A DNA stretch of 45,091 nucleotides from Deltaproteobacteria bacterium. GTDB taxonomy: Bacteria; UBA10199; 2-02-FULL-50-16; JAJFLM01. Of the stretch, positions 1-45,091 are shown piece after piece. The translations under genes were made by a program, and so were the position numbers. The notes under the pieces were generated by a model that saw nothing but the letters and a program-made list of their open reading frames with translations, ran no database searches and was not told the origin of the DNA. How positions within the stretch are numbered: the stretch's first letter is position 1; each line of letters begins with the position of its first letter. The stretch covers positions 1 to 45,091 of the forward strand of contig JAJFLM010000057.1 in NCBI GenBank assembly GCA_021772655.1. Reading direction: 5' to 3'.

Positions 1-1884
1 GTGACTGATCAGATAACGCAGACAAACGTTGAAAAAGCGCCGGAAGTACATGATGTTGAAGTGAAGACGACTCCGCAGGATATGTCGCATGATGACATTG
101 TTGATGTCTTGAACGGGTATCGAATGGAGGCGGAGCAGGCCAGAGAAGAAGGGGTCAATAGCAGAGATAGGGTGTGGGAAGATAACGTGGACCTGTACTG
201 GAACCGTTTCGACTTCAGCGACAAGGCGGAATGGCAGGCGACGGAAGTATTGCCGGAAGCGCCGCAGTTTGTCAATCGTTACGCTGCTGCGATGCGGTCC
301 GGTTTGACGCGTGATGGTGAGTTCTACACGGTAGAAGATCCTGCTGATCCGAATGGTGACATAGCCCCTGCGATCAAGAAGATGATGATGTTCTGGTTAT
401 CGAGATGCAGTCATAATGCAACAGGGCACCCGGTAGAGTTTGGTAGTCCGTTTGAGGATGTGATGAAGCTCGGCGCGTTGATGGCGAATTGTGCCGCTGT
501 AACATGGAAGGAGCGTAAGGGTAAAGGTTACGTTGCATTCGATCCGGTTGACCCAAGAATGGTGTTGTTGGACCCGACAGGTCGTGGGCTGTATCGTATT
601 GTTCGTCGTTATATCGACCGGCATGAATTGGAACATCTTGCAGGTATGAAGGACGGTAAGAGTGACAGTATTTACGATAAAGAATCCATCGAGTCGTTGC
701 AGGGACACTTGTCAGATGAAGACAAGAAGGAAGAAGAAGATTTGGCGGGGCATGGGAAAGATGACAATACTTCGACCCGCAAACCCGTGCAGCTTGATGA
801 GTTCCTATGCGATTTGATCGATCGTGATGGTTCCGTTCGTTACACTAATCATTTGTTTGTGGTGGCTAATAATCAGTTCCTGATTCGTGGCCCGGAGAAA
901 AACCCGTGGTGGCATGAGATGGACTGGTTGGTGTTTGCTCCGACAATTTCTGTGCCGTTATCTGTTTACGGCAAGACTTACATGGAAGACTGGTCGAATC
1001 TTGCAAGGACGTTTAATGAACTTACTAATTTGATTATAGATGCAGTTCATACTAATTCGATAAATGCGTTTGTTGGTAAACCCACGGCGCTTGAAGACCC
1101 AAACCAGTTGGAAGAGGGTATACATCCATCCAAGATATTCTACGTTGAAGAGAACGAAGATGTAAACGATGTCATCAAGAGTTTGGAACTTGGTAATCTT
1201 CCTCCTGAATCAATCACGTTATGGCAGGCGCTTAAGAAAGAGTTGCAAGAAGGTGCCATGTTCAGTGAGATTGCGCTTGGTCAGTTGTCGAGAGGTGAGA
1301 AGACGGCAACGGAGATTTCAGAAAGCCAACAGGGTTCACAGACTACATTGCAATCTATCGCAAAGAACATTGAGACAAATTTGCTGGAACCTGTTCTTGA
1401 TTTGATCTGGATGACCGGGTTACAGCATTTAAAGAAGAACGATCCTGAGATGCAGCAATTGATAGGCGAGCAGATGTATAATGCGATTTATTCAAAACGA
1501 AAAGAATTTATCAAGAAGTCCGTCAAGTTTAGAGTCAATGCAATTTCAGGCTTGATTGAGCGCAACGAGAAGTTTAAGAAACTGATGAATGCGTTGCAGA
1601 TCGTGGCGACGAATGAGATTCTTGTGCAGACTTTTGTGCAAAAAACAGACCCATCATTGCTAATTGATAATATATTCAAATTGATCGGTTTTAACATCGA
1701 CGATTTAAGCCCGAATGAGCGTAATGCCCAGATAGGCAATATTGTTCAAACGCAAAATGCTCAAGCGGATGCGTTAAGGGAAGCTTCAACAAATGCTCCG
1801 CCACAAAAATCGGGAACGGAGGTTTTAAATGAAACTATTTCGGCTGTTCAACCTTTAATTCAGCAGGGTGGCAATGGACAGTGA
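1..1884 (+). CDS. portal protein (putative)
   Basis: 627-aa ORF with GTG start. It follows the terminase genes once the window is circularised and precedes scaffold-like and capsid-like genes. SD GGAGAGGGAG lies at 45081..45090. Call rests on size and synteny only. Confidence 0.65.
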   Translation: MTDQITQTNVEKAPEVHDVEVKTTPQDMSHDDIVDVLNGYRMEAEQAREEGVNSRDRVWEDNVDLYWNRFDFSDKAEWQATEVLPEAPQFVNRYAAAMRSGLTRDGEFYTVEDPADPNGDIAPAIKKMMMFWLSRCSHNATGHPVEFGSPFEDVMKLGALMANCAAVTWKERKGKGYVAFDPVDPRMVLLDPTGRGLYRIVRRYIDRHELEHLAGMKDGKSDSIYDKESIESLQGHLSDEDKKEEEDLAGHGKDDNTSTRKPVQLDEFLCDLIDRDGSVRYTNHLFVVANNQFLIRGPEKNPWWHEMDWLVFAPTISVPLSVYGKTYMEDWSNLARTFNELTNLIIDAVHTNSINAFVGKPTALEDPNQLEEGIHPSKIFYVEENEDVNDVIKSLELGNLPPESITLWQALKKELQEGAMFSEIALGQLSRGEKTATEISESQQGSQTTLQSIAKNIETNLLEPVLDLIWMTGLQHLKKNDPEMQQLIGEQMYNAIYSKRKEFIKKSVKFRVNAISGLIERNEKFKKLMNALQIVATNEILVQTFVQKTDPSLLIDNIFKLIGFNIDDLSPNERNAQIGNIVQTQNAQADALREASTNAPPQKSGTEVLNETISAVQPLIQQGGNGQ

Positions 1885-2242
1885 AGCTAAGAAGAATATA
1901 GCGATAAATAATTTAACGCAGGAAATTCTTAAAGGAAAACTTGCCGATGCGAATCTTGAATTTCTTCAACGGCACTTGAGTAGGTTACAGGATTGTGTTG
2001 ATGAGTTTATTTATACAAAATTGCAAAGTGGCACTCCAACGAATGATGATTTATTGAGAGCTTATACTGAGAAATTCGCTTATGAGCGTATTTTACAAGC
2101 ATTGAGAAAATCGGCTCGATCCGGCAAGGGTGCTGGAGAGCAATTACAAAAACTTTCGGAGCAGAAAGATGTCAAAAAACGAACCGGAACAACTTATTCT
2201 ACCTACTCCGGGCTTGGAACAGGTGGAAACGGCAAGGCCTGA
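1874..2242 (+). CDS. hypothetical protein
   Basis: Track ORF 1868..2242. ATG at 1874 overlaps the portal stop. The 3' end overlaps the scaffold-like ORF by about 74 nt. Confidence 0.4.
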   Translation: MDSEAKKNIAINNLTQEILKGKLADANLEFLQRHLSRLQDCVDEFIYTKLQSGTPTNDDLLRAYTEKFAYERILQALRKSARSGKGAGEQLQKLSEQKDVKKRTGTTYSTYSGLGTGGNGKA

Positions 2243-2924
2243 GCCGGAAATTGAACAGGAAAAAGATCCTGTCCAGGAAAAAATAGCATCTATGGAAGCT
2301 AAATTACAGAAGTATGAAGAGCAGAACCGGATGTTGAATGAAAATATTCTAAAAATGGCAACGGCTCAACAGGTTCAGCCCAACCCAATTAACGATGTGC
2401 CTGAAATTAAGTTGCCGGAAAAGATTCCTGATCCTATTGATGATCCGACTGCGTATTCTGAGTACATTGACTTGAAGCAGGAGAAACGGTTACGTGAAGT
2501 GCAGACTAAAATGGAGCAAAAGTATCAGGAAAAGTTGCAGGCACAGGAAGATCAAACAAAATATGAAAGATTGAAATTGCGTTTTCAGGAGAAGTACCCT
2601 GAATTGGCAAAAAAGAATTTTGATTTCGTCGAGCATGTCGCTGTGAAGAAAATAAAAGAAGCTGCGGCAAACCGATTGGATGTAAATCAGTATGTTTACG
2701 GGAATTTAGATAAATTCATTGATGAAGTGGCACATTCAGCAAATGATCAGTTGGGTTTAGGCGAATTATCTGAAGATGGCAGGACTCAGGGATTATCCGC
2801 TGGTGGAACTTCTGTAAAACCTAAGCCAAAGCCCAAATCTAAAGAAAAAGGGTTTAATGAGCAGTTCAAGGAAATCAGGAACGCGACTCCAGGCATTTGG
2901 AATCCGAATTATCCTGTAACTTAA
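2169..2924 (+). CDS. scaffolding protein (putative)
   Basis: E/K/Q-rich, coiled-coil-like ORF between portal and capsid. ATG at 2169 is preceded by GGAGCAGAAAG. The track ORF starts at 2130. Confidence 0.55.
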   Translation: MSKNEPEQLILPTPGLEQVETARPEPEIEQEKDPVQEKIASMEAKLQKYEEQNRMLNENILKMATAQQVQPNPINDVPEIKLPEKIPDPIDDPTAYSEYIDLKQEKRLREVQTKMEQKYQEKLQAQEDQTKYERLKLRFQEKYPELAKKNFDFVEHVAVKKIKEAAANRLDVNQYVYGNLDKFIDEVAHSANDQLGLGELSEDGRTQGLSAGGTSVKPKPKPKSKEKGFNEQFKEIRNATPGIWNPNYPVT

Positions 2925-2936
2925 TATAAAAATACA

Positions 2937-2965
2937 TTGACACCTTTTGGCCATTAAAATATATG
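2937..2965 (+). promoter_or_regulatory. sigma70-like promoter upstream of the capsid gene
   Basis: TTGACA (2937..2942), 17-nt spacer, TATATG (2960..2965), in the intergenic gap before the 3013 ATG. Confidence 0.4.
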
Positions 2966-3012
2966 TAGTGTAGAAAGTTGGTGTAAACATTAATTACTAG
3001 GAGATACGGGGA

Positions 3013-3936
3013 ATGTCATGGCAATTTGATGCGCCGACCGGGGTTTATAAGAACCACGCACTTTCGAGTAGAATTCGACATCAGGCGATTGCCGATGCCT
3101 TGTTCATGCGCTGGTCTACACCTGAACCTGGGTACGGCAAAAATCGCGGCGAGAATGTAACAATTACAAGAATTCTATCTTTACCTTTGGCAAACCGGGT
3201 TTCCGAAACTGATCGGTTGCCAAGTGGTCGGCCTGCCATTCAAACCAAATCTCAACCTGTTAGTGAATGGGGTTATAAGATTCCACTTACTAATTTTGAG
3301 CGGATGTTGACTCATTATGAGGTTGAGCCTGAGTTTGAGAAAACCCTTCGAGACCAGATGACACTTACAATGGACAAGATGGTGGCGGACGCATTAAAAA
3401 CCACTCCTTATTTGTATGTACCTGCAGTTGGTGGCGGGGCATTTGATACGGATGGTACGTTTACCAACACAGCGGATCGCAATTTGAATATTGATGATCT
3501 GCGAAATATTTATGATGAAATGAGCGGTACATTGAAAATACCTCATTTCAACAATGGTATGTATGTTGGCATTCTGAGTACAAAAGCTGCTCGTGGGATT
3601 AAGAATGATTCAACCTATAAAGATTGGTTGGCTCCTAATACCGCAGAACCTTTTGTTTCTGGTCGTTTGAAAGATGTTGAAGGGTTCATGCTTTTTGAAA
3701 CAAATCATTTCGATGCTTTGGACAATACAGTTGGAACGGGTTCTGTTTTGGGTGAGGCTGTGTTCTTTGGACCTGACGCTTCGTTTATGGTTTCAGTTGA
3801 TGAACCTGAGATTCGCGTTGAACAGCCGACTGATTTGGGTAGGTTTAGAGAAGTTGGTTGGGTAGGGATTCTGGAAGCTGGATTGACTTGGGAAGTAGCT
3901 GCTCAGGCTAGAACTATCTACGTTGGGAGTGCGTAA
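3013..3936 (+). CDS. major capsid protein (putative)
   Basis: 307-aa ORF directly after the scaffold-like gene. Strong SD AGGAGATACGGGGA before the ATG. Position and size are typical of the capsid gene in a portal-scaffold-capsid module. Confidence 0.7.
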   Translation: MSWQFDAPTGVYKNHALSSRIRHQAIADALFMRWSTPEPGYGKNRGENVTITRILSLPLANRVSETDRLPSGRPAIQTKSQPVSEWGYKIPLTNFERMLTHYEVEPEFEKTLRDQMTLTMDKMVADALKTTPYLYVPAVGGGAFDTDGTFTNTADRNLNIDDLRNIYDEMSGTLKIPHFNNGMYVGILSTKAARGIKNDSTYKDWLAPNTAEPFVSGRLKDVEGFMLFETNHFDALDNTVGTGSVLGEAVFFGPDASFMVSVDEPEIRVEQPTDLGRFREVGWVGILEAGLTWEVAAQARTIYVGSA

Positions 3937-3960
3937 TAAATAACTTAGGAGAAGAATAAG

Positions 3961-4455
3961 ATGAGTTACGAAGTAGGCAAATATGATCGGGTTGTGAGTG
4001 ATAGTATCGGTGTTGCCAGCGCTGCCGATGTATACACTTGGATGCCTGGAGGGCCTGTCGAGATTTATCGAACGGGTATTATCGCAACGACTTCCGCAGG
4101 TGTTGATTTAGCGTCAGCGACTTCTAGCTTTACGATGGGCGTTGATCTATTCACTAAATCCAGCGCTGGTAGTGGATGGACGAGAACAACTGCCGGAGTT
4201 GCTTCATTGAATTTTACGACTTCTGCAACAATGGGCATCAATGGGAAAGGAATTTACGCGGATGTGACTTCTCCGATTGCTGTTGACATTGGTGAGCAGG
4301 TTACGTTTGCTGTGTCCAGTGCTGCTTCTGCTGCTAGTACAGTTAGATGTTTCGTTGAGTACCGCGATCTTCCAGCACAAGGGCGCGCACGACCGAGTTC
4401 TGCCCCTGGTGATGGGACGACTACCGATGCTTATATCAACATGACTAAAGTATAA
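3961..4455 (+). CDS. hypothetical virion protein (A/S/T/G-rich)
   Basis: 164-aa ORF with SD AGGAGAAGAATAAG, in the capsid operon upstream of the terminator. Confidence 0.5.
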   Translation: MSYEVGKYDRVVSDSIGVASAADVYTWMPGGPVEIYRTGIIATTSAGVDLASATSSFTMGVDLFTKSSAGSGWTRTTAGVASLNFTTSATMGINGKGIYADVTSPIAVDIGEQVTFAVSSAASAASTVRCFVEYRDLPAQGRARPSSAPGDGTTTDAYINMTKV

Positions 4456-4466
4456 GGAGAAAAATT

Positions 4467-4769
4467 ATGGCTCTTTCAGGCGCTTTGCAAGGTGGCGAGC
4501 CTGGAGAAAAGATAGTTCATGGCACGACTTTGCCGACTGCCGCTATCACCACAATTTCTTCCGGTTTGAAAACAGTTGATACGGTAATTATTGGTTTTGT
4601 TTCTGCTCCTACGAGTGCACATTATCATAATTCCTATTCAACCAGTACTGATGGGAAAGTGTTCATTACGCATTATGAGATTGCTGTTGCTGGATCTGCC
4701 GTTGCAATAACCACAGCGGCATCTTCATTTTCGACGCTTTCTTATATGATTATAGGAGATGACTTTTGA
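4467..4769 (+). CDS. hypothetical virion protein
   Basis: 100-aa ORF with SD AAGGAGAAAAATT, tightly packed in the structural operon. Confidence 0.45.
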   Translation: MALSGALQGGEPGEKIVHGTTLPTAAITTISSGLKTVDTVIIGFVSAPTSAHYHNSYSTSTDGKVFITHYEIAVAGSAVAITTAASSFSTLSYMIIGDDF

Positions 4770-5185
4770 TTGACTTGAACCGAGGTTGCGAGATCCGTAT
4801 AGATCTAAAAACGGGCCGTAGGGTTTATATGTACAAAGATGACCCCGGTAAATTTCTTGATTGGCATGAGCGTATTATGCCGGAGTCTATTGCAAGAAGT
4901 GCCGGGTTCGATGTGAAAATGCTCAAGCAGAGGGCACAGCATAAGCGGAAATTGAATGCAGCTATTGAAAAGGTGAATGCTGAGTTTGCGGATGCGAATC
5001 CGAAAGAAGTTTTGTTTGAAGGTGGTGGTTATAAGGTAGTAGCGGCAACCAAGGATTACGCTGACATTTATGATAGTGGTGATATTAAGGTGAATACGAT
5101 CCAAATGAAGCGTAAAGAGGCAATTGAGTATGTAAAACTTATGTCCGAAGAAGGAGTTGAAGATGAAAATTTACAGCCGTCGTAA
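4766..5185 (+). CDS. hypothetical protein
   Basis: 139-aa ORF overlapping the upstream stop by 4 nt. Last gene before the terminator at 5252. Confidence 0.45.
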   Translation: MIDLNRGCEIRIDLKTGRRVYMYKDDPGKFLDWHERIMPESIARSAGFDVKMLKQRAQHKRKLNAAIEKVNAEFADANPKEVLFEGGGYKVVAATKDYADIYDSGDIKVNTIQMKRKEAIEYVKLMSEEGVEDENLQPS

Positions 5186-5251
5186 AAAAGGCCGTGGTGG
5201 TCGGAAGTAAAATGTTTTGAGAGGCAGGGCTGTCTTTCATTTGATGGGAAG

Positions 5252-5290
5252 GGCTTAGGGCGTAAAGGCCCTGAGCCTTTTCTTTTTTTT
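5252..5290 (+). terminator. rho-independent terminator
   Basis: GGCTTAGGGC / GCCCTGAGCC forms a 10-bp stem (one G-U) with loop GTAAAG, followed by TTTTCTTTTTTTT. It lies in the 5186..5299 gap after the capsid operon. Confidence 0.75.
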
Positions 5291-5299
5291 GAGGTTACT

Positions 5300-5998
5300 A
5301 TGGCAACTGTTACATTTTCCACACTTAAAGATCGTCTAGGGCGGCGAATCATAGATGAAAATACATCGTTCACTACAGAGCAGGGTGATTTAATCAATTT
5401 TGCTCATCGTGAACTGCAGGATCGCTATAATTTTAAGGTGATGGAAGCGAAGACAACCGCCGTAACGAGTGCATTGACGCGTGCTCTGGTTTCTATTCCT
5501 TCTGATTGGAAAGAGGCGAGAGCAGAACCTTGGTTGGTGGATGTGAGTGGCAATACGGATCACATCGTTTGGATTCCAACTGAGCATGAAGCGCAGAAAT
5601 CTTATGATGACAATACAACGGTAGATACAGGAGAGCCGCAGTTTTTACTTGAAAATGCTACGACGATAGATGTCTATCCATATTCTGATAGTAATAGTGA
5701 CCACGCCGACAGTGAATATAGAATTGTTATTCCATATTGGAAATATTTGACTGAGTTATCTGCCGATGGGGATAATGATTATCTGACGAATACGTATCCG
5801 TGGGCGATTGTTTATTTCGCTACAGCGCAGGGATTCTGGTTGAACCAGGATGAGCAACGCGCAACGTTTTGGGAGCAGAAAGCAGAGGCTCAGATACGTA
5901 ATAAGATTAGGACTGAGAAGAAGAAGAAATTTAGGCGTACTGGATTTTTGCGTCCGAGGATCAATGTGTATGGTCCGTTCCATAAAAGGAGTTTCTGA
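5300..5998 (+). CDS. virion structural protein (head-tail adaptor or tail-tube-like, putative)
   Basis: 232-aa ORF, first gene after the terminator, in the position of adaptor/tail-tubular genes in T7-like order. No motif support. Confidence 0.4.
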   Translation: MATVTFSTLKDRLGRRIIDENTSFTTEQGDLINFAHRELQDRYNFKVMEAKTTAVTSALTRALVSIPSDWKEARAEPWLVDVSGNTDHIVWIPTEHEAQKSYDDNTTVDTGEPQFLLENATTIDVYPYSDSNSDHADSEYRIVIPYWKYLTELSADGDNDYLTNTYPWAIVYFATAQGFWLNQDEQRATFWEQKAEAQIRNKIRTEKKKKFRRTGFLRPRINVYGPFHKRSF

Positions 5999-6801
5999 TG
6001 GTAGATTTTGATGCTACAAACCCAGGCGATTCCGATATAGTCAGTCAATTCCCGGCAAACGAACGGGCACAACGAGGTGCTGTTTCATCTGGTTTTAGTT
6101 TAGAACATGACGGTTCAGGCACTGGTAGACATAAGTTTCCGAGAGGCAACACCTCTGCGAGAAATGCTCTGACTTCTGCTTCGATTGTGAACGGCAGTAT
6201 TTTTATAAATACTTCAGCTTCTTCTGCCATCCCAATTATTCAAGCCTATTCGTCTGTGGATGCGGCATGGCATGATACGGGGCGTTTTACTTCTGCTGAT
6301 GAAGCTAAACTGGATGGCATTACTTCAGGTGCCGGTGTTGCGGCAACTACAGCAACGTCTTCTGAAGCTGCGGCAGCGACTGTATCGGCTATGCGGAGTT
6401 TCAGCCCATATCTGCTTGGTATTACAGCTAAAACTTTTTCAAGGACTGGGGTTGAATTTGGAGCAACGACTAGAGATTTAACGACGGCTTCCGGTTCTCA
6501 ATCCGTCAGTACAACTAATACTGTTAAAGGTGTGATTATATTTGCTGGTGTTAACGCAAGCCAGAAAGTGAGTTTTGGCGGTAGTAATGGAACGGCGCAT
6601 GGAAGTATTGGTCGCAGAGATTCTGGCACTCCAGGATGGTATACTGGGTCCAATATAATTATTCATATAGGCGGGGTTTCTTCTGATTTTCAAACTGCTA
6701 CAGTATCAATTACTAGCAGTGGATTTGAGTTAAACTGGACGAAAAATGGCTCTCCAACTGGGACAGCTGATATTGAATATTTAGCCATCACTTCTATATA
6801 A
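5998..6801 (+). CDS. virion structural protein
   Basis: 267-aa S/T/A/G-rich ORF. ATGA overlap with the upstream gene and abutting the downstream gene. Confidence 0.45.
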   Translation: MVDFDATNPGDSDIVSQFPANERAQRGAVSSGFSLEHDGSGTGRHKFPRGNTSARNALTSASIVNGSIFINTSASSAIPIIQAYSSVDAAWHDTGRFTSADEAKLDGITSGAGVAATTATSSEAAAATVSAMRSFSPYLLGITAKTFSRTGVEFGATTRDLTTASGSQSVSTTNTVKGVIIFAGVNASQKVSFGGSNGTAHGSIGRRDSGTPGWYTGSNIIIHIGGVSSDFQTATVSITSSGFELNWTKNGSPTGTADIEYLAITSI

Positions 6802-8606
6802 TGCCTAGAAATAATTCAGTCATAGGCCCAAACCGTGGCATTTATTTGGACAGGCCAGAAGTGGCTTTAGATAAGCGCATGTTATCTGATTGTTTGAATG
6901 TGCGCATTAAGAATGGGAAAATCATCAGGGACAATATGGGCTATTCATTGTTTATGAGTCAGAATTTGACTGACCCAGTGACAATGATAGACCAGTTTTT
7001 CCGTTCCGATGGTTCTGTCATCTTAATGTTTGCAACGACTGAGAATATGTATCAGTTCAATACTTCAACTTCAGGTGTGACCTACATAAATCCGCGTTAT
7101 GAAATTGGGTCTGTTTCAATTGCCACGAGTGCTACGACTGCTATTGGTTCTGGAACAGCATGGACCAGTGTTGTGGCTGGTGATTTCGTTCATTTTGGTG
7201 CGACAAGTGCTGTGAGCATTGATGCGAGGTGGTATGAGATAAGTTCTGTGACTTCTGGAACTGAGGTGATTTTAACATCGGCCATTTCTGCTGGAGTGAG
7301 TGATTCGGCTTATACGATTCGCAGAACTTTTACTGGTGATGTATTTGATTATTGGGATTCGGATACAATTGCCAATGTGTCTTCACAGGATCTATGGTTT
7401 GGAACTAACGGTGTTGATTCAATTGTTAAATGGAATGGCACAGACACCCAAGTAACACTTGTAAGTGCGGTAGGATTTACATGCCAAACGGTAGCATTTT
7501 ACAAGGAGATGTTGGTATGTGGAAATATAACTGAAGGTGGGACCAATAAGAAGACCACGATTAAGAATTCAGATGTTGGAGCGCCTGAAGATTTTACCAA
7601 TGGGTTGGCTGGTGAATTTGTTGCTTATGATGGGATATCAGGGATTAATTTACTCCAACCTCTTGGTGACAACCTAGTTATTTATAGTGATAGAAGCATT
7701 GTATTAACGCAGTTTGTTGGGTCTCCGATTGTTTTTGTATTCCGCACAGCAATTTCAGGGATCGGGACTCAATCGGGTCGCGCACTGGCGGATTTTGGTG
7801 ATTTTCATGAGTTCCTTGGTCCTGATGCTCAATATGAGTTTAATGGTATTGCCTTAGAGGAAATAGGGTCGCATGTCTGGCTGGAAGTTTTACGTGTGCA
7901 TAACCCGAATAAGTTTGATTTTTTCCAAGGGCATGTTGATGAAGAAAACGGTGAAGTATTATGGATTGTTCCATTAAACACAGATACTGGAGATATTTCT
8001 ACTGGTCAACCCAATAAGGCTTATTCTGAACATTATTTAGAGAACGTTGGAGATGATCCTGTCCCGTATACGATAAGAGAATTGCCAGCAACGGCTACTG
8101 GTTATTTTGAGCGCCAGTCAGTGGTGAAGTGGAGTGATATATCGGATACTTGGCAAAGTCAGAACAATCGGTTCGATGACAGATTTTTCCAAGCAGCATT
8201 TCCATTTAATTTGTTTGGTGATGAGAACGGGAATATTTTCATATTGAACGGAGCGGATTCGCAAAATGGTTCTGACATAGATTCATTTGCTCAATACGGG
8301 AAGGTTCCTGCGACTGATGGTAGGCGGAAAGGACTTATTAGGCGTATTTATTCATTTACCGAAAAGATTCCTGCCGCTTCGTATGATTTGAACGTGATTT
8401 TAAAAGTTGGCGACAGTGCCGACGACACTATGGTCGCCGTTACTACACTTGGACATGATTTGACCCATGCGGAAGATAAGGGCGGGTTCGTGAGTCCGTT
8501 TAAATCGGCTCGTTACTTTCAGTTGAGGTATGAAGTTTCAGGGCAAGGGACTCCTTTTTCATTAGCTGGATATGATGTGGACATTTCAAATGGCGGAAGT
8601 CGATAA
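6801..8606 (+). CDS. large tail structural protein (nozzle/tail-tubular-B-like, putative)
   Basis: 601-aa ORF in the tail module. Call rests on size and position only. Confidence 0.5.
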   Translation: MPRNNSVIGPNRGIYLDRPEVALDKRMLSDCLNVRIKNGKIIRDNMGYSLFMSQNLTDPVTMIDQFFRSDGSVILMFATTENMYQFNTSTSGVTYINPRYEIGSVSIATSATTAIGSGTAWTSVVAGDFVHFGATSAVSIDARWYEISSVTSGTEVILTSAISAGVSDSAYTIRRTFTGDVFDYWDSDTIANVSSQDLWFGTNGVDSIVKWNGTDTQVTLVSAVGFTCQTVAFYKEMLVCGNITEGGTNKKTTIKNSDVGAPEDFTNGLAGEFVAYDGISGINLLQPLGDNLVIYSDRSIVLTQFVGSPIVFVFRTAISGIGTQSGRALADFGDFHEFLGPDAQYEFNGIALEEIGSHVWLEVLRVHNPNKFDFFQGHVDEENGEVLWIVPLNTDTGDISTGQPNKAYSEHYLENVGDDPVPYTIRELPATATGYFERQSVVKWSDISDTWQSQNNRFDDRFFQAAFPFNLFGDENGNIFILNGADSQNGSDIDSFAQYGKVPATDGRRKGLIRRIYSFTEKIPAASYDLNVILKVGDSADDTMVAVTTLGHDLTHAEDKGGFVSPFKSARYFQLRYEVSGQGTPFSLAGYDVDISNGGSR

Positions 8607-8787
8607 AAAAAGATTAGCTATTGAAAGAAGGTTGCGTAGGTTGTCAGGAGCTTCAATGGAGCATCGGGAAATATTAAACGACTACAACCTTCAGCAAAGT
8701 GATTGGAGAACCACTTGTAGATTCTGTGGGGATACAATGAAAGGAACCATAGATAATATTAAGGAGCATTATGCGTCCTGTAAATGA
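8590..8787 (+). CDS. small Cys-containing protein
   Basis: Track ORF 8572..8787. ATG at 8590 overlaps the upstream stop. Contains CRFCG...HYASC. Confidence 0.4.
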   Translation: MAEVDKKRLAIERRLRRLSGASMEHREILNDYNLQQSDWRTTCRFCGDTMKGTIDNIKEHYASCK

Positions 8788-9079
8788 ATCGCCATTTTTA
8801 CCGCAAGCGAAACCGTCTACCTTAGGTGGGGTGGTGAATTGGATTGGCGATATTACAAAGCAGTTATTTTCCATGTTTGCCGAGTATGGCAGAAGGCTTA
8901 ATAATGTTTATCCGAAAGATGGTTCTGAAAATATGGAGTACGTTACATTGACTTCTTCAGTTTCGGCCCCAGCATCAGCGGCATCAAAAGCATTTATTTA
9001 TGTAGATTCTTCAGACGGTGATTTAAAGGTGAAATTTAAAAACGGTGATATTCAAGTTATTGCCACTGTTTCAGTATAG
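8771..9079 (+). CDS. hypothetical virion protein
   Basis: 102-aa ORF with SD AAGGAGCATT before the ATG. Confidence 0.45.
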   Translation: MRPVNESPFLPQAKPSTLGGVVNWIGDITKQLFSMFAEYGRRLNNVYPKDGSENMEYVTLTSSVSAPASAASKAFIYVDSSDGDLKVKFKNGDIQVIATVSV

Positions 9080-9088
9080 GAGATAAAA

Positions 9089-9439
9089 ATGGCTAAGACT
9101 ATAAAGGCAACAGCATGGACCAGCACTGTTGTTACTGCGGCAGCTAATTGGTTAAGTTCTGACGTGAGTGTCGGCGGTGGAAGCCCTGTTAAACACACAT
9201 TGATATATGCACAGGCATCCGCTGCAACTGTGGATTTAACAATGACAAGAGATGATGTAGTAACAGTTTTCCCATTGAATGGTGGGGCGGCTGTTTCCGC
9301 TAAAATGTATAAAGAAGATATCGTTGTATTGCCTGGCACTACTTATAATTTAGATCATGCCGCTGGATCTGGGGCGCATAAAGTATTTTTAATTGTCTTG
9401 GAAGATGAGGATGACTTAGGTGTGAATGCGAATATATGA
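9089..9439 (+). CDS. hypothetical virion protein
   Basis: 116-aa ORF with SD AGGAGATAAAA before the ATG. Confidence 0.45.
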   Translation: MAKTIKATAWTSTVVTAAANWLSSDVSVGGGSPVKHTLIYAQASAATVDLTMTRDDVVTVFPLNGGAAVSAKMYKEDIVVLPGTTYNLDHAAGSGAHKVFLIVLEDEDDLGVNANI

Positions 9440-9726
9440 AAGAAATCATAACTAGAAATACAGGAGTTAGCGTTGCTGTTTTAATTTGCATGATCACAGC
9501 TTCAGCTTGGGCTGTTATGCAAATTTATGAAATCAAACTTTTTATGAAAGATGGGTTTGGTGAAGTAGGCAAGGAGATGATTGAATACCATATCAGGTTG
9601 AATAATATAGAAAACAAAATTGATTATTACAGTGTTAATTTATCAGATCATTTAAAGGCAGGGGGCCATCAGAAGATGGAGGCTAGAATGGATAACGTGG
9701 AGAAGCGGATTGATGGAGGTTATTAA
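9436..9726 (+). CDS. membrane-anchored hypothetical protein
   Basis: 96-aa ORF with ATGA overlap. N-terminal hydrophobic segment VSVAVLICMITASAWAV. Confidence 0.4.
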   Translation: MKEIITRNTGVSVAVLICMITASAWAVMQIYEIKLFMKDGFGEVGKEMIEYHIRLNNIENKIDYYSVNLSDHLKAGGHQKMEARMDNVEKRIDGGY

Positions 9727-9988
9727 ACGAGGCAATGTGCCTTATATTGCGCCTGTTGTTGTTTTCCCAAAGACTGGGGAGATGAAGGTGAGATGTGGGA
9801 AATGCGCTGGCTATGAGTTCACAGTTCATTTAAAGCCTGATGAGAAGATGCGGCATTATGGCCGGGTGACTGAAATTGTGTGTGTTAAGTGCAAGAAATG
9901 GCTTCCTCTCGATGATCAGGGGATGCTTCAGGGGCGAGGTAAAATAACTAAGGAGAAGGATAATGGCTGTTACAGTACAAAGATATAA
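9710..9988 (+). CDS. zinc-ribbon-like hypothetical protein
   Basis: 92-aa ORF with paired CxxC motifs (CGKCAG ... CVKCKK). Confidence 0.4.
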   Translation: MMEVIKRGNVPYIAPVVVFPKTGEMKVRCGKCAGYEFTVHLKPDEKMRHYGRVTEIVCVKCKKWLPLDDQGMLQGRGKITKEKDNGCYSTKI

Positions 9989-10406
9989 TGCCTTAGCTAC
10001 CAAAATAGCTGATGGCACGATTCAAATTGGGACTACTGCCATTTATACGGCATTAATGAATTCAGCGCATAGTGTAACTTCCGCCAATTCGATATGGTCC
10101 CAAGTTTCAGCGAACCAAATTGCTGATGGAAATGGGTACACAGCCTTTACTACTGTTCCGGCAGGGCGTGCGCTTTCATCGGAATCGTTTACGGAGGCGG
10201 CTGGCGTTGCTACCTATGATGCGGGTGATACTTTATGGAGCGCCACTACTGGCGCGATTGGACCTGCCACTGATTGTGTGATTGTAGCTGGAACGACGGC
10301 TGGAGATTTAATGTTCAATGTAGATTTTGGCGAAGAAAAGACTGCTGATGCTTCTGCAACATTTAAAATTACCTGGAATGGTTCCGGTATTTTTACTATT
10401 TCATAA
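9963..10406 (+). CDS. hypothetical virion protein
   Basis: 147-aa ORF with SD AAGGAGAAGGATA before the ATG. Confidence 0.45.
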   Translation: MAVTVQRYNALATKIADGTIQIGTTAIYTALMNSAHSVTSANSIWSQVSANQIADGNGYTAFTTVPAGRALSSESFTEAAGVATYDAGDTLWSATTGAIGPATDCVIVAGTTAGDLMFNVDFGEEKTADASATFKITWNGSGIFTIS

Positions 10407-10415
10407 GAGGGCTAT

Positions 10416-10958
10416 ATGGAACTAACAGCAATTAAGGTGAAAATAGGCCTGAAATCTGATGGATCGGCAAAATATCCCGACTTCAATACTCTACCAGTTT
10501 TAAAGGGCATTGATTGGTCTATGTTTGTGGACAGGGAGGGGCTTGGCTGGCATTATGATAAAACCTCTGGCCACAAAGAAGAAACCATTGATTCCCCAAG
10601 GGGCCAGCAATGGGGAGTTTTGGTAGTCCCGGAGCAATTTGCGATTGAAGCGGTTGCGGCCTTCCCTGGTGAGTGTATACGGCTAACTGAAACGGAGTTA
10701 TCAATGTTCTATGACAACAAGGCTCATTGGCATGAGCCTGATGAGGTCATAGACCAAAAAATAGTTGATGGTTTGCGTGACACTTTAGGTTTGATGGAAA
10801 AGGTGGGAGCGAATCAAACACAAATTGACAATATTAAGGTCAAGATCAGGAAGGCTATTGATCCTAATGATCCAGAGCCTGGGATTAAAAAAAACTTCCG
10901 CAAGAAATGGGCGGATATGAAATCGAGCGCAAATGTCACGATTAAAAATCCTGTGTAG
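10416..10958 (+). CDS. hypothetical protein
   Basis: 180-aa ORF with SD AGAGGGCTAT before the ATG. Confidence 0.45.
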   Translation: MELTAIKVKIGLKSDGSAKYPDFNTLPVLKGIDWSMFVDREGLGWHYDKTSGHKEETIDSPRGQQWGVLVVPEQFAIEAVAAFPGECIRLTETELSMFYDNKAHWHEPDEVIDQKIVDGLRDTLGLMEKVGANQTQIDNIKVKIRKAIDPNDPEPGIKKNFRKKWADMKSSANVTIKNPV

Positions 10959-11583
10959 CGTCCCGAATACGGGATGGATTCATAAATTGGTCTGCCGGGC
11001 AACGGACTATATTTTGCTGGATGGCAGGTATGAAGTGACGCTGATACGGCCAACTCACAGGCCGTATGAAAATAATCTGCACCATATTGTCAATGACTTT
11101 ATGGACGGCGGTTATCATTTCTGGCTCAACATTGATGCGGATAACCCACCTATAAATAATCCGCTTGATCTGGTTGAGCTTGATTTAGACATCGTTGGCT
11201 TGCCAACTCCGGTATTCCACAATACTGGGAACGGCAATGGTGAGAGGCCAATTTACTGGAACGGATATAAATGGAACGAGGAGAAGAAGGGATTTAATGA
11301 GTGGTCGGTTAAGAAGGGGTTACAGGAAGTTGATGCGGTTGGAACGGGATGTTTCTTGATTAATCGAAGGGTGTTCAATCACCCAGAGATGAGGAAGGCA
11401 CCGTTTCAACGCACATATTATGAGGATGGAAGAGTTGAATTTGGCAATGACATTGCATTCTGTCAACGGGCTAAAAAGTCCGGATTCCGCATTCATTGCC
11501 ATTATAGTTACCCATGCAACCATTTTAACGAATTGGAGCTAAACGAGGTGGTTAAGGCGTTTTCGGAGATGAGTCATGGCTGA
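10933..11583 (+). CDS. glycosyltransferase, GT-A-like (putative)
   Basis: 216-aa ORF with a DxD-type motif (WLNIDADNPP) and a later GTGCFLINRRVF segment typical of GT-A/GT2-like enzymes. Embedded in the late structural operon. Confidence 0.5.
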   Translation: MSRLKILCSVPNTGWIHKLVCRATDYILLDGRYEVTLIRPTHRPYENNLHHIVNDFMDGGYHFWLNIDADNPPINNPLDLVELDLDIVGLPTPVFHNTGNGNGERPIYWNGYKWNEEKKGFNEWSVKKGLQEVDAVGTGCFLINRRVFNHPEMRKAPFQRTYYEDGRVEFGNDIAFCQRAKKSGFRIHCHYSYPCNHFNELELNEVVKAFSEMSHG

Positions 11584-13327
11584 TACTCCTTGGGTAGGAT
11601 ATACAGGCGATAAGCTCTATCTGACTTCAGGGCAATTCACATCAACACTTAAAGATAGTGAAGATGTTTCGGCCTCAAATCTTACCCCTGATGGTATTGA
11701 GTGGGACGGCACGAATACTCCTTGGGCTGGGAATAATGGCGATACCCTTTTCCTCACTTCCGGTCAATTCACCTCTACAATCAAAGCCACCAGCCCTAGC
11801 CTGTCTGCTATAGACACACAGTTAAATGGCGTTACATGGGATGGCACTAACACGCCTTGGGCAGGAGAGCAGGCAGACAAATTATATCTACAATCTGGTC
11901 AATTCACCTCTACTCTTAAAACCAGCCAAAGTGTTAGTTCAATTGACAGTGTTCTGGAAGACCTTTCCTATGACGGCACGAATACGCCTTGGGTTGGCAG
12001 CTTTGCGGACAAGTTGTATTTGCAGTCCGGTCAATTCACTTCTACGTTAAAAACAAGCGTTAGTGTAGGTGGTGTCGATGCCACACCAGAAGGTATCTCA
12101 TGGGACGGCACCAATACTCCTTGGTGTGGGAACTCCGCAGATAAGCTATACCTACAATCTGGACAATTTACAACCACATTAAAAACCAGTGAAGATGTCA
12201 GTGCGGTTGAGTCAAGTGTTGGCGGGATTTCCACAAATGATGTAAATGGCAGGCTGGGTATTTCTGCGGCGTCTTCCACGGAAGTTTCCGCTGTTACTGC
12301 CGCTGTTTCTATTGGAGAGTTCGAGCCTGTCATTGGCGCGGGTGCGAATATCGCCGCCGTCATCGCCACCGTCAGTATCAACGAATTGGTTCCCCAAATT
12401 GGAACCGGCGCTATAGTTTTAGCGGAAACGGATTCTTTAGCATTTAATACATTCGCTCCAGTTGTGCAGATAGCTGTAAACGTTGACGTTGTAACTACAG
12501 ATGCTATTAGCATCAATTCATTCGTTCCAATACTGGCTGTTGGCAAGAATGTAATAAGTGTGTTGGCGACTGTAAGTATTAACGAGTTTGAACCGGCAAT
12601 TACTATCGCTTCACCGGATTCTTCTTCGACAGAAGTTCTTGTAAGTGCAACAGATTCAATTATATTCACGACGTTTTCACCGGCAATTCAGGCTAGCAAG
12701 AATGTTGTTGGTGAAGCCGGAACGCTTACATTTAATACATTTGTTCCTTCCGTTCAAATATCTCCGAATGTTACTGCCGCTACGGATGCTATTGCAATTT
12801 CTACTTTCGCACCTACTATTACAGTAGGCGCAAATATAAGCGCCGAGACCGGGGCGTTGGTATTTGGCACGTTCGTTCCATCTGTTGTAGCCAGAACAGA
12901 GGTTATAGTTCCACTTTCATTAATTTCTCTGGATACGTTTAATCCAGCCATAGGGACGGCAATTGCATTCTCCCTGCAACCTGGGATGTATGATATTGGA
13001 CCGTTAGGCCGTTCTCAGGTTCCGGTTCTGCCTTACGGAGTATTGTTGAAGGATAGGGTCGATGGAAACACTTATCTAATTGACAGGGACAGCAACGGAG
13101 ATACCAGGCTGGTTCAATTGAGTTATAGACCTGGATTGCGTGTGCTTGTCGGTACGGAACCCATTGTAAACGGTTACAGAATCTATTCAGAAAATGGTAC
13201 AATCAACTCTGAGAAAGTAGTTGGGCACGATGTCAAAACTGATGGCGTGAACAATCTGATTGGCGCTGGCGGGGATGTATACGAACTGGAATTTGACGGA
13301 TCGGAGTTTTCATGGACGGCGGTATAG
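11576..13327 (+). CDS. tail fibre / receptor-binding protein with two internal repeat arrays
   Basis: 583-aa ORF. It has five ~44-aa tandem repeats (TPWxGxxxDKLYLxSGQFTSTLK...WDGTN) and then about ten ~22-aa repeats with core xINxFxP. Confidence 0.65.
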   Translation: MADTPWVGYTGDKLYLTSGQFTSTLKDSEDVSASNLTPDGIEWDGTNTPWAGNNGDTLFLTSGQFTSTIKATSPSLSAIDTQLNGVTWDGTNTPWAGEQADKLYLQSGQFTSTLKTSQSVSSIDSVLEDLSYDGTNTPWVGSFADKLYLQSGQFTSTLKTSVSVGGVDATPEGISWDGTNTPWCGNSADKLYLQSGQFTTTLKTSEDVSAVESSVGGISTNDVNGRLGISAASSTEVSAVTAAVSIGEFEPVIGAGANIAAVIATVSINELVPQIGTGAIVLAETDSLAFNTFAPVVQIAVNVDVVTTDAISINSFVPILAVGKNVISVLATVSINEFEPAITIASPDSSSTEVLVSATDSIIFTTFSPAIQASKNVVGEAGTLTFNTFVPSVQISPNVTAATDAIAISTFAPTITVGANISAETGALVFGTFVPSVVARTEVIVPLSLISLDTFNPAIGTAIAFSLQPGMYDIGPLGRSQVPVLPYGVLLKDRVDGNTYLIDRDSNGDTRLVQLSYRPGLRVLVGTEPIVNGYRIYSENGTINSEKVVGHDVKTDGVNNLIGAGGDVYELEFDGSEFSWTAV

Positions 13328-13788
13328 AAGGCAATGGTAAGGCTGAAAAGCCTTCTGATATAAACATTATACAAGTCATTAATCCCTTTGTTTTCAGGAT
13401 GATGGATGTATTGCAGCTTATGGACAAGGCCTTTAAGGATGATATGTTCGCACCCTTGGAAGATTTAGTTCCAATGCTTCAAAGCATTGCCTTGTCTGGG
13501 AATGCCATTATTTTCATCGCTCAGGAAGATATGGAATGGAAGGCATTGCTGGTTATTATAAGACCTAGCCTGTTATCGCAACCACAAGTGTTTCATTTTT
13601 ACTGTGAAGGTTCATATAATTTGAGAAATGCCCTTATTGGCAAAGGTGTGGAATGGTTTAAGGATAATGGTTATAATGGATTCGTGACCAGTAACACAAC
13701 ATCACAGAAGGATGCGGTATTCAAGAGATTATTCAATGGAGCGGGGAAATCGAAAAGATTAGGAACTTTATTCAAGTTCGAGGTTTGA
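13312..13788 (+). CDS. hypothetical protein (weak GNAT-like acetyltransferase resemblance)
   Basis: 158-aa ORF with uncertain start. The segment NLRNALIGKGVEWFKDNGY resembles GNAT motif A. Weak. Confidence 0.35.
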   Translation: MDGGIEGNGKAEKPSDINIIQVINPFVFRMMDVLQLMDKAFKDDMFAPLEDLVPMLQSIALSGNAIIFIAQEDMEWKALLVIIRPSLLSQPQVFHFYCEGSYNLRNALIGKGVEWFKDNGYNGFVTSNTTSQKDAVFKRLFNGAGKSKRLGTLFKFEV

Positions 13789-13789
13789 T

Positions 13790-14692
13790 ATGGGATTCGT
13801 AGCAGATGCTTTTGATAGCGTTACAGGGTTTATCGGGGACACATTGTTCGGATCTGATGGTTCACCTTCCCAGGTTATCGACACAACCGATCCGGCGTTT
13901 AAAGAATTAAGACCGGAAGTATCCAATCAGTTTGCGGATTTATTGAGATCGTTTGGTGCGGGGAACACATCGGCCCCGTTTCTGCAATCCCCTGAATTCC
14001 AGGCTGGGGGTCAGCTTGTAGCACCGCAGACGCAGGCTGAAAAGGATTTCCTGGCACGGTTGAACTCACTGGCTGGTGGGTCAACGCCGCTCCAGGGACA
14101 GGCGCGGGATGTATTGAGCAAGACATTGAGCGGTGATTTTCTGTCGCCTGACTCCAACCCGTTCCTTCAGGATGCGATTCAGGCAGCCACACGGCCTGTT
14201 GTCGAGAGGTTTAACGAAGTGACATTACCCGGTGTGATCAGCCAATTCAAACGTGCTGGTCAAACTTTGCGAAGCAACCCGGATAATTTTGATCGTCCGG
14301 GATCTAGTGCGTTCTTGAACCAAGTTAGGCTTGCTGATAAGGACATCGCTAGCCAGATTGGTGATATTGCCACGAATATCTCGTTCCAGAATTTCAACAA
14401 CGAGCGTGCACGGCAGTTGCAGGCCACGGAATCTGCGGAACGGATCACGACACAGGATATTGACAACACGATCAAGACGTTGCAGGCCAATGAATTGCCA
14501 AGGTTGATTGATCAACTTGGCATTGATAAGGGATTGGCGGAGTTTAACCGTAGAGCGCAGTTGCTTCTTCAGATTCTCAATCAAGGTATCGGCGCTTCTC
14601 AAGGACAGATCACTCAGTTGCCTGGAACTCCTGCAACTGAAGGCATATTCGGCGATCTTGCCAAAATCGGAACTGCTGTTGCACTTAAATAA
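13790..14692 (+). CDS. internal virion / ejection protein (putative)
   Basis: 300-aa Q/L/A-rich ORF, first of three consecutive large helical proteins in the position of T7 gp14-16 analogues. Confidence 0.45.
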   Translation: MGFVADAFDSVTGFIGDTLFGSDGSPSQVIDTTDPAFKELRPEVSNQFADLLRSFGAGNTSAPFLQSPEFQAGGQLVAPQTQAEKDFLARLNSLAGGSTPLQGQARDVLSKTLSGDFLSPDSNPFLQDAIQAATRPVVERFNEVTLPGVISQFKRAGQTLRSNPDNFDRPGSSAFLNQVRLADKDIASQIGDIATNISFQNFNNERARQLQATESAERITTQDIDNTIKTLQANELPRLIDQLGIDKGLAEFNRRAQLLLQILNQGIGASQGQITQLPGTPATEGIFGDLAKIGTAVALK

Positions 14693-14704
14693 TGGAGATT
14701 AGAT

Positions 14705-16618
14705 ATGGCTGAAGTCATTGCTACAGGAGGTAGGGCACAACCTTCCGCATTGGGTGGATTTGGTAGGAACTCGGATGCGATTACCCAGATTTTGTTGCAG
14801 AGCCAGGAAAGGAAGCGTTTAGAAGAAGAGCAGCGGCAGCAGGTGGAAGCTATTTTGTCTAATTTCGGCGGTGTGGGGAAAAACCAGAACACTTTTAATT
14901 TCGCTGGGTCAGATCCGTTTGCGCAGTCACCATTTGCACAGGCTTCGCCTCCTTCCGGGTTTCAGGCAAACGACCCTAGGACTGCGATTGATGCGGTAAG
15001 GGGTCTTTTATCTTCTCCAGCCGGTGTGAAAGCATTTATTAATAATCAGGCTGCTGTTTCCAAGGCATTTGAGTTATTACAGGAACCTGAAACCGCAGAT
15101 GCCGGGATTCTTGCTGGCAGCGCAGCACAAATACAACCACAGCAGGCGCGAGGGTTCAGGGGAGAAGACCTGGCCCGGAGAGAAGAACTGCGTAAGGCGG
15201 TCGGGTTTGATGCGTTTACTGATGTGACGAATGAAGGGTTTGTCACTGATCGAGAGACAAGGGAAGGGCTGGAGGAGGACGATAGAAAGGGTGCGGAAGC
15301 TCTAAGAAAAGAAGCGGAAGAACTTCTAAGGCAACCGGAGCCTGCAACTGAAGGCAGAAGCAAAAAAAGCAAGCTCGAACGAGCAATTGAGGCATTGGAC
15401 TCTACGCGGCTTTCTACTGAAAAAGAAGAGGTGAAAATTCAGGCTTTGGCTAAAGCTCGCCGTGAGATCAACGCTCTTCGTGCAACCAATCCTCGCAAGG
15501 CTGCAGCGACAGAGGCCGCGTTGCAAAATTCGCCTGTTTTCACAGAAGCGGCACGAGCGGAGAAAATCAAAGCGATCAAAGATGAGCGTAATGCCAAGCT
15601 CGATGACCAGATAGCAAATCTCCGTGCCGATGAAATTCTAAAAGATGATAAAACGGCAATTGACGTGTCTACCGCCGCGAAAGACATTCTTTTTTCTAAT
15701 GGAGTGGCTTCAATGGAAGAGTTTACTGCCTTGCCTTTAGAGCAACAACGTAAAATCCGTAAAGATATTGGCAAGGCGGCAAGCAAAACAAACAAGATTG
15801 TCAATGTCTCAGCGGCAAAAGCATTGATTGACAAAAACGGTGACTCTGCCGGGACTGGGGTTTTCGTAACCGAATACGACCCGGAAACCGGAGAACTCAC
15901 TGGTCGTGTGCACGTTATTGACGATGAGCGAGGGTTGATCCCAAGTAGTCTTGTTGCAAAAGATCAAGCCGGAGTTGGCCTTGAGCGGTCCTCTAAAGCC
16001 AAATTAGAACAGCAAGTTTTTCAGATTGGTTCAGCTGTCAATGCTCTGGAAGGGCTATTCCGCAACCAGTTGGAAAGCAGGACAGATCAGGAGATAAACC
16101 GCATATTGACTGTCCCTGGCGGATTTAGCCAAGCTCTTGGAACGACTCTTGGAGCCTTAGACGGGTTTGAGGGGCTGTTTTTTGACCGCGAAAGTTTCTT
16201 CTCTGAGTTTTCCAAGAACCCGTCTATTGCCAGAATTGTGGATAAGTTGGCCCCTGATTCGGCTTCGTTTTATGCTGAATATGCTTATACGATGTACAAA
16301 GTCGCAGTTGCGGCTTCCGAAGGTGGCGGAAGAGCCTTGTCGGATAAAGATCTTGAGCGTGTTAAGCCGATGATTAAGATTTCAGAAGCCAAACAACTGA
16401 GATCGACTATAAAAACAAGTCTTAATGTCCTGAGATCGGACAGGAAGTTTAAGGCTGACACTCTAGGCAAGCGCAGAAGCCGGGTGGGGGCAATGTCTGA
16501 TTCTTCTTCATTGGTAATTGATGAGAAAGGCAACCCGATTTTACCTGAAGATATAAAAGAAAAAACAAAGCCAAAAGAATCGCAAACTCTTAACAATAGA
16601 GTGGAGGAATTATTTTAA
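14705..16618 (+). CDS. internal virion / ejection protein (putative)
   Basis: 637-aa A/E/K/R-rich ORF with SD GGAGATTAGAT before the ATG. Confidence 0.5.
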   Translation: MAEVIATGGRAQPSALGGFGRNSDAITQILLQSQERKRLEEEQRQQVEAILSNFGGVGKNQNTFNFAGSDPFAQSPFAQASPPSGFQANDPRTAIDAVRGLLSSPAGVKAFINNQAAVSKAFELLQEPETADAGILAGSAAQIQPQQARGFRGEDLARREELRKAVGFDAFTDVTNEGFVTDRETREGLEEDDRKGAEALRKEAEELLRQPEPATEGRSKKSKLERAIEALDSTRLSTEKEEVKIQALAKARREINALRATNPRKAAATEAALQNSPVFTEAARAEKIKAIKDERNAKLDDQIANLRADEILKDDKTAIDVSTAAKDILFSNGVASMEEFTALPLEQQRKIRKDIGKAASKTNKIVNVSAAKALIDKNGDSAGTGVFVTEYDPETGELTGRVHVIDDERGLIPSSLVAKDQAGVGLERSSKAKLEQQVFQIGSAVNALEGLFRNQLESRTDQEINRILTVPGGFSQALGTTLGALDGFEGLFFDRESFFSEFSKNPSIARIVDKLAPDSASFYAEYAYTMYKVAVAASEGGGRALSDKDLERVKPMIKISEAKQLRSTIKTSLNVLRSDRKFKADTLGKRRSRVGAMSDSSSLVIDEKGNPILPEDIKEKTKPKESQTLNNRVEELF

Positions 16619-19398
16619 TGGCGGCCACCGGAACCAAAATAGAGAAGCCTCCAAAACGCACGATAAGTAAAGAGAACGCGCTGAAGATGCGCGACTTCTT
16701 TTTAAAGGCTCGTAGCGGTGAAGGACCAAAGCCGAATGAGCAACAGCTTCGATTTGCGAGAGACTTGGTTGACGACGGTATTGTTGAGGAGTCAGACATA
16801 TTCCCGCCGCTAGGAACGGCTCAGGCTGTGGACGAAACGATAAAAACGACTGTTGGTGGTGCGATGGAAGCTGCTGGTGGTTTGATGGACATCTTGCCTG
16901 AAGGCCCATTCGGGAAATCTCTGATTGGTCAAGCCGGAGAAAAAGTTCAGGAAGCGGGGAGAAATCTGCAAATTAACCGCGACACACTTCCTGAAACACA
17001 AAAGAACCTTCTTGGCGGGGCCAACCTTGTTGGGGCAACACAGATCCCCGCCAACATCCTAATCAAGTCAGGTAAGATCATTTCTTCTAGCTTAAATCCT
17101 GTCCAGTTAAGACAACTTGGCTCATTTAAAAGAGCGCTGGTGGACGCTTCTAAAAATCCAAGAGCTTTTATTAAGCTTGAAAGCGCTATTGCGGCTCCGG
17201 CTGGCATTACCGGGGAGATGTTGGCGGAAGATTTTGGAGAGTTGGGGCGGGCTTTCGGTGAACTCGTCACGTCGTTTGGGCTGCCATTAGCAACCCGTTT
17301 TGTTAAAGGCATTGGCGGTATTGTTAAATTCAGGGCAGGTAGCGAAGAGGAGGCGAAGGATGTAATTGGCAGGTACTTGTCCAATGAGTTTGACCGCGAT
17401 CCTCTTATCAGAGAAAACCTTAAGATCACAGAGGACGTGCAGAGAGATGTTCCAGGCACTCAATTTACGCTTGATCAGGCGACAAAGAACCCAGAGCTAG
17501 CGGCAACCGCACGTGAGGTTGGGTTGCGTGGTCAGACCGTGGCTATGGATGAGAAAACTAAAAAATCTATTATTGAGTTTTCAAACGCAATCAACCCTAA
17601 AACTACGATTCAAGGCAGACCGCAAGGCCAACAATTAGATAAGTACCAAGAAACAGTCCAGTCCGCCGTTGAGAAGATGGAGACAGAGCATTCTAATAAC
17701 ATAGAATCAATTCTCAGTCAGATGACGAAGAGCATTCTAAAGGCTGGTGGGCAAGATGAGGTACTGGACATTGCCGAAGACGCGAGAAACCTGCTTACCC
17801 GTTCAAAGACAGCCCTTCAAAATGCAATCCGCGACGGATATAACTCACTTGGTGACGTGCCAATTCGCCCGGAAGATGTTAGGGGGCTTTTAAGGTCTTT
17901 GTCAAAGGCAACGGCGACACAAGATCCGTTAAAGCCATTGCCGGATTCGGTAACTTCGATAGCGGCAAGATTAAGAAACTCGTTTAAGGGCAGGCGTGCA
18001 ACTACGGTGCAGGAACCAAGGGGACTTGACCAAGCGCTTGGCGCTGCTCCAAAGACGCGACAGGTTCCTGAAAATCTCACACACAGCCGGTTCCTTGTGT
18101 TAAATGAGATTGACTCTTCTGTGTCGGAAGCGATGCGCGAAGCCGGGAAATCCGGGAAGATGGACGAAGTACGCCGTCTTGGGAAAATCAAGTCAGGGAT
18201 TAACAGTGTTTATGAGACAATGTCGAGGCGAACGGACGTTTCTGCTGATAAGGCGGTCGCCTTAAAACAGCTCAAAAAAATGCGTATTACGATGGGTAAG
18301 TTGTATGAAAACGCCGAGATCGAAGTTCTGTTTAAGAAAGGGAGGCAAGGCGATTTTAAGATTGCGACTGAAGACATCATGGATACGTTCATCCGCACTG
18401 GCAAACGCGCATTCCGCGCCGCCGATTATTACGGTGAAATTTTTAAAGACATTCCAGAGGCACAGCAGCTGATCCGGCGTGAGTTCTCAAGGCGGTTAAG
18501 AGCTTCTGCTATGGACCCTGAAACTAGAAAGATTATTCCAAAGAAAGTTATCGCTTTCCAGAAAAAATACGATGATGCGATCAAGGCGTATGGGCTGGAA
18601 GAAGACTTTAAAGATATAAGAACTTCGATTAAATACGCCGAGGAAAGCATCGGCGATATTCACGAAGATATGGCGGATTTGAAGAGGCAGGCGTTTAAGT
18701 CTTTCGCCGACACGAACAATCCCGAGGGGTTTATTGATTCGATGGTGAACGAACCAGCTCAGATTCAGCGTTTCGTTCGCGGCCTTGAGAAAAACTCAAT
18801 GGAATTCGAGGGGTTTAAAGATCTTGTCGTTGACCGGATCATTCAGAAAACAAGCGCTGGCGTGGCGTTCGGATCAAGCAATATCCCTGGCGAGCATCTA
18901 TTCAATTTACCTTATTTTCAGCGGTTGATTGCCGACCCTAAAAGGATACTGACATCCGTTCTCGGCAAAAAGCACATGAAGAACCTCGAGGTGTTCGCAA
19001 CAGCATTAGGCCGTGCCGCGCCAACTTCAGGGGCTGGAGCCAAGGCTTCTGAGTTTTCAAAAGAGATACAGTCGCCAAAAGTGCGTGAGCTGCTTTCAGG
19101 TGCAAGAGCGGCTTTACGCGGTTTTGTCAGGGCTGACTTTATCGTATTGCAGTCTTCATTTAAAACTGCCGAAGCCATTGCCAGCCAGACGAGAAGGCGC
19201 ATTCTTGTGCAGGCGATGAAAGACCCGAAGTTTGCGCAGGACCTGGTGTTGGCTGTGCTTAACAAGCCGTTACGCGGATCGCTTAAATCTCTATTCAGCC
19301 CTGCGGCGGCTTCCGCTTTAAAGGGCGAGGATTTGGGAAACGACACCCAGCGGCTTCTCGATAAAGCTGGGTTTAAAGGGGAGGAGGTTGTTAAATGA
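16618..19398 (+). CDS. large internal virion / ejection protein (putative)
   Basis: 926-aa ORF, the largest gene in the window. ATGG overlap with the upstream stop. Confidence 0.5.
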   Translation: MAATGTKIEKPPKRTISKENALKMRDFFLKARSGEGPKPNEQQLRFARDLVDDGIVEESDIFPPLGTAQAVDETIKTTVGGAMEAAGGLMDILPEGPFGKSLIGQAGEKVQEAGRNLQINRDTLPETQKNLLGGANLVGATQIPANILIKSGKIISSSLNPVQLRQLGSFKRALVDASKNPRAFIKLESAIAAPAGITGEMLAEDFGELGRAFGELVTSFGLPLATRFVKGIGGIVKFRAGSEEEAKDVIGRYLSNEFDRDPLIRENLKITEDVQRDVPGTQFTLDQATKNPELAATAREVGLRGQTVAMDEKTKKSIIEFSNAINPKTTIQGRPQGQQLDKYQETVQSAVEKMETEHSNNIESILSQMTKSILKAGGQDEVLDIAEDARNLLTRSKTALQNAIRDGYNSLGDVPIRPEDVRGLLRSLSKATATQDPLKPLPDSVTSIAARLRNSFKGRRATTVQEPRGLDQALGAAPKTRQVPENLTHSRFLVLNEIDSSVSEAMREAGKSGKMDEVRRLGKIKSGINSVYETMSRRTDVSADKAVALKQLKKMRITMGKLYENAEIEVLFKKGRQGDFKIATEDIMDTFIRTGKRAFRAADYYGEIFKDIPEAQQLIRREFSRRLRASAMDPETRKIIPKKVIAFQKKYDDAIKAYGLEEDFKDIRTSIKYAEESIGDIHEDMADLKRQAFKSFADTNNPEGFIDSMVNEPAQIQRFVRGLEKNSMEFEGFKDLVVDRIIQKTSAGVAFGSSNIPGEHLFNLPYFQRLIADPKRILTSVLGKKHMKNLEVFATALGRAAPTSGAGAKASEFSKEIQSPKVRELLSGARAALRGFVRADFIVLQSSFKTAEAIASQTRRRILVQAMKDPKFAQDLVLAVLNKPLRGSLKSLFSPAAASALKGEDLGNDTQRLLDKAGFKGEEVVK

Positions 19399-19891
19399 TA
19401 ACTCGTCAGATTGCAGAGAGATGATCAATCCAGAACATTTCCGCAGACACATCATCCAGCCAACGTTAGAGCATATTGGCATGTATTCCAAGGTGGCTGA
19501 AGATTTGCTCATTGGCACAGCTGTGCAGGAATCCGGGTTAGCTTACCTAGTGCAATTATACGACGGTCCAGCCAAAGGGGTATACCAAGTAGAACCAGCT
19601 ACACTTTATGATATTTACGAATCTTACCTGGAGTACCGTACTCCATTGCGTGATAAGGTAGACCAATTAAGAAGCTCGTTACCTATCGAACAGGATCTTA
19701 TTTCCAACCTGTGCTACGCAACGGCTATCGCTAGATTGGTTTATTATAGAAGTCCAGAACCGTTGCCGGATAAGAATGATGTGCCCGGCATGGCGCATAT
19801 GTGGAAAGTTGCGTATAATACTTTTAAGGGCAAAGGAACTGAGGTAGAATTTATAAAGCATTACAATGACTATATTATTAATTTTGAGTGA
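19388..19891 (+). CDS. lytic transglycosylase (SLT domain), probable endolysin
   Basis: Three SLT family motifs occur in order: AVQESGL (catalytic Glu-Ser), GVYQVEP (GLMQ-like) and VAYNTFKG (AYNxG-like). It lies directly upstream of the holin/spanin candidates. Confidence 0.75.
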   Translation: MLNDNSSDCREMINPEHFRRHIIQPTLEHIGMYSKVAEDLLIGTAVQESGLAYLVQLYDGPAKGVYQVEPATLYDIYESYLEYRTPLRDKVDQLRSSLPIEQDLISNLCYATAIARLVYYRSPEPLPDKNDVPGMAHMWKVAYNTFKGKGTEVEFIKHYNDYIINFE

Positions 19892-19902
19892 GGGACTGGA
19901 AG

Positions 19903-20094
19903 ATGGATTGGTTAAAGGGTAAAAAGACTTACATAGTGGCAGCTTTAATGAGTATGGTTTCTATCGTAAATATGGTTACAGGGGATATGACGTTGGTTCA
20001 GTTTGTTGGTAGTGAACATCTGAATACATTACTTGAAGCTTTTGGAATCGGTTTCTTGCGTGCTGGCATTGCGAAAGGAATCGTTGTTAAATGA
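19903..20094 (+). CDS. holin candidate
   Basis: Track ORF starts at GTG 19888. ATG at 19903 follows GAGGGACTGGAAG. About 63 aa with two hydrophobic segments (YIVAALMSMVSIVNMVTG, FGIGFLRAGIAKGIVV). Confidence 0.4.
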   Translation: MDWLKGKKTYIVAALMSMVSIVNMVTGDMTLVQFVGSEHLNTLLEAFGIGFLRAGIAKGIVVK

Positions 20095-20294
20095 CCACAT
20101 TTGCTCTAATAGGCGGTGGCGTTGCTATCATTGCTTTGCTGATTTGGGCTTATGGTAAAACTAAAAAGAATCAAGGTCGCCTTGAAGAGATAGAACGCTC
20201 CGGCAAGGAAATGCATGAAGATATTGAGCTTAAAAACAGGATCAAAAAGGAAACTCGCAATATGTCTAGGCGTGATATTATTGACAGGTTGTAG
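20091..20294 (+). CDS. i-spanin-like protein
   Basis: 67 aa. N-terminal TM segment (FALIGGGVAIIALLIWAYG) followed by a highly charged helix. It overlaps the lipoprotein ORF in another frame. Confidence 0.5.
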   Translation: MTTFALIGGGVAIIALLIWAYGKTKKNQGRLEEIERSGKEMHEDIELKNRIKKETRNMSRRDIIDRL

Positions 20295-20457
20295 TCACAC
20301 ATCATACCTTTCAAACTTTTGTGTATTGTACGAACCTGTGCAATTTGCTCCAGAAGCCAAGAAATGGTTGAATGAGAATGCTACAGAGGAAGTATTGAGC
20401 GGGTTGCGGAAAGTAGTTATCAACAATAGGATTTATGAAGAAAAATGTGAAAAATGA
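20215..20457 (+). CDS. o-spanin-like outer-membrane lipoprotein
   Basis: Signal peptide with lipobox (KRKLAICLGVILLTGC). It starts inside the preceding gene in the +1 frame, the classic overlapped Rz/Rz1 architecture. Confidence 0.6.
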   Translation: MKILSLKTGSKRKLAICLGVILLTGCSHTSYLSNFCVLYEPVQFAPEAKKWLNENATEEVLSGLRKVVINNRIYEEKCEK

Positions 20458-20684
20458 GTCTTGAAACGCTTGGTAAGGTGTTCTGGGTATTAATCGGCAT
20501 TGCGCTCTGTGTATTCATTTGGTTGAGCCGAGCACATGCGGAGCGGGTTGTTCAGTTGCCAGTCCTTTACCCAAGCACTTGTGATGGTGCTATGTATCAA
20601 ATCCACTATCAGGACTATTTGCAATTAATCGCATGGGATCAGGAGAATCAGCATGTGTTCGAACAGTACTGCGGAGATTGTTGA
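20454..20684 (+). CDS. small membrane/secreted protein
   Basis: 76 aa. Hydrophobic N-terminus VFWVLIGIALCVFIWLS and four Cys. Last gene of the plus arm. Confidence 0.4.
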   Translation: MSLETLGKVFWVLIGIALCVFIWLSRAHAERVVQLPVLYPSTCDGAMYQIHYQDYLQLIAWDQENQHVFEQYCGDC

Positions 20685-21371
20685 TCACTTCTTATCTTTA
20701 GAATAACTAATCATATCCAGATATTCATCCCACCATATTTTAGAGTGGTTGCACTCTTTATAATCCGGGAAGCAGGGAGTTCCCAAAGTATAGTGATATA
20801 ACTTTGCATTGTCGTTCTTTTCATACTCCCCTATTAACCAATTCCATTCTTTCGGTAACTCACCAATCAAATTGTCATCTTCCAACCATCTAAACTGGTG
20901 GAGATCAAGTCCCGACGCGATGTTGACATAGGATGGGGTAAGCCGCGTGCAAAGCGAATTTCGAAACACCATAACACTAGACCAGTTTTTCTTCTGATAC
21001 ACGCTTTGATGCTGGTTGAGGAATTTCCGCTCGGTCTTCGGTGTATAATCGTGCTTGACACACCATATAGCCTTTTTTTGGTTTGATTGTGCAAGTTTGA
21101 GTAACTCATATATATCGGCCATGCACACAACGTCACAGTCCATAAAGATAGAGATGCCTTCGAAATCAGAGAGATATGGGGTGAGAAATCGACTAAAAGA
21201 GAAATCGGTGCTCTGCAATGCATGGCGTTGTCTCCACATTTTGTCAATTAAGTTGTGCTTATAAAGCGGTATAATGCTGACAGGTTGAGATGCGCGCTTG
21301 AGAATACTGTGAGCCGCAACACTGTAAGCCACACGCTCATGCCTGTCATAACCGATGAAGATTTTGATCAT
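20685..21371 (-). CDS. glycosyltransferase, GT8-like (putative)
   Basis: 228 aa. N-terminal IFIGYD...AYSV, DxD motif (FMDCDVVCMAD) and a C-terminal H-containing region, resembling retaining GT-A/GT8 enzymes. Confidence 0.55.
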   Translation of the reverse strand: MIKIFIGYDRHERVAYSVAAHSILKRASQPVSIIPLYKHNLIDKMWRQRHALQSTDFSFSRFLTPYLSDFEGISIFMDCDVVCMADIYELLKLAQSNQKKAIWCVKHDYTPKTERKFLNQHQSVYQKKNWSSVMVFRNSLCTRLTPSYVNIASGLDLHQFRWLEDDNLIGELPKEWNWLIGEYEKNDNAKLYHYTLGTPCFPDYKECNHSKIWWDEYLDMISYSKDKK

Positions 21372-21373
21372 AT

Positions 21374-21574
21374 TTATTTCCAGTAATTAGCGATGCTGCT
21401 ATTAATTTTATTTAGCTCAAGTTTACAATATTCAAGATCATCTCTATATTCGTTAAGCTTACCTTTTTGTTCAGCTGTCAAGGTATTGAGTTCTTCATAA
21501 TAAGGAATCCATCTTTCAGCTGTTCTTATTCTTTTTTTAAGTTCGTGAGCTTCTTCCTTAATTTTTATTTTCAT
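21374..21574 (-). CDS. hypothetical coiled-coil protein
   Basis: 66-aa K/E-rich ORF in a strongly AT-rich segment. Confidence 0.4.
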   Translation of the reverse strand: MKIKIKEEAHELKKRIRTAERWIPYYEELNTLTAEQKGKLNEYRDDLEYCKLELNKINSSIANYWK

Positions 21575-21891
21575 TTCATTCCCTTAATCCTTTTTACATT
21601 ACCATTTTTAATGTTGTGATTTTTTTGAATATCATTTGTTTTATTTTCATATATTATTTCCAATATTTCATAAAGGGGAGATTCTATTATATGGGAAATA
21701 TTTACACTGTAGATTAATTCAACTTGCTCTTTTATCTCGTCTAAATCTTTTTCGTAATCTTTAAGCGTAGTTTTATCTGTAGTAATTAAAGGTTCTACTT
21801 GAAGTATTTTATCGCAGAATTCGTTAAGTTCTTTTTCTAGTTTAGATATTTTTTCATCGGAAGCTGGAACAATTTTATCAAATTTCTTCAT
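21571..21891 (-). CDS. hypothetical protein
   Basis: 106-aa K/E/I/N-rich ORF in the same AT-rich segment. ATGA overlaps at both ends. Confidence 0.4.
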   Translation of the reverse strand: MKKFDKIVPASDEKISKLEKELNEFCDKILQVEPLITTDKTTLKDYEKDLDEIKEQVELIYSVNISHIIESPLYEILEIIYENKTNDIQKNHNIKNGNVKRIKGMK

Positions 21892-22502
21892 TTCCTCACC
21901 TCAATTCTCATGTCACGGAATGGCCTATGGAACTTCGGTTCGGCATAAACTACTACCTCATCAAACCCTACCGACTTAAGCAATTCAAACATCTCCAACG
22001 GTCTAAAGCACCACTTATGTTCCATTGCAGGATCTTTTGATTTCTGATCGCCGTACAATCCAGCCATACAATCTGAAAGTATATTGACAGTTCTTCCATC
22101 CGGTAATTTCTTATCGCAAGACCATGAATAACTATTAAAGCAATCAATTATCTTATTTAAATCAGGACATTCAATCACCAGCAATCCATTTTTATCCAGA
22201 ACTCGATACCATTCTTTCAATGCCCATTCAGTTTTCCATCTGGGGATGTGTTCTATTACGTGAATACAAGTTACTTCTTGAACGAAATTATCAGGTATCC
22301 AATCCAGCTTCGTTATATCAGATTCGCACCAAAGATACCCTTCCTTGTGCGGAACCTTGATATCTACATTGATGAAATCTTTCCACAACCTGTCCCCGCA
22401 TCCCAAATTTAATCGGATAGGGCGTTCTGCCACATCCTGCCAATCAATTCCGGTGCATGGTTCCTTTGTATATACTCCTGACATTTTGTTATTCGCTGGC
22501 AT
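21888..22502 (-). CDS. SAM-dependent methyltransferase (class I)
   Basis: Motif I LNLGCGDRLW, VDI acidic loop and IHVIEHI motif. SD GAGGAAAT before the ATG at 22502. Confidence 0.75.
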   Translation of the reverse strand: MPANNKMSGVYTKEPCTGIDWQDVAERPIRLNLGCGDRLWKDFINVDIKVPHKEGYLWCESDITKLDWIPDNFVQEVTCIHVIEHIPRWKTEWALKEWYRVLDKNGLLVIECPDLNKIIDCFNSYSWSCDKKLPDGRTVNILSDCMAGLYGDQKSKDPAMEHKWCFRPLEMFELLKSVGFDEVVVYAEPKFHRPFRDMRIEVRK

Positions 22503-23302
22503 ATTTCCTCACTTGTTTGAGTTTTGTACCAATGCAGTCCATCTCTTATATTGCCAACCCACATCCATTTCTTGAACGGTTCGTAGGCGGGCAAATGATC
22601 GGCGATAACGAACACGCCTCTGGCAACTGCGTTAATGAGTCGGTTCGGACTCTTGCATCGGTACCAGTTGTCATCTCTGGTGGGGATAATACAGACATCT
22701 GAATGGGACAGACCAGACAGTGTTCCCTCCTGCGTGTAAGGTTCACTCCAGTTGTACTGATCTGCCCCAATTCCCTTAAACTCATAAGTATCGTTACAAA
22801 TATCAATCCAGAACTTATGATGCAAGTCTTCAATAATTCTTCCGGTTTCCAGCAGCGGCGGCACGCTCAGATTGTTGCCATGCCAGAAGATCGCCGGGTT
22901 CTTCATATCGTAGAATGGCTTGGATGGCACAATCTCAACTTCAAGAGGATCGTCAATCACTTTAGGAATAACCCCTAACTCATGCGTGATAACATCTGCC
23001 ATTGCCTGGGTTGAGCAAGTGATCATGTCAGCCATGCACGCAGCCTTCATGTGGACATCCACATGCTCTGTGATGAAGTGGTTGTCACACATGTCCAGAC
23101 AAATCTTACCCCATCCCCGCCATTGCAGTTCTCTAAGATCCAAGCCAACCGCCTTGTTGACAACGACCCAATCTGAATGCAGACGATTCCCCGTTAGGTT
23201 GACTTCATGACCCAGTTTCTGCAGTTCATGGCTCGGGATGATGATCCGGTATCGGCTCGATGCCCTGTTCGGGTCCGGTTTTGGAAGATAGCTTATTATC
23301 AT
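22409..23302 (-). CDS. glycosyltransferase-like protein (GT-B-like, putative)
   Basis: 297 aa. N-terminal SRYRIIIPSHELQKLGHEV and C-terminal KSPNRLINAVARGVFVI resemble GT-B fold sugar transferases. The 3' end overlaps the methyltransferase start by 94 nt. Confidence 0.45.
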   Translation of the reverse strand: MIISYLPKPDPNRASSRYRIIIPSHELQKLGHEVNLTGNRLHSDWVVVNKAVGLDLRELQWRGWGKICLDMCDNHFITEHVDVHMKAACMADMITCSTQAMADVITHELGVIPKVIDDPLEVEIVPSKPFYDMKNPAIFWHGNNLSVPPLLETGRIIEDLHHKFWIDICNDTYEFKGIGADQYNWSEPYTQEGTLSGLSHSDVCIIPTRDDNWYRCKSPNRLINAVARGVFVIADHLPAYEPFKKWMWVGNIRDGLHWYKTQTSEEICQRITKCQEYIQRNHAPELIGRMWQNALSD

Positions 23303-24107
23303 GTTCTCTCTGTGCCTCTTGTGATTTACGTATCAATTCTGAAATAACAGCGCTCATGAAACTTTCGCCGTGTATTGACATGTTCACATCTTTCAGTTGT
23401 CTGAGTATCATCTGCATCTCTTCAGCCTGCTTCACCATCGCAGGAGTAGCATAATACGGCCCCTTTGTACCGGCGTACACCTCAATCATCTTCTCATGTG
23501 ATATGTGACCACTGACTCCGGTATTGCCACAGGAATCGAAACCATAGAGATGGAACTGTCTGAAACCCAACATATACATGAGGTAGAGAGTTCTAAGGCC
23601 AGAAGTCGTTCCACCCAATACCAATGGTCGATTCTTGATAATCTCCTTCTCTCCGACATCGGCAAAGCAATGCCAGAGCAAGACCGGAACTTTCGGCTCA
23701 TCATGCACGAAGTGGTCCAGGAAGTCTTTGTGGCACTGCGATGCCAACATGTAAGTCACACGCTTGTCCTTCTTATGGAAATAGCGCATCTGATTGTTCT
23801 GCGGATCAACCGCTGTGCAAGCGTTGGGAATGATGCCTTGTTCGATTAACCAGTCATGCGATCCCTTGATTGAAACAACAGGTTGCCCGTGTTCCTGATG
23901 CCGCTTGATGTCCTCAAGGTGGTTCTTGACAGTTGGGCCAGCGCCTACAAGCGCTACAGTTCCATCGTGTGCCAACGGTGCAGGGAAGATCTCTGGAAGT
24001 CTGAGAGACATCGCGTACTTGATGTTCTCAATGATCTCTGGACCAGCAGAGATGCAGCGAGCCTTTATTTTAAGCGGCCTAAGGACTTTCTTTTTGCTCA
24101 CAACCAC
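23226..24107 (-). CDS. DUF115 / MptE-like (Maf-type) glycosyltransferase-like protein
   Basis: VALVGAGPTVKNHLEDI ... VVSIKGSHDWLIEQGIIPNACTAVDPQ matches the GxGPS...NG...GI.PD...D signature of the DUF115/Maf family. The low-complexity C-terminal tail overlaps the next gene by 77 nt. Confidence 0.6.
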   Translation of the reverse strand: MVVSKKKVLRPLKIKARCISAGPEIIENIKYAMSLRLPEIFPAPLAHDGTVALVGAGPTVKNHLEDIKRHQEHGQPVVSIKGSHDWLIEQGIIPNACTAVDPQNNQMRYFHKKDKRVTYMLASQCHKDFLDHFVHDEPKVPVLLWHCFADVGEKEIIKNRPLVLGGTTSGLRTLYLMYMLGFRQFHLYGFDSCGNTGVSGHISHEKMIEVYAGTKGPYYATPAMVKQAEEMQMILRQLKDVNMSIHGESFMSAVISELIRKSQEAQREHDNKLSSKTGPEQGIEPIPDHHPEP

Positions 24108-24397
24108 CCCGCATTTTTAAATTTCATTTGCGCTACCTCTAGTGAATTCGCCCAGATAGCAAGAGCACCAGCTTCCTGCCATTCCTTTAGACGTTTATAT
24201 TGTAATTCCGTTGGAGCTTTCCCCACCACTTTAACCTCGATAACAAACATACGCCCGTTCATGCAACCATAAATATCCGGCATTCCTTTCTTTACGAACA
24301 TACCGCCGTTGAACAATTTCTCAGCTTTGCAATATTGAAGAGAATTCAACCACTTTAAAATATTATTGGTTATTTTAGATTCATTCATTTTGTACAT
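24098..24397 (-). CDS. VRR-NUC domain nuclease
   Basis: GMPDIYG ... MFVIEVK ... ELQYKRLKEWQEAGA fits the VRR-NUC (PD-(D/E)XK-type) core. The track start is TTG 24409; ATG at 24397 is preferred. Confidence 0.65.
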   Translation of the reverse strand: MYKMNESKITNNILKWLNSLQYCKAEKLFNGGMFVKKGMPDIYGCMNGRMFVIEVKVVGKAPTELQYKRLKEWQEAGALAIWANSLEVAQMKFKNAGWL

Positions 24398-24517
24398 ATC
24401 CACTGCCAATAGCAGTTCTGCCCACGATTATCACATACACAAACAGCTGTTAAATCCTGGCACCCAAGCGGAACCAATGGTTTCAGCGGGATAAGACCGC
24501 ATCCGGTTATTAATATA

Positions 24518-24937
24518 CTAAGAATTATTCCTTTCACGTTTCAGTTCCTCCAATTTCTCTCTTCGTTTTTTACAGGCTATCTTCTCTTTGGCCCTTTCTC
24601 TTACAGCGTTCTTCTTGTATTTTTCACGGTACTTTTTATTGGTAATAGCGTTACGGCATTTCTTGCAATTAACCACGCTATTGTATCTCGCTTCAAAATT
24701 ATCTCCACATATAGTGCATTGTTTTGTTTCTCCACATATAGCGACAAGATTGGTACGAAACTTTGTTAAATTGTATGATTGATTTCTACCGTTAAAAACA
24801 AATTCACCTTGCAATAATAGTTCTGGATAATGTATCCGGTCTAAACGTAATTTTACACCTTCAATTACCATGGTAGCTTTACCGCTTTTGATCGGTTTAT
24901 AAATCCTAACCTCTGAATTGTTGTTCCAGTTACGCAT
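24518..24937 (-). CDS. zinc-finger, basic C-terminal tail protein
   Basis: CTICGD...CKKCRN motifs followed by a K/R/E-rich tail. The ATG at 24937 overlaps the helicase stop (TGATG). The track ORF begins at 24976. Confidence 0.45.
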   Translation of the reverse strand: MRNWNNNSEVRIYKPIKSGKATMVIEGVKLRLDRIHYPELLLQGEFVFNGRNQSYNLTKFRTNLVAICGETKQCTICGDNFEARYNSVVNCKKCRNAITNKKYREKYKKNAVRERAKEKIACKKRREKLEELKRERNNS

Positions 24938-26646
24938 CAATTCAACTCCATATAGAGATTGCTTGACGGTTCGCACAGCACCAGCTCTTCCTTGGCTCTA
25001 GTGAAGCCAACATAGAATACTCTTCGCATTGCATCCTGTGCCCGTTGGTGCTCTCCCATTCCCTTACATGCTTTATAAGAGACATCTGGGAAGATGTATA
25101 CACAGTCCGCTTCCCCGCCTTTCACTGAGTGAATCGTTCCAACTATCACTTGTGGTGTTTCAAACGGAACCTGTTCGCCATAAACTTGTGTTGCGTGTAT
25201 AATCGGGCCAAGTGTTTTCTCATGCTTGCTTTGTAATGAATCTCTAAACCATTGCAAGTCCATGAACAATGCCCTGTGCCCATCTTCAGGATTATTGAAC
25301 ATACTGAGGAATGCACCGAGATTATTGGGATCGAATTTAGCGGTTATATCTTCAAGATTTGCCATAACTCCTCTTTTAAGAATATCATTCGCTCTTAGTG
25401 CTTTTATCCAATTTGTAATCTCTTGTCGGGACCACGGTATAACTGATTTTAGGCGTTTCCCCCATTTCGGATTTAAAAACGAAGCTACCCGATCCACCGG
25501 CATCACCGCTTTTGATTTTCTCTGCAAGGGATTCCAATAAGCTTGCTGCTTGCGATAAGGATTGTGATAAGGTATGCCTTCTTCCTTCAGAGCATGAATA
25601 ATCGGTTTCAACATATACCCGCATGTGGTTAGTATCATGCATGATTTACCTCTATCCAATTGCATGTGAATATCATCCACAACCCGTTCAGGGTCTTGGT
25701 ATCTGGCGCACATGGTTCGGATCAGACCTTTGCGTTCCATAGGATTGTAGTCCGCGTCTATGCGGTTCCTGATCTTGCGAATCCAGGTTTGTGAGAAGTC
25801 ATGAACAAGTTTAGGCACACGGTAAGACTGGGACAGGACGTGAACCCGTTCCTGTGGGAGCCTTCGATCAATGAAGTACTCGGGGTCGGCACCTCTCCAT
25901 TGGTACAAAGACTGATCTGCGTCCATCGCCAGTATCACCTTATCCGCGTATTTGCCCCAGTTCTCACAGAACAACTCAAACTCCAGCTTGGACCAGTCCT
26001 GCGCTTCATCACCAAGCATCAATGACGGGTCTCCTGGAGCCTTGTCAACGCTGTGGATCGCTTCTTCGATCAAGTCGGTGAAGTCCATATAGCCATTGCT
26101 CTGCTTCCACGGCCCCCAATAATCGTTAAAGTTCCTTACGTCATTGCTCCAATTATCGGTATCAACCATCGCCATTCTGTATTGACTGAGTTTCCCTAAT
26201 AGGTCATCTCCTGTCATTTCACCCGCGTCGTCCATGCTGGCTTTGCCGCCGATTTTGAACTGCGGATATTCTTCATTCCATTCCTTGGATTTCGATTCCG
26301 CAATTGTCGGTTGACCGAGCGCGCGGTAAGCATGGGCGTGCAATGTACCGATCATTTCATCAGGGATCATATCAGCCCGATGTTGAATCTCATGCGCCGC
26401 CGCTTTTGTCAGGCTGCAGATCAGGACTCCCTTCGTTCCGTATTCCGCTGCTCCCTTGGCCGCTCGCTTCGTCAAAAATCTCGTCTTGCCAGTCCCTGGG
26501 GGTCCCAACACTTGGTATAAATTCTTCATTAAAGAAATGCTCCTGTCGAATACGCCAATATCTCTTGGTGGCGACTTTCTTACCACTTCTGATACAAACC
26601 CTGAATCCCTCAAATTTAACTTTAAGTAGTTGCTTCTTTGTCTCAT
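24937..26646 (-). CDS. superfamily 1 DNA helicase (UvrD/RecD-like)
   Basis: Walker A GPPGTGKT, Walker B/motif II LMLGDEAQD, and C-terminal TIHSVKGGEAD and VGFTRAKE motifs. Start uncertain (GTG 26649, ATG 26646 or ATG 26529). Confidence 0.8.
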   Translation of the reverse strand: MRQRSNYLKLNLRDSGFVSEVVRKSPPRDIGVFDRSISLMKNLYQVLGPPGTGKTRFLTKRAAKGAAEYGTKGVLICSLTKAAAHEIQHRADMIPDEMIGTLHAHAYRALGQPTIAESKSKEWNEEYPQFKIGGKASMDDAGEMTGDDLLGKLSQYRMAMVDTDNWSNDVRNFNDYWGPWKQSNGYMDFTDLIEEAIHSVDKAPGDPSLMLGDEAQDWSKLEFELFCENWGKYADKVILAMDADQSLYQWRGADPEYFIDRRLPQERVHVLSQSYRVPKLVHDFSQTWIRKIRNRIDADYNPMERKGLIRTMCARYQDPERVVDDIHMQLDRGKSCMILTTCGYMLKPIIHALKEEGIPYHNPYRKQQAYWNPLQRKSKAVMPVDRVASFLNPKWGKRLKSVIPWSRQEITNWIKALRANDILKRGVMANLEDITAKFDPNNLGAFLSMFNNPEDGHRALFMDLQWFRDSLQSKHEKTLGPIIHATQVYGEQVPFETPQVIVGTIHSVKGGEADCVYIFPDVSYKACKGMGEHQRAQDAMRRVFYVGFTRAKEELVLCEPSSNLYMELN

Positions 26647-28033
26647 CACGTTCTTGCTTGATATCGCACTGATTTAGCAGATACCGTCTATAATCATCCA
26701 TGTTGAGGTACAGCCAATCCTCTCTTGAAAATGGCTTTTGATTGTTGGCCTGCTTCTTCCAATCCGAGTCATCCCCAGGTTCAATGCCGTTTTTTTCCCA
26801 ATACCCAACAATGAGTTCTTTAATCCCTGAATCATGATCCAGATCCGAGTTTGGTTCATACTCCGTGATCGTATGGAACTTCCCTGTAATTGCATGCCAT
26901 TCTGATCGTTTGAGTTGGTTCGCTGACTGATGCGCGTAATCGTAAATAATTTGCTGGAATAAGGTCTGGTTGAGTAGTTCCGATGATCCACCAATGTGAA
27001 TTCTCTGGCCATTAATGACAAGGAAATAAGTCCCTGGAGCACGCCCCATCTTGACAATCTTGTCGATGAGGATGCCGGTCGCGTTCCTGATTTCCCCTTG
27101 TGCCACTTCAAATGTTTCATTCTTGGGGGTCTTGTTCTTCTCATGCCATGCCATTGCGTTGGCATAGACACGTTTGAACAGGTAATCTTCGCGGGGTAGG
27201 AACTTAGGTGTGAGTTCACCGTGTTTGCGCCGCCATGAGCATATGAGGGCGAAACATTCCAGAGGTGTCCATCCCGCTCTGATTGCGAAGCTGACAAGCT
27301 GGTAGTCATACCCGGAAGCTGACTTGTCTTCAAGTTCCCGGTCCCGTTTACGGTCCCAGGTGCGCTGGAAGATATTGTCATTGGCATACGCTGCCTCAAA
27401 CTTGTCTTCTGGGGGTTGTAGTGACTCATCATACTTGAACTCACCTTCCACCGTGATACGCTTACTCTCCTCCTTAGTGGGCTGTAAGTACTTGGAGGCG
27501 AACTCATTGAGTTGTTGCTGCCGGTCTTCGACGGTTTGCGGCGTGCCTTCATGGTGCATCCCTGTGATGGTGAAGAATCGTAGATTGTCGTAGATTTCCA
27601 TGAACCCAGATCGGCACTTGGAACCTTGCGGTTTCTTAGCTTTGATGATGATGTGAAGGCCAGTTTGGGATGGTGAGACTTCGGTGTATGAGTTGAAGAA
27701 ATCAACTTGTTCTTTGGCGGCTTTACTGAGGATGCCTGTATTGGGGTCGCGGATCTTGTCAAGGTCGATACCGCAGAATTCACTTTCTTCCGTGAAAACG
27801 AATCCTGCACCGCCGCCGCTTTTAAAATCGCCATTGAGCAGAGCTTGACAAACATCGTCATAAGTTGACAGGTTCTCCGGTTTCTTGATGGAAATTTTGT
27901 ACTTGCCAGTAAGATCATAGGGGACTTTCTCGATTCTTCCATTTTCCCCTTTGATTAGTTTCCAGCAAATCCAAGCTTTAACTTCTGCAAGAGTTTCAAC
28001 GGCAGAGGTATTTTGCGGAATAATAACGCTCAC
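26390..28033 (-). CDS. DNA primase-polymerase (prim-pol) with PriCT-like C-terminal region
   Basis: AEP-type motifs GIDLDK (DxD) and EVSPSQTGLHII (sxH), then SGYDYQLVSFAIRAGW (PriCT-like). The 3' end overlaps the helicase ORF by about 260 nt. Confidence 0.75.
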   Translation of the reverse strand: MSVIIPQNTSAVETLAEVKAWICWKLIKGENGRIEKVPYDLTGKYKISIKKPENLSTYDDVCQALLNGDFKSGGGAGFVFTEESEFCGIDLDKIRDPNTGILSKAAKEQVDFFNSYTEVSPSQTGLHIIIKAKKPQGSKCRSGFMEIYDNLRFFTITGMHHEGTPQTVEDRQQQLNEFASKYLQPTKEESKRITVEGEFKYDESLQPPEDKFEAAYANDNIFQRTWDRKRDRELEDKSASGYDYQLVSFAIRAGWTPLECFALICSWRRKHGELTPKFLPREDYLFKRVYANAMAWHEKNKTPKNETFEVAQGEIRNATGILIDKIVKMGRAPGTYFLVINGQRIHIGGSSELLNQTLFQQIIYDYAHQSANQLKRSEWHAITGKFHTITEYEPNSDLDHDSGIKELIVGYWEKNGIEPGDDSDWKKQANNQKPFSREDWLYLNMDDYRRYLLNQCDIKQERDETKKQLLKVKFEGFRVCIRSGKKVATKRYWRIRQEHFFNEEFIPSVGTPRDWQDEIFDEASGQGSSGIRNEGSPDLQPDKSGGA

Positions 28034-28056
28034 AGAGCCTCCACTTTGCTATGAGG

Positions 28057-28770
28057 TTATTTTAGATCGGTCTGCATTCCATTGAATGATTTCACATACT
28101 TACTAATGAATTCGTTTTCATCTGAATTTAACCTGCGTACCATTTTAGGGACCACAACATAATATGCTGTATTGTCTGGATTTGCAGTCTTTTGAAGACC
28201 GAAGGAAACGATAGCGGAATAATAGCTAATCCCCTCAGATAGCATATTGAGAAAAAACTTCTTTATTTCGTTGTAAGATCCAGTCGGGATTTGTAAAACC
28301 ATCGGCAGAAACTTATCAGGCGTGACAATATACAGAACACGTTGAAGTTTACATGCTTGCCCCCGGCCTTTTTTACCAGACCCCCACTGGGCCAGAGGAC
28401 ATTTCGCGCAATCGAATGTTTTAATATTGCCTGATCCAGTGGGGTCTCCGTATCCTTGAACGCCATCATCAGAAGCGCAGTCTGGGGGCTCTCCTGAACT
28501 GCCTTCATTCATCGACTTGATGTAATACTGTCTAGCATCATGCCATTTGACTATTATTGCCTCAATATCTTTGACTGACTTCTCACCTTCAGCCCCCGCC
28601 ACAGACCAAAACGAACCACTTGTGCCGGAAGGAACCAATATCTTTTGCAGATCGAATCTTCCGATAGCGACGTTACCCATGTTTTCATGGATCGCCGCTG
28701 ACATTTCATCTGGGTCTTGTTTGAATAATGCAAATTCTGATTTAACTAAGGCTGTCTTTTCGTTCATCAC
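28057..28770 (-). CDS. hypothetical replication-module protein with Cys cluster
   Basis: 237-aa ORF between the coiled-coil gene and prim-pol. Contains PPDCASDDG ... CAKCP ... ACK. Family not recognised. Confidence 0.5.
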   Translation of the reverse strand: MMNEKTALVKSEFALFKQDPDEMSAAIHENMGNVAIGRFDLQKILVPSGTSGSFWSVAGAEGEKSVKDIEAIIVKWHDARQYYIKSMNEGSSGEPPDCASDDGVQGYGDPTGSGNIKTFDCAKCPLAQWGSGKKGRGQACKLQRVLYIVTPDKFLPMVLQIPTGSYNEIKKFFLNMLSEGISYYSAIVSFGLQKTANPDNTAYYVVVPKMVRRLNSDENEFISKYVKSFNGMQTDLK

Positions 28771-29150
28771 ACACTCCTAGCTACAGGTTTAAAATATTTG
28801 TTTAAGTCAATCTTGCCTTTGAGAAACTCCGGGTATCGTGTCTCGTCATCTCTGAAATAAGCACTAAGCCCTTGGTAGTTTATCGAAGGCTTAGTATAAG
28901 AGTCCAAGTGGACTTCTTCAAGGGCTTTTATCGCTTCCTCAATAGGGCAATCTGGACTTTTGCGTGCCCATATCTCGCTTTTCAAGGAAACGGTCATCCC
29001 TTCCAACCGTACTTTATCCAGATTCTGCTCTTGAAAATACTTGAGAACAGATTCCTCCAAGCTTGCGATTTCCTTATTGATTTCTTTGACACGATCCTCT
29101 AGTTTTCGTTTTTCTTTCGTCAGGGCTACGAACTGTTGTATGGGCTTCAT
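28767..29150 (-). CDS. hypothetical coiled-coil protein
   Basis: 127-aa ORF with an N-terminal K/E-rich heptad-like region. ATGA overlap with the downstream gene. Confidence 0.45.
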   Translation of the reverse strand: MKPIQQFVALTKEKRKLEDRVKEINKEIASLEESVLKYFQEQNLDKVRLEGMTVSLKSEIWARKSPDCPIEEAIKALEEVHLDSYTKPSINYQGLSAYFRDDETRYPEFLKGKIDLNKYFKPVARSV

Positions 29151-29189
29151 TTGCCATCCTCAAAGTTAAAACACAATTGTAATTCATTA

Positions 29190-31757
29190 TTACGCCGATG
29201 TCAAGGTGTTTTTACTTTTCATAATAAAATCAATCACTTCCTTCCTTGCCATCAATGCGTTATAAACCTTCTCGTCTACTGTGTCCTTAGCTAAAAGGTG
29301 GATAAACGTGACTTTATTCTTCTGCCCAGGCCGATGCAACCGTGACCGGCTTTGCAGATAATCTCCCAAGCTATATCCAAGAGAAAAATAAACAGCAAGA
29401 GAAGAACGAGAAAGATCAATCCCAACGCCTCCAGACTGGATTTGTACGCATAGCAAATCAATATTCTCAGGCATTGTAGCCTCGTCCGTAAGGTCGTTCC
29501 TGGAGCCAGAAACTTCGCCCATACGTAATCCGGTTCTATCCGCAAGTTTCCTCACCTCCCTTAAGTCGTTTTTGAATCGGCAAAATACAACCACCGGCTT
29601 GGCGCAATCATCTAAAATATCATGCAAAGCATCAATCTTGCACGACGACACGAACACATCCTCACCGCTCTCAGTCCTGCCAAATCCAGATGTAATCTGC
29701 TGCAATCTTAATAATACCACCATTGCATTTGCAGCCGTCATCTCACCTTCTTCTAGGTCAACATAGAAATCTTTCTCCAGCTTCTTGTAGATCTTCATAC
29801 ACGCCGCGTCCAGTTCGACCGGGATCATCTCATCAACTTCTGGCGGCAGTTCAAGCGCCTCTTCCTTCTTTACCTGATACGCCAGCATATTGAACCGATC
29901 CGTGAACTCGTCCATATTCTGATAGGAGATCACCTGATAACCGCCATATCCACCCTTTACAGCATATCTGGACTCGAACTTGCCATAATACGATCCGAAG
30001 ATGCCAACATCGAGGGCACGAAACTGACCGAACAGATCCATAGGAGAATGGGGCATCGGGTAGCCAGACAGAGCTATCTTACGGGGAATGTCATATAGCT
30101 CAATACCAATGAATCGACTGGCCGACCCTTTGCCCCTACTACCCTTAATTCGCTGTGACTCGTCAAGGATTAACAAATCCCATTGACTCTTGAGCAGGGC
30201 TGTCTTGAGAGGCTCGCGCCAACAGGAATCGTAATTGAGTACAGCAACCAAAGGCTCTCCCTTAGTCTGTGAAATGTCCAACTGTTGTTCTAACTGCCTA
30301 GCACGTTTGGCAATACTGCCTTTCGCCAATGGCACAACATTCCATTCCAGATTGGAATGAATACGGAATTGTTTAGGCCATACGTTTACGACTGATTTCG
30401 GGCAGATGATCAGTGTGCGCTTGGCTTGGGTTTCGCCGGCAACGGCAACGGCGCAGAGGGATTTACCAGTATTCCCTGAAATGAAAATACAGTTATTCCT
30501 TCTTAATACAAGAAAGCCATCAGGCACTGAGAAACAATATTTCCATCCATCTTCATTCGGGACAATAGAAATATTGTTATGAGAGTTCTTGCCGCCGATC
30601 CCAATTGCTTTATGGCGACTGTTTTTCCTAACATTAACAATGTATTCAGTTTTATGACTTCTTTTACTTCTTACAGTGATTGATGCTGGATACCCAATCC
30701 CTGAAAAACAATATTGGATAAAATCCGCCGATTCTTTTTCTGAAGAATAAAAGTAATTTGGTAAATTGTCGCTACGCCTTTGCCCATCCCAATTCAAACA
30801 TTCATCCGCAATAATTCTCATTTGCTCAAAAGAACATTTCCAAAATTGTTTGAATGATTTTGTTAAAATTGGAGGTCTAAAATAAAAACATTTACAACTA
30901 CCAGCATCTTTATGAATTTTGAAATCTATGTGACATTTTTTTAATAAAAATTCAATTCTTCGTTTTTTCCTTTCTTTTGAAACGCTGATTTTACCTTTCT
31001 CGGCAGAGCTTTTGACAATGCTACCATCTGCAATAAAAGCAACCATTAACCTGATTTCATATTCAGATAAATCAATCCCGCCCCCTAGATTTGAAATAAA
31101 TGTAGTAGGGATTTTCAGCTTTGTACCGTATTTTAAACGTTTATTATCGTTATAAAAATCAATTGCCTTAAGCCTTTTAAGACTTCCCTTTGTGTCTACA
31201 ACCAACATGGTATGTTCTTCGCTTATCATTTGATCTACACCAAATCTTGTTTTGATATGGATCATTTGCTCGCTTGGCTTTTTAATATAATCAGTTGGCT
31301 GAGTAAAATTAGAACTCTGAGAATGGATATTATATTGCGCTACCAGACCACCATCATATCGGTCTATTCTGCGCCATCCATCAGGGGATAAATACTCTGT
31401 ATCTCCTGAAAGTGGCCCCATTTCCATTGCCAACATAGAGGCTTTATGCTTTAAAGCCCATAAAATCCCTATTTCCTGATGTCTCCATGGAGTTGTTTTG
31501 AGACACCATTCGTCGCCACACCTGAGTGCGTCAAGACTCACATCGTTCTTGCTGTTAATCCAGATAAAGTTTTCGTTGGTCTGGAGTTTATCCCCAAGCG
31601 CCTGCTCTATCAGCTTTGCCGTGTGCGGACTCGCCGGGACCACATACTGCTTGCCAATCATGTCCCAACGCTTGGACAGAATCGGTTCCATCTCTTTCTT
31701 AATCACACGATCTGGCTTGATTAAGAAGTGCCCGTTATGGGTATTTATTTTGATCAT
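29190..31757 (-). CDS. SNF2-family ATPase/helicase interrupted by an intein
   Basis: WRHQEIG (Q motif), LAMEMG...TGKS (split motif I), LIICPKSVVNVWPKQF, LILDESQRIKG (DExx), and C-terminal VQIQSGGVGIDL and SRLHRPGQ (motif VI). Confidence 0.85.
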   Translation of the reverse strand: MIKINTHNGHFLIKPDRVIKKEMEPILSKRWDMIGKQYVVPASPHTAKLIEQALGDKLQTNENFIWINSKNDVSLDALRCGDEWCLKTTPWRHQEIGILWALKHKASMLAMEMGPLSGDTEYLSPDGWRRIDRYDGGLVAQYNIHSQSSNFTQPTDYIKKPSEQMIHIKTRFGVDQMISEEHTMLVVDTKGSLKRLKAIDFYNDNKRLKYGTKLKIPTTFISNLGGGIDLSEYEIRLMVAFIADGSIVKSSAEKGKISVSKERKKRRIEFLLKKCHIDFKIHKDAGSCKCFYFRPPILTKSFKQFWKCSFEQMRIIADECLNWDGQRRSDNLPNYFYSSEKESADFIQYCFSGIGYPASITVRSKRSHKTEYIVNVRKNSRHKAIGIGGKNSHNNISIVPNEDGWKYCFSVPDGFLVLRRNNCIFISGNTGKSLCAVAVAGETQAKRTLIICPKSVVNVWPKQFRIHSNLEWNVVPLAKGSIAKRARQLEQQLDISQTKGEPLVAVLNYDSCWREPLKTALLKSQWDLLILDESQRIKGSRGKGSASRFIGIELYDIPRKIALSGYPMPHSPMDLFGQFRALDVGIFGSYYGKFESRYAVKGGYGGYQVISYQNMDEFTDRFNMLAYQVKKEEALELPPEVDEMIPVELDAACMKIYKKLEKDFYVDLEEGEMTAANAMVVLLRLQQITSGFGRTESGEDVFVSSCKIDALHDILDDCAKPVVVFCRFKNDLREVRKLADRTGLRMGEVSGSRNDLTDEATMPENIDLLCVQIQSGGVGIDLSRSSLAVYFSLGYSLGDYLQSRSRLHRPGQKNKVTFIHLLAKDTVDEKVYNALMARKEVIDFIMKSKNTLTSA
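30471..31415 (-). mobile_element. intein (315 codons) with LAGLIDADG-type homing endonuclease domain
   Basis: The insert PLSGDTEYLSPDGW ... SEEH ... LMVAFIADGS ... KYCFSVPDGFLVLRRNNCIFISGN is followed by T. Removing it restores the SNF2 motif LAMEMG-TGKS. It is AT-rich relative to the flanks. Confidence 0.7.
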
Positions 31758-31761
31758 AAAC

Positions 31762-33276
31762 TTATATTTCAGTTAAAACACCACCTACAAAAACGTAAGT
31801 CGCTTTTGTTCTTGCCGGCGGCGGCTCGGAAGGCGGCTCAAAATCATCGGCAACCTTAGCCTCGATAATATTCTGCCAATTGCCGTCGAGATTTGCTAAC
31901 CATGTCAGAAAATCGGCGTGATCCATGTTCGGGTCTTTCTCAATCGTGAATGTGAGTTTCGGTTCCATTACTGGATCTCCTGGTTCGGGTTGTGGTTCCG
32001 GTTGCGGCTCTTTGCCTACTACCAGTTCCGGATCGTAAAAAACATTTACAGGTTCGTTCATCACAAGGCTTGAATGTTGCTCAATGGCTTCCTCAATGCG
32101 GAGTTTACCGTTAGACAAAACATCCCAAGGGTTGTCGGGAATTGAGAAAACTGGCTCTAATGCTTCAGGGGATAAATCCGGCCAGTCCACTTGATGCGAT
32201 AAGGAACCTGTATTATCTTCCACATTGCCCACCACCACCTCATCTGCATCATTTTCATAAAGTCGTTTCACACCTGCATTATTCAATACATGGTCGTAAA
32301 CGTCGAGGGCGATTACAGGATTAAATCCAGGCACCCAAATTGGCGGTACATCTGACCGAACGCGGGGGATCAAAGTGACTTTTGATTCACCATAAGTGCC
32401 GACTAACTCAGAGTTCCATTGGTCGGCAGGGTTTTCATACTCCAAGCCTCTAATCATGTCGTTGCCCTGCAAATACACCTGCGAATCTGATTTCATACTC
32501 CTGTGCATCCAGATAGGTGTCCAATCCCCCGGCGCACCAACACGCGGACCTTTCTTGTAAACGTTGTTCACGATAGAAAGGATATGAGGGCCGTTGCTAT
32601 AACCTGTATTTAGCATCAACTCCGTGTTGCCGCCGCCAGCATCTGGGAAGTTCGCCCCTGACCCGCCTACGTTGTAAATCAAGTTATTGGCAAGCACTAC
32701 TTCACTGATGCCGTGAATGAACGGTGCGCGTTGGTGGATATTGGCCAGCAGGTTGCCGATCACCGAAAGGTTCTCTACGTGATGACCTATAATCAGGCCA
32801 TGACGCGCCCCAACTGGTTCTGTGATGATGCTGTTCAGGATCGACGCATTGCGGAAATACTTCCAAGCCGAGATATTCTCCCCCGGCCCGTAACGAAAAG
32901 AGCAATGGTTGAAAACCACGTTTTCAATATACTTGCTGGAACTCCCCTGAATTGTCATGGCATCAATATTGGCGGTTCCACCTGGGGCCATATTCAAATG
33001 CTCAACCAACTGGTTGCTGGTATAAGCCGAGAACTGACTTCGACGTACACCTACTTGCCCGGGGGAAGTTTGCCCGGCAATCCATTTCGGTGATGGGCCA
33101 GTCGTTAGACCGCCGTCAAACCACCCGAATGTTTTAAACACGACCATTCCCGGCCTTTCATCCGCCATTATTCCCGGCAACTCTGACAAGTTATTGATGA
33201 TGAATACCTGCTTGTTTGGCGCGTTCCGCCACGCCTCGGTGAAACCTTTGACTCCGAATCCTTTTTGATTAATCAT
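31762..33276 (-). CDS. pectate-lyase-fold (right-handed beta-helix) polysaccharide lyase/depolymerase-like protein
   Basis: 504 aa. Repetitive N/G/I/V beta-helix-type turns (NHCSFRYGPGENIS, ILNSIITEP, VIGNLLANIHQRAPFIHG, LANNLIYNVGG). A PEPQPEPQPEP linker precedes the C-terminal domain. Confidence 0.6.
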   Translation of the reverse strand: MINQKGFGVKGFTEAWRNAPNKQVFIINNLSELPGIMADERPGMVVFKTFGWFDGGLTTGPSPKWIAGQTSPGQVGVRRSQFSAYTSNQLVEHLNMAPGGTANIDAMTIQGSSSKYIENVVFNHCSFRYGPGENISAWKYFRNASILNSIITEPVGARHGLIIGHHVENLSVIGNLLANIHQRAPFIHGISEVVLANNLIYNVGGSGANFPDAGGGNTELMLNTGYSNGPHILSIVNNVYKKGPRVGAPGDWTPIWMHRSMKSDSQVYLQGNDMIRGLEYENPADQWNSELVGTYGESKVTLIPRVRSDVPPIWVPGFNPVIALDVYDHVLNNAGVKRLYENDADEVVVGNVEDNTGSLSHQVDWPDLSPEALEPVFSIPDNPWDVLSNGKLRIEEAIEQHSSLVMNEPVNVFYDPELVVGKEPQPEPQPEPGDPVMEPKLTFTIEKDPNMDHADFLTWLANLDGNWQNIIEAKVADDFEPPSEPPPARTKATYVFVGGVLTEI

Positions 33277-33558
33277 CTATTTCTCCTTTTGTTTTTTGCC
33301 TTCTGCGATCATGGCATCTGCAATTTCATAGCAACGGTTAACCAAAATTTTGTATCCATCTTTACTGGTATAGTAACCAACTTCATCATTCTGGGTTCCC
33401 AACTCTGCATTCATAACCTCCTTCGCCAACTCATGCCGCCATTGCTCCTCGGTCATGTCGTGAGGATACGGGGCATCCCTAAACGTAACCGTTGTTTCAT
33501 GGTATTCGTCTTTGTTAAAGTACATCGTTTTTCTCCTTCCAGTGGATGCAACCATCAT
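33277..33558 (-). CDS. hypothetical protein
   Basis: 93-aa ORF. Its stop abuts the next ATG (TAGATG). Confidence 0.45.
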   Translation of the reverse strand: MMVASTGRRKTMYFNKDEYHETTVTFRDAPYPHDMTEEQWRHELAKEVMNAELGTQNDEVGYYTSKDGYKILVNRCYEIADAMIAEGKKQKEK

Positions 33559-33958
33559 TAGGCGGTGGGCATTTATTTTCCATTAATGATTTTGGATTTT
33601 CGCAGACATTATAAGGATTCAATGACTTTCCTTGCTTAGTGATATAAAACTGACAATCCCCGCAAGTTCCGATGAGGGTTTTTGTTTTAATATCTGATAA
33701 TATTTTTGAATATTTTTCTGTTAAGCATTTCTGGCAAATATCTTCTATAACTGCTTTATCCTTAGAGGGGCATTTGCACTGTTCAGTAATATTCTGGCAA
33801 TAGATACACTTTTTCATATAATGAGTCATCACTCCTCCTCCAATAGTTCGCTCCGAATTTTCGGGACATCTGTGCCGTCCGTAGTCGTCTTTACCGCAAT
33901 GTCTACAGGTTATCGGTGTCATAACTCCCATCCCTCCATCTTTAAGAACTCTTTGCAT
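33515..33958 (-). CDS. Cys-rich (multi zinc-ribbon-like) protein
   Basis: 147 aa with many CxxC pairs (CRHCG, CIYCQ, CQKC, CGDCQ). Confidence 0.45.
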   Translation of the reverse strand: MQRVLKDGGMGVMTPITCRHCGKDDYGRHRCPENSERTIGGGVMTHYMKKCIYCQNITEQCKCPSKDKAVIEDICQKCLTEKYSKILSDIKTKTLIGTCGDCQFYITKQGKSLNPYNVCENPKSLMENKCPPPNDGCIHWKEKNDVL

Positions 33959-34386
33959 AGGTAGGTGGCGGGGGTTTTAAATTCCATCGATAGGCCAATC
34001 AAATGGCGCATTTGATTTAACCGACATTCAATTATTTTGTTCTTTAAATTCCGTGTTATAAATCGTTCTCTGAATGATGGCACCACCCACTTAAAACAAG
34101 CATTCAAGTCCTCGGCTACGTTGGGAGTACGCGCTGGCGCATTGCTTGCTGGGTCAGCACCTGGAATTAGCCAGCGGCCACTTATTGGGTTTAGTTTCCA
34201 CCCCAACGCCTCAAAAACAGCCGCGTTCAATTCTTCTGGTGTGGTGGGGATTTTATATTTTATACTGTCATATTCTTCCCACCTTTTCATATACGCCAGT
34301 TCGCTCTTTGATTTATTTTTCATATAGTCACGTCCATTCTGTTTCCTGCGCCACAATGCGGGCATGTCATGGTTGGCATTGGGCAT
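33919..34386 (-). CDS. hypothetical protein
   Basis: 155-aa ORF. The central segment VFEALGWKL...PNVAEDLNACFKWVVP weakly resembles the phage ABA-sandwich family. Unverified. Confidence 0.4.
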   Translation of the reverse strand: MPNANHDMPALWRRKQNGRDYMKNKSKSELAYMKRWEEYDSIKYKIPTTPEELNAAVFEALGWKLNPISGRWLIPGADPASNAPARTPNVAEDLNACFKWVVPSFRERFITRNLKNKIIECRLNQMRHLIGLSMEFKTPATYLCKEFLKMEGWEL

Positions 34387-34532
34387 ATTGGGATACGGTC
34401 TTTAAATGTTAGACGACAATTGCCGCAGACGACGGTAAAATTTGGCCCCTTACCAAAAAGCATCATGGGGCTGAAACTCCATCCGTGATAACTGTCTGGG
34501 GTAACAATTGTGGGTTGTGATTTAGGTTTCAT
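34320..34532 (-). CDS. zinc-ribbon small protein
   Basis: 70 aa with CGNC ... CPHCG. Confidence 0.4.
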   Translation of the reverse strand: MKPKSQPTIVTPDSYHGWSFSPMMLFGKGPNFTVVCGNCRLTFKDRIPICPMPTMTCPHCGAGNRMDVTI

Positions 34533-34666
34533 AGCATTTCCCTCTGCGTTTTATTACACAGTGCACATTTGCGGTCGATGTAGAGTATCCAACTTTCTTC
34601 ACGCACTTTGAAAGGCTCACTCCACGCTGACCACTTATGAAAGAAGAACAAACATCTAATTTTCAT
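34529..34666 (-). CDS. small Cys-containing protein (45 aa, below the ORF-track cutoff)
   Basis: SD GGAGGTGGTGA before the ATG at 34666. ATGA overlap with the next gene. Read by hand. Confidence 0.35.
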   Translation of the reverse strand: MKIRCLFFFHKWSAWSEPFKVREESWILYIDRKCALCNKTQREML

Positions 34667-34863
34667 TCACCACCTCCAGGCAAGCACGTTGAATACTATC
34701 GAATTCCGCGAATACCTCATACATTCGATTCTTCTCCCCGTAACATAGCTTTATCGAGTCACCATCAATGATAACTGCCTGATGAATTTGTTTTAATTTA
34801 CGAATCAAAGCCCTCTCACCCTCTGCGGAGTTGAGCCATTCTCCATTCGTTTCTTTAATGTTA

Positions 34864-35202
34864 TTAGCTTTGGTTCCTTTTCCTCAACATTTCTTCAGCA
34901 TAGAATCCAGGCTTTGGTGGATGATATGGAAAATCAGCATCGCCTTCAATAGCCACACGAATTGCCATGCAAATAACCTGTATCGCTTCTTTGTATATTT
35001 CCTTGTTTCTTTTAGCATCCTTGTCGTGGTATTGATTAAGCATTTCCTGCCAAAGTTCACCAACTTCCTCATTTAGGGCATGGACCATCATTTTATTTGC
35101 GGGAAATTTTTCCCTGGCGTTCAACAACTCCATTTGAACATCATCCAGTAAATCAGCTAATTGTGGAATTCTTAAAGTTACTACATTCACATCAACCTCC
35201 AT
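34864..35202 (-). CDS. MazG-like nucleotide pyrophosphohydrolase
   Basis: All-alpha NTP-PPase signature ALNEEVGELWQEM and a later EAIQVICMAIRVAIEG. An in-frame GTG at 35190, 5 nt after GGAGG, is an alternative start. Confidence 0.6.
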   Translation of the reverse strand: MEVDVNVVTLRIPQLADLLDDVQMELLNAREKFPANKMMVHALNEEVGELWQEMLNQYHDKDAKRNKEIYKEAIQVICMAIRVAIEGDADFPYHPPKPGFYAEEMLRKRNQS

Positions 35203-35317
35203 TCGTTAAGGCATTGAGTAAAATGTCATACCAAAATAAATACAGGCCTGTAATTAGCCCAATTAAACTACAAAGCATCGGCACAACCCAATTCACCAAT
35301 TTATTGGTTAATTGCAT
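35192..35317 (-). CDS. small membrane peptide (41 aa)
   Basis: SD GGAGGTTTGC before the ATG at 35317. Hydrophobic core VVPMLCSLIGLITGLYLFW. Read by hand. Confidence 0.35.
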   Translation of the reverse strand: MQLTNKLVNWVVPMLCSLIGLITGLYLFWYDILLNALTNGG

Positions 35318-35469
35318 GCAAACCTCCATTCGTTAAAGGGGTGCGGTGGGATTTACCGACGTTACCCACAAGCTTAAATTAGAATCGGTACGCTATAACA
35401 CACCCCATCAATTCAAAGAACGCCGCCCCTCCACTATTTAGGAGTACCAAAGGGGCGCGCTGTGGCTAG

Positions 35470-35733
35470 TCATCCACGGCTGGCGTTCGGTTCAGTCAAC
35501 TTCCTAACCGTAAGTTCATTAACAAGGTGCGTGTATAACTCAATGCCTTCTTCATCTTTTCGCCTGAGCATTTTGATTGTGTTTATTAAATGCGAATCCT
35601 CCATATCTTTTATACGAACCAGATCACCTCCCCGCGTTTCCCACATAGGCTCATCAGGGGGATCAAAGCAATCAAACTCTTCATTATACGCATTTAACAC
35701 TCTGTCAGTCAGGTCGTCTGCCATATCACCCAT
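35470..35733 (-). CDS. hypothetical protein
   Basis: 87-aa ORF with SD AAAGGAGAGAGTT before the ATG. Confidence 0.45.
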   Translation of the reverse strand: MGDMADDLTDRVLNAYNEEFDCFDPPDEPMWETRGGDLVRIKDMEDSHLINTIKMLRRKDEEGIELYTHLVNELTVRKLTEPNASRG

Positions 35734-35854
35734 AACTCTCTCCTTTCATATCTCATTCAGCCAGAAAATCACCCTGGCCAGCACGAAAACGATTGCAATT
35801 GCTATTAAGTGGTGTTCGGTCACGGTTTCTCCTTTACAACTGGCGTTCGGTTTA

Positions 35855-36184
35855 TTAAAAAGGCCCGTACTCAATTCTTAAATTTTCAGGCAACATAGCT
35901 TTTTGCACTCTTTCATCGATAGAAACAAAATCTACAGCTTCTTGTGCAATTTTCATCTTTAGCCACTTCTGGAATGTCTCTGAATTAACCAACCGAGAAA
36001 AAGCCTTCTTGATATTCTGGTCTCTACTTTTCCCATCCTGTCCCGTTGAACTTGCACCAGATTCAGGATGTCTCATACGGACGCAATTTTGATGCTTATT
36101 TCTGTGTTGGCCCCCAGCACCAGAACCTGAAAAGAAGGAGATATCGAAATCTTTTTTTGTTATCGAGAACATTAATTCTCCCAT
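35855..36184 (-). CDS. class I release factor GGQ-domain protein (ArfB / peptidyl-tRNA hydrolase-like)
   Basis: FSGSGAGGQHRNKHQNCVRMRHPESG ... GKSRDQNIKKAFSRL matches the RF-1/ArfB GGQ catalytic domain. SD AAGGGAGAG before the ATG. Only 109 aa. Confidence 0.8.
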   Translation of the reverse strand: MGELMFSITKKDFDISFFSGSGAGGQHRNKHQNCVRMRHPESGASSTGQDGKSRDQNIKKAFSRLVNSETFQKWLKMKIAQEAVDFVSIDERVQKAMLPENLRIEYGPF

Positions 36185-36404
36185 CCCACTCTCCCTTCAA
36201 TTTAGTTAGGCTCCCTGCCTTTTTCGAGAACCACTGACTCGCAGAGATTTTTACAAGTGGTAAGACAGGGAACCCGTTCCCAGCACGTGGTTGGTACGCT
36301 CCCTGTCGGGGATTCCACCCGCATTTTGCAAGGTCAACCACACCGAAACCTCCTGCTCCCGGTAGCAACTCCGGGTCGATGGATAGCGGTTTGCCGGGAT
36401 TCAT
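36096..36404 (-). CDS. hypothetical G/P-rich ORF overlapping the GGQ gene start
   Basis: 102-aa ORF filling the 36185..36502 gap. It overlaps the GGQ gene by 89 nt. Its composition is not clearly protein-like. Confidence 0.25.
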   Translation of the reverse strand: MNPGKPLSIDPELLPGAGGFGVVDLAKCGWNPRQGAYQPRAGNGFPVLPLVKISASQWFSKKAGSLTKLKGEWDGRINVLDNKKRFRYLLLFRFWCWGPTQK

Positions 36405-36502
36405 TTCTCACTCAATTTAATCCTGCACATGCTTTCTTCAGTTTGAATCCCTTCAACCTTAAGTCCTCTTCAGGTTCGCACCCACACTGTGGGCATGGTT
36501 AA

Positions 36503-37690
36503 TCAGGTTTCAATTAAAGGAGAATATTTTTCGGGATTTTCGTTAAACGTCCAGGCGACCGCCTCTCTTGCCGTTTGAATATCTGGCGGAACCCGTAAAA
36601 AATAATTTGCGAATGCTTTTGGGTTTTCCTTTAAAGCAATCTGTTTTTCATGAACAGTCATTCCCTTACCTAAACCCTCATATTTAGGCGTACTGTCGAT
36701 CACCTTAACCATCACCAAAGGCTCATCATTTGCAATGTCCTTGCGGTACAATTCCCCAAATTTATCAGACTGAATTTTCTTCGCGCCCGACTGGATCAAA
36801 TATTTATCCCAACCAAAACGATCCAACATTACACGCTTAATTTCAGTGTTATTTTCAGAGTCAATATTTTTACAACTAATTTCATTAGGCTCCTCAATGA
36901 TCCAAGCTGGAACCCTAACCCCATGAACGGCATAGATAGCCCATCCGTCAGGGTAAGCAACGGCGGGGCCACTTAAATTATGGATACGGCCTTCCTCGTC
37001 ACGCTCAAGAATATTATGCCGTTCAGAAACCCAGCATATATTTTCATGTGGCAACCACCACCCTGCATTTTTTGCCTGTAACCAAAATCCTGATAATTTC
37101 TCAGTTTCATTTTTTAACAAACACACCTCGTTAAAATATTCGTAAAAGGCTAACCAACTAGCATCGTGCTGACCATAATTTGAATTACTGACGCTGGCCC
37201 CCACGCTGGCCCTCACGCTGTCCCACACGCTGGACCACCTCACGCTGTCCCACACACTGTCCCACACGCTGTCCCTCACGATGGAGTCCACGCTGGCCCC
37301 CACGCTGGCCCCCACGCTGTCCCACACGCTGGACCTCACGCTGGCCCCCACGCTGGCCCCCACGCTGGCCCCCACGCTGGAGTCCACGCTGGCCCACACG
37401 CTGGCCCACACGCTGGACCTCACGCTGGACCTCACGCTGGACTTCACGTTGTCTTTAATTAATTTTTTGTCGGAAATAATTGCCCTGGTCAAGCATTGCG
37501 AATAAGGAGAACCGCACCAAACGATTTTATTTGGAGGTTTTAGTCCAACTCTTTTATAAGCCTCAATAATTCCCAGCTCTGCCTCTTTTCGGTTTGCTGG
37601 CGCAGTGGACAATCCGATATCCGTCCATTTTTTTACAAATTCGGGGAACCGATCTCGCTGTGCTTGCGTTAACGATTTTATTTTGGCCAT
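36503..37690 (-). CDS. tetrapeptide-repeat protein (xSVx)n with conserved-looking N- and C-terminal domains
   Basis: 395 aa. The central ~88 residues are SVRSSVWASVWASVDSSVGASVGASV... The flanking regions look globular (W/H/Y-rich C-terminal domain). Confidence 0.6.
   Translation of the reverse strand: MAKIKSLTQAQRDRFPEFVKKWTDIGLSTAPANRKEAELGIIEAYKRVGLKPPNKIVWCGSPYSQCLTRAIISDKKLIKDNVKSSVRSSVRSSVWASVWASVDSSVGASVGASVGASVRSSVWDSVGASVGASVDSIVRDSVWDSVWDSVRWSSVWDSVRASVGASVSNSNYGQHDASWLAFYEYFNEVCLLKNETEKLSGFWLQAKNAGWWLPHENICWVSERHNILERDEEGRIHNLSGPAVAYPDGWAIYAVHGVRVPAWIIEEPNEISCKNIDSENNTEIKRVMLDRFGWDKYLIQSGAKKIQSDKFGELYRKDIANDEPLVMVKVIDSTPKYEGLGKGMTVHEKQIALKENPKAFANYFLRVPPDIQTAREAVAWTFNENPEKYSPLIET
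37188..37452 (-). repeat. about 22 tandem copies of a 12-nt unit (plus-strand consensus cacgctggcccc)
   Basis: Read directly. One 15-nt irregular unit is present. All frames on both strands are open across the array. Confidence 0.9.
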
Positions 37691-38001
37691 TAGTCCACCA
37701 CCTTTCTTATCCGCTCAGGGCTGTACTCTCGTTGCTGTATAACCTCGTAGAACCCTGGCTCAAGAGCAATACTGTCATGCTCTTCATGATCCAACGTCAA
37801 AGGCTTTACTATTTCTAAAAAACGCTGGTTCTCTGTTTCGGTCAATATAGCCCCTTCGTCATAAATAGCATGTGCATGACCAGTGACTTCCCCGTATGCC
37901 AAGACAATACGATTCTCTTTACTAGATTTAGTTTTTTTGCCGTTATACTCACCACCATCAATCTTTTTAAGTAATACATCACCTTGCCTGTATAATTTCA
38001 T
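37690..38001 (-). CDS. hypothetical protein
   Basis: 103 aa (YRQGDVLL ... LAYGEVTGHAHA). ATGA-type junction with the downstream gene. Confidence 0.5.
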   Translation of the reverse strand: MKLYRQGDVLLKKIDGGEYNGKKTKSSKENRIVLAYGEVTGHAHAIYDEGAILTETENQRFLEIVKPLTLDHEEHDSIALEPGFYEVIQQREYSPERIRKVVD

Positions 38002-38046
38002 CTGATTATTCCTCCTGATTGATAAGTCCCTGTTATTAAGAGGTTC

Positions 38047-38238
38047 CTATAGTTTAAAACCTTTGATTTCCTTGGCGAGTAAACTTCTTATTAGGCTTGG
38101 TATACTAATAGTGCAGCCTATTGGTAATTTTGCCCTTTTCTCCTTCATGTATTCCTCAACTGCAGACTTGTTTTGTTTACTCACATAGACAGTATAATAC
38201 CCACCTCCATGTTCCTTGTTATCTTTAGTTTTCTTCAT
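38047..38238 (-). CDS. hypothetical small basic protein
   Basis: 63-aa ORF with SD AGGGAAGAGAT before the ATG. Confidence 0.45.
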   Translation of the reverse strand: MKKTKDNKEHGGGYYTVYVSKQNKSAVEEYMKEKRAKLPIGCTISIPSLIRSLLAKEIKGFKL

Positions 38239-38250
38239 ATCTCTTCCCTA

Positions 38251-38274
38251 AGTTAAAGTTAAAGTTAAAGTTAA
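38251..38274. repeat. hexamer tandem repeat (agttaa x4)
   Basis: Read directly. It lies immediately upstream (minus-strand sense) of the SD of the 38238 gene. Confidence 0.9.
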
Positions 38275-38394
38275 TATCAAAACCCCACCCCCGGCCTGTT
38301 AATCTTCTCCAAATCACCAATGAATTGTAGTTTCCCTGATCGTCAGATCACTCCTTTCGGTTGAGTATGAATAATACCGAGGGTGGAGATTCTG

Positions 38395-38721
38395 CTATTC
38401 GCCTGTGCACTTATGCTCACTATATTCATCAACTTTGCTACGAACCATCTCCTTTTCACCACAAATATCGCAAGTTGGGTTTTCCAACTCATCCTCTATC
38501 TGCCTCTGTAACGCTCTCAGATCGTCTACAAGCTCTCCAAGTTCACAGTTGGCTTCCTCTATGGCATTTATGGAAATAGCCAAGGAATCGGCCTCACAGG
38601 GCTTCTGGTGTGAGATTGTCAGGTATTCGATGTTATTGACATGCTTGTTGATGGTTCTGATAAGCGTTGTCACGCTGGAAGTTTTGGTCGTCAGTGCTTC
38701 TAAAAGGCTGTCGAGGCTCAT
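38395..38721 (-). CDS. hypothetical protein
   Basis: The track ORF extends to 38829, but ATG at 38721 (MSLDSLLEAL...) follows AGGA and begins the protein-like part. C-terminal CDICG...HKC. Confidence 0.45.
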   Translation of the reverse strand: MSLDSLLEALTTKTSSVTTLIRTINKHVNNIEYLTISHQKPCEADSLAISINAIEEANCELGELVDDLRALQRQIEDELENPTCDICGEKEMVRSKVDEYSEHKCTGE

Positions 38722-38848
38722 GATTTTGAGTCCTATGTTTAGTTGTAAAGACTCCCAAGCCAAGGGAAAGGGGAGGAAACCATTGGCCTGGGAGCCGCCG
38801 ATTGCCCCGGTGGAGGAATGCCGGGACATGATTTGGTAATTTAAAGGT

Positions 38849-38878
38849 GGAGCCGAGGGCTAGCCTGCCCCCGACTCC
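38849..38878 (-). terminator. GC-rich hairpin downstream of the tRNA genes (terminator or processing signal)
   Basis: Minus strand GGAGTCGGGGGC-AGGCTA-GCCCTCGGCTCC forms a 12-bp stem (two G-U). It starts 20 nt after the tRNA-Ile 3' end. No clear U-tract. Confidence 0.4.
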
Positions 38879-38897
38879 GGATGGAACCCCAAGTTCC

Positions 38898-38970
38898 ACG
38901 TCTAAGCAGGAATTGAACCTGCGACAAACGGTTTATCAATCCGTTGCTCTAACCTCTGAGCTATTAGACA
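38898..38970 (-). tRNA. tRNA-Ile (anticodon GAU)
   Basis: Hand-folded cloverleaf: TGTCTAA-TA-GCTC-AGAGGTTA-GAGC-A-ACGGA-TTGATAA-ACCGT-TTGTC-GCAGG-TTCAATT-CCTGC-TTAGACG-T. U33, A37 and GG/TTC elements are present. There is a U1-G72 pair and an A31-A39 mismatch. CCA is not encoded. Confidence 0.75.
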
Positions 38971-39024
38971 ATGAGGTTGGTATTATTCAGAATTTTCATT
39001 ACCAGCAAATTGAGTTTGATATTT

Positions 39025-39127
39025 ACCAATGCTCTACCTCTGAGCTACTGCCCCATCATAAACCATCGACTTATCAATAGCTTATGGCGAGGCAGGTGGG
39101 ACTCGAACCCACGACCTTTGGTTAAAT
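39025..39127 (-). ncRNA. circularly permuted / split tRNA-like gene (3' half with CCA upstream of the matching 5' half)
   Basis: Minus strand 39122..39085 reads ACCAA-AGGTC-GTGGG-TTCGAGT-CCCAC-CTGCCTC-G-CCA. A 30-nt spacer follows. 39054..39025 reads GGGGCAG-TA-GCTC-AGAGGTA-GAGC-A-TTGGT. The acceptor pairs 7/7 (one G-U) and the anticodon-stem strands pair 5/5. Neither half has a partner in normal order. Confidence 0.55.
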
Positions 39128-39215
39128 TACCCTGGAATTACTTATCTGATTTCCAATATAAACTTATGGGTTAAGACAGCAAATACTACTGTTGACACGG
39201 ACAACAACACTAAGT

Positions 39216-39962
39216 TTAACCCATCAAATACTCCGTGATTTCCTTCCCAATAGATGCGTCTACTGCATCAATATTATTGGCTCGCATCCTGGCTTTTTTG
39301 ACCGCTCTGGATAGCTTATCCAAACGTGATAAAATTGCCATTTTCTCAGCCGGATGAATCATCCCGCACCATTTAGTAGTGATAAATCTACCTACATTCA
39401 TATCCTCATTCCACTTTTCCACTTGTGCAGGATGTTTATCTGTCGGTTGAACTAAAATTTTATGCTGGATCTGTTTTTTAGTGCGGTATTTTATTTCATC
39501 ATGCGTTGCTTTCCATGCGTATTCTTTATAATCAAATGCTGTTTCCCAAGCTGTTTGTGGATTAAGCGTTGGGATCATAGATAATCCTTCTTTCCATAAT
39601 TTTAATTTATTTTCTAAAGCCAGTAAAAAACAAACTGGAACATCTTTCGCTATCACAGTCCCATCAATTTCAATGTCACCTTTGGCTATTTGATTTGTTT
39701 TTTCCTTTTTCAACACATTGTCGAGGTAAGCTTCCGCAGAATTCAAAGTATATTTTAAACGCTCAGGAACTGTAGTTGCCATTTCCAAAAATTCGTCAGG
39801 GAATTCATTTTCACCTGTTTCCATAAATGACTCATAAGTCTTTTTTGCGCCTATAAATAAATTGTGTTTCTCTTTAAAGTTAATCTTTGTTTCCTGCCAA
39901 ATGCGCGTATATGCGCCTTCTAATTCTCCTTCAACTGCTAATATTTCATGTAATTTAGGCAT
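39216..39962 (-). CDS. hypothetical early protein
   Basis: 248-aa ORF, first gene downstream of the leftward promoter at 40020..40048. Family not recognised. Confidence 0.55.
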   Translation of the reverse strand: MPKLHEILAVEGELEGAYTRIWQETKINFKEKHNLFIGAKKTYESFMETGENEFPDEFLEMATTVPERLKYTLNSAEAYLDNVLKKEKTNQIAKGDIEIDGTVIAKDVPVCFLLALENKLKLWKEGLSMIPTLNPQTAWETAFDYKEYAWKATHDEIKYRTKKQIQHKILVQPTDKHPAQVEKWNEDMNVGRFITTKWCGMIHPAEKMAILSRLDKLSRAVKKARMRANNIDAVDASIGKEITEYLMG

Positions 39963-40000
39963 GGGCTGTCTCTCTTTAAATAAAACGGTTTAAGATAAAT

Positions 40001-40029
40001 TTGACACATTCTTAATATTATCTTACTAT
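40001..40029 (+). promoter_or_regulatory. sigma70-like promoter (rightward) for the HTH gene
   Basis: TTGACA (40001..40006), 17 nt, TACTAT (40024..40029). Confidence 0.5.
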
Positions 40030-40048
40030 GAGAATTGCGAATTGTCAA
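40020..40048 (-). promoter_or_regulatory. sigma70-like promoter (leftward) for the 39962 operon
   Basis: Minus strand TTGACA (40048..40043), 17 nt, TAAGAT (40025..40020). Its -10 overlaps the -10 of the rightward promoter. Confidence 0.5.
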
Positions 40049-40063
40049 TATAAATTACAGCGA

Positions 40064-40315
40064 ATGGTGAATATGGAATACACAGCAATGCGGATCGCCA
40101 AGTCCTGCCAGTCGGAAGCTGAACGCGAGTGGACACGACTGGTCAGCAAGCACGGAATCAGCGATATTTACAAGGCTATTGTCAAACATGGCTATGCTAA
40201 TAGCCGGGAATCCCTGTATCAGTGGAAACGTGTGCCTCTGAAGCATCTAGTGCTAGTATCTCAGGCCATGCGCGTTCCAGTTCCGTCCCTATTACCGGAA
40301 GCTGGTGTTGAATGA
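40064..40315 (+). CDS. Cro/CI-type helix-turn-helix regulator (putative)
   Basis: Small basic ORF, the only plus-strand gene in this region, divergent from the 39962 operon. The segment ISDIYKAIVKHGYANSRESLYQWKRVP resembles YdaS/Cro-like HTH proteins. The track start 40028 lies inside the promoter, so ATG 40064 or 40073 is preferred. Confidence 0.5.
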   Translation: MVNMEYTAMRIAKSCQSEAEREWTRLVSKHGISDIYKAIVKHGYANSRESLYQWKRVPLKHLVLVSQAMRVPVPSLLPEAGVE

Positions 40316-40374
40316 CGGTCAATTGACCATGTTTGTCATAGGTGCGGATCTCGGCACAGCTTGTTAAGATTGGT

Positions 40375-40632
40375 TTAGGTTGCAAGATTGGCATGGTCCA
40401 CCTCCTCGAATTTTATTCTAATGGTTTTATCACGATAACATACAATTGCTCCGTCCATGTTGGCATTACACAAAAACGCCCCCCGCAAGTCCGCTCCCTC
40501 CAAGTTCGCTCCCCGCAAGTCCGCTTCCCACAAGTCCGCTTCCCGCAAGTTCGCTCGCCGCAAGTCCGCTCCCTGCAAGTCAGCTCCCCGCAAGTCAGCC
40601 TCTGGCCCTATCAAATAACCGTTGATTTTCAT
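40375..40632 (-). CDS. pentapeptide-repeat protein
   Basis: 85 aa. About nine consecutive A(D/N)LxG/E-type pentapeptides ([43 protein letters not shown]). SD GGAGGCAAGTA before the ATG. Confidence 0.75.
40484..40600 (-). repeat. about 8 tandem copies of a 15-nt unit (plus strand cgcaagtccgctccc) encoding the pentapeptide repeats
   Basis: Read directly. Confidence 0.85.
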
Positions 40633-40836
40633 TACTTGCCTCCATAAGCTAAAATAAACCCGATAATCAATGCGTACACACAGCCCAAGGTAAGGATCGC
40701 TCCTATAGTTTCTTTTATCATTGTCTTAATCTCCCTTTTAATAACGATGATCGCAAGCACACAACACCGCACATACAAACAGAACCATGAGCCATGCGAG
40801 TATGAAGTTAGCCAACCTTTGGTATCCTCTTTTTAA

Positions 40837-41148
40837 TTAATATTCTTCATACCTAACCAAGTGTTTTTGATAAGGCTTTCTTTGTTGATCGAAAATAAAT
40901 TGATACAAACGGTAGGTAGCTTCAAACAGCATATCCATTCCGCAACCATTGATCCTGACTTCCCCATTCTTGATTGAATCACCATAGACACGTGCAAACG
41001 CTGTATTGTCCAAGGTAACAATCTTACCCTTATGCACAACCGCAAGTGAGATAGTGCGGCTCATTCCCGACTTGGACACATGGTTAACTCTTGCATAAAT
41101 CTGGCCCTTACCACCCACTGCATTCTTGACCGTTGACAGTAAATCCAA
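40837..41148 (-). CDS. hypothetical protein
   Basis: 103-aa ORF with TTG start in the track. True start uncertain. Confidence 0.4.
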   Translation of the reverse strand: MDLLSTVKNAVGGKGQIYARVNHVSKSGMSRTISLAVVHKGKIVTLDNTAFARVYGDSIKNGEVRINGCGMDMLFEATYRLYQFIFDQQRKPYQKHLVRYEEY

Positions 41149-41256
41149 TGCCCTTTCATATTGCCAGTCATGGTCAACACAGACTTCTTTCAGCCGTTCT
41201 TTGATTGGTTTTCTTCTTTTTCTATTCTTGTCCGCTGTTTTATCCCCAGGTTTAAG

Positions 41257-41502
41257 TTAAATCATCGATAATGGTATAGGTTTATCTTCACAATGCTTCC
41301 GCTCAAACTCTGAAATAATTGCATTAACAGCTTGTTTTTTAGTTTTAAAGTAGCCAAGATTAATTGGACCACGTTCGGCTAAATAAACCTTATTTGCACC
41401 GATAATAAAGCCTATGCGCCGTGTTCTTTGAGGTAAAATATCGCTGGAATAATAAACTTCATAACGACCTGTTGCCTGTGTTTCTATTTTATAATTTTTC
41501 AT
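41257..41502 (-). CDS. hypothetical protein
   Basis: 81-aa ORF with SD AAAGGGGAATAGTT before the ATG. Confidence 0.45.
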   Translation of the reverse strand: MKNYKIETQATGRYEVYYSSDILPQRTRRIGFIIGANKVYLAERGPINLGYFKTKKQAVNAIISEFERKHCEDKPIPLSMI

Positions 41503-41504
41503 AA

Positions 41505-41642
41505 CTATTCCCCTTTAATAAAAGTGTAGTGATACCGGCCTTGCACACTGGCCCTGGACAGAACCCGCCACCCAAACGCCTCCATAGATCCAATGAGGGC
41601 ATAGCGTTCATGCCAGAGACAGGTGCGGTTAATGGTTTTCAT
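41505..41642 (-). CDS. small ORF (45 aa)
   Basis: Read by hand. Its ATG overlaps the upstream stop (ATGA) and its stop lies 2 nt before the next ATG. Confidence 0.3.
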   Translation of the reverse strand: MKTINRTCLWHERYALIGSMEAFGWRVLSRASVQGRYHYTFIKGE

Positions 41643-41800
41643 GTCAAATATTTATCAGCAAACCATTTCGTTTCCCGATATATAATTTCATCGTCATCAG
41701 TTTTCAGCGTTTTCAGATATGCCTCTAAGAGTTCATTATACTTGTCCAGCTCTGCTTGAGTGTAACCAGTAGTGTTTTCTAAAGTTGCTTTGTGCATCAT
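41639..41800 (-). CDS. small acidic ORF (53 aa)
   Basis: Read by hand. SD GGGGGAT before ATGATG. The sequence is protein-like (MMHKATLENTTGYTQAELDKYNELLEAYLK...). Confidence 0.4.
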   Translation of the reverse strand: MMHKATLENTTGYTQAELDKYNELLEAYLKTLKTDDDEIIYRETKWFADKYLT

Positions 41801-41816
41801 ATCCCCCTTGTGAGAA

Positions 41817-41954
41817 TTAATTGATTAATAAACTTCCGCCAGAATAATAATAAGCATCGTTATACGTTTTAAACACGGCCAAAATTGTCAATTCTTTCCC
41901 CTGGGTAAAGCATACTTGGTATCCACCGTTTATTTTTCTTATAAATTTCATCAT
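41817..41954 (-). CDS. small ORF (45 aa), first gene of the leftward early operon
   Basis: Read by hand. SD GGGGGA before ATGATG. It lies about 30 nt downstream of the promoter at 41987..42015. Confidence 0.35.
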   Translation of the reverse strand: MMKFIRKINGGYQVCFTQGKELTILAVFKTYNDAYYYSGGSLLIN

Positions 41955-41986
41955 TCCCCCTTGTGGTTGGATTATTATCTTTCTCT

Positions 41987-42015
41987 AATATAATGTTACA
42001 GCCCCAGTATGTCAA
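41987..42015 (-). promoter_or_regulatory. sigma70-like early leftward promoter
   Basis: Minus strand TTGACA (42015..42010), 17 nt, TATATT (41992..41987). A T8A7 tract lies immediately upstream and could act as an UP element. Confidence 0.55.
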
Positions 42016-42717
42016 GCTTTTTTTTAAAAAAACTTACAGAAAGTTTGTAAGTCCTTATAAATAAAGGCTGATGCCGCTGATGTACGTCTGTAGGCCGCCT
42101 GATGTACGTCGTCGCCCTATATGTGTCTATAAACCTTTAAACGTAAGAGTTTACAGACTCTGTAGGCCATGTAGGCCATCAGTTTGAAATTTCTCCCCCC
42201 TTATTAGCAAAGTAATCACTTACTAAACTTGCCTAAATGACGGCCTTCACTACCTTCACTGTGCCTAATAGAGGGGGGAGGGGATTGTTTCCGTGGGTCT
42301 TACTGGGGTTTTTTGTTTGCTGTGTTAACTACCTTCATGACGGCCTACAGACGCACATCATGGCCTTCACTCCACTGACAATTTTTGTCACCAATGATAT
42401 TTTGTATACACTTTTCTATCGTCACTTAACAATTTTCATACACTCACTGACAATTTTTGTCATGATAAAGAGATTGAGAATCATCATCAAATTAGCTTTG
42501 TCTCAAAATGGGATTTTCTTAAGGTTTTACTTTAAGTAGGTGGCTAAAATTAGCCGGTTGCCGATGTCGCCTGGTTAGGCGCATATAAAACAAGGGGGGA
42601 GTGGGGCCGGGAATGGTTTTTGGTACCATCGGGACGGTGGTTGTGGGGCCCCACGTCCATCTCGCCTGGCCTCCCATCACATTTCCTTAGATATACAGTA
42701 ACAACAGAAGTTAATTA
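42016..42717. promoter_or_regulatory. ~700-bp non-coding control region with iteron-like repeats (candidate origin and/or pac region)
   Basis: It lies between divergent promoters. It holds several direct and inverted repeat families and a GC-rich block. Details are in the findings. Confidence 0.45.
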
Positions 42718-42746
42718 TTGACATAATTATCGAGATTACTTATTCT
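42718..42746 (+). promoter_or_regulatory. sigma70-like rightward promoter before the small terminase gene
   Basis: TTGACA (42718..42723), 17 nt, TATTCT (42741..42746). The ATG at 42753 would lie at or near the transcription start, so the mRNA may be leaderless. Confidence 0.35.
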
Positions 42747-42752
42747 GCGGCC

Positions 42753-43244
42753 ATGACATTTTCTGTGACAGCTGTACGAGATGCGTTGGCCCGTAATGCG
42801 GGTGGCACGCCGTTGGTGGGGTATGACGAACAGGTGGCGAGCGACATTCTGGAGTTTATGTCTGAGGGGAAGTTGCTCATGGAGATTTGTTCTGAGGCTG
42901 GTTATCCGATGCCGCACACTGTGAGGAAGTGGGCGATAGAGTCGCCGGAATTCAGGAAGCGGTTTGAGTCGGCGCTGGAGATGCAGGCGCACATGTTGTT
43001 TGAGGAGGCGATCATGACGGCGCGTACGGCGACGAAGGATGACACGAATCAGGCGCGGATGTTGACGGACAATTTACTGAAGGCGGCAGGTAAATTACTT
43101 CCAAAGATCTACGGAGACAAGAGTGAGCAGTCCACGATTGTGCCTATCCAGATCATTACGAACTTAGGGGACGGTGGTGCTGTGACGGGAGTAGCGAGAG
43201 GGGAATATACTGTGGAGGTGAAAGATTGTGATTCATCTACCTGA
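42753..43244 (+). CDS. terS: terminase small subunit
   Basis: The pattern GGTPLVGYDEQVASDILEFMSEGKLLMEICSEAGYPMPHTVRKWAIESPEFRKRFESALEMQA ... LLPKIYGDK is typical of HTH-type small terminases. It lies directly upstream of the large terminase. Confidence 0.75.
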   Translation: MTFSVTAVRDALARNAGGTPLVGYDEQVASDILEFMSEGKLLMEICSEAGYPMPHTVRKWAIESPEFRKRFESALEMQAHMLFEEAIMTARTATKDDTNQARMLTDNLLKAAGKLLPKIYGDKSEQSTIVPIQIITNLGDGGAVTGVARGEYTVEVKDCDSST

Positions 43245-43506
43245 AAAATGTCCTCGTGGTTTATCTACTTGTCAACCGCTTGCCAATTTAGTAGATGATG
43301 AAAAGAATGGTTTCATTTGTTGTGGTTTGAATGATGTCTCTGACCGCGTTCATGAGCAAGATGAGTTTGCACATTGTTGGAAGAATGAGCATGTGGATTA
43401 TCGAGATCATTGGGACAACCGAGATATTATTGATACTGTTTCGGTTTTAATGCGAGCTTTGAGTATAAAGGCGAATATAGATTACAATGCAAAAGAAAAG
43501 ATCTGA
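43228..43506 (+). CDS. hypothetical Cys/His-rich protein
   Basis: 92-aa ORF with GTG start, between the terminase subunit genes. Confidence 0.4.
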   Translation: MIHLPEKCPRGLSTCQPLANLVDDEKNGFICCGLNDVSDRVHEQDEFAHCWKNEHVDYRDHWDNRDIIDTVSVLMRALSIKANIDYNAKEKI

Positions 43507-43539
43507 ATACGAAAGAGTATTTATGTGACATGAAAATTA

Positions 43540-45012
43540 TTGGGAGAGTCAATGCCTGAAAGTATTTTTATTGCAAATCCCGTACAAAAGGCGTTCATTG
43601 AATCACATTGTGAAGCCGACTTGTTCTCATCCCGTATGGGAGAGGGTAAGTCGGCTGCTTTGTGTTGGGCGACTTGGTATCACACGAAGAACAACCCTGG
43701 GGCGGATTGGATAATCGTCCGTGACACCTGGGTGAACCTGGAAGGAACGACGCAGAAGGAGTTCTTTGAGTGGTTCTGGGATTATGGGACATACAAGGCG
43801 AGTACGAAGACATTCACCTGGCGTGCCGAGGGCATGAACAACGGGAAGAAGTGGGGGACTGTGAGGTTCATGGGGTTGGATGATGCGAAGGACGCGCACA
43901 GTCTTCAATCTTTACCGATCGCCGGGTTTGGCATGGACGAGCCTGCGCCTGCCGCTGAGAGTGGCGGCATTGCAGAGGAGATATTTGACGTGGCGCTGAG
44001 TCGTTTGCGCCAGAAGAACATGAACTACTACGCGGCGAAGTTGGCGCAGAACAACCCGGACGAGAATCATTGGTCGTACAGGCGGTTCGTAGACCCCGGA
44101 ACACCTCCCACCCCCAAGGAGTTACTGCCGCAGCAGCAGGACTCAGGCTTCACGCTTTGGCATACGGACATCCCCGAGAATCTGCAGAACCTCCCTCCAG
44201 GCTACTACGAATCGCTTCGTACGAAGTGGGCGCACCGACCGGACTTTGTGAAACGATTCGTTGACGGCCAGTTCGGATTCATCGGCAAAGGCACCAAGGT
44301 CACGCCGGAATGGAACGACTCTATTCACTTGGCGACAGGACTGGCACCTGTGCCCGGTGTGGAGTTGGTATTGTTGTGGGACTTCGGGTTGAACCCGACG
44401 TGCATCATCACGCAAGTGACGCCGATGGGGTACTGGAACTTCATTGAAAGTCATGTAGGCGACGGCATCGGAGTCGAGGAGTTGATTGAGGATCGGGTGA
44501 AGCCGACGCTACGAGCCAACTACCCGAGGAAGGTGAAGCTCCGTCACATTGGTGATCCTGCAGGTAAGAATCGGGAGCAGTCGTCGTCACAGCGGACTGC
44601 GGTGAAGCACTTGACGAAGGAGTTGGGCGGCAGGTGGTATGACGGACCTATCCAGATCCATGAACGCATTGATCCTTTGCGTGCCGTGTTGAGGAAGACG
44701 CATGGCGGGCGCGGTGTCGTGCAGGTGGACAGGCACAAGGCGAAAGAGGTGTATCTTGCATTGCGTGGTGGTTGGCATTATCATGTTGCCAGAACAGGGA
44801 TGGTGTCACAGAACCCAGAGAAGGACGAGCACAGCCATCCTGGAGATGCAGCAGGGTACGGAGCAGCTATATTATTTCCTTTAGGACGCTTAACAAATTC
44901 TCGACATTCCCGGCAAGCACAGAGTGCGTCATTTTTCGGGAGGCAGGAAAGAAGGCGTAAGCGCTTGATAAATGTCAAAAAAGACATTAAGATGCTATCC
45001 AATTGGGATTAA
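43540..45012 (+). CDS. terL: terminase large subunit
   Basis: 490 aa. Walker A-like SSRMGEGKSAAL, Walker B-like IAGFGMDEP, and a C-terminal nuclease-like region (LLWDFGLNPT ... HIGDPAG ... HPGDAAGY). Confidence 0.85.
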   Translation: MGESMPESIFIANPVQKAFIESHCEADLFSSRMGEGKSAALCWATWYHTKNNPGADWIIVRDTWVNLEGTTQKEFFEWFWDYGTYKASTKTFTWRAEGMNNGKKWGTVRFMGLDDAKDAHSLQSLPIAGFGMDEPAPAAESGGIAEEIFDVALSRLRQKNMNYYAAKLAQNNPDENHWSYRRFVDPGTPPTPKELLPQQQDSGFTLWHTDIPENLQNLPPGYYESLRTKWAHRPDFVKRFVDGQFGFIGKGTKVTPEWNDSIHLATGLAPVPGVELVLLWDFGLNPTCIITQVTPMGYWNFIESHVGDGIGVEELIEDRVKPTLRANYPRKVKLRHIGDPAGKNREQSSSQRTAVKHLTKELGGRWYDGPIQIHERIDPLRAVLRKTHGGRGVVQVDRHKAKEVYLALRGGWHYHVARTGMVSQNPEKDEHSHPGDAAGYGAAILFPLGRLTNSRHSRQAQSASFFGRQERRRKRLINVKKDIKMLSNWD

Positions 45013-45091
45013 TTTTGGAATATTATGCCTCAAAAGAAAATTGAAGAAAGAATTTGTTTAAAACGGGCAATACACTCGGGGGAGAGGGAGT

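What the first reader, a model, noticed from the sequence alone, without database searches (positions are those of the whole stretch)
38971..39182. tRNA-like gene encoded in permuted order: 3' half (with CCA) upstream of its matching 5' half
On the minus strand, 39122..39085 encodes a textbook tRNA 3' half. It has the anticodon-stem 3' strand ACCAA, variable loop AGGTC and T-arm GTGGG-TTCGAGT-CCCAC. It also has the acceptor 3' strand CTGCCTC, discriminator G and an encoded CCA. Thirty nt further downstream, 39054..39025 encodes a textbook 5' half: acceptor GGGGCAG, U8-A9, D-arm GCTC-AGAGGTA-GAGC, A26 and anticodon-stem 5' strand TTGGT. The two halves pair with each other. The acceptor pairs 7/7 with one G2-U71, and the anticodon stem pairs 5/5. 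The helix can continue as AAAT/ATTT with one bulged A. Conserved tertiary positions are intact (U8, A14, G18G19, A21, G53-C61, T54-T55-C56, A58). I could find no 5' half upstream of the 3' half and no T-arm or acceptor downstream of the 5' half, so this is not a normal colinear tRNA. No combination of leader and trailer bases gives a 7-nt loop with U33 and a purine at 37. A candidate promoter sits just upstream (minus strand TTGCTG 39182..39177, 16 nt, TATATT 39160..39155). The 30-nt spacer can fold into a small hairpin (CCAT...ATGG). Permuted tRNA genes are established in Cyanidioschyzon merolae, a few other algae and Thermofilum. Permuted two-piece tmRNA genes are established in several bacterial lineages. 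I am not aware of such an arrangement being described for a phage tRNA-like gene. Possible outputs are a circularised-then-processed tRNA, a two-piece aminoacylatable tRNA-like RNA without an anticodon, or a rearranged relic.
Basis: partly seen in the sequence, partly recalled or inferred. Interest (0 to 1): 0.85.

Follow-up and report, generated by a model that had tools for sequence, protein, structure and literature searches.

The report
Permuted tRNA-mimic RNA with DUF7873 partner
What looks like a tRNA gene with its two halves swapped is a real, conserved non-coding RNA that folds like a tRNA without an anticodon; it sits directly after an uncharacterised protein gene (DUF7873) in hundreds of phages and bacteria, so the two probably form an undescribed RNA-protein particle built on the same plan as bacterial Y RNAs.

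Summary
On the minus strand the order is variable loop, T arm, acceptor 3' strand, G73-CCA (39122-39085), a 30-nt spacer, then acceptor 5' strand, U8A9, D arm and TTGGT (39054-39025). It is not a tRNA gene, a tmRNA or a scar. It is the core of a ~180-210-nt structured RNA. The "anticodon stem" continues into a long helix made by the RNA's own ends, so there is no anticodon loop. This is the circularly permuted tRNA fold already known from YrlA Y RNAs of bacteria and phages. The best Rfam hit is YrlA at 39 bits, below the 69-bit threshold. The Ro60-binding motif and a Ro60 gene are absent. Instead the RNA always follows a DUF7873 gene (39962-39216). This pairing holds in at least 83 of 85 phage loci, in cultured Rhizobium and Arthrobacter phages where the RNA is unannotated, and in most of 80 bacterial genomes. 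Every helix covaries, as do the Levitt pair and the 9-12-23 triple. The phage copies keep an encoded CCA (58/64), a 7-bp acceptor stem and a U-A-U leader. This suggests excision of the spacer to give a two-piece RNA with a tRNA-like 3' end. Verdict: a new variant of a known kind, function unknown.

The parts
40020..40048 (-). Sigma-70-like promoter TTGACA-17-TAAGAT upstream of DUF7873. It is the likely start of a DUF7873 / RNA / tRNA-Ile transcript.
   Evidence: 10 of 12 consensus matches. No minus-strand terminator-like site lies between it and the RNA. Consensus match only; function is inferred.
39216..39962 (-). DUF7873 (PF25283) protein gene, 248 aa. It is the conserved upstream partner of the RNA.
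   Evidence: E 7e-68. Relatives are followed by the RNA. AF2 model pLDDT 90 has no PDB or BFVD neighbour.
39157..39186 (-). Conserved 5' element. The family consensus is UUAGNN-UUUUGNCCCNNCAGNUUYAG; the window reads ..UUUGCUGUCUUAACCCAUAAGUUUAUA.
   Evidence: Alignment A2 has positions conserved at 90% or more. Hairpin covariation is only weak. Role unknown.
39153..39156 (-). P0 5' strand UUGG, pairs with 38980-38977.
   Evidence: in the MFE and in the homology-constrained fold.
39145..39149 (-). P1 5' strand UCAGA, pairs with 38991-38987.
   Evidence: An equivalent helix is seen in homologues.
39139..39142 (-). AGUA in the internal loop between P1 and P2, facing GAAA at 38997-38994. Possible loop-E / bulged-G motif.
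   Evidence: AGUA in 27/64 (shuffled 14.7). YGAAA in 24/64 (shuffled 10.1), clustered at +31 to +35. The motif assignment is inferred.
39124..39138 (-). P2 5' strand segments (AUU, CCAG, GGUA, UUU), pairing with 39024-38998.
   Evidence: P2 columns of A2 are 72% paired with changes on both sides in 6/6 pairs.
39118..39122 (-). P3 5' strand ACCAA, the equivalent of the anticodon-stem 3' strand. Pairs with 39029-39025.
   Evidence: P3 covaries in A2 (5/5 pairs with changes on both sides).
39113..39117 (-). Variable loop AGGUC. C48 forms the Levitt pair with G15.
   Evidence: columns 124:258 are C:G in 48, U:A in 13 and other in 3.
39096..39112 (-). T arm GUGGG-UUCGAGU-CCCAC.
   Evidence: 99.4% paired.
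39085..39095 (-). Acceptor 3' strand CUGCCUC, discriminator G73, encoded CCA.
   Evidence: CCA is present in 58/64 homologues. The acceptor is 99.3% paired, with 7/7 pairs compensatory.
39055..39084 (-). 30-nt spacer. It forms a 13-bp hairpin (39086-39074 with 39069-39057) stacked on the acceptor stem. It is the candidate excised segment.
   Evidence: z = -3.9 against shuffled spacers. Excision is inferred, not shown.
39046..39054 (-). Acceptor 5' strand GGGGCAG plus U8 A9.
   Evidence: U8 is present in 64/64.
39031..39045 (-). D arm GCUC-AGAGGUA-GAGC.
   Evidence: 97.7% paired; GCUC/GAGC varies to GUUC/GAAC, GUCU/GGAC, ACUC/GAGU, CCUC/GAGG and others.
38977..39030 (-). 3' strand of the long helix: A26, P3 UUGGU 39029-25, P2 39024-38998, GAAA 38997-94, P1 UCUGA 38991-87, P0 CCAA 38980-77.
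38898..38970 (-). Ordinary tRNA-Ile(GAT), 6 nt after P0. RNase P cleavage at its 5' end would define the 3' end of the tRNA-like RNA.
   Evidence: 62.6 bits. A tRNA directly follows the element in many homologous loci.

Best explanation
The two 'halves' belong to one gene for a structured non-coding RNA of about 180-210 nt (about 39186/39156 to 38977, minus strand). Its core is a circularly permuted tRNA fold in this order: variable loop, T arm, 7-bp acceptor stem closed by a spacer, U8A9, D arm. The 'anticodon stem' (39122-18 with 39029-25) continues into a long interrupted helix (P2, an AGUA/GAAA internal loop, P1, P0) formed by the RNA's own 5' and 3' ends. There is therefore no anticodon and no decoding function. 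This is the architecture of the tRNA-like module of YrlA Y RNAs, but the RNA belongs to a separate class. It lacks the Ro60-binding module, and it is genetically coupled to the DUF7873 gene immediately upstream. Proposed working, inferred: DUF7873, the RNA and tRNA-Ile are co-transcribed from the promoter at 40048-40020. RNase P cutting at the tRNA-Ile 5' end releases the RNA's 3' end. DUF7873 binds the RNA, probably at the conserved stem loop and 5' element, to form an RNP. The tRNA-shaped head of that RNP then engages a tRNA-handling host factor, as Y RNAs use theirs to tether an effector. In the phage subgroup, including this window, the spacer is probably excised by RNase P 5' of G39054 plus 3' trimming back to CCA. 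That would leave a two-piece RNA held together by the acceptor stem and the long helix, with a free tRNA-like CCA 3' end. My probabilities: conserved permuted-tRNA-fold ncRNA 0.97; functional partner of DUF7873 0.8; cut into two pieces about 0.5; aminoacylated 0.1 or less. The overall confidence given (0.7) is for the core claim: a YrlA-like permuted-tRNA-fold ncRNA that works with DUF7873 rather than Ro60.
For: SHOWN. The sequence anatomy is exactly as described. There is no colinear tRNA or tmRNA. The best Rfam match is YrlA over the full model, 39.2 bits, E 5e-7. The same element lies 100-770 nt downstream of DUF7873, on the same strand, in 80/85 phage-derived loci. The covariance model adds L004, L008, L019 and L021. 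It is present in the unannotated gap after the DUF7873 gene of Rhizobium phage RHph_TM30 and, in two copies, of Arthrobacter phage Racecar. It follows DUF7873 in 63/80 bacterial genome loci, often as two tandem copies. Covariation is strong: 15/16 core pairs are compensatory; the highest mutual-information column pairs are exactly the three helices, the Levitt 15:48 pair (C:G 48, U:A 13) and the 9-12-23 triple; overall 82% of cells are paired against 58% when shuffled and about 40% when slid. The flanking helix is present in the window's unconstrained MFE (z = -3.7), and the homology-consistent fold is only 1.6 kcal/mol above the MFE. Gene neighbourhoods are otherwise unrelated, so only the gene-RNA pair is conserved. 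For processing: CCA in 58/64, a 7-bp stem, U8 in 64/64, and U-A-U at -3 to -1 in 48, 43 and 35 of 64. Spacers of 3-91 nt are either unstructured A/U loops or stable hairpins, as expected for a dispensable intervening segment. As precedent, M. smegmatis YrlA has a 7-bp acceptor stem and is cleaved by RNase P in vivo and in vitro, then ends in CCA (PMC4201824). For co-transcription: a strong promoter lies upstream of DUF7873 and no terminator intervenes.
Against: There are no expression, processing or binding data; every functional step is inference. DUF7873 has no known fold or function, so RNA binding is assumed from gene linkage only. Some divergent bacterial DUF7873 homologues (Herpetosiphon, Cytophagales) have no such RNA within 5 kb, even with the search filters off. 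A few phage permuted tRNA-like RNAs have no DUF7873 nearby (L210, L281, L282), so the coupling is strong but not absolute. In the window, C75 and A76 and the -1 base are paired inside an extended acceptor hairpin, which is not an ideal RNase P substrate. The bacterial copies have short closed loops and only partial CCA, so cleavage cannot be a property of the whole family. Acceptor stems and discriminators vary freely, which argues against a fixed aminoacylation identity.
Confidence: 0.7

Rival explanations
1. It is an ordinary YrlA-type Y RNA that works with a Ro60 (Rsr) protein, supplied by the host or encoded outside this window. DUF7873 would then be merely a neighbour or an accessory factor of the Ro60 system.
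For: It has the same T / acceptor / D topology and tertiary pairs as YrlA (10.1101/312249). YrlA is the best Rfam hit. In one phage contig (L080) a Ro60 homologue overlaps the start of DUF7873, which is followed by the RNA.
Against: The score is 39 bits against a gathering score of 69. DUF7873-linked RNAs score 30-40 bits, whereas the RNA beside Ro60 in the same L080 contig scores 60.7, so L080 carries both kinds. The Ro60-binding motif GNCGAAN0-1G is not enriched (4/64 against 1.7 expected, at scattered positions). No TROVE/Ro60 domain was found in the 20 largest ORFs of the window scanned. No Ro60 relative turned up within the held flanks of the other DUF7873 loci. That check used tblastn with the single L080 phage Ro60 as query over all held loci plus Pfam on selected large ORFs, so it is a limited test.
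Confidence: 0.1
2. It is a cis-acting tRNA-like processing or stability element of the DUF7873 / tRNA transcript. It would act as an RNase P 'punctuation' site or 3'-UTR protector and have no trans-acting role.
For: It always lies in the 3' region of the DUF7873 gene on the same strand, and often directly before tRNA genes. No separate strong promoter was found.
Against: A simple RNase P site would not need a complete L-shaped fold with the Levitt pair and base triples, a long conserved helix with an AGUA/GAAA loop, and a conserved 5' element. In actinobacterial chromosomes two tandem copies follow DUF7873 without any tRNA array.
Confidence: 0.1
3. It is a minimal two-piece tmRNA-like molecule. 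After processing, the CCA end would be charged and the RNA would enter stalled ribosomes, with DUF7873 playing an SmpB-like role.
For: The gene order, T arm then acceptor-CCA then intervening segment then acceptor 5' strand, is that of permuted tmRNA genes. There are weak partial hits to beta_tmRNA (23 bits) and tmRNA_permuted (17 bits) over the T arm and acceptor. The window's 3' strand can be read as GCU GGU AAU GAA AAU UCU GAA UAA, which would encode AGNENSE-stop (read).
Against: ARAGORN finds no tmRNA. There is a full D stem, unlike tmRNA. The whole 3' flank is base-paired with the 5' flank, which leaves no pseudoknot and no single-stranded reading frame. There is no G3:U70 or any other constant identity element. 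The Rfam matches cover only the generic T arm and acceptor.
Confidence: 0.03
4. It is a true permuted or split tRNA gene, or a recombination or integration scar made of leftover tRNA halves.
For: The 3' half precedes the 5' half and the two are mutually complementary.
Against: There is no anticodon loop in any of more than 100 copies. The stem continues to the transcript ends. Bacteria lack the BHB-splicing endonuclease pathway used for permuted tRNAs (established knowledge). A scar would not be conserved with compensatory changes in unrelated phages and in bacterial chromosomes. No integrase or att context lies at this site in the window.
Confidence: 0.01

Closest known systems
YrlA (Y RNA-like A; Rfam RF02553), the Ro60/Rsr-bound tRNA-mimicking Y RNA of bacteria and some phages
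   Same: The core topology is identical: variable loop, T arm, acceptor-like stem closed by a loop, UA, D arm, with the anticodon-stem equivalent leading to a helix formed by the RNA ends. It has the same conserved tertiary set (U8, A14, G18G19, T-loop, covarying Levitt pair, 9-12-23 triple). It was described in print as resembling a circularly permuted tRNA. Some YrlAs, in cyanobacteria, also have long acceptor stems.
   Different: There is no GNCGAAN0-1G Ro60-binding strand and no adjacent rsr gene. The Rfam score is about half the gathering score. The RNA is coupled instead to DUF7873. Its outer domain is different (AGUA/GAAA loop, UUGNCCC..CAG..UUYAG 5' element). The phage copies encode N73-CCA.
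Mycobacterium smegmatis YrlA (Chen et al. 2014, PMC4201824)
   Same: It has a 7-bp acceptor stem. It is cleaved by RNase P at the tRNA +1 position, and its 5' fragment ends in CCA. The result is a two-piece tRNA-like RNA, which is the processing proposed here.
   Different: There the CCA is partly added after transcription, and the RNA is bound by Rsr. Here the CCA is encoded, the spacer can be a long hairpin, and processing is untested.
Two-piece (circularly permuted) tmRNA genes of alpha-proteobacteria, cyanobacteria and some beta-proteobacteria
   Same: The gene order is the same, with an acceptor piece carrying an encoded CCA, an excised intervening segment, then the 5' acceptor strand. 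The two pieces are held together by helices.
   Different: tmRNA has no D stem. It carries pseudoknots and a tag reading frame and works with SmpB. None of these is present here.
Permuted tRNA genes of Cyanidioschyzon merolae, other algae and Thermofilum
   Same: The 3' half is encoded upstream of the 5' half.
   Different: Those genes encode complete tRNAs with anticodon loops, matured through a circular intermediate by the eukaryal/archaeal splicing machinery. Here there is no anticodon loop and the host is bacterial.

Membership tests
Canonical (colinear) tRNA gene | Order 5' acceptor, D arm, anticodon arm with 7-nt loop, T arm, 3' acceptor. | tested here: not met
   ARAGORN and the Rfam tRNA model call only tRNA-Ile at 38970-38898. 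The order here is T, acceptor, D.
Permuted tRNA gene (C. merolae type) | A complete anticodon stem-loop contained in one of the two halves. | tested here: not met
   The stem ACCAA/UUGGU continues as P2, P1 and P0 to the RNA ends in the window and in homologues.
Permuted tRNA gene (C. merolae type) | Maturation through a circular intermediate by a BHB-recognising splicing endonuclease and a ligase. | not testable with these tools
   This needs RNA data. The pathway is not known in bacteria (established knowledge).
Two-piece tmRNA | tRNA-like domain plus pseudoknot(s) and a tag reading frame with a resume codon; recognised by ARAGORN or the Rfam tmRNA models. | tested here: not met
   No tmRNA. 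beta_tmRNA scores 23.4 bits (gathering score 84) and tmRNA_permuted 17 bits (gathering score 47), covering only the T arm and acceptor. The 3' flank is fully paired.
YrlA Y RNA (RF02553) | tRNA-like module in the order T arm, acceptor stem-loop, D arm, with tRNA tertiary pairs. | tested here: met
   The features are as defined in PMC4201824 and 10.1101/312249.
YrlA Y RNA (RF02553) | Score at or above the Rfam gathering threshold (69 bits). | tested here: not met
   The window scores 39.2 bits. None of 20 phage loci and none of 13 bacterial loci reach the threshold. DUF7873-linked RNAs score 30-40 bits.
YrlA Y RNA (RF02553) | Ro60-binding motif GNCGAAN0-1G in the 5' strand. | tested here: not met
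   Absent from the window's 5' region. Found in 4/64 homologues against 1.7 expected, at scattered positions.
YrlA Y RNA (RF02553) | Encoded next to a Ro60/Rsr (TROVE) gene and bound by it. | tested here: not met
   Adjacency: no TROVE domain in the 20 window ORFs scanned. Among DUF7873 loci, only L080 has a Ro60 gene nearby. Binding cannot be tested here.
DUF7873-associated permuted tRNA-like RNA (class defined here) | Permuted tRNA core lying at most about 800 nt downstream of a DUF7873 gene on the same strand. | tested here: met
   In the window the T arm starts about 100 nt after the stop codon. The same holds in at least 83/85 phage loci, in cultured phages and in 63/80 genome loci.
DUF7873-associated permuted tRNA-like RNA (class defined here) | Phage subclass: 7-bp acceptor stem, encoded N73-CCA, spacer, usually U at -1. 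| tested here: met
   The window has CTGCCTC-G-CCA, a 30-nt spacer ending ..GAU, then GGGGCAG.
DUF7873-associated permuted tRNA-like RNA (class defined here) | Physical RNP with the DUF7873 protein. | not testable with these tools
   Only gene linkage is available.

The most novel reading that the evidence does not exclude
DUF7873 plus the permuted tRNA-like RNA is a previously unrecognised, widespread two-component RNP of phages and bacteria, independent of Ro60. In phages the RNA would be cut into a two-piece molecule with a genuine tRNA acceptor end (N73-CCA-3'OH) but no anticodon. That end would be used to engage, decoy or hijack host tRNA-handling machinery such as RNase P, the CCA-adding enzyme, 3' exonucleases or PNPase, EF-Tu and the ribosome, or defence toxins that target the tRNA CCA end.
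Probability: 0.35. Interest if true: 0.85.

Novelty: new variant of a known kind. Interest (0 to 1): 0.66.

Why it matters
The only well-understood bacterial RNAs that copy the whole tRNA shape are tmRNA and the Ro60-bound YrlA Y RNAs. What the tRNA-like head of YrlA is for remains an open question. This window shows that the same permuted tRNA fold has a second, apparently undescribed protein context. The partner is a 250-aa protein of unknown fold (DUF7873). The gene-RNA pair occurs in hundreds of uncultured phages. It also occurs in cultured Rhizobium and Arthrobacter phages (RNA confirmed). DUF7873 is further present in Vibrio, Klebsiella, Serratia, Gordonia and cyanobacterial phages. In the chromosomes of Streptomyces, Nocardia and other bacteria the pair stands alone among housekeeping genes. 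The RNA is unannotated in GenBank records and absent from Rfam. The system is experimentally accessible in cultured hosts. It offers a direct test of what a tRNA-shaped head without an anticodon does, and of whether phages make two-piece RNAs with a real CCA end. For annotation, it explains a recurrent 'empty' gap inside phage tRNA arrays. It also warns that half-tRNA matches there are neither pseudogenes nor att sites.

Tried and rejected
(1) Close relatives of the window phage: none exist. DNA search of GenBank phages hit only the tRNA-Ile. An exact 28-mer of the element and DUF7873 peptide words found nothing in IMG/VR. TerL is at most 27% identical to known phages. All comparison therefore rests on distant homologues (40-50% protein identity).
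(2) Fold and function of DUF7873: a PDB sequence profile gave nothing. Foldseek against the PDB and BFVD gave no significant hit. PHROGs, PADLOC and NCBIfam gave nothing. A literature search for 'DUF7873' returned 0 papers.
(3) A third conserved gene: all-against-all clustering of ORFs around 165 loci gave only shadow ORFs and lineage-specific genes. A nucleotidyltransferase upstream in Streptomyces is confined to 7 close relatives. CCA-adding enzyme (L031, L038), one T4 Rnl1-type RNA ligase hit and Ro60 (L080) are sporadic neighbours.
It has a weak -35, it overlaps the conserved 5' element, and transcription from it would begin inside the P0/P1 helices.
(5) The 5' element as a hairpin has only weak support (50% of cells paired).
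(6) Recurrence of the 5' element's short word in the 3' internal loop gave a modest same-sense signal (6/500 permutations reach it). This is not corrected for relatedness and is left unexplained.
(7) A tmRNA tag reading of the 3' strand was rejected (see rivals).
(8) Literature searches for permuted or tRNA-like phage ncRNAs found only the YrlA papers.
Full report
OBSERVATION. The order is ACCAA (39122-18), AGGTC, T arm GTGGG-TTCGAGT-CCCAC (39112-39096), CTGCCTC (39095-89), G73 and CCA (39087-85). A 30-nt spacer follows (39084-55), then GGGGCAG (39054-48), TA, D arm GCTC-AGAGGTA-GAGC (39045-31), A26 and TTGGT (39029-25). ARAGORN, which also searches for permuted tmRNA, reports a single gene in the 45-kb window. 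That gene is an ordinary tRNA-Ile(GAT) at 38970-38898, directly downstream. Rfam at gathering thresholds agrees. So there are no colinear partners for either half.

FIRST LEAD. With permissive thresholds, the best Rfam match over 39144-38999 is YrlA (RF02553, 'Y RNA-like'). It matches the full model at 39.2 bits, E 5e-7, below the 69-bit gathering score. There is a 36-nt insertion in the loop that closes the acceptor-like stem. The tmRNA models match only the T arm and acceptor. YrlA RNAs are Ro60/Rsr-bound bacterial and phage RNAs. Their effector module has the order T arm, acceptor stem-loop, D arm, and they were described as resembling circularly permuted tRNAs. M. smegmatis YrlA has a 7-bp acceptor stem; it is cleaved by RNase P and ends in CCA (PMC4201824; bioRxiv 10.1101/312249). 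So the architecture itself is known, including in phages.

CONTEXT. The window is phage-like, with terminase, primase, SNF2 and UvrD helicases and an SU10-type adaptor. It has no close relatives. No TROVE/Ro60 domain was found in its 20 largest ORFs scanned. The gene ending about 100 nt upstream of the T arm (39962-39216) is a full-length DUF7873 (PF25283, E 7e-68). A strong sigma-70-like promoter (TTGACA-17-TAAGAT, 40048-40020) precedes that gene. No terminator-like site separates gene, RNA and tRNA-Ile.

THE GENE-RNA PAIR IS CONSERVED. DUF7873 has hundreds of relatives at 50% identity or less. A profile search fetched 80 of 427 IMG/VR loci. A structural scan found the element 100-770 nt downstream of the gene, on the same strand, in 80 of 85 loci. 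The scan required a T arm, 7 nt, N, usually CCA, a spacer, a complementary 7 nt, 2 nt and a D arm. A covariance model of the core (R1) recovered L004, L008, L019 and L021. It gave one strong hit in the window (39124-39023, 73.4 bits). Cultured phages also carry DUF7873: Rhizobium, Arthrobacter, Vibrio, Klebsiella, Serratia, Gordonia, Pseudanabaena and Microcoleus phages. In Rhizobium phage RHph_TM30 and Arthrobacter phage Racecar the gene is annotated 'hypothetical'. It lies inside the tRNA array and is followed by an unannotated 400-450-nt gap. That gap contains the RNA, in two tandem copies in Racecar. In one-genome-per-species bacterial data, at least 549 loci encode DUF7873. Of the 80 loci held, 63 carry one downstream RNA or, in actinobacteria, two tandem RNAs. 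They are flanked by unrelated housekeeping genes and no Ro60. Neighbouring genes are otherwise not conserved. The coupling is not absolute. Herpetosiphon and Cytophagales homologues lack the RNA, and three phage RNAs of this shape have no DUF7873 in the held flanks.

STRUCTURE. Sixty-four non-redundant RNAs were aligned (A2). RNAalifold recovers the T arm, the 7-bp acceptor stem and the D arm, with 15 of 16 pairs showing compensatory changes. The top mutual-information column pairs are exactly these helices. Next come the Levitt pair 48:15 (C:G 48, U:A 13) and couplings among positions 9, 12 and 23, the signature of a true L-shaped tRNA fold. For a named structure including the flanking helices, 82% of cells pair, against 58% when shuffled and about 40% when slid. 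The core helices pair at 97.7-99.4% and P2 and P3 at about 70%, with changes on both sides in every pair. The sequence-only alignment of the flanks limits the P2 and P3 figures. In the window, the unconstrained MFE already forms P0 (39156-53 with 38980-77), P1 (39149-45 with 38991-87), P2, the T arm, the D arm and an extended acceptor arm (z = -3.7). Enforcing the homologous P3 costs 1.6 kcal/mol. An AGUA (5' strand) facing YGAAA (3' strand, +31 to +35) internal loop is enriched. The window has both, at 39142-39 and 38997-94. A sequence-conserved 5' element, UUGNCCCNNCAGNUUYAG, lies about 70 nt upstream of the T arm. Its role is unknown.

NOT A CANONICAL YrlA. The Ro60-binding motif GNCGAAN0-1G is not enriched (4/64 against 1.7 expected). 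No DUF7873-linked RNA reaches the YrlA gathering score; they score 30-40 bits. Contig L080 is instructive. Its order is tRNAs, an RNA scoring 60.7 bits as YrlA, a Ro60 homologue (vWA_Ro60, E 4e-23), DUF7873 overlapping the Ro60 stop codon, then a second permuted RNA scoring only 30.7 bits over the core. The two RNA classes therefore coexist. This hints at a functional relationship without identity. L190 shows the classical layout of tandem RNAs followed by Ro60.

PROCESSING SIGNALS. In the phage set, CCA follows the acceptor 3' strand in 58/64 and U8 is invariant. Positions -3 to -1 before G+1 are U, A and U in 48, 43 and 35 of 64. The discriminator varies, and the spacer ranges from 3 to 91 nt and is A/U-rich. 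Short spacers are open loops. Long ones, including the window's, are stable hairpins (median z -3.6) that usually stack on the acceptor stem and pair C75 and A76 (21/35). In the window this gives 8 + 13 bp. CCA is kept in both contexts, the intervening segment varies freely, and M. smegmatis provides a precedent. Together these make excision of the spacer plausible, by RNase P at G39054 plus 3' trimming to A39085. This is unproven; I put it near 0.5. The bacterial copies have 5-8-nt closed loops and only partial CCA, so they probably stay closed. Variable acceptor stems and discriminators, and no G3:U70, argue against a defined aminoacylation identity.

PROTEIN. AlphaFold2 gives a confident DUF7873 model (pLDDT 90, pTM 0.75). 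It has a long beta hairpin whose tip carries the invariant HPAQ motif, and a basic C-terminal helix KKARxRAN. Nothing similar was found in the PDB by sequence or fold, or in BFVD, PHROGs, PADLOC or NCBIfam. No paper mentions the family.

CONCLUSION. The finding is real and is not a tRNA gene, tmRNA, relic or att scar. It is a member of a large, unannotated class of circularly permuted tRNA-fold RNAs. This class shares its design with YrlA Y RNAs but is coupled to DUF7873 rather than Ro60. The most likely mechanism is a DUF7873-RNA particle whose tRNA-shaped head engages tRNA-handling factors. In phages the RNA is possibly opened into a two-piece form with a free CCA end. Conservation, covariation and linkage are shown. 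Transcription, processing, binding and function are inferred. Literature searches found no description of this class. Only open-access text was searchable, so prior description elsewhere cannot be excluded.

Noticed in passing
L080 (IMGVR_UViG_3300017963_000201) 256-3943: One phage contig carries, in order, tRNA-Leu, tRNA-Tyr, a near-threshold YrlA RNA (438-574, 60.7 bits), a Ro60 homologue (1383-3005), DUF7873 (3001-3720, overlapping the Ro60 stop) and a second permuted tRNA-like RNA (3869-3943). Both RNA classes and both proteins sit in one apparent operon.
   Followed up: partly
L085-L164, e.g. L147 5808-6053 (Streptomyces sp. NBC_01340), L098, L166 3311-3564 (Arthrobacter phage Racecar): Actinobacterial chromosomes and actinophages carry DUF7873 followed by two tandem closed-loop permuted tRNA-like RNAs. 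The chromosomal copies lie among unrelated housekeeping genes, so this is a cellular module and not only a phage one.
   Followed up: partly
L210 1994-2078, L281 510-584 (-), L282 4093-4168 (-): Phage contigs with high-scoring permuted tRNA-like RNAs (59-62 bits with model R1) but neither DUF7873 nor Ro60 in the held flanks. Further partner classes may exist.
   Followed up: partly
L020 3987-4061, L029 3993-4067, L082 7003-7077: ARAGORN calls odd 'tRNA-???' genes with 2- or 4-nt anticodons directly after the permuted RNA in several loci.
   Followed up: no
window 39157-39186 and 39010-39024 (minus strand); A2 columns 46-53 and 269-300: The short word at the end of the conserved 5' element (UUUAG, UGUGAG, UUUAU, CUCAU) tends to recur in the same sense in the 3' internal loop after P3. 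Only 6 of 500 permutations reach the observed match, and there is no antisense signal. These could be two sites for one binder; unexplained.
   Followed up: partly
window 36503-37690 (-): A 395-aa DUF6745 protein with a long internal run of degenerate SV(R/W/G)(S/A/D) repeats.
   Followed up: no
window 29190-31757 (-): An 855-aa SNF2-type helicase. Its residues about 108-441 match PhoH-like and ribonucleotide-reductase PHROGs, and residues 329-376 weakly match LAGLIDADG_3. This suggests an intein or homing-endonuclease insertion.
   Followed up: no
window 40001-40048: Back-to-back strong sigma-70-like promoters, TTGACA-17-TACTAT (+) and TTGACA-17-TAAGAT (-). They lie between a 95-aa plus-strand ORF (40028-40315) and the DUF7873 operon, forming a divergent control region.
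   Followed up: no
window 38849-38897 (-): Directly after tRNA-Ile there is a 5-bp hairpin (GGAAC/GUUCC) and then a 12-bp GC-rich hairpin (GGAGUCGGGGGC/GCCCUCGGCUCC) with only a weak U tract. The terminator scan does not call either.
   Followed up: no
window 40375-40632 (-): An 85-aa pentapeptide-repeat protein (ADLRGANL-type repeats) upstream of the locus.
   Followed up: no
L055 5505-5895: A phage-encoded standard one-piece tmRNA gene (tag GKQPSKAEPMKLAA*) lies 1.7 kb downstream of the DUF7873-RNA pair.
   Followed up: no
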